This document shows, one piece after another, positions 1 to 44,652 of a stretch of 44,652 nucleotides of DNA. The stretch comes from Methanomicrobiales archaeon (GTDB lineage: Archaea > Halobacteriota > Methanomicrobia > Methanomicrobiales > Methanospirillaceae). The notes beneath the pieces were generated by a model that saw only the letters and a program-made list of their open reading frames with translations, did no database searches and was not told the DNA's origin. The stretch lies in assembly GCA_037137755.1 (NCBI GenBank), contig JBAXJR010000019.1, positions 1 to 44,652 on the forward strand. The letters are read 5' to 3'. Positions within the stretch are counted from its first letter, which is position 1. Every line of letters starts with the position of its first letter. The position numbers and the translations under genes are program-made.

Positions 1-1087
1 CAAAAACCCCTTTAATCTCTCCCTCGTTATCATAATACACGGTTGCGTTGTAGAGGACGGGGGCCGTATGCCCGTCGTGGTGGCGGATTTCAAGTGGATA
101 ATTAATTACCTTTCCCTCAGAAAAAACCCGCTGGTACCCTTCGCGGGCTCTCTCCGGCTCGGTAAAATATTCATGGAAATCGGTGCCGATTAGTTCATTC
201 CTGTCAAATCCTGTGATCGTTTCCGTCGATGAATTCACGTCCTGGATTTTCCCCTCCCTGCTGATAGTTACAAGGGGGTCGAGACTCGCCTCAATCAGCC
301 CGCGATTATATGTACTCAGATCTCTCAACATATTTTCTGACAGTCTACGCTCAGTGATATCCACGACCCCTGCAATCGCCCCGAGGTATTGCCCGTCCTT
401 ACCCAATAGAGGTGTGGCTTCAAGGGATGCATAGATCCGTGTCTCATCCTTTTTTAAGAACTCAAAATCATGCTGTTCCTTAATTCCCTGCTGCCTCCGC
501 TCGATGTTCCACTCACAGATACGGCGCCCTTCATCGTCCATAAAAGAGAAGAGGCTGCGACCGGTCATCTCATCTACGGTGTATCCCAGGATTTCCGCCA
601 TTTTCGGGTTCACAAAGGTCGTGACTGCCTCATTGTCAATAACCCAGACCCCCTCATTCAGTGTTTCCAGGAGAGTACGGTATTTCTCCTCGCTTTCTCT
701 CAATTTTGAATCGAGTGCATGTTTATAGAGCGCCATCTCGATCGTGGCATGGAGTTCACGGTTATGGGATGGTTTTACAATATAGCCATACGGTTCCGTG
801 AGCCTTGCCTCTTTTAGGAGCATTTCGTCCGTATAGGCAGTCAGGTACACGACAGGAATATTGGCGATTGCCCGGATCTTCTTCGCGGTTTCTATTCCGT
901 TTATCGGCCCATAGAGTTCGATGTCCATCAGAACGAGATCGGGCTTTTCGGCCAATACAGCCTGGATCGCTTCATCGCCGGTGGCAACCGGTTCAAAAAC
1001 AGTATAGCCAAGGGAGGACAGGGACTGTACAATGTTTGCCGCGATAAGAGCTTCATCTTCAACAATGAGGATGCTGGACTTACTCAT
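1..1087 (-). CDS. Response regulator (REC) + PAS-domain signalling protein, 3' end runs off the window start
   Basis: Not in the ORF track. The minus strand from ATG at 1087 reads MSKSSILIVEDEALIAANIVQSLSSLGY...PDLVLMDIEL...PVVYLTAY...YGYIVKP (receiver domain), followed by PAS repeats. The start overlaps the stop of the upstream kinase (ATGAGTAA). Confidence 0.85.
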   Translation of the reverse strand, partial: MSKSSILIVEDEALIAANIVQSLSSLGYTVFEPVATGDEAIQAVLAEKPDLVLMDIELYGPINGIETAKKIRAIANIPVVYLTAYTDEMLLKEARLTEPYGYIVKPSHNRELHATIEMALYKHALDSKLRESEEKYRTLLETLNEGVWVIDNEAVTTFVNPKMAEILGYTVDEMTGRSLFSFMDDEGRRICEWNIERRQQGIKEQHDFEFLKKDETRIYASLEATPLLGKDGQYLGAIAGVVDITERRLSENMLRDLSTYNRGLIEASLDPLVTISREGKIQDVNSSTETITGFDRNELIGTDFHEYFTEPERAREGYQRVFSEGKVINYPLEIRHHDGHTAPVLYNATVYYDNEGEIKGVF

Positions 1088-4000
1088 GGGAAACCTGCTC
1101 CTTCACATCCCGTACCGGGAACCGGATCGTATACGCTGTACCAACTGCGGTACTTACCTGAAGAGTCCCGCGAAGCTGGTGTTCAACAATGAGCCTGATC
1201 AGGTACAACCCAAGGGAGTGGCCCCGGTCTGCCTCGGACCCCTCTGGTATTCCGATCCCGTTATCTTCGATAGTAAGGAGATAGTAACCGCCCTCGTTTT
1301 TCAGGTTAATGGTAATAGTACAGGGCTCATGGCGCTGATCCTGGCAGGAGAATGTCGTGGGGAACGCATATTTCAGCGAGTTGGTAATAATTTCGCTCAT
1401 GACCAGGCCACAGGGAATGGCTGTCTCAATGGGCATTGTGATATCTCCAATGTCGATCCTGCAAGGGATATTGGCACCTGTCCCATACACCTGGAACAGT
1501 TGTTTTACAAGATTTTCAGTGTAACTTGCACTATTAACCTGGGAAAGATCTTTCGTCTGGTAGAGTGATTCATGGACAAGGGCCATACTCCGGATCCGGC
1601 TTTCCAGATCCCTTAATTGTGAAGCCGCGGAGGGATCAGAGAGCGTGGCTGTCTGGAGGCCAATGAGCGAGATAATCCCCGCAAGGTTATTTTTAACCCG
1701 GTGATGAACTTCCCGGAGCAGGACTTCCCGCTCGGCGAGGGCATGCTGCATTGCCTCCTCTGCCCGCTTACTTTCGGTGATATCCTGTATAAAGCCATAA
1801 AGATTTTTTTCACCGGTATCAGGGTTGATCGATTCCGAAAATGAAAGTAACGTGTCAATAATAGTTCCATCTTTCTTCCGGTACCTGTTCCTGAAAGTTT
1901 TCCATGATCCCCTGGTTTGTTCAACCTCACGGACAAATTCGGGGCGCAATCCAGGCTGTTCATACAGGGCCTCTGCAATTGAGGTTTTATTGACCGTTTC
2001 CACCAGTTCTTCTGCCGAATTGTACCCTAACATGGTAGCTGTTGCCAGGTTAACAAAAACAAATTTTCCTTCAGGTATCGATTGGAACATTCCAATGGGA
2101 ATATTTTCAAAGATATTACGGATTTGGATATTGCGCCTGTTCAGGGCCTCTTCTGTCTCCTTCTGTTCGGTGATATTTCGGAAATATCCCATCAGGCCAT
2201 TTATCTTGCCCTCATTATTAAATTTCGGGAGATATACCCCCTCGAAATACTCAGGTTCGCCTTGTTGAGAGATTAATGATGAATTAAAGGCTACGGTCTC
2301 CCCTGTTTCAAGGACCTGCCTTTTAATTGAGGTCAGCTTATCTGCGTCGGCCTTTGATAGGATATCATAATCTGTTTTTCCTACCATCTCTTCGATCGTG
2401 AGGCCCAATTGAGGGTTAAGGACCCAGACATAGCGTAAATCGTGATCCTGAATGATAATATGATCAGGAGAGTTCTCGGAAATAAGCCTGAATTTTTCCT
2501 CGCTCTCCCGGAGCTCCACCTCTGTCCGTTTGCGCTCGGTGATATCTTTTGAAGTACAGAGTGCGGAGGTTACCGACCCGGCATCATCCTTAACCGGAAC
2601 AATTGTCGTCACATAATACCGGTCACCGTCAGACCTTGGTACCCGGACTTCAAATACCTTGCTTTCACCGGTTGAAAAGACCGTGCGAAGGGCTGAAAAC
2701 CGCTGCTCTGCCTCTTCCCTCGGGAACACATCCCAGATTTTTCTCCCTGTTATTGCGTCAACAGGTTTTCCGACACCATCAGCAAAAGCACGGTTGACGT
2801 AACGGTATGTCCCATCCGGGTAGAATGAGAATGTGGGATCTGATGATTCATCGAGAAGGATGCGGTACTTTTCCTCGCTTTCTTTCAGATCGTTCTCTGC
2901 ACGTTTCCGTTCCGTTATATCCCTGCTGACCCCGATAAGAACTTCCTGGTTATTCCACCACCCCGGGGTAACCTTTGTTTCCACCTGGATGCGTGTACCG
3001 TCTTTTGCGAGAACGGGCACCGGACAGGAATCGATGGTCCCGGCAATCATTCCCTGCACAATCCTGAGTGCTTCTTCCCGCCGTTCAGGTACATGTAACA
3101 GGAGGACATTCATCCCGGTAAGTTCCAGGGGTGAATACAACAGACGTTTCGAAACGGTATTATTTGCCGTGATGATGTTTCCCTGCATATCCAGCACAAA
3201 GACCATCTCATTAATCGAGTTGAACAGGGTTTCCAGATTATTTCTGGCTCTCTTTGCTTCCTCTTCGGCTGCCATCCGCTCTATCGTACTTCCAAGTTCC
3301 CCGCTGATAGAGATGAGCGCCTGTTTCTCCTCTTCAGAGATTACATGCCGTTTCATGCTGGCGAGGTTTAACGCCCCGATAGCCACCCCTTTTGACATTA
3401 AGGGGAAACTGGCTAATGACTGAAATCCGGACTTCTTCGCGTGGCCAGGAGAGATCTGTGCATAATTTTCGGTGATAATCGGTTCGTTTTTAATGAAAAG
3501 TGTATCATAGGGTTTCGTGTCAATGCATACGGTCTGAATTTCAGCAAGGACTTCTTTGGGAAGGTTTTTGGAGTGTACGATAGTTGCAATTCGTGTGGTA
3601 CGATCCACCAGGTAGATTCCGCCTGCATCGAAGTCCAGCAGTCGTAGCGATTCCTCCAGGATATTGCTGATAAGTTCCTGGAGGTTACCGGCCTTGTTTG
3701 CCGTAACGATGATACCATTGAGGATTGAGAGCGTTTTTGACTGGCGTTTCCATGCTTCATCTGCCTTCCTGAGTCCGGTAACGTCCTGTGTAACGCCAGC
3801 GATCTTGACGGGCTTTTTTTCAGCATCAGTGAGTATTCTTGCGACCGAATGAACGATCTTCCGGCCGGAATTATCGCCAGGTTCAATGGTGTATTCAATA
3901 TTATACTCAGCGCCGGCTTCAATGAGATCTGTTAATGCACGATGAACTCGTTCCCGTTCAGGAATCCTGGCCTCAACAGCCTCCAGCGAGAGAATTCCAT

Positions 4001-4910
4001 CCGCCTGTCGTGGAATTGCAAATATCCTGAACGCCTCTTCCGATCCCCAGATCATGCCGGTCGCTAAATCCAGTTCCCAGCTTCCGGTCTGTCCGATTTC
4101 CTGTGCCAGACGCAGGTGCTCAATGTTGATCTGTCTGGCTTCTTCAGTGCGTTTGGATTCGGTGATATCGGTAGAGATGCCAAGGATCTGGTTCACTTCA
4201 CCGCCGGGACCGGCTAAAGGAATAAGGCGCGTACTGATCCAGCGTGCTCCGGTCGGGTACTGCTCAAGGACCTCATTTGTCCGAATCGCTTTTGTCGTGA
4301 GAACGCAATTGATCTCCTCCATAAAATGACGGGCAATATCCGTGGGGAAAATTGTGTCAGTCCGTTTGCCGATGAGATCTGCCGGAGTCAGCCCAAATAC
4401 CTGTGCAGCCCGTTGATTTGCATACTGTATGATACCCTCGCGGTCAACAAGATAGATCATATCCGGGCTTGATTCGGAAAGCGTCTGGTACAGGTTCTCG
4501 CTCTTACGGAGTGCATCTTCTGCCCATTTGCTGGATGCCGCTGACTTGATCTTGTGTATGAGTTCAGCAAACTGTGCATCCGGATCACCACCTTTCTGGA
4601 GGTAAAAATCTACTCCATTGTTGATCGCCTGGATGACGACCTCTTCCCTCCCTTTTCCTGTAAAAAGAATAAATGGGATCGTCCCGAATTTCTTCCTGAC
4701 CTCAATAAGGAACTTTATGCCATCCATCCCGGGCATCTGGTAATCCGATACAACAACATCGATTTTTTCACTTTCAAGAAGTTTTAAAGCGGTTGATGCT
4801 GAATCAACGGTCTCTACACAAAAATCTCCGGCAGGTTCGAGGAACATCTTACCTATCTCAAGAAGACTATGATCATCGTCAACATAGAGAACCCGGATTG
4901 GAGTTGACAT
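1080..4910 (-). CDS. Hybrid sensor histidine kinase (REC-PAS-PAS-GAF-multiple PAS-HisKA_2/HATPase)
   Basis: N-terminal REC (VLYVDDD...VSDYQMP...FTGKG), repeated PAS/PAC motifs (DITERK), a GAF-like segment, HisKA_2 H-box EVHHRVKNNL, N-box EIITNSLKYAF and G-boxes DNGIG/SLGL. SD-like AGGTGA upstream. Confidence 0.93.
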   Translation of the reverse strand: MSTPIRVLYVDDDHSLLEIGKMFLEPAGDFCVETVDSASTALKLLESEKIDVVVSDYQMPGMDGIKFLIEVRKKFGTIPFILFTGKGREEVVIQAINNGVDFYLQKGGDPDAQFAELIHKIKSAASSKWAEDALRKSENLYQTLSESSPDMIYLVDREGIIQYANQRAAQVFGLTPADLIGKRTDTIFPTDIARHFMEEINCVLTTKAIRTNEVLEQYPTGARWISTRLIPLAGPGGEVNQILGISTDITESKRTEEARQINIEHLRLAQEIGQTGSWELDLATGMIWGSEEAFRIFAIPRQADGILSLEAVEARIPERERVHRALTDLIEAGAEYNIEYTIEPGDNSGRKIVHSVARILTDAEKKPVKIAGVTQDVTGLRKADEAWKRQSKTLSILNGIIVTANKAGNLQELISNILEESLRLLDFDAGGIYLVDRTTRIATIVHSKNLPKEVLAEIQTVCIDTKPYDTLFIKNEPIITENYAQISPGHAKKSGFQSLASFPLMSKGVAIGALNLASMKRHVISEEEKQALISISGELGSTIERMAAEEEAKRARNNLETLFNSINEMVFVLDMQGNIITANNTVSKRLLYSPLELTGMNVLLLHVPERREEALRIVQGMIAGTIDSCPVPVLAKDGTRIQVETKVTPGWWNNQEVLIGVSRDITERKRAENDLKESEEKYRILLDESSDPTFSFYPDGTYRYVNRAFADGVGKPVDAITGRKIWDVFPREEAEQRFSALRTVFSTGESKVFEVRVPRSDGDRYYVTTIVPVKDDAGSVTSALCTSKDITERKRTEVELRESEEKFRLISENSPDHIIIQDHDLRYVWVLNPQLGLTIEEMVGKTDYDILSKADADKLTSIKRQVLETGETVAFNSSLISQQGEPEYFEGVYLPKFNNEGKINGLMGYFRNITEQKETEEALNRRNIQIRNIFENIPIGMFQSIPEGKFVFVNLATATMLGYNSAEELVETVNKTSIAEALYEQPGLRPEFVREVEQTRGSWKTFRNRYRKKDGTIIDTLLSFSESINPDTGEKNLYGFIQDITESKRAEEAMQHALAEREVLLREVHHRVKNNLAGIISLIGLQTATLSDPSAASQLRDLESRIRSMALVHESLYQTKDLSQVNSASYTENLVKQLFQVYGTGANIPCRIDIGDITMPIETAIPCGLVMSEIITNSLKYAFPTTFSCQDQRHEPCTITINLKNEGGYYLLTIEDNGIGIPEGSEADRGHSLGLYLIRLIVEHQLRGTLQVSTAVGTAYTIRFPVRDVKEQVSHE

Positions 4911-5254
4911 TATATTTTACTTATTCACCTTGCAATATATTTGAATTTGTAATTACTTTGCACCTGCCGGTCCTGGTTTTCTCTCGTCAAGCCCCATGTC
5001 TGGTAATAGTTCGATAGTCAGGGTTGAAGATAAACTATCCGTCAATTCATGGAGGTGATTCAAACGTCACCGGAACAGCATTACAAAGAACATGAAGGTA
5101 CGGATACAAATGACGTTTTTTCTTCTGCCCCTTTTGGAACGTGGAGCGCATGGAGGTTTTGTTGGAAAAATAGAGGGGTTTGGAAGCGTTGGAAAGTTTA
5201 CCGCCACATCCCCTTCGGCACGGTCATGCCAAACCGTGCTCCCTTCCCCGGCTC

Positions 5255-5458
5255 ACTGGTCTCTGTGATCGTGGTGCCGGTGAGATAGCGTTCGTGGAAT
5301 TGGAAGCACTCTCTTTAGCACGAAACGGCATCCCTTTCAGAAACAGTTATTGCTGGATTTGCAGATTTGACCAGGGAACCATCGTGGAAGTAAGGGCGTA
5401 CCTCGACTCAGCGCTCGTGCAGAAGTTGCTCGATGAGAATGAACCGGGTCCACTGTAA
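5255..5458 (+). pseudogene. C-terminal fragment of a SnoaL/NTF2-like (ketosteroid isomerase-like) protein
   Basis: GEIAFVELEALSLARNGIPFRNSYCWICRFDQGTIVEVRAYLDSALV is the typical C-terminal half of SnoaL-like proteins. No matching N-terminal half is in frame upstream. Start coordinate is approximate. Confidence 0.6.
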
Positions 5459-5572
5459 TTTCATACAGATGTAAGCCTTATAATCACGCAGCAATACATC
5501 TTATTTTGAAGCTCTGATTTGAAAGATTTGTTTTTTTAGCGAGCAACGTGGCCATAACCATGATAAGGAAGG

Positions 5573-6076
5573 ATGATTGAAATGGGAATAGTAAGTACTT
5601 TCCTCGGGAAACAGAAAAATGAAACGCCGCCAATCTGCAATGTTGATTTGGAACGGTATCTCGGCACATGGTATGAGATAGCCCGCTATCCGCATTCTTT
5701 TGAAGAGGGCTTAGACAATGCAACCGCAAATTACTCTCTTCGGAATGATGGCAGGATTCAGGTCATTAACAGGGGCCTCAAAAATGGGAAGATAGAAGTG
5801 GCGAAAGCTGTAGCGACTGTACCGGATAAAAACTGCACCGGCAAGTTACTTGTCAGTTTCTTTTGGCCATTTAAAGGCGAATACAGGGTCATCCTGCTCG
5901 GCAAAGACTACGACTACGTCGTCGTCACAGGCAGCACCATGGATTATTTATGGATATTAAGCCGCCAACCCAAAATCAGTAAAGACCTTCACGATGATCT
6001 GACCGCTTATGTATCTTCAAAAGGCTACCATCCTGAAAAAATCATCTGGGTAACGCAGGACAAGAATGAACCATAA
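5573..6076 (+). CDS. Lipocalin (Blc-like) family protein
   Basis: VDLERYLGTWYEIAR (GxWY lipocalin motif), DYDYVVV and YLWILSR motifs. No clear lipobox. True start may be 5582. Confidence 0.9.
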   Translation: MIEMGIVSTFLGKQKNETPPICNVDLERYLGTWYEIARYPHSFEEGLDNATANYSLRNDGRIQVINRGLKNGKIEVAKAVATVPDKNCTGKLLVSFFWPFKGEYRVILLGKDYDYVVVTGSTMDYLWILSRQPKISKDLHDDLTAYVSSKGYHPEKIIWVTQDKNEP

Positions 6077-6407
6077 TTCAGCCAGAATGAAGAAAAGGAA
6101 ACATACTAAAATTTTAAGGGTTGGGATGTGATTCACTCTCCAAACCCAATTCAATATCCCCTTATGATAAGGAATGAGAGGAATCTAACCCGACAGGGAC
6201 TATTATAAGTCAGTTCTCCGGGGTGCCGTTCAACAACCCAGACTTTTCAGAATACATAACGGACAATCACGATGGTTGCATATAAGGTTATTATTTAGCA
6301 TCATCCCGGTTGATCCATGGATTTATTACCTCGTAGTTCAAAACAAGCGCAATAACGCGGGTGAATCAGGTTAGTACCAATAACCGGAATACCATACGCA
6401 GGCTCCC

Positions 6408-7898
6408 ATGTTGGAAAAATGTGATCTGACAGAAACGGTTGATGACAGGACTCTTGAAAAAGAACTTCCACCCCACCAGGAGATGCTCGGAGTCCTCCAG
6501 CGTACGGTCCAGAGCCGTAAAATCCCGGTTATGATCGTGATTGAAGGTTGGAATGAATCCGGGATCACCGAAATAACAAGAGAACTGATTAGGTCGCTCG
6601 ACCCGCGGGGATATGATCTTTATGCAATCAAGGCCCCTACACTGGAGGAGGAGGCCCGTCCGTTTATGTGGAGGTTCTGGAGTAAAACTCCGGAAAACGG
6701 GCGTATCGCTATTTTTGCCCGGAGCTGGTATAGCAGGGCGATTGCAGAAGAGATGACACGGGCGATCTGGAAGAAATCTTTCAAAGGAAAGAGAACATCG
6801 ATCAATAACTTTGAACGGCAACTCATTGAAAGTGGCGCAGTAATTGTAAAATTTTTCCTGCACATCAGTAAGGACGAACAGAAACGCCGCCTTGAACACC
6901 AGGAGAGAAACCCGCTGACCGCATGGCAGGTCACCCCACGGGTCTGGAATATCTATCACCAGTACGATGATAACCTTCCGCTGATCGATGACCTTCTTGA
7001 AAAAACGGATACCGGTTATGCCCCATGGCACATAATCCCTGCAACTGACCTCGGCCTGGCCCTGTTGAAAGTTAATGCATGCCTTGTAAAGGCACTGGAA
7101 GACCGGATCGATAGAAAAACCGGGGATGAGAAGAGATCCAGTAAGAAAGAGAAGAGCGTAAATAAGGAGGTCCACCTCCCGAAGACACGGATGGTCAGAC
7201 TTGAGTCATCACCCCCTAACGCCTGCATTAAGGAAGAATGCCAGGAATCACTTGAAAACCTGCAACTCGAAATGATCGAGTTCCATTCTATCCTGCACAA
7301 GCGCAGGATCCCGCTGATTATTGTCTATGAGGGGCGGGATGCGGCAGGAAAGGGGGGCAGTATCCTCCGTATTTCCCGCTTTATGCACCCGCTCGGGTTC
7401 AATGTTGCCCCGGTGGGGGCACCAACAGATACTGAAAAAAAGCACCACTATCTCTGGAGATTTTACCAGAAGTACCCGAAAGCTGGTCACATAACCATCT
7501 TTGACCGGAGCTGGTACGGGCGTGTCCTTGTGGAACGGGTGGAAGGGTTCTGTTCAGAGACTGAATGGAAACGATCATATACTGAGATCAATGAAATGGA
7601 AGAAGAATTTACAGAACATGGGGGAGGCATAATCAAATTCTGGCTGGAGATCAGCAAAGATGAGCAGTTGAAGCGGTTCCAGCAGCGTGTCGCTGACCCA
7701 TTAAAGATCTGGAAAATTACAGAAGAAGACTGGCGCAACCGTGAGAAATGGGACCTCTACACGCGGGCTATCGACGATATGATCTCGTATACAAACACCG
7801 AGTCTGCCCCCTGGACCGTAATTCCGTCTGATGATAAATGGTATGCCAGGGTCAAGACGATGAAGACACTCGTGGATTACGGGGGATCACTTTTTTAA
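6408..7898 (+). CDS. ppk2: Two-domain polyphosphate kinase 2 (polyP:AMP phosphotransferase-like)
   Basis: Duplicated PPK2 domains. The second has an intact EGRDAAGKGG and FDRSWYGRVLVERVEG. The first is degenerate (EGWNESG, FARSWY). Confidence 0.92.
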   Translation: MLEKCDLTETVDDRTLEKELPPHQEMLGVLQRTVQSRKIPVMIVIEGWNESGITEITRELIRSLDPRGYDLYAIKAPTLEEEARPFMWRFWSKTPENGRIAIFARSWYSRAIAEEMTRAIWKKSFKGKRTSINNFERQLIESGAVIVKFFLHISKDEQKRRLEHQERNPLTAWQVTPRVWNIYHQYDDNLPLIDDLLEKTDTGYAPWHIIPATDLGLALLKVNACLVKALEDRIDRKTGDEKRSSKKEKSVNKEVHLPKTRMVRLESSPPNACIKEECQESLENLQLEMIEFHSILHKRRIPLIIVYEGRDAAGKGGSILRISRFMHPLGFNVAPVGAPTDTEKKHHYLWRFYQKYPKAGHITIFDRSWYGRVLVERVEGFCSETEWKRSYTEINEMEEEFTEHGGGIIKFWLEISKDEQLKRFQQRVADPLKIWKITEEDWRNREKWDLYTRAIDDMISYTNTESAPWTVIPSDDKWYARVKTMKTLVDYGGSLF

Positions 7899-8066
7899 AC
7901 TTTTGCCGGGTAGTTGGGGACTATCATCGTCATACAGTATGATATTTTTCCACACGATTACCGGCCATACGGGCAGTCCCCACCCTGCATACAGAAGTGA
8001 GAACGTCCGTATTTAAGAACAAGCATTACGATATTTCTAATAGCAAAAAACAGATTTGGATTTTCT

Positions 8067-9662
8067 ATGCGCCAGGACAGGGGTACATCTTCAGGATTAC
8101 GGCTGATTACGGCAGTTATATGTATTATCCTATTCATACTGCCGGGCGCTGTCTTTGCCGAGACCCTCGTGAATAATACTTCAAGCCCGTTGGTTACGAC
8201 CAGTATACCAGGAGTAATCATCCAGACGACAACAGCGGTGCCCACAGTCCCCCTGACTCGTGGTACTACGAGTTCGAGCTCCACGGTCACGACCACCGTT
8301 GTAACTGCAGTCACAAGCCAACAGGCGACACCAGTTCCCACTGCCAGGGAGAACACAACCGCTGCGGTCAATCCTCCTCCGCTCCTTATCCTCGGAACGC
8401 CAAAAATTGAAAATCTTACCGTTACTATGTACGGGACTGTTGCCCCGGGTTCGGCAAACGTGACTATGGCAAGTACCCGCTGGGACTGGGGAGACAACCA
8501 ACCATTGGAATACCATGGGTTCCCGTATTCTCACGGGTACAGCAGCCCCGGAACCTACACCCTCACGATAACGGCCCAGCAGTCCGACCACCAGTATGTC
8601 ACAAAAACCACCAGCATTTTTGCAGTGCAACCTGTTATCCCTCTTACCATTCCCGCAACGATGAACACCACGGTAACAGGGACCCCATTGCTCCCGGTAA
8701 TAGCAAATACCCCACTCCTGACCCTCCTTGAGCCGGTTACCGACGGTATGAATGTGACGGTGAACGGGAATCTCAATCCCGGATCACCGGGTGTTACCAT
8801 CGATTCAGTGAGTGCTGAATGGAATGATGGGACCATAACGAAAACTACCGATCTGCCGGTAACCCACCAGTACTCCGAATTTGGGATCTACACCATTAGT
8901 ATTACCGGAAAGCAATCCGACGGGCTGTCGACCACCAAGAGAATTACGATGGACCTCAAGGAAGAGGTCCCGGGGTTCCCAGGGCCGGTTACACCCCACG
9001 CCCCGCCGAATGAAACGCCGGTCTATCTCATCATCATCGCCACGGCCATAATCGTCGTGGCTATCGTGGTCGTTGTGCAGCAGATTTCCATGCGGAGGAG
9101 GGGGCGGCTGCATCCCCCGGAAATCCCGAAAAATTTTACGCCAAGGGCAGGCCCGAGACCGGAAAATTTGCCTTCACCGGAAGAACTGGCAGTGATATGT
9201 TCCGGTACCGACGTTACCCCGGAAGTACTCGATCCGGTCATACGGGTCGCCGTGGAAATTGCCAGGGAAGGACGGGAGGGACAGGCAATAGGAACATCGT
9301 TTGTAGTCGGCGATACTGATAACGTCCTCACCAACTCAAAACAGTTTGTCTTAAACCCGTTCCATGGTTACCATGAGGCCAAGCGGCAGATAACCGATGC
9401 AGGGGTCAGGGGAAATATAAAGGAGTTTGCCCAGCTGGACGGGGCATTCCTCGTCACGGGCACCGGGGTGGTCGAGGCGGCAGGGAGGTGCATCACCGTG
9501 GACCTGAGCAAGGTGAACCTTCCCGGAGGACTGGGTTCACGTCATTCGTCAGTCGCCGGCATAACCCAGGTCACCAGGTCAATCGGGGTCGTGGTCTCGC
9601 AGAGTGGAGGCCTGATATCCATTTTCAGGGACGGAAAGATCGTTTATACCATTAGTCCATAG
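8067..9662 (+). CDS. Membrane-anchored diadenylate cyclase with extracellular PKD-like domains
   Basis: Signal peptide (...ILPGAVFA), Thr-rich stalk, two PKD-like repeats (WDWGD...HGYSSPGTYTLTITA; WNDG...HQYSEFGIYTISITG), TM YLIIIATAIIVVAIVVVV, then a DAC domain with EGREG..GT.FVVGD, KEFAQLDGAF (DGA) and GLGSRH motifs. Confidence 0.88.
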   Translation: MRQDRGTSSGLRLITAVICIILFILPGAVFAETLVNNTSSPLVTTSIPGVIIQTTTAVPTVPLTRGTTSSSSTVTTTVVTAVTSQQATPVPTARENTTAAVNPPPLLILGTPKIENLTVTMYGTVAPGSANVTMASTRWDWGDNQPLEYHGFPYSHGYSSPGTYTLTITAQQSDHQYVTKTTSIFAVQPVIPLTIPATMNTTVTGTPLLPVIANTPLLTLLEPVTDGMNVTVNGNLNPGSPGVTIDSVSAEWNDGTITKTTDLPVTHQYSEFGIYTISITGKQSDGLSTTKRITMDLKEEVPGFPGPVTPHAPPNETPVYLIIIATAIIVVAIVVVVQQISMRRRGRLHPPEIPKNFTPRAGPRPENLPSPEELAVICSGTDVTPEVLDPVIRVAVEIAREGREGQAIGTSFVVGDTDNVLTNSKQFVLNPFHGYHEAKRQITDAGVRGNIKEFAQLDGAFLVTGTGVVEAAGRCITVDLSKVNLPGGLGSRHSSVAGITQVTRSIGVVVSQSGGLISIFRDGKIVYTISP

Positions 9663-9911
9663 GATGGCGTGGTTGGGTTGAACAGGGGACATGTATTCCA
9701 ACCGTTTTATACGCGTCAGTGCTGACCGGTCTATTCCAGACCTCCCGTTTCACCACAATCAAGCACCGCACGACGATTATGTGAAATGAGTTGCGAAACT
9801 TGTGTTCCCTGATTAATCCTGCCTGACAGCGCTGATACAACAGGACAGGTTCCGTTCGGGCACCCCATTGAGATAGTTACATAAGGTAATTCCTCAAACA
9901 ACCGAGGTATC

Positions 9912-11507
9912 GTGATGAAGGACACGGAGGAGAAAGATACAGGGCTGGACCCCGGGCATACCCCCGTGGGCAGGGACTTTATTGCGCCGTCCCTGCTGAC
10001 GTACCGGTTTTTTGAATGCACCGGCGCCGGGTTATTCATCGGAGATATCGTCCGGATACGTGATCCCGGGACCTCGTTTACATTCTTTGCAAAAGTCACC
10101 GGTCTCAGCCACAAAAAACATGAGCCATACCCTTCGGCCGTAACCTGCATACCGGGCAAGGGGTATGACGTCGAGGTTGAAGCATTCCCCCTTGGTTTTG
10201 TCGATGGGACTGGGAAATTCCAGCCCCCGGGGTTTATCCCTGGCTCCGGGTCCCAGGTAAGCAGGCCCTGTGCCGCCGATCTCGCCTTCATAACTGACGT
10301 AATGGGAGATATCGAAATCGGAGCGTTAAAATCCGGAATAGGCATCATTGAAGGCATACCGGTCGCTGTACCAAGCGAAGCGGCCCCCCAGCATGTAGGC
10401 ATTTTCGGCACGACGGGCATGGGAAAAAGTAACCTTATGAAAGTTTTTGCGGCGTCCTGTATGGATATCCGGAAACTCGGTCTCCTCATTGTTGACCCCC
10501 ACGGGGAGTATCTCATCGGGCATGGTAAGACCCGGGGCTCAATCGGGTTGCTGAATTATGCAGGCGGAAGAACCGGGTTGTCAGTATATTCCACCCGCCC
10601 TGCAGAGGAACGGGCCAGGTTCGGGATGGAAGAACTCACCATCGAGCATAATGACTTCCGGATGACCGACCTCGGGCTCATTTTCAACCTTTCCGATCCC
10701 ATGTGGGAAATTATAGAATCCCTTGACCCGTTTTCAGGGGATGAAATTATCGACTTTTTTGTCGCTGAAGGTGTAGAATCATTACCTTCACCACACAGGA
10801 TTACGAACCAGGAGAGCAGGTACCCGCATATCGTATATGCACTCCGCGGGGCAAGCAGCGGCAACCTGAAGGCAGTACAGAGCCGGATGAGTCTTCTTAT
10901 CAGTGAAACTGCGTTATTCCTCCGGCGTAACGGGTCATCAATCCCCGGAATAATCCGCGATCTCATGGACAACAAGGTTGTCCTTGTCGATGCGCCCCTG
11001 ATGGGGGAAAGCACTGAGTTACTGCTGCTCTCTGCCATTACGCGGGGCATTATGAAGGCGTACCAGGAATCTGCCATGTCTGCGGTCATGGGCCCGGAAA
11101 AAATGGAACATACCGTCCTGATCGCAATTGAGGAGGCACAGCGGATACTTTCTACAGGCGGACATAAAACCCATATATTCCGGGAATGTGCCATTGAAGG
11201 TCGAAAATTCGGTGTTGGCCTTTGTATTATCACCCAGCACCCGAAAAATATCGACCCCCGCATCCTCGCCCAGATTAATACCTACATCGTCCTCGGTCTT
11301 TCGGACCGGAATGACAGGGCAATGATCGCATCCAGCGCTAAACAGGACCTTTCCTGGATGGATATGGAGATCCAGACCCTCCGGAGGGGTGATGCCGTAA
11401 TCAGTACCTCAGGTATTGTGTTCCCGGTGAGTGCCCGGGTCCACCGTTTCGAGCATTATGTCCCATACCTGGAAGAAAAACGGAGTAAGGCAGACCCAGG
11501 GAATTAA
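9912..11507 (+). CDS. HerA/FtsK-superfamily ATPase (DUF87/HerA-like)
   Basis: HVGIFGTTGMGKSN (Walker A), VDPHGEY, IAIEEAQ (Walker B), EGRKFG arginine finger, ITQHP; N-terminal beta-barrel-like region. Confidence 0.88.
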   Translation: MMKDTEEKDTGLDPGHTPVGRDFIAPSLLTYRFFECTGAGLFIGDIVRIRDPGTSFTFFAKVTGLSHKKHEPYPSAVTCIPGKGYDVEVEAFPLGFVDGTGKFQPPGFIPGSGSQVSRPCAADLAFITDVMGDIEIGALKSGIGIIEGIPVAVPSEAAPQHVGIFGTTGMGKSNLMKVFAASCMDIRKLGLLIVDPHGEYLIGHGKTRGSIGLLNYAGGRTGLSVYSTRPAEERARFGMEELTIEHNDFRMTDLGLIFNLSDPMWEIIESLDPFSGDEIIDFFVAEGVESLPSPHRITNQESRYPHIVYALRGASSGNLKAVQSRMSLLISETALFLRRNGSSIPGIIRDLMDNKVVLVDAPLMGESTELLLLSAITRGIMKAYQESAMSAVMGPEKMEHTVLIAIEEAQRILSTGGHKTHIFRECAIEGRKFGVGLCIITQHPKNIDPRILAQINTYIVLGLSDRNDRAMIASSAKQDLSWMDMEIQTLRRGDAVISTSGIVFPVSARVHRFEHYVPYLEEKRSKADPGN

Positions 11508-11830
11508 TTCCTGTTTTTAGATTACGTTCGCTCACATGAACACGGAGCATCGATCCGGCGCTGAAGGTAAACCGGAAGAAGTACAGACCGGTTATTAGTT
11601 TGGAAGGAGGCACCAGCTGGACGTATAGGTGTATACCAGGAGGGATTCAACCACTCTTATGTGCCTGATTAACAAAAATACTCCTGTTTGCTTTCAATTG
11701 CCAACAGGTCCGGATGAACCGTTATAAGAGTCTTACCGTATAATCCCGGCATTGGAAAACGGTATTACCACTCCTTTGCTCGCAATCCAGGATTCGAAAA
11801 AACTACTCCGCAATCCAATGTAATGCCGGA

Positions 11831-12580
11831 TCAATCTGAAAAATATCGTGTTTGTGCTGATTGAGAGACTACAGATCCGGATTTCCTTCCGTGCGGGCAG
11901 ATATACAGGCACAAGCCGCACACTGCAACGGTCCTGGACTTCTCTGTCTCCCGAAAATACCGGTCACAGGTTGCGGCATCGAAGCGTGCCTCACGCGGCT
12001 CATCGCGGTGAAACGGTCTTCCGGTGAAGGCCTGCTGTGGGCAGATATCCACGCACGCGGTACACGCACCGCATTGTGATTCAACAGGTGATCCGGTCGG
12101 GCGGAGTGGCGCATCGGTAAGAACGGTGACCCAACGAACGCGTGGGCCGTGATCAGGGGTGATAAGCAGGCAGCTCTTCCCGATCCAGCCCAGTCCTGCA
12201 AGGCTGGCTGCGAGTTTATGGGAGAATATACCGCTGATATGATCGTCGTCTGTCCGCTTTGATGCCGGGATTGGGAACGTATCGAACCCGGCCAGCTGGA
12301 GCGTGTTTGCAACCCGGAGCGCAACCTGGTCAAGAGCCTCGTTTACTACATCGTAGCTGTTGTGACGGTACAGGATTGCGGCGGCAGGGTCATCTTCCGG
12401 CAGGAGATCAACAAGGCTATCCTGCAACACGATACCGATGGTGATCGCTCTCGGATACCGGGCAACGCGTTCCCCTCCCTGTGCAAGGATAGCGTCATAC
12501 GCAGATGAGAGATCCGCAACACCGAAATAGTCAGCATCGAGTGAGTAAGCGAGTGTCCTGATATGTGCATCCAGGTCCAT
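11831..12580 (-). CDS. QueG-like / reductive-dehalogenase-like 4Fe-4S protein
   Basis: FSHKLAASLAGLGWIGKSCLLITPDHGPRVRW and CGACTACVDICP...C...CGLCLYICP ferredoxin motifs. Start could be 12580 or 12616. Confidence 0.82.
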   Translation of the reverse strand: MDLDAHIRTLAYSLDADYFGVADLSSAYDAILAQGGERVARYPRAITIGIVLQDSLVDLLPEDDPAAAILYRHNSYDVVNEALDQVALRVANTLQLAGFDTFPIPASKRTDDDHISGIFSHKLAASLAGLGWIGKSCLLITPDHGPRVRWVTVLTDAPLRPTGSPVESQCGACTACVDICPQQAFTGRPFHRDEPREARFDAATCDRYFRETEKSRTVAVCGLCLYICPHGRKSGSVVSQSAQTRYFSD

Positions 12581-12650
12581 TGGCATCAGATATGTACCGG
12601 AAGGAGTTGCTGGCATTTCAGAATAGCGGTTCAGCTCAACAGGGAGCGGG

Positions 12651-14108
12651 GTGGTACATTATAGTCAGACAGACCAGAAAACCGCAGATAAAAATCATCA
12701 TCATCCTATGTACCCAACATTTCCTTCAATGCACGGGGATAGCAAGAAACGGGTCATTCTGGTGGTCGCCTCACTAGCGTCCTTCCTCGTCCCTTATACC
12801 GTCTCTTCACTGAATGTGGCGCTACCGGCCATCAGTTCGTCGTTTCACATCGACGCCGTGATGCTGGGCTGGGTTACTTCAGCATACCTGCTGACCGCCG
12901 CGATCTGCATTGTCCCGTTTGGCAGGCTTGCCGACATATACGGGCGGAAACGGTTTTTCATCCTGGGAAATCTCCTTTTCGCGTTGGGATCGCTCCTTGC
13001 GGCCATCGCGTGGTCGGGTCCTGTCATAATCGCTGCCCGGGTCATCCAGGCCCTCGGCGGTGCGATGGTATTCTCAACATCTATTGCGATTGTCACCTCG
13101 GTCTTCCCGCCAGGGGAACGGGGAAAGGCGATCGGTATCATCACGGCAACAGTGTATGCCGGGCTCTCCCTGGGGCCATTCATCGGCGGCGTACTTACCT
13201 ACCACATCGGGTGGCCCAGCATATTCCTGGTAAATATCCCGCTCGCAATCCTCGTAGTCGTGCTCACTGTGCTGTATGTTCCGGGGGAATGGACCGAGAC
13301 GAGCGGGGGGCGTTTCGATCTGACGGGTGCCGCCCTGTACAGCGTTATGCTGTTTGGCTGTATCTATGGCCTCACCCTGCTACCGTCACTTCCAGGTATC
13401 TCCTGGATGCTGCTCGGCCTTGCGGTCCTCGCCCTGTTTATCTGGTGGGAGCAGCGCATACCCGCACCGCTGGTCGAGATCTCGTTGTTCAAAAAGAGCC
13501 CGGTCTTTCTCTTTTCCAATATCGCAGCCCTGATCAATTATGCGATGGTCTTTGCAGTCGGGTTCCTCCTCAGCCTGTACCTGCAGTACAACCGGGGTAT
13601 CGATCCCCAGACCACAGGGCTGATCCTCATCGCACAGCCGGTTGTCCAGATGGTCATCTCCCCGGTTGCAGGCCATCTCTCGGACAGGATCGAACCCCGG
13701 GTCCTTGCCACGGTCGGGATGGCGTGCAGCACGGCCGGTCTTGGAATCCTGATGTTCCTCTCCCCGGGAACCCCGCTCGCAGTCATTATAGGGGGGCAGG
13801 TTATTCTCGGCCTCGGGTATGGCTTGTTCTCATCGCCAAACACCAATGCGATCATGAGTTCCGTGGAGGTGCGTTACCTCGGTCTCGCGTCCAGCATGGT
13901 CTCCACGATGAGGGCCATCGGCCAGATGCTCAGCCTTGCCATCGCTATGCTGGTGTTTTCTGCGGTCATCGGCATGGTGCCTATCACTCCTGAGGTTTAT
14001 CCCGATCTTCAGCAGAGTGTCACCATCGCGTTTGCGATCTTTTTCGTCATCGGCCTGGTTGGTATTGCCGCATCGTATGCACGGGGGACGGGGCATGAAA
14101 GCCACTGA
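12651..14108 (+). CDS. MFS transporter (DHA2-like drug/H+ antiporter)
   Basis: GRLADIYGRKR MFS motif A, ERGKAIG, GPFIGG motif C, many TM segments. True start may be 12708 or 12729. Confidence 0.92.
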   Translation: MVHYSQTDQKTADKNHHHPMYPTFPSMHGDSKKRVILVVASLASFLVPYTVSSLNVALPAISSSFHIDAVMLGWVTSAYLLTAAICIVPFGRLADIYGRKRFFILGNLLFALGSLLAAIAWSGPVIIAARVIQALGGAMVFSTSIAIVTSVFPPGERGKAIGIITATVYAGLSLGPFIGGVLTYHIGWPSIFLVNIPLAILVVVLTVLYVPGEWTETSGGRFDLTGAALYSVMLFGCIYGLTLLPSLPGISWMLLGLAVLALFIWWEQRIPAPLVEISLFKKSPVFLFSNIAALINYAMVFAVGFLLSLYLQYNRGIDPQTTGLILIAQPVVQMVISPVAGHLSDRIEPRVLATVGMACSTAGLGILMFLSPGTPLAVIIGGQVILGLGYGLFSSPNTNAIMSSVEVRYLGLASSMVSTMRAIGQMLSLAIAMLVFSAVIGMVPITPEVYPDLQQSVTIAFAIFFVIGLVGIAASYARGTGHESH

Positions 14109-14306
14109 GCCCCCGGAGTGTAGATAGCTTTGGAATATCCGGTTCAAAAAAATAGATTGGAGAGCGTTGGAACAAAGCCATAATAACGAAAAAAATGGTG
14201 TTCCACCGGAGGGTTTCCATGATCGTTTCTATGATCGCGGGGTTTAACACCCCTGATCGGTGTGGACTTGGGGATTACGGAGATCTTAATTCCATTTCCC
14301 CGGGGT

Positions 14307-15113
14307 TCATTTTCGGGCGGTTGCCTTGAAAAACGTGTAACAGAAGACACCGCCAGCCCCGGCGGTGCGGTAGAGTGCCGCAATTCCACGGCCCCATTCA
14401 TCAGCACTCATCAGCCCCTGTTTCACCACGTCCAGGCCAATCCCTTCGACCATCGCGGTGAAGGTACGTTTCGTAAACCCTTCCACGAGAACCGGGTGGG
14501 AATCATCCACGTATACCATCCGCGGGGAGACGTGGACATCATGGTACCCGGCGCTACTGACCAACGGAAAGAGTTCTCTCCCGATTAAGGCATTGCCACC
14601 CACCTGCTGCTGGAGATGTACGAGACACTGCACAGCCCGGCGGGCGTCCACATCTTCAGGATGGAAGAAAGCAGAGCCGTGATCCCCTTCAATCACCGTA
14701 ATGCTCCCGCCTTCTTTGAGGAGGGGGCGGAGCTTTTTGAGCGCCCTGACAGGTTCTGAAAGGTGTTCCAGCACGAAACAGACAAATATATGGTCAAAAC
14801 TGCCACGTGCAAACGGAAGCCGGAAGATGTCCCCCTGCCGGAATGTGACGTTATTGATCCCTTCCTGCCGTATCTTCTCCCCGGCGCATTGCAGGGATTC
14901 GTCCGATATATCCACGGAAGTAATCAGCGCCCCGGGGCTGTTTCCTGCGAGGATTACAGTCTGGGCTCCGGTACCACATCCTGCCTCCAGGACACGTGAG
15001 CCGGCGGGATAGCGGGTATCGTAATGGAGGAGTGAGGTCAGTGTCTCTGCCTGGTCAGCGAGCCGTTCCGACTCTCTCGGTGAATATCCATGGACATAAG
15101 GGTTTTCTTTCAT
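14307..15113 (-). CDS. Class I SAM-dependent methyltransferase
   Basis: VLEAGCGTG motif I, SVDIS, GSFDHIFVCFVLEH, LKEGG. Confidence 0.9.
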   Translation of the reverse strand: MKENPYVHGYSPRESERLADQAETLTSLLHYDTRYPAGSRVLEAGCGTGAQTVILAGNSPGALITSVDISDESLQCAGEKIRQEGINNVTFRQGDIFRLPFARGSFDHIFVCFVLEHLSEPVRALKKLRPLLKEGGSITVIEGDHGSAFFHPEDVDARRAVQCLVHLQQQVGGNALIGRELFPLVSSAGYHDVHVSPRMVYVDDSHPVLVEGFTKRTFTAMVEGIGLDVVKQGLMSADEWGRGIAALYRTAGAGGVFCYTFFKATARK

Positions 15114-15153
15114 ATGTTCTCCGGCCCTCTATGGAATAAGTATTGTCCACCCA

Positions 15154-15717
15154 TCAGAATAGCATGTTGCTTCGCGTAATGCCTGACGGAATAGTCCTGG
15201 AAACACTCATTGGTGCTCCTGATTCCGGCAACATCTCAAGGGTAAAGAAGTCATCCGGGAACAGGGGGTAGGACGGACAGGCGAGAAAGGTAATAATCTT
15301 GTTACTATTGACGAGATCTCCCGGATCCGGTATGGAATTTTCATCCAGGATTGACCACTCCCCGGCCACAGGAGCTGACCTGGTAAAATTCAGCTTGACC
15401 GGGGTCACATTATTGGTACTCCATGTTATCGAAATCCTGGAATAGTCCACCGATTGCCCCCCGATTGCAGGACCAATATCGAACCGGATTTGTTCAATAT
15501 TTGTGGTATCATTATTCGCGATACCAAATATATCCCCCTTGACCGCAATATTCCCTGATGTCTGGGCTATACCTGCCTGGATGACCTGCTGGCTTTTTTG
15601 TGTACTAAAAAACCCTGCCCCAAGCATTACATATGAGAATACCGCAGCTACGACAACGAATGCAATCAGGACCATGGCTGCCTCAAGACCTGTGAATGAT
15701 TCATTGTCCATGGCCAA
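15154..15717 (-). CDS. flaB: Archaellin (archaeal flagellin)-like protein
   Basis: Class III signal/N-terminal helix FTGLEAAMVLIAFVVVAAVFSYVMLGAGFFSTQKS, and C-terminal P-x-x-G-A...R-T-I-P motif. Confidence 0.88.
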   Translation of the reverse strand: MAMDNESFTGLEAAMVLIAFVVVAAVFSYVMLGAGFFSTQKSQQVIQAGIAQTSGNIAVKGDIFGIANNDTTNIEQIRFDIGPAIGGQSVDYSRISITWSTNNVTPVKLNFTRSAPVAGEWSILDENSIPDPGDLVNSNKIITFLACPSYPLFPDDFFTLEMLPESGAPMSVSRTIPSGITRSNMLF

Positions 15718-15853
15718 ATTCCACCATACCCCTGGCTCCGAAGATCTTTACCCTGCTGGGCTGATATATATGTTGGGATTCCCATAACGTTCCTTGTTAC
15801 GTTGGAAGAGTTATTCCGAAAACGGCTAATGTGATTATCGACAATAGGGGATC

Positions 15854-16045
15854 ATGGTTGACATTTTTACTATTTCATTTATCCTGCTGGGCGGTCTCAT
15901 CTTTATTTTTCCCATAATGATTTTTGTAAGTTCATCTTTTTTTGCCCCTGAATGGATAATTTTTATGGTTATTGGTGTCTGCATGATAGTATTAGGAATT
16001 AAATGGCACTTTGGGCTGCGATTTAAAATAGGGAAGGACGAGTAA
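15854..16045 (+). CDS. Small two-TM membrane protein
   Basis: 63 aa, two hydrophobic helices, SD-like GGGGA upstream. Confidence 0.6.
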   Translation: MVDIFTISFILLGGLIFIFPIMIFVSSSFFAPEWIIFMVIGVCMIVLGIKWHFGLRFKIGKDE

Positions 16046-16137
16046 TAACACTCCGGGGATCATATTGCCACCTTTCGCATCACGGCAGTAATGCTGCCAC
16101 TGGCGTTACTGGATGTTGATAACACAGCAGAAAAATT

Positions 16138-16170
16138 TGAGCCCGGGACGGGTAACACGCCCCGGACTCA
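16138..16170. terminator. Imperfect inverted repeat between convergent genes
   Basis: TGAGCCCGGGACG...CGCCCCGGACTCA (11/13 complementary) between the 3' ends of the 15854(+) and 16196(-) genes. Terminator role is inferred from position. Confidence 0.35.
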
Positions 16171-16195
16171 TGTTAGTCCTGTATTCGATACGTTT

Positions 16196-16636
16196 TCATT
16201 TCCCGGAAGTTCCGCCCGGGAATGACTGTCCGGCGTCCTGTCCTTCGTAGGGCATTGAGAAGTGTATCTGTTCAAACCGCCAGGCCCTGCCGGTATTTTT
16301 CAGTACGGCCGTCATCCTTCCAAGCATCCTGAGCTGGTTATCACCGATAATTGCAGAAAATTCACTCCAGCAGGTGACCCAGGCGATCCGGCCCTCTCCG
16401 TTGATACTCATTGCTGGAAACCCGAGATATACAGACTTTGCCTGCTTAAAATCACGTGCAACTCCAACAAGGAACTCATTTTTGCCCTGGAACACTTCAT
16501 CGGGACCACTTCCAAAACCGATTACGTCAGGGGAGCAGATCCGGGCAAGTGCCAGGTTATCTTTTTTATGGTATGCTTCTGCATAGAACGCAAACGTCTC
16601 AATAATTTCCAGTTCCTGCTTTTCTGATAATGCCAT
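16196..16636 (-). CDS. SnoaL_3/NTF2-family protein
   Basis: GFGSGPDE...GRIAWV...GRMTAVL...WRFEQIHFSMP pattern. Confidence 0.82.
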   Translation of the reverse strand: MALSEKQELEIIETFAFYAEAYHKKDNLALARICSPDVIGFGSGPDEVFQGKNEFLVGVARDFKQAKSVYLGFPAMSINGEGRIAWVTCWSEFSAIIGDNQLRMLGRMTAVLKNTGRAWRFEQIHFSMPYEGQDAGQSFPGGTSGK

Positions 16637-16875
16637 ATAATGCCCTTGTTCACCGGTTTATTTAAACTATTCAATTTAGACCGGGGGTACTATCAGGATT
16701 ACTTCTGCCGTTACTGCAGATGAAGGATGGATCGCCAGTAAACAATCGCCCTATCCAACCTGGAACCGCTGAAAAATTCGTAACTCCCATTACATTCTGA
16801 ATAACTGCCCGGGGAGCAGTTGATGAATGATGGAAATAAAAGAAATGAAAATGACCGGGAAGTTCTTTTTTCCGA

Positions 16876-17466
16876 TCATCCAAGAGGGGCAACGGTCCTG
16901 CCGTAAATATCATTTAAGACAGGTGCAAGTGCGGTATAAATGGCCGCAAATCCGCTGATTATTCCTACATACCCTCCGATCATGGTGAGAGTGCTGTTCC
17001 CGGTTGCAGCCCCTGCGGCGAGCAGGAAGAAGAGAAGGGCAAGCGTTCCAAGTACAAACTGAAGCGCTTTCGACATCTTTAAAGAGCCGATGAACAGGAT
17101 TGTTGTGAAAATACCCCATAATGCAAGGTATGCTGCGATTGCACCCGGACCACCGGTCGTCTTTGCAAGACCCAGCACCGGGAGAAGGAGCAACGCCCCG
17201 AACGAGAACCAGAACAGTCCGTACGATGCATATGCTACCATCCCGTAGGTATTTCCTTTCTTCCATTCCATAAGGCCGGCAACAAATTGCGCGATCCCAC
17301 CATAAAAGATGACCATGCCGAGGATCATCGATCCAACTTCGATCAACCCGGCGTTTGCAAGGCCAAGGAGGACACCCGTCATCCCATATCCCAGGAGACC
17401 AAGTGCTCCGGCTCCCGCAGTGATATCCTTTATTTTAATAACTGACTCTCTCTCGTGTTCGCTCAT
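16876..17466 (-). CDS. satP: SatP/YaaH (GPR1/FUN34) acetate/carboxylate channel family
   Basis: Six TM segments, FYGGIAQFVAGLMEWKKGNTYG, SYGLFW, C-terminal GRTVAPLG. SD GAGGAG upstream of ATG 17466. The N-terminal signature is atypical (see findings). Confidence 0.88.
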   Translation of the reverse strand: MSEHERESVIKIKDITAGAGALGLLGYGMTGVLLGLANAGLIEVGSMILGMVIFYGGIAQFVAGLMEWKKGNTYGMVAYASYGLFWFSFGALLLLPVLGLAKTTGGPGAIAAYLALWGIFTTILFIGSLKMSKALQFVLGTLALLFFLLAAGAATGNSTLTMIGGYVGIISGFAAIYTALAPVLNDIYGRTVAPLG

Positions 17467-18074
17467 AACAATGCTCCTCATTCGAGTAACGTCAACCGTA
17501 AGACGGGATTGTATATATGGAAGATGATTTCCTTCTCCTCATCAATATTTAAATGGACGTATAGTGCAACCGCACACCGATAGGGTACAGCGGCAACAAC
17601 AGGTTATGAGGGTGTATAGGTAGGTGGTTAATGGTAGAGGAAAATCAATTGAAAATACCAAGGTTTCTGATGGTGCGCAACGGGCACTGAATTGTTCCCT
17701 TACAACCCTAGGACATCCCTCATTAACGTTTGGAAATCCTGCGAATCCTGACATTCCTTGATGATCCAAGAGATGAGTGGACATAGATATTCCCGGACAT
17801 TCATACGAATGATGGATGAACGGTAACAGGACGGACGCAGGCTCAATAGCTGCCGGGATTAAAAAAGCAGTTCTGGATAAAAAAGCCTTTTTTGCGAGGT
17901 ATTTTAATGAAAACCTCAATTTCCATAATTTCCAATGAAAAGGTAACCGGCATTTTCATTTTGTATGCTTGTGTCACAGATGAGAATCATGTATGTTTTC
18001 ATGTGACCCAGGCATTCCCTTGGTATAAAACCATATGCAACCTTTATTCCCGGTGTGGTTTCAACTACTAGTTC

Positions 18075-19736
18075 ATGCCGACGACGACCGGGGTAAGTCT
18101 GAAACGCTACAAGGAGATCGCGGAGGTACTGTATGAATGGGGATTTGTCTCGACGGTCCTCGAGGACCTCTCACCGGGCCTGAGAAACATGGATATCAGT
18201 ACAAGGCTCCACCCTCAGATCCGTGGTATGACCGTATATGAACGAATGCGCCATGTCCTTGAGGACCTGGGCCCGACATTCGTAAAATTCGGCCAGATCC
18301 TCTCTACCCGGCGGGAGATGATATCCCCGGAGATGTATGATGAACTGGTAAAACTCCAGGACAAGGTACCACCGGTTCCATTCGAAGAGCTCCGTGCTAC
18401 CGTGGAGCAATATTGCGGCCCTATTGACGAGGTATTCCTTGAGTTTGATACGAAGCCCTTTGCTGCTGCTTCGGTATCACAGGTACATAGGGCTGTGCTC
18501 AGGGACGGTACCGTTGTTGCAATTAAAATCCGTCGTCCCGGCATCAGGGAGGCAATCGAGACCGACCTGCCGCTCTTCGAGGCTATGGCAGAGAGGATCG
18601 AGAAACTTTCGCCGGATGCACGGGTATTCAACCCGAAGATCATGGTACAGGAGTTTGCAGTCCAGATCCGGAAGGAACTTGATTTCACCCATGAAGGAAA
18701 GAATTCAGAGATTATTGCGGCCAGCATGGCCGATATCCCGGAGATAAAAATCCCGAAGATCTTCTGGCAATACTCTGGGGAAAAGGTCCTCACCATGGAA
18801 TTCGTTGATGGGTGCCGAGTTGACGATGTTGATAGTATCAGGGCATATGGTGTGGACTCTGTGCACATCGCGGATGTTGGGTTTCATGCATATATCAGGC
18901 AGATATTCCGTGACGGGTTTTTCCATGCCGACCCTCACCCGGGTAACCTCCTCGTCTCCCCCAAAGGCCAGCTGATATTTCTTGACTTCGGTATGGTCGT
19001 CCTTATCAGGCCGGAACGGCGAAAGATCTTCATCAAGGTCCTGATGTCTATCGTCGGGTGCGATGTCGATACCTTGGTCGAAAGTTTCGAGAAACTCGGA
19101 ATTGAATTCAGGCCGGAAGATATTGAACCATTAAAAGACGAACTGTACGCCGCCCTTCGTGAGTACCAGACTTCTGAACTCGGCCAGCTGAATATCGGGA
19201 GTGCCATGGATTCCCTGCCAAAAATCATGCAGAAATATGACGTGGCGGTACCGGGTTCCCTGATGATGGTGCTCAAGGTTATCTGGATGATCTTTGCTGT
19301 CGCGGTAAAACTAGACCCGGGGTTCAATTTCAACCAGAGAGTTAAGCCCTATTTCGATGAGATTATTGAGGGGAGTTACCTTTCGCCCGATACCCTGAAA
19401 AAACTCCCGCTCTCGTTCATGGAAATGGCGGAGGGGGTAATGAACATCCCGAAGGCACTTAATCATACCCTCAATACCCTTGGGAAAGGCGATTTCAAAC
19501 TGGAGGTCGAGGTCGATGACATGAAGACCCTGGCCACCAGTATCCAGCAGGCATCGGGCAGGGTAATGATTGCAGTGATTATTGCGGCTATCGTTGTTGG
19601 TTCTTCGATCGTGGTTCACGCCCTCTCATCAGGTACGGTGATAATGGGCAACCTTTTCTATGCAGTCTTCATGGTATATTTCATCGCGATCATTGTCGGC
19701 ATCATAGCCCTGTATACCACGGTGGTAAAAAAATAG
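18075..19736 (+). CDS. ABC1/UbiB/AarF-family atypical kinase
   Basis: LGPTFVKFGQ, AAASVSQVH, VAIKIR, FHADPHPGN, LDFG, and C-terminal TM helices. Confidence 0.93.
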   Translation: MPTTTGVSLKRYKEIAEVLYEWGFVSTVLEDLSPGLRNMDISTRLHPQIRGMTVYERMRHVLEDLGPTFVKFGQILSTRREMISPEMYDELVKLQDKVPPVPFEELRATVEQYCGPIDEVFLEFDTKPFAAASVSQVHRAVLRDGTVVAIKIRRPGIREAIETDLPLFEAMAERIEKLSPDARVFNPKIMVQEFAVQIRKELDFTHEGKNSEIIAASMADIPEIKIPKIFWQYSGEKVLTMEFVDGCRVDDVDSIRAYGVDSVHIADVGFHAYIRQIFRDGFFHADPHPGNLLVSPKGQLIFLDFGMVVLIRPERRKIFIKVLMSIVGCDVDTLVESFEKLGIEFRPEDIEPLKDELYAALREYQTSELGQLNIGSAMDSLPKIMQKYDVAVPGSLMMVLKVIWMIFAVAVKLDPGFNFNQRVKPYFDEIIEGSYLSPDTLKKLPLSFMEMAEGVMNIPKALNHTLNTLGKGDFKLEVEVDDMKTLATSIQQASGRVMIAVIIAAIVVGSSIVVHALSSGTVIMGNLFYAVFMVYFIAIIVGIIALYTTVVKK

Positions 19737-19757
19737 GGTTTGGCCGGGACCCGGGGA

Positions 19758-19946
19758 TCATACACTTTTTACGAGTTTCCATCCAAAAAACAGAGCCACA
19801 ATTCCGAGCAGGAGGCAGAGGAACCCGATTATTTTCTCAAAGAAGAGCATGATGGCAGACAGGTTGAAGAGAAAGGCTATACCGACGATGACCAGGATAA
19901 TACCAACTATAAATGAGATAAGAGCAATCCAATCCATTGTTATCAT
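19758..19946 (-). CDS. Small two-TM membrane protein
   Basis: 62 aa, two hydrophobic helices. Confidence 0.6.
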   Translation of the reverse strand: MITMDWIALISFIVGIILVIVGIAFLFNLSAIMLFFEKIIGFLCLLLGIVALFFGWKLVKSV

Positions 19947-20292
19947 TCGGAATGTGACAATACAGGATTTATAATTAACGAATCAGTTCTCCTTTTCCTG
20001 ATAGGGGTCATCTCTCACGGGTATGAGGGGGGGACCAGAAGACCTCGTGGACCGGCCACTCCTGGTCAGTCCGGTTTTTTCTCCCGTACTACCCCCTCGC
20101 GGTGCGATCTGCACCTGATAACAGGGGGCCGGTTCAGCAACAGGCTGGTGAAAATTACCTGCATCTCTGGTGATTATATTAATTATATGTTATTTTAGGT
20201 CTTTCCCGTGAAACGAAAAAGTCATCCATCAAAGCAGAGGCCGTTTCACCGTGTAGTACTAACCTATATGGTTTAAGGGACGACACCTTCAT

Positions 20293-20643
20293 ATGCCGTC
20301 AATGGACCACGACCTGCTCGTCCTTATCACGAACCTGCACGGCACGGACAGGTTGTCGTCCGATAGTTTTACCAGGATGAAAGCATTTCTCATCAACCCA
20401 CTCTTCCGGGCGGTTGCTGATGATGCAACACAGTGGATAACCGTGGGAAATACCGTGGTCCAGGAAGGGCATTATTCACTGGCACTCAAATGTTATGCAA
20501 ACGCCATAGAAATCGATCCGGTTAACATCGACGCCTGGAACAATATTTCTGTCACCTTTGAAACGGTCGGGAGGACTGATGAAGCAGGGCGGTGCAGGAT
20601 GAAGATTGCGGAGATCACCGCTGCCCCTAAAGGGAAGAAATAA
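20293..20643 (+). CDS. TPR-repeat protein
   Basis: W..G...G.Y..AL.CY..AIEIDP....AWNN TPR consensus. Confidence 0.78.
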   Translation: MPSMDHDLLVLITNLHGTDRLSSDSFTRMKAFLINPLFRAVADDATQWITVGNTVVQEGHYSLALKCYANAIEIDPVNIDAWNNISVTFETVGRTDEAGRCRMKIAEITAAPKGKK

Positions 20644-20660
20644 CAATACCCCCGGGGGCC

Positions 20661-21224
20661 TTAAGCTCCCGTGGACGGAAGAACCCTGATATCCATATCT
20701 GCGATCTGGCGGTATATTTTTGATTTTTCCGCGAGGGTCCACCGGTCAAAAACCAGGGACTGGAATGGCTGCCAGATTACCACCCAGCAGAAAATTACGA
20801 GGACGTTGAGTGCAATAACTGCCGAGGGAACATGCGGAAACTCGGTTAACAGTGCGATCCCGATAAAGGAGGGTATCGCGACCCCGAGGGTGAGCCAGAC
20901 TTCCCGCAGACCAACCCTGACCGTCAGGATGCTGCTTCGTTGTATCTCGGTGGAGCGGAATTTAAAATGGGCCCTCGTCGCAGAAACGATGGCATTCTGC
21001 CGTCCGGGAGTGAGATCTGATACAGGGAACCGCAGTTCTATGTGATCGCAGATAGGTGAAATTTTTTTATCCGGCACATCAAGGACAGAGAGGACGATCG
21101 CATTTTCAGCACGGTCGGTAAGTTCACGGTCATTTTCCGGGGACGGGTCATCAGAATCGTAAAAGTGGGCAATTGTCCTGAACGTTACTAAGGCGAGAGT
21201 GTGAGGATTGTTTTTTTCAAGCAT
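20661..21224 (-). CDS. Hypothetical membrane protein (two C-terminal TMs)
   Basis: 187 aa ORF with SD-like GGTGA, DPSP...REL motif, two TM helices and WVVIWQP. Confidence 0.7.
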   Translation of the reverse strand: MLEKNNPHTLALVTFRTIAHFYDSDDPSPENDRELTDRAENAIVLSVLDVPDKKISPICDHIELRFPVSDLTPGRQNAIVSATRAHFKFRSTEIQRSSILTVRVGLREVWLTLGVAIPSFIGIALLTEFPHVPSAVIALNVLVIFCWVVIWQPFQSLVFDRWTLAEKSKIYRQIADMDIRVLPSTGA

Positions 21225-21509
21225 ATAAGTTCACCGCGTCAACTGCTGGTATCCTATAGAACAGCAGGGGAAATAATTCCTCTTTATGCAGTGGTGCCGG
21301 GTGTGCCATGCACATAGGCATGAATCTCACACGGATTTTCCAGCGGGATGCTCTTTCGACGTAGTTTTCAGGGGGTGTTTCTTCAGAAGAATTCGCAACC
21401 TCCAGGGGAGCCCGGGTATCAAGGTGTACTGGAGAAAAATGAGCAATGACCGGCCCGGGGTTCTCGGGAAATCGCTCTCATTGCAGTCCATACCTGATTT
21501 TCAGGGGGT

Positions 21510-21776
21510 TTAGTCTTCGGACTCAGGTGTAGGTGGAGTTTTATAGATCAGCCATAACACCCCTGCTGTACAGGCAATGATGATTACCGCAAGAAGGACG
21601 GCACTCCAGATATCTTCATTGAACTTCGTGCTCACTGACAGTGAGGTCCCGAGAATGTTGTTGACCATCCCGATCAGGAGCGAAATTGCAAAAAATATAA
21701 AAAATCCGGCAAATATACCGAGGATCACACCTGCAACAATCCTGAGGGGTGCGGGTTTTGGAAGGTTATCAGTCAT
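21510..21776 (-). CDS. Small two-TM membrane protein
   Basis: MTDNLPKPAPLRIVAGVILG..., two TM helices. Likely start 21776. Confidence 0.65.
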   Translation of the reverse strand: MTDNLPKPAPLRIVAGVILGIFAGFFIFFAISLLIGMVNNILGTSLSVSTKFNEDIWSAVLLAVIIIACTAGVLWLIYKTPPTPESED

Positions 21777-21782
21777 GGATTT

Positions 21783-21807
21783 CCTATATAACGCATTAAT
21801 ATATAGG
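21783..21807. promoter_or_regulatory. Inverted repeat CCTATATA-N9-TATATAGG (TATA-like elements or regulator site)
   Basis: Perfect 8-bp inverted repeat immediately upstream of the 21776 start, in a divergent intergenic region. Confidence 0.35.
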
Positions 21808-22104
21808 GATTCGCATTTCACGTAACGATACCTGGCAGGGAAGGAAACTTTAAACGTAGTCAGGGTTGTACATCTCATGATAACATTCATCCGTTATTGT
21901 CGCCTATAGATGAAGGATTACACCAGTTTTTTTGTTCGATCGCTTCGTTTCCCAATCGTTTTAATTGTTCCCGTGAATATCACCAGGGGATGCGGGTGAA
22001 GACGAGGTTTGATTGGGCACCGGCGAAATTTCCGGGCCGCAACACCCGGTTACGAGCAACATGAAAACCGAACATGACATAAAAAAACGACAACCCGGGA
22101 TACC

Positions 22105-22398
22105 ATGAACACCGTTAAAGTATTCTGCCTCGATACCTGCGAACACTCTAATGACCTGAAACAGGAACTCTGGGATAACAATATCGCTTTTGAAGAGGTG
22201 TATCTCGGGAGTACAAGGGCGATTCACGACCTCCGGAACGGAGGACTCTCCCATGCAAGAGCCCCGGTTTTACAGGTGAAAGAAAGATTTTACACGGGAA
22301 ATGACCTGTTCCCGGGGGGTATTATGGACAGCTCATTTATTGAGCAGTGCCTCCTTGGCACAGAATCCCTGGCAGTACAGGTAAAAAGCAACGGATAG
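22105..22398 (+). CDS. Glutaredoxin/NrdH-like thioredoxin-fold protein
   Basis: VKVFCLDTCEHS...LKQEL...IAFEEV...APVLQV; CxxS in place of CxxC. Confidence 0.65.
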   Translation: MNTVKVFCLDTCEHSNDLKQELWDNNIAFEEVYLGSTRAIHDLRNGGLSHARAPVLQVKERFYTGNDLFPGGIMDSSFIEQCLLGTESLAVQVKSNG

Positions 22399-22520
22399 TT
22401 TAGCGAATATGCCCGTGCCCATAACGAGCTCAAGCGGGAAGGCGGAGCAGGCCGCATCCTAACCGTGATCAACGATTGCCGGTTGCAACGGGGCAGGTAT
22501 ACACGGAGGACTGACCGCGA

Positions 22521-23254
22521 ATGACCACGGGTAATTCAGTACACTACGAGGGACTGACGATCCCCTATGATATCACATTCAGCCCAAGACGGAAGAGTAT
22601 AGCGATACTAGTCCACCACACGAAACGGGTTGAAATTAAGGCCCCCACCGGCACTTCCGCCTCATTCATCCATGACCTTACCATGAAAAAAGTGACCTGG
22701 ATAGTAAAACGACTCATAGTTCTCGATTCAATGAATGCCCTCCATACAGAACGCAAATACCACGAGGGAGAGGTATTTTTTTCCTCGGTACCCCGTTTAC
22801 GTTGTCCTTTAACCCCAACACGGTCGTCAACGGAGGGGTCCGCCAGGATGAAAGGAATCTTGTTGTGAGTATTCCAGGGTCATTAACCGGGCCTGGTCAG
22901 ACGCATTCTATCAGGAAACTGGTGCAGGACTGGTACCGGGACCAGGCTTCCCGCATAATCGGAGAGAAAATTAAGGAATATGCCCTGGTTCTCGATGTAG
23001 AACCGCCACCATTCAGATTGAGAAATATCAGATGCCGATGGGGGAGTTGCAACCATGAAAATAATCTGAATTTTAATATACGGCTCGTGATGGCGCCGAT
23101 CGGTCTCGTCGAATACGTGGTGATGCATGAGCTCTGCCATATAAGGCATAAAAACCATTCCCGGGCATTCTGGGAAGCATTAAGGGAAGTGATGCCTGAT
23201 TACCGAGAACGAAGGGATCTGCTCAAAAGTGAGGGGCACCGTTACGTGCTGTAA
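22521..23254 (+). pseudogene. YgjP/DUF45 (SprT-like) zinc metalloprotease family, frameshifted
   Basis: The N-part (RRKSIAI..VEIKAP) and C-part (RWGSC...YVVMHELCH..HKNHSRAFW) lie in different frames, joined at a T7 run (22776-22782). One extra T restores FFFLGTPFTL. Confidence 0.82.
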
Positions 23255-23569
23255 AACGGATGTTGAATTGTGCAATCTGCGCTTCTCAGTGTTAATAGGC
23301 CCTGCTGTTTATTCATGTTATTATTATTCAATGATTTCCGGGACTCCCTCCCCGAAAAAATCCAGGGTAATGGTTGTTATCTTTCCATTATCCGCCAGGT
23401 TTTCTTAACAAGTGACCGGTGGGACACGGGGTTGAATACACGGGACCCGGTGAAGTCAGCAGGTAATTGAATCATACCCTATAAGTACCCCGCCGTGCAA
23501 CGGATGGATCAAGGGCGGGTTATACTCATCACCGGGGAGTAACGCCTGCTAACAACAAGGGGTGGACTA

Positions 23570-24004
23570 TTGATCGGGATTTACCAGAAGATTGTAATTG
23601 CGACCGACGGATCAGAAAAGAACCTGAGCGCGGTAATTGAGGGATTGATGATCGCCCGCGTTTCCGGGGCAAAACTCCAGATTATCTATGTAATTGACAC
23701 GAAGCCCCTGACCACGGGTGTCATCGAGGAGTCATATGCCGGCATGTATGACAGCCTCCGCGAGGAGGGGGAACAGGCACTTGAACAGGCAAAGGAGCTG
23801 GCTGGAGACCTTGATGCGGAGACATTTCTTCTTACCGGGAAACCTGCAAATGAGGTTACCCGGTTTGTAAAAGAACATGGTGCAGATCTGCTGGTAATAG
23901 GGACGCAGGGGAAAACCGGCCTCGGAAAACTCATCCTCGGGAGTGTCGCCGAGACCATCGTCCGGACATCCCCCTGTTCCGTGCTGGTGGTGAGGAAATC
24001 ATAA
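23570..24004 (+). CDS. Universal stress protein (UspA family)
   Basis: YQKIVIATDGS, DLLVIGTQGKTGL...LGSVAE.IVR.SPCSVLVV; TTG start. Confidence 0.92.
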   Translation: MIGIYQKIVIATDGSEKNLSAVIEGLMIARVSGAKLQIIYVIDTKPLTTGVIEESYAGMYDSLREEGEQALEQAKELAGDLDAETFLLTGKPANEVTRFVKEHGADLLVIGTQGKTGLGKLILGSVAETIVRTSPCSVLVVRKS

Positions 24005-24245
24005 AAAAATGACCCTGCTGACATCCTGCATTATGGTATTAAAAAGCGGAATTCACGTTAAAGGGAGGAGTTTCACCAACACCCTGCCCAGGCACCTCCA
24101 TGGATATTCTGTGGACAGGGTTCACCTGGGGGGTTACGGATAATTTCTTTATTCATTGGAACTACCCAGGATTACTATTTTTCAGGACTCCGGCACCAGG
24201 CCCTGCAATGGGACATGGTGAGAACGACATGACCATGACGGTACA

Positions 24246-25312
24246 ATGTTCAGGACGAGGAACCATATGACATCCGAATTTCGCATATCTGGCAGCGAAC
24301 AACCAGGCCCGGGAACCTGCACCACGCCCCGGAAGCAGGACCATCCGGGAACCGGTACAATTGCAATCATTGGAATTACTATCATTTTCTTACTCCTTGT
24401 TGCAACCAATGTCTCGGCAGCAAAGATGAAAATGACCTACCTCGGAGATATGGTTAATTTATCGGGGTATTCACCCGGGAGCGATATCGTCTATCTCTTC
24501 ATGACAGGTCCGAACCTTCCCTCAAACGGGGTGGCCCTGAACAATATTAACCATATGGCTGATAAGGGGGGCTTTTCAACTGCCGATGTCGATCCAGACG
24601 GCCGATGGGTCTACAAATGGTACACGAATGAGCTTGGCGGAACAATAGATGCCGGTACTTATACGGTATGGGTGGCCGACAGGCCGGTGGACAGGTCACA
24701 TCTAAGCGGGAGCAATTATCGTTCCATCCCTGTCCTCCTGCAACAGCCAGGGATAACTGCCAGGTCATCAACCGCAACCGGGGCACTCCAGGTCAGGACA
24801 ATACCAGGCGGGGCTGTTCTTTCCCTGAACGGTGAGGACATGGGAGTCACCCCGGTAACAATCCCTGACCTTCCCGTGGGAGTATACGTGCTCGTACTTT
24901 CCAGCCCGGGCTACCAGGACCAGAAAATACAGGCCATCGTTACTGAGGGAGCCCTTACCAGGGTCAGTGTACCATTACCTGTTGAGAATGGTCCCCTCTA
25001 CGTCAATACTACTCCAGTAGGAGTTGAAATTTCTATAGAGGAGATGCAGGCCGGAGTAAGCCCGATCTTACTCCGGTACCTGGTACCCGGGTATGATATA
25101 CTGGATACCAGGAAGCCCGGATACACTGCATCCAACCAGGAAGTAGGGGTTTTAGGGGACCGTATGATACCAGTACAGCAAACGCTTGGGGAGGGAACAC
25201 CACCACCGGGCATACCTCCTCCCGTTACCGTGCAGCAGGAATCGTCCCGGAAACAATGGTGATTTGCATTATTGCATTCATGGTGCTCGTCTGGCGGACG
25301 AGGCAGGGCTGA
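24246..25312 (+). CDS. PEGA-domain surface protein; C-terminal anchor lies in the -1 frame
   Basis: Signal-like hydrophobic segment and PEGA repeats (GALQVRTIPGGA..GVTP...GY). The ORF stops at 25262, but the -1 frame from 25229 encodes RAAGIVPETMVICIIAFMVLVWRTRQG-stop(25312). Confidence 0.75.
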
Positions 25313-25553
25313 CCCGGAGATAGTGTAGTACACGTAAAAATAGTGTATCATCATTCTACGTTTTCTAAAATTTCCTCACACCTTTTATTCTTACGGGTTT
25401 TTGTCTCTCTTTTTGTTTGCGTAAACAGTCCGGATTAACCTTTTCAATGGCGACTATTGATCGACCTTTGCAAACCTGCACGGTTATAGCACAACGTACA
25501 TGCCTTTCAGATACGTAAAATTTTGAAAAAAATATTGAAATTTCGAAATCCGG

Positions 25554-25892
25554 TTATATGTACCGGTTACGCCGGAGCCAGTCCACCTGGGGGGGCATGT
25601 ACCGGTATATGATATCGCACTTCTCGTCCTGGAAACTCCAGGGGGTCACGATCAGGGTATCTCCTTCCCGGATCCATACTCGTTTCTTAATTTTTCCCTT
25701 AATCCGGCCCATCCTGGTTATCCCGTCATAACAACGGACCCGGATATGGTTTGCACCCATCATAAGTTCTGCCTGCGCGAACTGTTCTTTGGCCCATTTT
25801 TTTGGTAAGCGGACACGGGCGGTCGGGGTTCCGTCCGGGTTTACTGCATTCAGATCTACTTCGTCGCCATTTTTATTCTGATTATTCCTAAT
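25554..25892 (-). CDS. eif1a: Translation initiation factor aIF-1A
   Basis: RVRLP...MMGANHIRVRCYDG..RMGRIKGKIKKRVWIREGD.LIV.PW.FQDEK.DIIYRY. Start proposed at ATT 25892 behind SD GGAG; the ORF track start is 25952. Confidence 0.93.
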   Translation of the reverse strand: MRNNQNKNGDEVDLNAVNPDGTPTARVRLPKKWAKEQFAQAELMMGANHIRVRCYDGITRMGRIKGKIKKRVWIREGDTLIVTPWSFQDEKCDIIYRYMPPQVDWLRRNRYI

Positions 25893-26347
25893 TGACCCAA
25901 CTCCTGATTCAGAGTATAAATGATGTCTGACGCAATTAATGTATCCCAACATTTATAACGGTGAAAAGGGTTGAACCCAATCACCGATGCCAGGTGCTTC
26001 TCACTATATCAGGTCGTAAATCTCCAAGGACCCGGTACCTGTCATGGTTGAGTACTACAACAGGTCTATCTTCCATACGCAATGTGACCGTTCCATTCAC
26101 GATAACGGGTTGAAGTTGTCAAATAATCCATCCGCTACCCGGAACTGTTTTATTTTGTCATTTACTCGTGTCCGCAGAGGATTTTGCAGTCACAACGGTC
26201 CCGGGAACCCGGGTTTACAGGACTGGGGAATCAATCGTGAGGAATTTTTTTGTCACGATACATGGCTGGAGACAATCCGGCATGAGGAAATAGTTCAGTT
26301 GGGTTTTTTATTGATTACGCGAAAGAAAAAAACAGGAGGGCTATTCA

Positions 26348-26860
26348 GTGGACCTTGAAATTTTCGAAATGATGGATGATGCGGAGAAGAAAAACTTCCT
26401 GGAATTTATCCTCTGGCATTACCGCGTCGTGGACGCGTTCTGGTTTATCTACGTTGGTGAAAAGTATGGTCAGACTGTTGCGGAGTCGTTGAATGAACAG
26501 GTATGGGGCCGCGTTGCAGGTATGGCCGCCAGGGACATTGTCAGGCGTTTCAATACTACCGAAAAGGGTCTTTCAGGGTTTGTAAAAGCCCTCCGTCTCT
26601 TTCCCTGGGCAATTATTGTCGGATATACTATTGAGGAACGCGATGATGAGGTTATCATATCAGTACCGTCCTGCCCGACTCAGGAAGCACGGCTGAACCG
26701 CGGTTTGGAGGAATATGTATGCAGGGAGATGCACCGGGCTGAATTCACCAGTTTTGCGAAGGAAATTGACGACCGGATCTGTGTTGAATGCCTCTTCGCT
26801 CCCCCGGACCCGCACCCGGACGACATGTTCTGCAAATGGCGGTTCTATCTGAAAACATAA
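26348..26860 (+). CDS. DUF6125 / V4R-like ligand-binding protein
   Basis: DAFWF...[27 protein letters not shown]...FCKW Cys/His pattern; SD GGAGG, GTG start. Confidence 0.7.
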
Positions 26861-27132
26861 CAGCCGGAGACGGGCAGACAGGTAGAGGGGGTAAAGTTTT
26901 CTCGCGGTTCACGGGGGGAAAATACCTGGTGTCGTGGGGGGACTTCGATGATTCCCGATCACCCGGCACCGGAACCCCCAGTCCCGGTGCTAAAAAACAT
27001 CATTCAATGATCGGGCCCTGTGGTTGAAGGAAGGCAGCAACCTTGAGACTGTTCTAACCCCTTCTGACTACGAAGAGCTGCAAACATTAAAAGCCTAGAT
27101 TGAAGTAGTTATCTATCGAGGAGAATCTGTAC

Positions 27133-27531
27133 CTGGTAACACTGACCGATGAGATCAAGGAATCGCTGACAGGGACCAAGCTCGTGTTCCTGGCTACCGC
27201 TTCAAAGGAAGGTACACCCAATGTTGTCCCTATTGGAGCGTTTAAGCTTCTGAATGACGAAACGCTTCTTATTTCCGACCAGTTTTTCAACAAGACGCTG
27301 AAGAACATGAAAGAAAACCCGAAGATCGCCATATCCTACTGGGGTGATAAGGGTGGCTTCCAGATCAAGGGTTCGGTAACCATCCACACCAATGACGAGG
27401 TCTTTAAACAGGACGTCGCGTGGATGAAAGAACTCAGGCCCAACCTTGCCCCCAAGTCCGCGGTAATCATGAAGATCACTGAAATCTTTATTATCAAGGC
27501 TGGCCCCGATGCGGGAAAGAAGATAGGATAA
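27133..27531 (+). CDS. Pyridoxamine-5'-phosphate oxidase-like FMN-binding protein
   Basis: FLATASKEGTPNVVPI...DQFFNKTLKN..ENPK...GFQIKG. N-terminus extended in frame to a CTG at 27133 behind SD GAGGAG. Confidence 0.85.
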   Translation: MVTLTDEIKESLTGTKLVFLATASKEGTPNVVPIGAFKLLNDETLLISDQFFNKTLKNMKENPKIAISYWGDKGGFQIKGSVTIHTNDEVFKQDVAWMKELRPNLAPKSAVIMKITEIFIIKAGPDAGKKIG

Positions 27532-27776
27532 ACTCTCCCGGTTAATCCCGGAAGCATAACGATCCAACACTCATTTTATTTTAGGTTTGGCTCAATGTTA
27601 GCCTCTCATCCCGGGGATTCGCTACCAGAAGAACCATCAAGTCAGCAGATTACATCACAGCGATCTTCATTTTCGTCTGATGAATGAAAGGGACAGGTAA
27701 TCAATTTTTTTCTGAAAAAATTCATGCCGGGGTACGCACTCATCCCCATTTTTCCAGGCGGCAGGATGACACCCTC

Positions 27777-28460
27777 TCACCTCATGTGTGAGCCGTCACA
27801 ACATGGCTGGTTTCCTGATTTGCCGCAACGGCACAGGGTAACACGGTTGCGGATTTCATAGACAAACCCGTCGGCAGCGATGACGGTAATACCACCACGG
27901 ACCCACAGGGGTCCTAAAATTCCCTTTATGGGTCCTTCAACGAGCCCGATGGATTTTTCAAACACTGGCTCAACAGGCTCACCCGTTTTTTTATCCCAGA
28001 TAACAAGACGCCCCGAATGGCAGTCAGCTGCCATTTGTATGGCTGTTTTCTTCGCTTCATGGTTACCTGATTCTTCAACGAGGTCCCAGATACCTTTTCC
28101 ACGGATACAGAAACGGGCATGAGAACAAAAACCCGGTGCATCACTTAACCGGATACCCGGGCCATCAGTCCATTCAGCCCGCTCGAGATATGGTACACGA
28201 CTGGCAGTTTCCATCCCATCGAAGTGGTTGGTCTGGTGTGTCCCATCGCAGAAGGGTTTATAATGGGAACCCCCGCAACGGCACAGGGCTGAGGTCTCCG
28301 GTACAGGGTACCGTTCATCACCCTCCTTCCATTCGACAGCATCCCCGCTGAAATTGCAAACAAGGGTCTGCCTTGAAAGCGGGACACTTCCTGAAACGAT
28401 ATAGGGGCCGTTTTTTGTAATCCTGATCGAGGGTTCATTTTTTTTATGGGCATCCGACAC
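27777..28460 (-). CDS. CDGSH iron-sulfur domain protein (two CDGSH motifs plus a central Cys cluster)
   Basis: LCRCGGSHYKPFCDGTH and LCRCGKSGNQPCCDGSH; central CSHARFC...CHSG. Confidence 0.9.
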   Translation of the reverse strand: MSDAHKKNEPSIRITKNGPYIVSGSVPLSRQTLVCNFSGDAVEWKEGDERYPVPETSALCRCGGSHYKPFCDGTHQTNHFDGMETASRVPYLERAEWTDGPGIRLSDAPGFCSHARFCIRGKGIWDLVEESGNHEAKKTAIQMAADCHSGRLVIWDKKTGEPVEPVFEKSIGLVEGPIKGILGPLWVRGGITVIAADGFVYEIRNRVTLCRCGKSGNQPCCDGSHMR

Positions 28461-28658
28461 AATTCTCACCCTTCACCAAGCTGAATACAAGGTATGTTAC
28501 TATCTTCCTGCATTAACCCAAGCATTTGTTGCAGAATGAAAACCACACTTCCTGCTTTATTTCCCGTCCATTGAAGGACCTTCCTTACCGGGTCCTATAG
28601 AATACCCCGGGGTTATGCGGGTCCACCAGACCTTTGTCCTGCCGGGATGCAACGTTTT

Positions 28659-28967
28659 TTACGAATTCTCAAACTGCTTCACTGCACCCGGCAGGCAGGT
28701 TACAACCCCGCGCACCCCAGACACCGTCAGGGTCATCAGGATTGCATCAACAACTTCTTCTCTTGTCGCACCGGCCTGTTTTGCCATGGGGACATGCGCT
28801 TTCACCGCCATTTCGTCCCCCATCGAGGCCTTCATGGCAATGTAGATCAGCTGCTTTGTCTTCTGGTCAAGTCCTTTTGAGGCAACCAGTGACATGATCA
28901 GGCCATTGAACGCCTTCGCTACTTCCGGTGCTTCGTTCTGGAAAATTTCCATCGGGTTTTCGCTCAT
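28659..28967 (-). CDS. Carboxymuconolactone decarboxylase (CMD/AhpD-like) family protein
   Basis: GLDQKTKQLIYIA...HVPMAKQAGATREEV. Start MSENPME at 28967 behind GAGGA. Confidence 0.85.
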   Translation of the reverse strand: MSENPMEIFQNEAPEVAKAFNGLIMSLVASKGLDQKTKQLIYIAMKASMGDEMAVKAHVPMAKQAGATREEVVDAILMTLTVSGVRGVVTCLPGAVKQFENS

Positions 28968-29454
28968 TTCATCCTCGTCCCGTATATTCGGGTTATTCCG
29001 GCATAAGCTTAGTTCCTGCAGGGGTGGGTGCACGGACGATATGCTATAATTTTTAGATGATATAAAATTCCAGGACAACATGAGGAGGGTCACGTTTACC
29101 CTCATCTATTGCCAGGAGGCCCATAGCACGCCTGGTCACTTTTCCGCTAAAAACTATTGTTACAAATTTATGGCAACACTCATAAAATTACTCCACACTC
29201 CCGGGGCTCAGATTGGGAATAGGAACGGCCCACTCTAATTTTTGATATATTCAGAAAATCTCCGGGTGAACCCTGCCCGCAGAATAACTTCCCAGGGGAG
29301 ATAGGGGGTGGGGTCAAACCACTCATCCCTCAATATCCCCGTTTTTTTCTGTCAGGCAGGATGTCTGAATGGCAGAAATTTTAAAAATATCCGGGGTTTC
29401 GAACGCGGAGAAATAAATTCCATACCCCGCACGGATTTTGAATACGGCCCTCAC

Positions 29455-30582
29455 TTATTTCCCGAACAGCCGTACTACTTCCTTCAGGCATTTGCGGATC
29501 GGGATATGCTGAGGGCAAAAACTCTCGCAAACCCCACAGTCCTGGCAGCAGGACGCTGCACCCCCAAACCCCGTAAAGACCTCGTAGACCAGTTTCGCAT
29601 TACCAAGATCGTCGTAGATGAAGGCATCGTTATACATCGAAAAACAGTCAGGTATCGCGATTCCTCCCGGGCAGGGCATACAATACCCGCATTTGGTGCA
29701 CGGGATTTTCATCTTCTCCTGGTACACGCTTTTTATCGTATTGTATACTGCGAGTTCCTCCTGTGTGAGTGTTGATGCTGTCCCGTGATTGGCATAGCCC
29801 GCGTTATCTTTGACCTGGCCCTGTGTACTCATCCCTGAAAGCACCACCGTCACCTCAGGGTGGTCCCATACCCACTGTAACCCCCATTCTGCCGGAGTCC
29901 TGGATATACCGGTTTCAGCCCATATTTTTTTCATTGCACCGGTCTGTTTCGTCAGCGTTCCTCCACGGAGCGGTTCCATGACGATAATATCAAGTCCTCG
30001 TTCATGAGCGTAGCGGAGCCCTTCTGTCCCGGCCTGGTATTCCTCGTCCATGTAATTATACTGCACCTGGCAGAACGTCCAGTTATACGAGCCGACAATT
30101 TCCTGAAACAGTGGAAGACTATCATGGAACGAAAACCCGGCATACCTGATACGGCCGTCTGCAATTGCCTGGTCGAGGAATCCGGTCACGTCCATGTCTA
30201 TTACATGGTTCCAGGTCTTTTTCATGAGCCCATGAAGGAGATAGAAATCAATGTGGTCAGTCTGAAGACGCACCAGCTGCTCGTCGAGAAACAGGTCCAT
30301 GTCCTCCGGCTTCTCCACGGCCCAGACAGGCATTTTTGTCGCAATATTAACCTTTTCCCGGTAGCCACCTGAAAGGGCTCTCCCAAGAAACGGTTCACTC
30401 TCCCCGTTATGGTACACATAGGCAGTGTCAAAATAATTCACACCACGCGATATGGCATAGCGCACCATTTCCGTCGCTTTTAGTTCGTCGATGTGAAAGT
30501 TGGGAGTCTGGGGCAGCCTCATGCATCCAAATCCCAGTATTGAGAGTTTCTCACTGGCTTTTTTCATTGTGCGGTATAACAT
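29455..30582 (-). CDS. Aldo/keto reductase with C-terminal 4Fe-4S dicluster
   Basis: LSILGFGCMRLP, NYFDTAYVYH, ATKMP, IDFYLLH, MEPLRGG, CTKCGYCMPCP and CQDCGVCESFCPQ. Confidence 0.92.
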   Translation of the reverse strand: MLYRTMKKASEKLSILGFGCMRLPQTPNFHIDELKATEMVRYAISRGVNYFDTAYVYHNGESEPFLGRALSGGYREKVNIATKMPVWAVEKPEDMDLFLDEQLVRLQTDHIDFYLLHGLMKKTWNHVIDMDVTGFLDQAIADGRIRYAGFSFHDSLPLFQEIVGSYNWTFCQVQYNYMDEEYQAGTEGLRYAHERGLDIIVMEPLRGGTLTKQTGAMKKIWAETGISRTPAEWGLQWVWDHPEVTVVLSGMSTQGQVKDNAGYANHGTASTLTQEELAVYNTIKSVYQEKMKIPCTKCGYCMPCPGGIAIPDCFSMYNDAFIYDDLGNAKLVYEVFTGFGGAASCCQDCGVCESFCPQHIPIRKCLKEVVRLFGK

Positions 30583-30769
30583 ACGCGTTTCACCACTCCT
30601 AAAATCCCTTGTGATAGCTCTGGCACGGGATCCAGCCGAGTCCTTCCTTTGCATTCATTCCCGGTTTTCACCAGTTCATGATTGGTTTTCCCCTGTGGTC
30701 GGTAATAACTCACCGTAAGGGTATTGCCCTTCGCTGCGGAAATGCTACAAGCGGAAAGATATGATATCA

Positions 30770-31334
30770 TTATTTAAGGTTTTTCCCTGCCTTCCAGGCA
30801 TCACCCATGTACTGACTGACACCCCAGTATACCGGTTGTCAGGCATGGTGAGGAGGAGGAGGTTCATCTTTTTACTATCTGGGTGACCATTCGTCAGGTA
30901 TATCTCTTTGGTATTCGACGCCACGGTCTCACTGGTAGAGAAATTATTTGTCGGACATTCTACCGTATTCACAAGGCGGTATCCAGGCAAGGGTGGGTAC
31001 TCACGGATCATTGATGCGGGTCTCCCGGGTCCCCCGCAAAAAATATCTAACATTCCTGATTTATCCGTATCCTTTCCCGAAACCAGTCCACAATAATCTG
31101 TTTTTTCCAGCATATCAGCGGAGGGGATATTGATACGGACGGTCCTGTTTTTTAGGATTCCCTTGTTCGTATTGTGATGTTTTCCTACACCACACCCGAT
31201 CATGGGGGGTTTGTATTCACCCTTGACACCCAGCCGTGGGCCATGAAGTTCGGGACTGAATTAACGTTCACCCCGGGCAGAGTTGCAGGCACCGGGTACG
31301 TAAACACGTTTGCAGGGTAACGCACCTTGTTCAC
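30770..31334 (-). pseudogene. Flavin reductase/flavoredoxin family pseudogene
   Basis: GTG 31334 reads MNKVRYPANVFTYPVP...PNFMAHGWVSRVNTNPP-stop. One extra C in the G6 run (31204-31209) joins it to MIGCGVGKHH...DYCGLVSG. A second shift near 30830 moves the YWGVSQYMGDAWKAGKNLK end out of frame. Confidence 0.8.
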
Positions 31335-31500
31335 GACGGGACTTTACCGTTGTAACTGGAGTTCTTCACCAGAATATGGTAATGCTACCTGCATCTGGTC
31401 TCAAGGAAGAGGCAGGGGATCAGTTGCCGGATAGTACCCGATATCCTGGCATCTGGCAGGGAAAAAAGAAAAATAGCCGGGCTACTATAACCGGACAGCG

Positions 31501-32199
31501 TTAGAATTTCTTTCGTGCAGCAATTGCAAGTCCCAAACCTGCAATCATGACGGCTACCACAATAATCCCTACGGGTAACGGGGCTTTCGTGGTTGGCTGG
31601 GCTGTGGGCAGTGGGTTTAAGGTCGCATAGAGGTTAACTTTCTCACCCTGGCCAGGATACTGTGTAATTGGCGCGCTGAATGTCGTGTACCCGGGCATCT
31701 GGACACTATAGGTCTTGTAGGGGGTCCCGGTTACGTAAACCTGTACCGTGAGAGTCCCCTGTGCGATCTGCCCTTCATTGGTCGAGTCGAAGAAGACTGT
31801 CGCACCATCCACGTTGCAGTTTACCACGTACCAGCCAATATTTCCCCCGATTGGTTGCGGGATTGTTGTCGGAACAGCCGGGTTTAATGTTGCATAAAGA
31901 TCAACCTGTTCTCCCTTTGCAGGATACTGTGTGATTGGCGAATTGAAGGTTGTGTAACCTTCCATCTGAACGGAGTATGTTTTATACGGTGTTCCGGTCG
32001 TATAGACAGGTACTGTAAGGGTATTCTGGACAATCTGTCCCTTTAAAACCCCGTCGAAATAGACATTTGCCCCGTCAACATTACAATGCACGACATACCA
32101 GCCCTGGTCTCCACCGATAGGGGTTGCGGCTGAAACGGCCTGGCCCCCTGCAAGCAATGCCAGCAGGACTACCATGAATGAGATCCAAATTTTTCGCAT
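31501..32199 (-). CDS. Secreted surface protein with two tandem PEGA-like repeats and a C-terminal TM/basic tail
   Basis: Signal MRKIWISFMVVLLALLAGGQAVSA, two PIGG.GWYVV.CNVDGA...LYATLNP repeats, tail TTKAPLPVG-hydrophobic-RKK. Confidence 0.82.
   Translation of the reverse strand: MRKIWISFMVVLLALLAGGQAVSAATPIGGDQGWYVVHCNVDGANVYFDGVLKGQIVQNTLTVPVYTTGTPYKTYSVQMEGYTTFNSPITQYPAKGEQVDLYATLNPAVPTTIPQPIGGNIGWYVVNCNVDGATVFFDSTNEGQIAQGTLTVQVYVTGTPYKTYSVQMPGYTTFSAPITQYPGQGEKVNLYATLNPLPTAQPTTKAPLPVGIIVVAVMIAGLGLAIAARKKF
31612..32121 (-). repeat. Intragenic tandem duplication (two ~243-bp units, 267-bp period)
   Basis: Units 31879-32121 and 31612-31854 encode highly similar 81-aa domains. Confidence 0.85.
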
Positions 32200-32440
32200 C
32201 AGAATCATCTCTTGTAACTCTGACTGAGAGTGACAAGTATAAAAACTGTCCCGGTTGCTGTTCGACAAATAGTAATGATGGGTAATAATTGCCAAATTGG
32301 AGGCCTTTCGGTTATACCCGGTGAATTCTCCAGGTTCCGGATATAGGTGTGGTTGCACCTGCACGGAAATATTTTTTTGAATCGGCACATTTTTCATCTC
32401 GCTTCAAAAAGGCTATTTATCCGGAACAATTGGCTGGCCC

Positions 32441-33652
32441 ATGTGCGGCACCAGGGAGACCAGGACAGTGACGAACAGGAATAACGATGCGAGAACTGCA
32501 CCCAGGCTGGCATCCTCACGTGCAGATGCATTCAGCGAATCGGTTATCAGGGAAATGACACGCCTTGCCATCAAATACAAGGCCATTAACCTCGCGCAGG
32601 GGTTTCCTGACTTTCCATGCCCCGATGAACTGAAACAGGCGGCCTGCGATGCGGTGAATGCGGATATCAACCAGTATGCAATTACCTGGGGGGCACAGGA
32701 ACTCCGGGAAGCTCTCTCAGCGAAGGTGAGCAGGTATAACCATATGGAATTTGATCCGGCGACAGAGATCACGGTAACCTGCGGGTCGACTGAGGCGATG
32801 ATGGCGTCGATGCTCGCCCTGATCTCCCCCGGAGACGAGGTGGTTGTCCCTGAGCCATTTTACGAGAATTATGGCCCCGACGCCATCATATCAGGGGCAG
32901 TCCCGAAATTTGTTCCGATCGCCGATGATGCCCCGCTTGAGGAGGAGGCCTGGAAAGAGGCTTTTTCAGAACATACCCGGGCAATTATTATCAATACCCC
33001 GAATAACCCTACCGGGAAGGTATTTTCATTGGAAGAACTGCGGTTTATTGCCGATCTTTGTATCGACCATGACGTGATCGCCGTGACCGACGAGATTTAT
33101 GAACATATCCTCTATGATGGCCGGAAACATGTCTCGATTGGTTCGCTTCCCGGCATGGAGGACCGGACGATCACGATCGGCAGTTTTTCGAAGACCTACA
33201 GTGTCACCGGGTGGAGGGTCGGGTATACTCTCGCCAGCGAGGCTCTCTCATGCAGGATACGGAAGATCCATGATTTTCTCACTGTCGGAGCCCCGGCACC
33301 CCTGCAGGCAGCCTGTGCCGGGGCACTCTCACTGCCAGATTCGTATTATCGTAGCCTGGCCGGTCTTTATGAGTCCAAACGACAGAAACTCTTCAAAGGA
33401 CTCTCCGATGCGGGTTTCAGGTGCCGTCTGCCAGAGGGGGCCTACTATATCTTCACCGAAATCGGTGATTTCGGAATGCCTGATATTGAATTCGCACGAT
33501 ACCTTGTAGAGAAAGGAGGTATTGCGGCAGTCCCTGGCAGCTCATTTTACCGCGAAGGTGGCGCGGACAGGCTCAGGTTTACGTTCTCAAAAAAGGACGA
33601 GACCCTTGATGAAGCATGCCGCAGGCTCAGTGAACTCGATATTCCCGGGTAA
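32441..33652 (+). CDS. PLP-dependent class I/II aminotransferase (YbdL/MtnE-like)
   Basis: AINLAQGFPDF, NTPNNPTGKV, DEIYEH, SFSKTYSVTGWRVGY. Start may be GTG 32468. Confidence 0.92.
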   Translation: MCGTRETRTVTNRNNDARTAPRLASSRADAFSESVIREMTRLAIKYKAINLAQGFPDFPCPDELKQAACDAVNADINQYAITWGAQELREALSAKVSRYNHMEFDPATEITVTCGSTEAMMASMLALISPGDEVVVPEPFYENYGPDAIISGAVPKFVPIADDAPLEEEAWKEAFSEHTRAIIINTPNNPTGKVFSLEELRFIADLCIDHDVIAVTDEIYEHILYDGRKHVSIGSLPGMEDRTITIGSFSKTYSVTGWRVGYTLASEALSCRIRKIHDFLTVGAPAPLQAACAGALSLPDSYYRSLAGLYESKRQKLFKGLSDAGFRCRLPEGAYYIFTEIGDFGMPDIEFARYLVEKGGIAAVPGSSFYREGGADRLRFTFSKKDETLDEACRRLSELDIPG

Positions 33653-33824
33653 TTGGTTATTCCATTCATAACTCTCGTTTTTTTGTGACCATTCACCGGC
33701 TGAAAGGCACTTCGGGAGACTGCATGCACCATGCACAGGTCACATGGCGCGATGCAAATTATTATTTCCCTGTGCGTAATAACTCCGAACGGGATTTCTG
33801 GATAACTAAAAGGAGTTGGAAAAA

Positions 33825-34025
33825 TTGGCTATTGACCCGGTTTGTGGAATGAATGTCCGTGAAGCGCGTGCAGAAAACGAGAGCGTATACAAAGGGATTA
33901 AGTATTATTTCTGCTCGGCAGTATGCAGGGAGGAGTTTGATCGTGACCCGGACGCCTACATGTATGCTGACCCTGATGAATCAGAGACCGATTATAAGGA
34001 CGAATCCTTTGATTCTGGTGATTAA
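33825..34025 (+). CDS. YHS-domain (metal-binding) protein
   Basis: AIDPVCGM...YYFCS..C..EF...P..Y; TTG start behind AGGAG. Confidence 0.88.
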   Translation: MAIDPVCGMNVREARAENESVYKGIKYYFCSAVCREEFDRDPDAYMYADPDESETDYKDESFDSGD

Positions 34026-34073
34026 ACGGGTAGATACAGGAAATAAACAAGGGTATTGGTTACTACCAGCAGG

Positions 34074-34733
34074 CTAGTCTTTTTTATTCTTCCAGGCTGC
34101 CAGAGCGGCAACCAGCAATACGCCAATGAGAGTGACCGGGCTCAATCCTGAAGATTTGGTGGGCGCTGGTGTTGCCATGGTGGTGACAGGGGACGAAGCA
34201 GCAGGCGGGGCGGTCATCACCGGTGTCGCAGGGACGGCTACAGGTTCTGAAATTGTCTGGACTGCCCCGGGTACGGTCTGTCCTGCATTGTTCTGCTGGG
34301 ATACCTGGAGGAGGTTAACACTGGGTACACTTGAAGGAACAATGCCGGTCACGGATGCTGATACCGATACATCATCACTTGTAGGGTACGACAGGAGGAA
34401 GCCATTGATAAATGCAGTGTTTCCTTTCGCGGGTATTACTGCCGCGGGTATACCATTTACCATTACCTGCACATCCCACTGGGGTACGGCCAGTCCGGTT
34501 GTCAGTTGCAACTGGTTTCCAATGATAAAAGTGGTAGACCCCTGTGGAATAATCGCAATAATTGCAGTTACAGACTGTTGTGACCCAGGCTGCAGTGGTG
34601 TTCGGGAAGGGTTGAGTTCAGACTGCTGGATCTGGAATGTTGCGGATACCGGTAGTACAAGGGCGAACATTACCAGCATCACAATACTGCAGAGTATGAA
34701 GGGGTTTTTAACAATCGGCCGCATGGTTTTCAA
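34074..34733 (-). CDS. Secreted surface protein with Pro/Thr linker and C-terminal TM/basic tail
   Basis: Signal peptide, beta-rich domain, PTKSSGLSP-hydrophobic-KNKK tail. Confidence 0.78.
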   Translation of the reverse strand: MKTMRPIVKNPFILCSIVMLVMFALVLPVSATFQIQQSELNPSRTPLQPGSQQSVTAIIAIIPQGSTTFIIGNQLQLTTGLAVPQWDVQVMVNGIPAAVIPAKGNTAFINGFLLSYPTSDDVSVSASVTGIVPSSVPSVNLLQVSQQNNAGQTVPGAVQTISEPVAVPATPVMTAPPAASSPVTTMATPAPTKSSGLSPVTLIGVLLVAALAAWKNKKD

Positions 34734-34862
34734 GATGATAATGTTACCCCATTGAACCTTATAAATTATGATTCATGCATACCAGGACGCTGATGCAGGC
34801 AGTCACGGGGATGAAATAACGAAATCGAACGCCTTATATCCCTGGTGGAGAACAACTGTTGC

Positions 34863-35213
34863 ATGGGACATTTTGTCAGGGGGGACGTAGTTATCGCGCA
34901 TGTCCCGTGTTTTGGGAGGGGTGGTGCAAAACTCCGTCCGGCCGTAGTGGTTGGAACTGACCGGAATAATGACCTCATCGTCGTCCCGGTAAGCAGCCAG
35001 CCTTCGACAGACTCCCCGTCATTACCTCTGTCCCTGGATGATTTTCTGGAGGGGGGCCTTGATATGTTCAACGAAAGCTATATCCTTTTTTCCCATGCCA
35101 GTACCATCCACCCCCGTGATGTTGTCGGAAAACGTGGCCGGCTGACCAGCGAATTTACCAGCCAGGTCATTGCCCGGGTCACGCCGGGTACCTTCCGTAC
35201 CAGGCGGTCATGA
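34863..35213 (+). CDS. PemK/MazF-family toxin-like endoribonuclease
   Basis: RGDVVIA.VP......KLRPAVVV...DLIVVPVSS, GGL...S, GRL. Confidence 0.8.
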   Translation: MGHFVRGDVVIAHVPCFGRGGAKLRPAVVVGTDRNNDLIVVPVSSQPSTDSPSLPLSLDDFLEGGLDMFNESYILFSHASTIHPRDVVGKRGRLTSEFTSQVIARVTPGTFRTRRS

Positions 35214-35286
35214 ACCACCCCAGAATAACATTACATTGTTATCACAGGGCTCTTTCCTCTGAAAAACGATTGTATGCCTATAAAAT

Positions 35287-35475
35287 TTAATAGTCCCTGA
35301 GCGGGTATCCGGCCGCCCGGGCAATCCATTTCACGCCATAATACAGGATGGGGGTCCCGACGAATATCGTGACCACGTTGACCAGCACATTATGGGTGAC
35401 CGAATAGAGGTAATCACCCACAATTACCGCGATGACAACCGATATCAAAAGTACAATCAGTTCAAGCCGTTCCAT
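35287..35475 (-). CDS. Small two-TM membrane protein
   Basis: 62 aa, two hydrophobic helices. Confidence 0.6.
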   Translation of the reverse strand: MERLELIVLLISVVIAVIVGDYLYSVTHNVLVNVVTIFVGTPILYYGVKWIARAAGYPLRDY

Positions 35476-35584
35476 TTTTTATACACCACTATTCTTTTCC
35501 ACTCTGGTTCGCATCATATTCACATGTATCTTACGTAAAGGCATTGCCGGGCTGTACGAGATACGTCGGTATCCTTCCGGTTAC

Positions 35585-36280
35585 TTACCTGGCTTTAGCC
35601 TGCACTTTTGGCTCGATCAATGTCCAGATCCAGTCGGCCAGCTCCCTGATATTCTTGGTCTGGATGAATAACTCGCCCGGCCCGGTGATTTCCGTTACAA
35701 ATCCTTCGCCACCAAGGATTGTCTCTTTGAGGCCGCCGAATTTTGTCACCTTGTACTGGCAGGTATCACTGAATGCCACAAGGTGGAAGTTATCAACAAT
35801 GAGTTTCTCCCCTGCGGCGAGCTGGTGCCGGTCGATCGCTCCAAAGGTATTGATAAACAGGTTTCCGGTCCCGGTAACTTTAATCATGAAGAGTCCCTAC
35901 CCGAAAAGTCCCTTGGTAAAACCCTGCCACTGTACATCGAGCAGGACCGTTGCATCTGATGCGACAAACGCCGATTTCTGGATGATGAACCCCTGGTCGG
36001 GCCGTATTTCCAGCTTGTCTATGTCCCCGATCGGTGCGGCGGAAAAGGCGGCTTCCCCGGACCTGGTGGTAGCAGTGAAATCATTGACAAAAAATGACTG
36101 CCCGCCAAGCAGCGCCATGCCAAGTGTACCAAGAAATCCTTTCTCACGTTTCCGCGTCTTCACCACGATTGTCGGCTGCATGTATGTCATTGACCCGGCC
36201 TCGGCGGTAATCGCTTCACCGGGATTGAGTGTCACAACAAGAAGGGAATATGCAGGCGGGTAACGGATTTCGAACTTCAC
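35585..36280 (-). pseudogene. AIM24/TIGR00266-family protein interrupted by an in-frame TAG
   Basis: ORFs 35897-36280 and 35585-35887 are in the same frame and read ...FTKGLFG*GLFMIKVTGTG...; family motifs AEAGSM, GGQSFF, VDNFHLVAF, GGEG...GPG...QT. Confidence 0.85.
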
Positions 36281-36883
36281 TCGTTATCTCTCCTGTGAAT
36301 GCCCGGATGACACATAAGGATAACGGTCCTGCAATCCAGCCTGTATGACGGTTTCTCATAGGCGTTTGGACAAAAACCTAGCGGGCCTCCGGACCGGGGC
36401 AGAATAGCACCCAGGATTGTTTTCACGGGGCTCACGGAGGAGGAGGGAATACCGAATAGTTAAGCGTCCAAAACTCCAGATATACAGCAAGGGATAAGGA
36501 TTGTGACATGAAACGGAAAGGTCAGGGACACAGAACCTGGGGATGAAACCTGCCATGAGAAAACTGCCGAATCCCGGTCAGAACGATACCGGAAACGGGT
36601 AGAGACCATCCGGGACTGCATGCTTGAATAACTGCCAGGGTTCCTTCTTTTATCCGTAATCGTCATCACCTCCGGGGAAGGACAGGTGGTGAGGCCGGAC
36701 CACCCGCGTTTCTCCTTGCGGCAAACAACGTGCTAACCTTGAAAAAATAACTTCCACGTGATTGGGATAGGTCTGCAACAGGGTCATCGCATGCCATTGT
36801 CGACCGGGGGTAATGGTATTTTTTCCGAAACTCTGGTGCATTGGGATAACCGGTAAACCAGTTAACCCGGAAGCACCAATGGA

Positions 36884-37417
36884 TTGGTAATGGATATCGT
36901 CATTGCTGTGCTCCTTATGGCTACCCTGGTCCTTGGCACCGGACTCGTCATCATCGCTTTCAGGTACGCATCACTCGCCGGTGGAACTGAGTCCCGTGCA
37001 AGGCAAATGTTCGAAGAATGGAAGCGAAGTACTCTTGAACAGGAGGCAATACGCCGTGCCGATCTTCTCAACCGGGAGTGGGTGCTTGACCGGGAGAAGA
37101 CATCAAGGGCTGAAGCGGTGAAGCAGAGTGGCGCAACGATCAGGGGAAATATAACACAGCACCTGGTACCATATTTCCCTGATTTCCCATGGAACCCGAG
37201 GGACACGCGTTTTATTGGCACCCCTATCGACCTGATTATCTTTTCCGGCTTATCGGAGGAAAAAGACCTCGACGGTATTATTTTCGTCGAGGTAAAAAGC
37301 GGAAAAACAGGCGCACTTTCAGAAACACAGAAAAAAGTCAAGCGCTATATTGAGAACGGGGGCCGTGTCACATTTTCCCGGATAACCACCGGTACCCGGA
37401 CAGATACACCCATTTAA
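36884..37417 (+). CDS. Membrane-anchored Holliday-junction-resolvase-like PD-(D/E)xK nuclease (Endonuc_Holl-like)
   Basis: N-terminal TM, coiled region, RFIGTPIDLIIF.G...FVEVKSG...LSETQ. Confidence 0.82.
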   Translation: MVMDIVIAVLLMATLVLGTGLVIIAFRYASLAGGTESRARQMFEEWKRSTLEQEAIRRADLLNREWVLDREKTSRAEAVKQSGATIRGNITQHLVPYFPDFPWNPRDTRFIGTPIDLIIFSGLSEEKDLDGIIFVEVKSGKTGALSETQKKVKRYIENGGRVTFSRITTGTRTDTPI

Positions 37418-38766
37418 TGAGGACTGGGGTCCATACACATTTTCAGGAAGAGATTTTTATGAGTATTGAGATCCGGCTGGCAAACGAGGACGAGGTGCCG
37501 ATAGTAACCCTGACGGGAAGGCTCGACGGGTTTGGAGCACAACAACTGGAGATGGGACTTAAGGAAATTGTGAGGGACGATACACGATCGGTGATCTTTA
37601 ACCTTGCCGGAGTGGACTACCTTTCAAGTGCCGGTATCCGTGTACTCCTTGGCCTGAAGAAGAGACTCAAGTTGAGAGACGGGACACTGGCCCTGATTAA
37701 TGTCCAGGAGTTTCCAAAAAGCGTTCTGGAAATGGCCGGGTTCCAGAAAGTACTTGATGTGTATCCCACGCTCCAGGAGGCACAGATTGCATGCCGGGAG
37801 AAACCACGCGAAGAGGGGCTCCTGTTCGGGATCAGGCACCCATCTTTTACCGTTGACGGGGTTACCTATGCGGTCGAACCGGGGTCCCCGAAAACTGCCT
37901 CGCTTATCGTCACGGGAGACCTTGTAAAAGTCCTGAACTCAGCCATTACCGCATCGGACATCAGGACACTCGGGTTTAAGGAGGCAGATTATTCACTCGG
38001 TCTCGGGGCGCTGGGAAAGGATGCAACGGATGCAATGTCTCTGATGGGGGAGATGATTACCCTGCATGGTTCGATGGTCTACGTCCCGACAGATGGCCAT
38101 TTTACCCCGGACTTCTTCACCCCGGTTAAAGAAACAGGGGAGGTAAAAATCTTCACGGGGTTCAATGTGCGGCTTTCCGGCCCGTTCCACGAGTTGTTCA
38201 CTTTTGAGACCACCAGGGAGAACGGGGTATCACTGGCAGAGATCTATTCAGCACTCTGTACCCTCGCACGGACACGGAGGGCAGATTTCCATGGTATCCT
38301 GAGCCTCGTTATCTGGGGTGTGGTGGAGGGTGTGATCAGTTCGGAGATAACGCATTCCCCTGTACAGGAGCGGTCCCCGGCGAACCATAAATCGATCATG
38401 GACCCTGAAAATTACGACGAATGGAATGATACCAACCGGGAGCCCCGGTACCGTGGCGATACCCTCGTGAGTTTCGGGATTGGTATTGATCTGTCCGGTG
38501 ACCTCTCTGCATTCTCCAAAAGAGACCTCGCCGCTCTCCATTACGTCCACCCGGCGAACAAAGAGGCCGCGACAATGTACCTCCACAACCACGGCGTAAT
38601 CTTCCGGAACACCCCCTATGACCCGAAATTCGAACTCTCGCGCCAGGTGAAGACTATCGCAGAGGACGGGGAATTCGTCGATATGCGCCACCTGTTGGAT
38701 GAGACACGGCTGCGCAAGGCAAAAATCGGGGTATCCTATATTTCCTCCATTGAACGACGGGAATAA
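37417..38766 (+). CDS. STAS-domain protein with a large C-terminal domain
   Basis: LTGRLDGFGA...VDYLSSAGIRVLL...VLEMAGF STAS signature. Start is 37417 (overlapping the upstream stop) or 37459. Confidence 0.82.
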   Translation: MRTGVHTHFQEEIFMSIEIRLANEDEVPIVTLTGRLDGFGAQQLEMGLKEIVRDDTRSVIFNLAGVDYLSSAGIRVLLGLKKRLKLRDGTLALINVQEFPKSVLEMAGFQKVLDVYPTLQEAQIACREKPREEGLLFGIRHPSFTVDGVTYAVEPGSPKTASLIVTGDLVKVLNSAITASDIRTLGFKEADYSLGLGALGKDATDAMSLMGEMITLHGSMVYVPTDGHFTPDFFTPVKETGEVKIFTGFNVRLSGPFHELFTFETTRENGVSLAEIYSALCTLARTRRADFHGILSLVIWGVVEGVISSEITHSPVQERSPANHKSIMDPENYDEWNDTNREPRYRGDTLVSFGIGIDLSGDLSAFSKRDLAALHYVHPANKEAATMYLHNHGVIFRNTPYDPKFELSRQVKTIAEDGEFVDMRHLLDETRLRKAKIGVSYISSIERRE

Positions 38767-39114
38767 AACCCGGGGTGCATTGCGAAAAAAAAAAGATAGT
38801 ATTGCTTTGTCGAAACCCTGCGGGTCTTCCTGAGAATTTGAGAGTTTTGGAGATCATTACCTATCCCAACCAGGGTCGCCAAAGCTGCGGGCTATCAGCC
38901 CCGGGAGCGAGGGATATTGGGAATTCCCTAGATCTGCAGGATAATTTTGAGAGCGGGTCAACAGGGCGATATGAAAAGATTTTTCCCGGCTCTGCTGCCC
39001 TTTATAATCCTGATACGCCCTGTTTTTAGAGTGTGAGTTCCTGTATCCAGAGAACTAAAGGCTTACCCGGGTTTTTTTTTAATGGAACGTGAGCTTTTTA
39101 CCAAATGCCACGGT

Positions 39115-39933
39115 TTACGTTGGGGCTGGAATTAGGCCAAGCATGTACAAGGCGATGAGAATAAGCAGGAATGCAAAAATTACCGATAGTTTTCTTGCCG
39201 GGAGGTGATTGGCAACATGTACCCCAATGATAGTAAACGGTATGGTCACTGCAACAATAATCCCCCAGAAAGCCAGGTTTACATACCCAATCGAGAAAGG
39301 CGGCAGGCCTGGTACACCGATCCCATTAACAATATATGCAATGGTGCTGCCGGTTGAAGAGAACATGATACATGCCGAGGACGTTGCCATCGCTTCATGC
39401 ACCGGCACCCCGAAAATGCAGACCAGGATCGGGAGAATGATAAGTCCCCCGCCAATCCCGATGATCCCGGATACCAGGCCGAATAAAAAACCTGCAATAC
39501 ACCAGTAAATCCAGGGGATTCTTTTCTTCCCCCAGTCCTGGGGCAGGGGCAGGACCATCCGTATTGCCGATATGATAAGAAACAGCCCGAACAGTATTTT
39601 TAATGGTCCCCCGGGGACATGCGTGGCGATGGTGCCCCCGATAATCCCCCCGATAATCCCCGCACTTCCGATCAGTACAACAATTTTCCAGATAATTGAC
39701 CGTTCTTTCGCATGCTCACGGGTATTGACCGCTGATATCACTAGTGCAATGGCAACCGATGTACCAAATGCGACACGGACGGAGGTATCCGTGTCATACC
39801 CATAATGGGTGAGCATCCAGTACATGACCGGGTTGTCAAGATACGAACCGGCAAGTCCAAGAAGCCCCGACGAAAAACCAGCAAGTACCCCGGTTATTAC
39901 GAGTATAGTAGCAGCAAGCCAGGTTTCAATCAT
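39115..39933 (-). CDS. TauE/SafE (TSUP) sulfite exporter family permease
   Basis: AGFSSGLLGLAG, AFGTS, SGIIGIGGGLIILP, AMATSS; multiple TM helices. Start MIETW at 39933. Confidence 0.88.
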   Translation of the reverse strand: MIETWLAATILVITGVLAGFSSGLLGLAGSYLDNPVMYWMLTHYGYDTDTSVRVAFGTSVAIALVISAVNTREHAKERSIIWKIVVLIGSAGIIGGIIGGTIATHVPGGPLKILFGLFLIISAIRMVLPLPQDWGKKRIPWIYWCIAGFLFGLVSGIIGIGGGLIILPILVCIFGVPVHEAMATSSACIMFSSTGSTIAYIVNGIGVPGLPPFSIGYVNLAFWGIIVAVTIPFTIIGVHVANHLPARKLSVIFAFLLILIALYMLGLIPAPT

Positions 39934-40254
39934 GGAGTCCGACCTTGATGAAATGAAGCGGTTCCAGGTCAGTTCCCCAGCGTGATTCCCGGCCACCAGG
40001 ATCATGCAGGAATAATCCCCGATTTTCGCTTTTCAGTTCTAATGAAGGATGAAATGTCGATAACGATAATGGTTACCCCCATGACGGGAAAGCCCGATCG
40101 CGAACCTGATGGTGGATCGGTCATCCTATGGACGAGGATTTCACCGGGATATACCGGAACCGGTGACCGGTCTGTTCACCCGGTTACATGGGAATGGTAT
40201 CGGCACAGTCCACAAAGATCGCTATTATGAGCGCTCCGCCCCAATGCTACTCTG

Positions 40255-43200
40255 ATGCGAGAGCCCCCGGTAAAGACCACCCTGTTCTGGTGCGACCAGT
40301 GCAATATTCCGCTCATTGGCAGGTCCTGTAGTTGTGGCGCCAATGGCCGGGCGATAGAGCTCCTCCAGCCATATGATGTCCGGCCTGCGCTCAGGGCGGA
40401 CCGTGAGATGGTCCAGGCCCTTGTTTCCGGGCAGTTCGGGGATGTCCCACTCCCCCATATCGTCCTCTTTAATAAAGCAGGGGGCCTCGACCGGAATGAC
40501 CTCGTAATTGTCAACGGCACCCGTTTCGGCTGGCTGTCATTTGACCCGGTCACAAGGCAGTTCAGGTTCGACATTACCCCCGAGGCCATACCATTTGTCC
40601 TCCCGTTTGCTTCGAAGGGCATTGTAGACCTCGAACAGACTGCGGTCCTATCCGGTGACCGTGATACGAGGGGCAGGATCGGGGGAAAACGTTTCACGAT
40701 TACAACCGGTGTCCCGGACGGCACCGTCATCGTGAAGTACCGTGGTAGGTACGGAACAGCCGTGCTGAAAGAAGGGTCACTCCGGGTAAAAGAAGTATTG
40801 CCGGTTTCACCGGTGAGACCTGCGGACCCCGAATGGACAGAAGTGGTCGCCAGGAATATGTACCACTTAAAAAATCTCGAACGAAACGCGGTCCGCTCAA
40901 TAAAACAGCATATGCATGACAGGCCGGTGGCAAATGTCTCGTTCTCGGGCGGAAAGGACAGCACAGCCATCCTCCTGCTGGCCAGGAAGGCAGGGGTGAA
41001 TGATTCATTTTTCCTCGATACCGGCATCGAATTCCCGGAGACGATTGAATTTGTCAGGTCACTAGGGGTGGAATTCATCAGCGGGGCGGGCGATTTCTGG
41101 GCAGCCGTCGAGAAGGCAGGTCCACCCGCGAAGGACAACCGCTGGTGCTGCAAGCTCCAGAAACAGAACCCGCTCCGGCTCCACCTTGCAAACACCGGAC
41201 CCTGTGTGACGATTCAGGGTAACCGGTGGTACGAGTCGTGGAACCGGGCCGACCTCGAACTTGCAGTCCAGAACCCCTTAAACCCGCTCCAGCTGAATGT
41301 CTCCCCGATACGGAACTGGAGGGCACTCGAAGTATTCCTCTACCTCTGGTGGCAGGGGGCCCCGATCAATCCTCTCTACGAAATGGGGATTGAACGGATC
41401 GGCTGTTATCCATGCCCCTCTATGCTTGAATCAGAATTCTCTGAACTCGGGAGGATTCACCCGGACCTCATGGCACGGTGCACGGAATTTCTCACCCGCT
41501 GGGCAGAAAAGAAGAAACTCCCCCCAGAATATGTCACGTTCGGGCTCTGGCGGTGGAAAGGTCTCCCGAATAAGATGCAGGAACTCTGCCGGCAGCACAA
41601 TATTCCACTCCGGGAGACTGCAGACGGGGTAGAGGTAGTACCGCGGTCTTCAGGCGCGACGGTCCAGTTAAAGGAAAAACCAGGGGTTTCCCAGGCCCCA
41701 GGTAAATCACCCGAATCGCGGCGGGATGCAAGGAGAATGGGGAAGATCAGTGCAGCCCCCGCGAGTAAAGAAACGATGGGTTCCCTTAAGGGAAAAGAAA
41801 ACCCGCAACGAAGTCATCAGCCATTTGCCGGGGTGACCAGTTCAAAGCTGGGTAAACGAATGGCTGAACCAGGCGATATGCCAGATGTAAATCAGGTCAT
41901 GACTCCCGCAACGGTACCATTACCTGGTCAACCCGTCCGGGCTGTTACACCAGGCAGTGAAATCCCGGTCCTGCAGGGTGAAAACCTGGTCATCTCTCCA
42001 CAGCATGACACTATCTTTTTTGAGGGTGTCCGCCGTGACTTTTCCCTGCTTACGGATACCGTCTACCTTGATAATGCGTCGATGGGCCTCTCACCTGAAC
42101 CGGTCCTCCAGGCAATGCTGGAATATGAGCGGAATTACCGTTCAAATGTAGGTAACAACGTTCACCGGTTATCAGGGATTGCGACCCAGCGGTACCACCA
42201 CGCACATGAAAAGCTCGCAAGGTTCATCGGTGGAGCCAACGGAGAACTGGTTTTTACAAAAAATGTGACCGATGCGCTGACTATCGTGGCCAATGGAATT
42301 TCCATGCAGCGTGGGGACCGCATTATTACGACCGTGCTTGAGCATAGTTCCAACCTGCTGCCGTGGAAAGAGGCATATGTCCCTGGGACAACCCTCGAAG
42401 TCCTTCCGGTTGGTCTGGATTATTTACCTGACCTGTCCGTGCTCGACGAGTTGCTCGGCAGGGGTGGTGTGAGGCTCATTGCCATCCCGCATGCGTCTCA
42501 CGTGCTCGGGGTAATTACCCAGGTACGGGAGATTGTCCGGGTCTGCCACGAGCATGGGGCCCTGCTGCTTGTTGACGGGTCACAGTCGGTCCCGCACATC
42601 CCCGTGGACGTAACGCAGTTGGAAGCAGATTTCTTCTGCTGTTCAGGCCATACAATGCTCGGCCCGACCGGTACCGGTTTCCTGTGGATGAAAGACCCCG
42701 GGTCCCTTTCCCCACCGGGGTCTGGAGGTGGAATAGCGGGGCCTCTGGCGGCAACCGGGCTCATCCCGGCACAAGGATACCGACAATATGAAACAGGAAC
42801 ACCCAATATTTCCGGGGGTATCGGCCTTGGTGCGGCTACCGATTATCTTACTACTATCGGCATGGACCGGGTCAGGCGCCATGATACCCACCTTACAGCC
42901 CGCCTGGTTGAGGGGCTGGACAGTATCGACGGCGTACGGGTGTTTATACCGGATGATCCCGGACGGCGGATAGGGGTTGTTTCATTCAATATCGGGACCA
43001 TTGACCCGGATGACGTCACCCGGTACCTGGATGAAAGTGCAGATATCATGGTATCATCAGGCCTTCATGGTTGTGACCGGCTCATGGAGGAACTGGGACT
43101 GCCCAGGGGGACCGTGCGTGCCAGCCTGGCCCTGTATAATAACGAGTATGACGTGGATATGCTTCTTACAGGTGTCGCAGAAATCGCCAGGGGAATATAG
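40255..43200 (+). CDS. PAPS/APS-reductase-family Fe-S protein fused to a SufS-like (class V PLP) domain
   Basis: N-terminal Zn ribbon (CDQC...CSC), SFSGGKDS PP-loop, WCCK and RIGCYPCP Fe-S motifs, low-complexity linker, then a SufS-like domain (YLDNA, DGSQ, ETGTPN, TVRAS). Confidence 0.9.
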   Translation: MREPPVKTTLFWCDQCNIPLIGRSCSCGANGRAIELLQPYDVRPALRADREMVQALVSGQFGDVPLPHIVLFNKAGGLDRNDLVIVNGTRFGWLSFDPVTRQFRFDITPEAIPFVLPFASKGIVDLEQTAVLSGDRDTRGRIGGKRFTITTGVPDGTVIVKYRGRYGTAVLKEGSLRVKEVLPVSPVRPADPEWTEVVARNMYHLKNLERNAVRSIKQHMHDRPVANVSFSGGKDSTAILLLARKAGVNDSFFLDTGIEFPETIEFVRSLGVEFISGAGDFWAAVEKAGPPAKDNRWCCKLQKQNPLRLHLANTGPCVTIQGNRWYESWNRADLELAVQNPLNPLQLNVSPIRNWRALEVFLYLWWQGAPINPLYEMGIERIGCYPCPSMLESEFSELGRIHPDLMARCTEFLTRWAEKKKLPPEYVTFGLWRWKGLPNKMQELCRQHNIPLRETADGVEVVPRSSGATVQLKEKPGVSQAPGKSPESRRDARRMGKISAAPASKETMGSLKGKENPQRSHQPFAGVTSSKLGKRMAEPGDMPDVNQVMTPATVPLPGQPVRAVTPGSEIPVLQGENLVISPQHDTIFFEGVRRDFSLLTDTVYLDNASMGLSPEPVLQAMLEYERNYRSNVGNNVHRLSGIATQRYHHAHEKLARFIGGANGELVFTKNVTDALTIVANGISMQRGDRIITTVLEHSSNLLPWKEAYVPGTTLEVLPVGLDYLPDLSVLDELLGRGGVRLIAIPHASHVLGVITQVREIVRVCHEHGALLLVDGSQSVPHIPVDVTQLEADFFCCSGHTMLGPTGTGFLWMKDPGSLSPPGSGGGIAGPLAATGLIPAQGYRQYETGTPNISGGIGLGAATDYLTTIGMDRVRRHDTHLTARLVEGLDSIDGVRVFIPDDPGRRIGVVSFNIGTIDPDDVTRYLDESADIMVSSGLHGCDRLMEELGLPRGTVRASLALYNNEYDVDMLLTGVAEIARGI

Positions 43201-43450
43201 ATTGTTGGCGTAACGCAAAAGTATTCCGCTATTAGTTTCCCGTCATTCATATTGTTGGAGAAATGACCCCTCACGATTCCATCCATATGATCAAGACCAT
43301 TCAGGAGAAAGTTACCGGGAGAATTCTGGGTTATTTCAGAGATTTTTGGTTAGTTAATCACTAAGCCTTTATCAGGAGCGTGTGATCCCAGAGTATGCAG
43401 AGAGGATTTTGCTCACTACTCAGCGATTACCGTGTAGCCAAAATCCTAAA

Positions 43451-44587
43451 GAGTATTCCGATAAACCCGGGAAAATTAAGATACTGGACAAAATAGATCC
43501 AAAATAGAGGGCGGGAGTAAGTTATTCACACAAATTTTCTAGTCATAGTCCCTGTTTTCAAATGATTTTTGCAAAGCGTACGCTAGAAGGCACCCTGATT
43601 TTTCAGAGTCACCAGTTGGTACAGGTTAAAACTGAACGCAGCAAACATCATTTTGATATGAGTTCGAACAACCGTAGTCACGTGGGTATGAGAGGAATGG
43701 AACACATTCTTGATGACCGCGTAGGGTCTTTCACCGGGAGATCGTTTTCGTGAAATCCGTTTGTTTCTGATAATATCCCTGATACCAATCGGATGCCCTC
43801 TCACCCCACGTTGCATAGTTGCATCAAAACCCTTCGGTTCAACACCGAAATAACCCCGGTCCCGATAGACCACTTCACCTTCTTCTGACAGATCGATTCG
43901 GCTATCATGAACAGATGCAGTCGTTGTCTGAAGTGCCCGTATCAATCCGAAATCGCAGTCTTCTTTCGTGTGAAGTTTGAATCCAAAATAAGACTTGTTA
44001 CCCTTTTTTGTCCAGGTACCTTCTTTGTTCCTCCTAGTTTTTGCTTCGTCTCCCCGAGGAGTATCTACAGATGCATGGCCTGGATCTGCTGTGATGAATG
44101 TCGCATCCTGGATCACACCTTTCCGTATCTTCAATCCCTTACCATCCAGTTGTCTTTGGAGTTCGTTCCAGATCGCTTTGTCTTTCCCGGTTTTTGATAA
44201 TCGTTCCCGGAAATACCAGACCGTCGTGTGATCTGGAATCTTTTCGGGAAAGCCGAGAAATCTCAAAAACGAGATCTTGTCATTGGCCTGGCGTTCAAGT
44301 TCCGGATCGGATAACCCGTACATCGATTGAAGTACCAGTAATTTGATCATGAGAACGACATCGATATTGGGTCGCCCTCCTTGTTCTGTTGTATTTGTGT
44401 AAATCTCTCCGACTATCTCTCGAAATGGTTCCCATTCAATGAGGGTTGCCAGTTCTCCCAATCGGTCTCCGAGATCTTTTACTTGTTTATATCGCTCCTG
44501 TAACGCAAAATCAACAAGAGATTCCATATATTCTTTTCGAAGTTCTAAGATATAGTACTTCTGGCAGGGGGGTTATTCGGAATGTTC
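43451..44587 (-). mobile_element. IS5-family insertion sequence (1137 bp)
   Basis: Imperfect TIRs GAGTATTCCGATAAACCC (43451-43468) and revcomp GAACATTCCGAATAACCC (44570-44587), 14/18 match. TAAA on both sides (43447-43450, 44588-44591). Confidence 0.85.
43583..44527 (-). CDS. IS5-family DDE transposase
   Basis: GGRP, LSDPELE, PDHTTVWYFR, IQDATFI, GFKLH, HDS, YRDRGY, R...ERPYAVIK. Confidence 0.93.
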   Translation of the reverse strand: MESLVDFALQERYKQVKDLGDRLGELATLIEWEPFREIVGEIYTNTTEQGGRPNIDVVLMIKLLVLQSMYGLSDPELERQANDKISFLRFLGFPEKIPDHTTVWYFRERLSKTGKDKAIWNELQRQLDGKGLKIRKGVIQDATFITADPGHASVDTPRGDEAKTRRNKEGTWTKKGNKSYFGFKLHTKEDCDFGLIRALQTTTASVHDSRIDLSEEGEVVYRDRGYFGVEPKGFDATMQRGVRGHPIGIRDIIRNKRISRKRSPGERPYAVIKNVFHSSHTHVTTVVRTHIKMMFAAFSFNLYQLVTLKNQGAF

Positions 44588-44652
44588 TAAATATATAGAG
44601 ACTCTCCAATTAGAAAGTCCTGAGTAAAAATCTTTCCCCCATTTTCAGAAGT

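Follow-up and report, generated by a model that had tools for sequence, protein, structure and literature searches.

A predicted membrane-anchored diadenylate cyclase with a tandem PKD ectodomain in Methanomicrobiales

The closest described systems are the archaeal cyclase DacZ (also CdaZ; Haloferax volcanii, Methanocaldococcus jannaschii) and CdaA of the Firmicutes, whose outside regulator CdaR is a separate protein. CdaA possesses three N-terminal transmembrane (TM) helices (PMC6741144, PMC12974146), and DAC domains in general are described as low-copy and as occurring in few domain combinations (PMC12699388). For archaea, Braun et al. (2019, PMC6741144), citing Corrigan and Grundling 2013, give five DAC classes, DacV to DacZ, and the legend of a figure in the same paper names representatives of DacV, DacW, and DacX from Methanosphaerula, Methanospirillum, Methanoregula, and Methanoregulaceae, which belong to the same order as the organism studied here. 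The census of Galperin (2023) counts 22 DAC families.

The protein described below (PKD-DAC) can be likened to DacV, DacW, and DacX by their description only, these classes being defined by the N-terminal domains joined to the DAC domain. Its 120 best relatives are annotated in public databases as diadenylate cyclase or PKD repeat protein, and one of these multidomain classes is reported to contain PKD domains. As multidomain DAC classes from this order were listed in 2013 and 2023, the signal-PKD-PKD-TM-DAC architecture has probably been catalogued already, a circumstance that the earlier note on this DNA had named as telling against its reading. That note compared the protein with DacZ and CdaA only, and the novelty it implied was overstated in view of the DacV-DacZ classes, the 22-family census, and the existing annotations. 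Full-text searches, with the 2013 and 2023 censuses outside their scope, returned among the papers listed none linking a diadenylate cyclase to PKD domains, none on Glu224 of CdaA, only Braun et al. 2019 for diadenylate cyclases and Methanoregula, and no experimental work on DacV, DacW, or DacX or on PKD-, REC/PAS-, TrkH-, or MIT-linked DACs; a diadenylate cyclase-TrkH fusion was not mentioned in the one paper checked.

How diadenylate cyclases are switched on and off is the weakest point of c-di-AMP biology, and among archaea only the soluble DacZ of Haloferax is known to have been examined in vivo. With an outside domain and a cyclase on one chain, the route from an envelope cue to the c-di-AMP level could be followed in a simple setting.

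Architecture and predicted topology

The PKD-DAC gene occupies positions 8067..9662 of the forward (+) strand of the window (the whole stretch of 44,652 nucleotides that was analyzed), comes from the genome of a freshwater methanogen of Methanoregulaceae type, and encodes 531 amino acids (aa) plus a stop codon, according to the open reading frame (ORF) list and the translation. From its N-terminus onward, the product consists of a signal peptide, a tail rich in Thr and Pro, a pair of PKD domains, a TM helix, a short Pro-rich linker, and the C-terminal DAC domain. Hydropathy analysis gave only two hydrophobic segments (residues 6-37 and 314-344), and AlphaFold2 predicted a helix at 8-29, beta-sandwiches at 106-186 and 217-297 (pLDDT > 90), a helix at 317-343, and an alpha/beta domain at 410-529. 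Together with Pfam matches over cut-off for both DAC (PF02457) and PKD families, these results bore out the signal peptide, the two PKD domains, the single TM helix, and the DAC domain with DGA and GSRH motifs that had been read from the letters.

A search of 8000 scored candidates yielded 665 relatives at E ≤ 1e-3, and each of the best 120 of these 665 carries PF02457 and a PKD family, ruling out a chance ORF or architecture. At least 90% of the sequences in a 103-sequence alignment share the start codon (M1). Positions 8865-9076 and 9128-9405 recur unchanged in contigs from two RNA libraries belonging to a single study, a weak hint that the gene is transcribed. The other parts of the gene had no contig cover, which does not imply that they are silent.

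Residues 1-31 (8067..8159, +) form a predicted signal peptide or N-terminal anchor, indicated by the first hydrophobic segment, the first model helix, and the family consensus (LPGVVxAxT); a basic n-region and a hydrophobic core are followed by PGAVFA and then ET. Whether this predicted signal peptide is cleaved or kept as an anchor, residue 32 onward would lie outside the cell. The next stretch, residues 32-105 (8160..8381, +), is a low-complexity tail rich in Thr and Pro (28% Thr; pLDDT < 50 over 30-98), which in the family varies from 35 to 96 aa with a mean identity of 0.32. The earlier note had described a Thr-rich stalk: the composition was right, but the segment is N-terminal to the PKD domains, on the membrane-distal side, and not between them and the membrane.

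The single TM helix is placed at residues 317-343 (9015..9095, +) by the second hydrophobic segment, the model helix, and the positive charge on its C-terminal side; RRRGR follows the hydrophobic segment. Between the second PKD domain and this helix is a gap of ~17 residues (10-24 across the family). On the other side, a Pro-rich juxtamembrane linker spans residues 344-369 (9096..9173, +), with pLDDT < 50 at 345-358; the slightly wider region 341-377 contains 15% Pro and measures 33-37 aa across the family.

Over the family, the net charge is +1.65 C-terminal of the TM helix versus -1.1 before it, and the median number of N-X-S/T sequons is 9 over residues 1-320 versus 0 over the last 190. This positive-inside bias and the sequon distribution support a type-I-like membrane protein, with the PKD domains predicted to be extracytoplasmic and the DAC domain cytoplasmic, in keeping with the orientation first proposed.

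The PKD tandem and its distribution

Our main reading, to which we assign a probability of about 0.5, is that PKD-DAC is an active membrane-anchored cyclase whose ectodomain would control the pairing of DAC domains. PKD domain 1 (residues 106-196; 8382..8654, +) and PKD domain 2 (residues 215-300; 8709..8966, +) correspond to the two stretches matched by both PKD_4 (PF18911; E 1.9e-10, 41.1 bits, cut-off 27) and PKD (PF00801; E 1.6e-9, 38.1 bits, cut-off 23.5). Pfam scores over the gathering cut-offs and the beta-sandwich folds of the predicted model (pLDDT > 90) assign both domains to the PKD family. The model of domain 1 (residues 96-188) matched a PKD domain of ColH (4jgu_A; VIA Z 11.8, rmsd 2.2, 90 aligned) and that of domain 2 (residues 212-300) matched 6aem_A (VIA Z 12.5, rmsd 1.4, 84 aligned).

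Both PKD domains have fixed lengths across the family (domain 2 is 86 aa in 103/103 sequences) and a mean identity of 63-69% to the 531-aa protein, which places the ectodomain under constraint. The DAC region reaches a mean identity of 0.83 at a fixed length of 133 aa, against 0.31-0.37 for the low-complexity parts, a contrast that points to purifying selection on the PKD and DAC domains. Domain 1 contains eight invariant residues in the 103-sequence alignment (W141, G142, F152, P153, H156, Q172, S173, and D174); since the invariant ectodomain residues are mostly a general hallmark of the PKD fold, they give no pointer to a ligand. The idea that the ectodomain is a sensor module shared with kinases or chemoreceptors was rejected for the 32 mid-sized ectodomain relatives that were scanned out of 150 listed, as none of the 32 carries another signaling output.

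Alternatively, the cyclase might be active while the PKD tandem and the Thr-rich tail merely tether it to the envelope (S-layer, surface glycans) or near transporters, with control coming from transcription or cytoplasmic partners and no outside signal being involved. We regard this as possible, if doubtful. It would fit the similarity of the tandem, which is greatest to the PKD repeats of large surface proteins, the finding of no other signaling output among the 32 relatives scanned, the fact that the invariant residues form the PKD structural core, and the apparent flexibility of the linker (Pro-rich, low pLDDT); bacterial CdaA is membrane-anchored as well (PMC6741144). However, a TM helix alone would suffice for mere anchoring, and the PKD domains have held their length and sequence while the adjoining low-complexity parts drifted. 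Moreover, the nearest full-tandem relatives of the ectodomain are all DAC-linked, and in a FastTree phylogeny of DACs, for which support was local and not bootstrapped, the PKD-linked DACs group in a single clade extending to another family of the order, which suggests that the pairing was kept for long.

Among 201 sampled genomes of the order, PKD-DAC was found in at least 9, a lower bound because only HMM-spanning matches were counted, and all of them fall inside the 44 genomes of one family. The PKD-TM-DAC design is real and common in its family, and the architecture is not rare. Cultured carriers include Methanolinea mesophila and Methanoculleus palmolei DSM 4273. All five complete genomes of the same family that were inspected carry only REC-PAS-PAS-DAC, which together with the census count argues for PKD-DAC being accessory.

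Catalytic motifs and DAC paralogs

The DAC catalytic module, residues 370-531 (9174..9659, +), was delimited by Pfam, a curated DacZ model, fold, and motifs. PF02457 scored 59.6 bits (cut-off 27, E 2.8e-16), with residues 399-524 covering positions 3-118 of its 119, and the predicted model (residues 368/384-531, pLDDT 76-96) adopts the DAC fold, with VIA Z of 12-14.6 to DisA, CdaA, and CdaM structures, including 2fb5_A (VIA Z 14.6, rmsd 2.7, 139 aligned), DisA 9y4s_D (VIA Z 13.9, rmsd 2.5, 131 aligned), and CdaA 8c4n_B (VIA Z 13.7, rmsd 2.5, 128 aligned).

Three motifs were located in the module. LDGA (residues 457-460; 9435-9446, +) aligns to the DGA of CdaA, GSRHSS (residues 490-495; 9534-9551, +) supplies the GSRH motif, which reads RHS, and SQSGG (residues 511-515; 9597-9611, +) aligns to SEETG of CdaA. 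D458 and G459 of DGA, G490, R492, and H493 of GSRH, and S511 are invariant in 103 sequences, and A460 is conserved in at least 90% of them. In a CdaA enzyme, activity was lost when the Asp of DGA or the first Arg of GXRHRXA was substituted (PMC12974146). The position of the second Arg of GXRHRXA is occupied by S494 and in the family by S, L, or A, SRH(S/L/A)S being present in 120/120 of the members listed. SQSGG, present in 108/120 of the members listed, has no acidic residue facing the SEETG of CdaA or the SESDG of the DacZ equivalogs. The second Glu of SEETG is presumably a metal ligand; DisA, too, is not known to have an acidic pair at this position.

The earlier note had suggested that RHS in place of RHR might change activity or product, a suggestion that is weakened by the DacZ equivalogs. 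Six haloarchaeal proteins scoring over the cut-off of NF041371 read ARHM(A/S) at the RHR position, and as H. volcanii DacZ produces c-di-AMP (PMC6741144), the second Arg would be dispensable in archaeal DACs. The Met at this site in all six would also mean that the full GXRHRXA motif is bacterial and not universal.

The genome encodes four sensor-linked DAC paralogs, PKD-DAC included, all with the same motif variants, and neither a DacZ-type cyclase nor any other DAC beyond these four was found in it. Hence, if the organism makes c-di-AMP, it is this clade that does so. Each of the 201 genomes sampled from the order has at least one DAC that belongs to this clade or is DacZ-like. The four paralogs, like the kinds of N-terminal module joined to this DAC clade in the order, of which there are at least seven, contrast with the low-copy view of DAC domains. 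RCK_C (3 matches) and DHHA1 (4 matches) also occur in the genome; as both match c-di-AMP-free control organisms too, they are uninformative.

From the fold and the conserved motifs we infer that the domain is catalytic. The absence of the second Arg and of an acidic residue at the SEETG position could instead denote a DAC-like domain that binds ATP or c-di-AMP without synthesis, in which case the protein would be a scaffold or a nucleotide-controlled surface protein that signals outward from the cell. This is improbable, since D458, G459, R492, H493, and S511 are invariant, the DacZ equivalogs dispense with the second Arg as well, the RHS-type and SQSGG variants recur in 102-108/120 sequences in each of two sets of relatives, the only DACs found in the genome share them, and such a DAC or a DacZ-like one is kept throughout the sampled order. 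Least probable of all is an active site that yields pApA, a mixed cyclic dinucleotide, or a cyclic oligoadenylate in place of c-di-AMP: the clade-specific changes lie at two phosphate- or metal-proximal positions, but in fold and in DGA/RH core the domain matches enzymes whose product is in every case c-di-AMP, with no pointer to another product.

Proposed mechanism and comparison with known systems

In our main reading, the exported Thr/Pro-rich tail and PKD tandem would lie beyond the cytoplasmic membrane, one helix would span this membrane, and the short, flexible Pro-rich linker would hold a DAC domain of the DacZ clade in the cytoplasm, where it is predicted to convert two ATP into c-di-AMP. 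Two correctly oriented DAC domains are needed for this reaction (PMC12699388); with one ATP per DAC domain, two of them must meet face to face, and output would then be set by pairing or clustering of neighboring ectodomains and not by a rigid helical relay. Control by proximity would also fit better than a rigid relay with the Pro-rich, low-confidence linker, at whose position other subfamilies have a helical insert of ~75 aa. A homodimer prediction for two copies of residues 100-531 (score 0.01, mark 0.42) was neutral on pairing. The ligand-driven dimerization suggested in the earlier note would likewise be a hypothetical trigger.

PKD-DAC would be an accessory, envelope-facing input; the core cyclase of the c-di-AMP network that it feeds would, in this family, be the cytoplasmic REC-PAS-DAC. 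The physiological field is likely potassium, osmotic, and envelope homeostasis: in a sister family, the K+ transporter domain TrkH is fused to the same DAC clade, and in H. volcanii the RCK proteins of TrkH-type transporters bind c-di-AMP (PMC12699388), which together suggest the link to K+. A more specific role, in which PKD-DAC senses mechanical or contact cues at the archaeal envelope and turns turgor directly into c-di-AMP, is speculative and on balance unlikely. The variable, probably glycosylated tail and the PKD tandem would then extend from the membrane toward the S-layer, and swelling, shrinkage, or envelope damage might alter ectodomain packing, hence DAC pairing, and hence c-di-AMP. 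Should this sensor role hold, the Methanomicrobiales, with their REC/PAS-, TrkH-, AAA-, TPR-, and MIT-linked paralogs, would be the first lineage whose c-di-AMP network takes many inputs, resembling in its build the c-di-GMP networks of bacteria.

The REC-PAS-DAC and PAS-DAC paralogs and the TrkH-DAC of the sister family belong to the same DAC clade as PKD-DAC, with modules 46-59% identical to its own and with (S/T)RHxS, SQSGG, and the module start GTD(V/I) in common. They differ in having cytoplasmic inputs or a K+ transporter domain, an extracytoplasmic domain being found in the PKD form only.

Among curated models, that of DacZ fits best (NF041371, 105.6 bits, compared with 24 for CdaA), covering profile positions 122-267 of 270 on residues 383-531, though far below the equivalog cut-off of 430 bits. 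Both proteins have LDGA without a preceding His, lack the second Arg of RHR, and place the catalytic domain in the cytoplasm (as predicted for PKD-DAC). They differ at SESDG versus SQSGG and in the N-terminal part, where DacZ has a PK_C-like domain and PKD-DAC the signal peptide, the PKD tandem, and the TM helix. DacZ is the nearest validated enzyme type, yet in the DAC tree it is far removed from the DAC clade of PKD-DAC and its paralogs, the branch between them being long (0.62 + 0.62 changes per column).

CdaA/CdaR resembles PKD-DAC in combining a membrane-anchored DAC domain with an envelope-facing protein element, in fold (VIA Z 12-13.7), and in retaining DGA, the first Arg, the His, and the Ser. 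However, the CdaA model TIGR00159 gave only 24 bits (cut-off 188.8), PKD-DAC has two hydrophobic segments, one of them signal-like, and the CdaA motifs HDGA, RHR, and SEETG are replaced by LDGA, RHS, and SQSGG. What CdaA/CdaR divides between two proteins, PKD-DAC carries on one chain.

By analogy only, the layout also recalls eukaryotic single-pass receptors (cytokine receptors, receptor cyclases), with a beta-sandwich tandem, one TM helix, and an enzyme dependent on pairing. Foldseek matches of the ectodomain include the tandems of IL-22R1, IFNAR1, NCAM, and SorCS2, at rmsd values of 7-14 A. The output domains of the eukaryotic receptor enzymes have no homology to DAC, and the resemblance would serve as a working model and not as a sign of membership.

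Architecture and orientation of the PKD-linked cyclase

The open reading frame at 8067–9662 (+) encodes a 531-aa protein, here called PKD-DAC, in which Pfam matched both of the families that the earlier note had proposed to search for: a diadenylate cyclase (DAC) domain (PF02457) on residues 399–524 (E 2.8e-16, 59.6 bits against a cut-off of 27) and two stretches each of PKD_4 and PKD. Hydropathy analysis gave only two hydrophobic segments (6–37 and 314–344), the second followed by RRRGR. The AlphaFold2 model, built on 103 relatives, comprises an N-terminal helix (residues 8–29), a disordered stretch (30–98), two beta-sandwiches (106–186 and 217–297, both with pLDDT >90), a membrane-spanning helix (317–343), a low-confidence stretch (345–358), and an alpha/beta domain that extends as far as residue 529. 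Because pTM was 0.39 and mean pLDDT 75.4, the mutual arrangement of these domains in the model is unreliable. By VIA-align, the C-terminal domain (model residues 368/384–531) matched structures of DisA, CdaA, and CdaM/DacM with Z of 12–14.6, and both beta-sandwiches matched solved PKD domains with Z of 11–12.5; Foldseek agreed on the DAC and PKD folds.

Pfam, hydropathy, and the model thus bear out the signal peptide, two PKD domains, single transmembrane (TM) helix, and DAC domain listed in the earlier note, but not the position of its Thr-rich stalk. The Thr-rich segment (residues 32–105, 28% Thr) does not stand between the membrane and the PKD domains; it lies beyond them, distal to the membrane, and only ~17 residues separate the second PKD domain from the TM helix.

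A family alignment was made from 103 of the 120 listed relatives (the 17 omitted were 14 covering 81–88% of the query and 3 full-length sequences). Mean net charge was +1.65 over the 12 residues following the TM helix versus −1.1 over the 15 preceding it, and the first 320 residues held a median of 9 N-X-S/T sequons, the last 190 a median of 0, in agreement with the outside PKD and inside DAC topology previously proposed. The N-terminus resembles a Sec signal, with basic residues, a hydrophobic core, and then PGAVFA ahead of ET (family consensus LPGVVxAxT). With or without removal of this predicted signal, the PKD part should face the outside and the DAC domain the cytoplasm, the compartment that holds its substrate, ATP.

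Ectodomain, coupler, and proposed control of the cyclase

It is established that c-di-AMP is made only when two DAC domains, each holding one ATP and a metal, are correctly oriented (excerpts of PMC12699388). We propose that the ectodomain sets how often neighboring cytoplasmic DAC domains meet, with control acting through lateral pairing or clustering within the membrane and c-di-AMP as the probable output. We favor potassium, osmotic, and envelope homeostasis as the likely physiological field, because c-di-AMP controls these in Haloferax volcanii and in bacteria (excerpts of PMC10249747 and PMC12699388), because the RCK proteins belonging to TrkH-type transporters of that archaeon bind it (same excerpts of PMC12699388), and because a sister family has TrkH domains fused directly to DACs of this very clade.

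The ectodomain (residues 100–313) was used as a query against 1.84 billion representative proteins, giving 2761 matches with E ≤ 1e-3 (35 of these with E ≤ 1e-30), for the most part very large multi-PKD surface proteins. From 150 listed matches, 32 mid-sized relatives with few matched stretches were scanned with Pfam: 11 contained a DAC domain, and the rest carried only PKD or surface modules (SLH, PPC, CarboxypepD_reg, beta-propellers). As a kinase, GGDEF, chemoreceptor, or other signaling output was found in 0/32, the idea of a shared sensor cassette was rejected, and the PKD tandem thus appears specific to DAC proteins among the relatives scanned. The invariant ectodomain residues, a WDWGD-type motif, an H..Y pattern, and QSD(G) in both PKD domains, belong to the PKD consensus and do not point to any ligand. 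Even so, the two PKD domains are well conserved, averaging 0.63 and 0.69 identity to the window protein, the second being 86 aa long in 103/103 sequences, against 0.31–0.37 for the tail, inter-domain linker, and pre-TM piece, which vary in length.

On the cytoplasmic side, ~25 residues separate the TM helix from the catalytic module, the start of which was set at a conserved GTD(V/I) motif common to the REC/PAS and TrkH forms. This juxtamembrane piece is Pro-rich and of low model confidence, and residues 341–377 keep a near-constant length of 33–37 aa within the two-PKD family. A helical insert of ~75 aa occupies the same position after the TM helix in G228 (L041:260–2083), G223 (L049:205–2184), and Methanoculleus palmolei. 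The G228 insert aligned weakly but collinearly with the N-terminus of short MIT-domain DACs of Methanoperedens, while the alignment of the G223 protein to these DACs stopped short of its insert. Being Pro-rich in one subfamily and carrying an extra domain in another, the coupler seems unlike a rigid helical relay.

Such a floppy linker, together with a PKD tandem that shows no shared sensor use, would also suit a passive anchor, the PKD part merely tethering or localizing a cyclase that is regulated otherwise. A tandem kept for long at fixed length fits this less well, and we consider it rather unlikely, though worth keeping in mind. Control by pairing or clustering remains our preferred reading.

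Catalytic motifs and the cyclases of the order

Aligned to CdaA structures, the bacterial three-TM cyclases, PKD-DAC has the same DGA, LGSRHSS opposite LGTRHRA, and VSQSGG opposite VSEETG. In excerpts of a study on Leptospira CdaA (PMC12974146), the signature motifs are DGA and GXRHRXA; activity was lost when the Asp of DGA or the first Arg was substituted, while a Ser-to-Ala mutant retained some. D458, G459, R492, H493, and S511 are invariant in the 103-sequence alignment. The earlier note had suspected that RHS instead of RHR might alter activity or product; as regards activity, this doubt is weakened by comparison with DacZ, the soluble archaeal cyclase. Of the sampled genomes of the phylum, 17/151 had a match to the DacZ model NF041371 that exceeded its cut-off, and all six DacZ equivalogs compared (six ORFs from the 10 loci returned, four loci being dropped by the ORF filter) read LDGA, ARHM(A/S), and SESDG, likewise without the second Arg. 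Since H. volcanii DacZ produces c-di-AMP in vitro and in vivo (excerpts of PMC6741144 and PMC10249747), the RHS motif would be no ground to doubt the activity of the cyclase domain. In contrast, the SQSGG of PKD-DAC has no acidic residue, a real difference from both CdaA (SEETG) and DacZ (SESDG). The second Glu of SEETG in CdaA helps bind the metal.

Motifs were counted in 120 PKD-DAC proteins and 120 shorter relatives. LDGA was present in 115/120 and 56/120, respectively (LDGV in 54 of the latter), SRH(S/L/A)S in 120/120 (87 S, 31 L, and 2 A) and 35/120 (TRHSS in 76), and SQSGG in 108/120 and 102/120. Such family-wide counts argue against decay of the cyclase domain.

The source genome (2.64 Mb, 106 contigs, 90.6% complete) gave four DAC matches and no more: two REC-PAS-DAC proteins of 554 aa (contig C41, L001:1480–3144, −; contig C79, L002:601–2265, −), a PAS-DAC of 565 aa (contig C37, L003:1474–3171, −), and, as the fourth, PKD-DAC. 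The two REC-PAS-DAC copies, on contigs other than that of the window, are 92% identical and could stem from a recent duplication or from an assembly that mixes two strains. The paralogous DAC modules are 46–59% identical to that of PKD-DAC, and the RHxS-type and SQSGG variants are common to all four. No DacZ-type protein of ~270 aa was found, although at 90.6% completeness one could be missing. The best NCBIfam model for PKD-DAC was DacZ (105.6 bits against a cut-off of 430, C-terminal half only); within the DAC family the protein sits with DacZ but is not itself one. Four sensor-linked genes in one genome stand against the description of DACs as low-copy with few domain combinations (excerpts of PMC12699388).

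That the DAC domain is not a working cyclase, as its missing second Arg and acidic residue could suggest, is improbable, as neither the source genome nor much of the order would then possess a cyclase at all. A product other than c-di-AMP has no support beyond the two changed motif positions and is very improbable.

The architecture census proposed for archaea was run on a narrower set, 201 sampled genomes of the order, together with a large protein collection. A family HMM found DAC in 201/201 genomes and a single-frame match from PKD through DAC in nine (G000, G325, G238, G197, G191, G295, G228, G331, and G179), all within the 44 sampled genomes of the window's own family and spanning six genera. 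PKD-DAC is thus present in at least 9/201, a lower bound, as the HMM matched only the DAC end of the G223 protein, a divergent 660-aa PKD-PKD-TM-insert-DAC form. In all five complete genomes of the family inspected, the only DAC protein found was collinear with the REC-PAS-DAC paralog (judged by sequence); the core cyclase is thus a cytoplasmic one, with the PKD form as its accessory paralog.

In the protein collection, 665 of 8000 scored candidates had E ≤ 1e-3. All of the best 120 relatives listed carry PF02457 and a PKD family at 55–78% identity, with source names such as Methanoregulaceae archaeon, Methanoregula sp., and Methanolinea mesophila and labels of 'diadenylate cyclase' or 'DisA ... 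/ PKD repeat protein'; a further search with the DAC region also listed PKD-DAC proteins named as Methanospirillum sp. In species-representative genomes, relatives occur at 24 loci titled Methanoregula, Methanoregulaceae, Methanolinea, Methanomicrobiales, and Methanoculleus palmolei DSM 4273, the last a cultured strain whose 438-aa protein has one PKD domain (L025:5920–7236).

Related architectures, gene neighborhood, and known classes

In a FastTree tree of 42 DAC modules (rows chosen by us, local support values only), the PKD-linked modules, including the one-PKD Methanoculleus form and the G228 variant, formed one group (support 96), with the G223 module unplaced beside it. The pairing of PKD and DAC therefore looks old and essentially gained once. 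The REC/PAS-, TrkH-, and short MIT-linked modules formed another group (support 95), and the six DacZ equivalogs lay across a long branch. The same clade also includes short MIT-DAC proteins of Methanoperedens (~250 aa), an AAA-ATPase-DAC (575 aa), and a TPR-DAC; besides the loci of G228, G223, and M. palmolei, these varied architectures are represented by proteins P0163, P0429, P0430, and P0498.

The TrkH-DAC fusions of the sister family (G072, L039:393–2453, +; G160, L040:278–2323, −; G187, L042:296–2518, +; G181, L043:207–2360, −) are 682–741 aa long; their TrkH-type K+ transporter membrane domain is complete (PF02386, E 1e-47), and their DAC motifs are TRHGS or TRHAS plus SQSGG. Both domains are present in 38 of the best 120 relatives of the DAC end, named TrkH or diadenylate cyclase at source. 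Such a fusion is predicted to join K+ transport directly to c-di-AMP synthesis; no mention of it was met in the excerpts of PMC12699388.

A two-domain polyphosphate kinase 2 (PPK2) gene (6408–7898, +) lies 168 bases upstream of PKD-DAC. PPK2 was matched within the fetched flanks of 11/24 related loci (L005, L007, L008, L013, L015, L017, L022–L024, L026, and L027), several loci having short flanks and the genomes being non-independent: directly upstream on the same strand in five (81–88% identity) and 2–5 kb upstream on the opposite strand in six (51–55%). This may be inherited synteny rather than a functional link, though a connection of the cyclase with polyphosphate or adenylate metabolism is conceivable. 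Downstream, a 531-aa HerA/DUF87-type ATPase (9912–11507, +), whose best NCBIfam matches, CedD and HerA, were far below cut-offs, adjoins PKD-DAC in 0/24 related loci and hence looks like a local insertion; ferredoxin-like and MFS genes directly follow PKD-DAC in two related loci and follow the HerA-like gene in the window. The upstream region (2–4910, −) is a dense signaling neighborhood, with a 1276-aa REC-PAS(x4)-GAF-HisKA_2-HATPase hybrid kinase and a REC-PAS protein cut by the window end. The window also contains genes for an archaellin (15157–15717, −), a MazF/PemK-like toxin (34845–35210, +), and a DDE transposase (DUF772 and DDE_Tnp_1; 43586–44527, −). Several studies of lakes and fresh water yielded metagenomes that contain the PKD-DAC locus. 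In a single study, two RNA libraries gave contigs identical to 8865–9076 and 9128–9405, a weak hint of transcription, as RNA libraries can contain DNA.

One archaeal class of Corrigan and Grundling (2013) reportedly contains PKD domains. In excerpts of Braun et al. 2019 (PMC6741144), these authors are credited with five putative archaeal classes, DacV to DacZ, and a figure legend places representatives of DacV, DacW, and DacX in Methanosphaerula, Methanospirillum, Methanoregula, and Methanoregulaceae. The REC-PAS, PAS, and PKD architectures of the source genome fit a set of three Methanomicrobiales classes. According to excerpts of two later papers, Galperin (2023) distinguished 22 DAC families according to their domain architectures. 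A full-text search, which does not extend to class censuses, found no paper discussing or testing a PKD-linked DAC. The novelty implied by the earlier note is accordingly narrowed: proteins of this kind are already annotated as diadenylate cyclases, and the architecture is very probably catalogued already. What is added here is one further member, 78% identical to its nearest relative among the matches listed.
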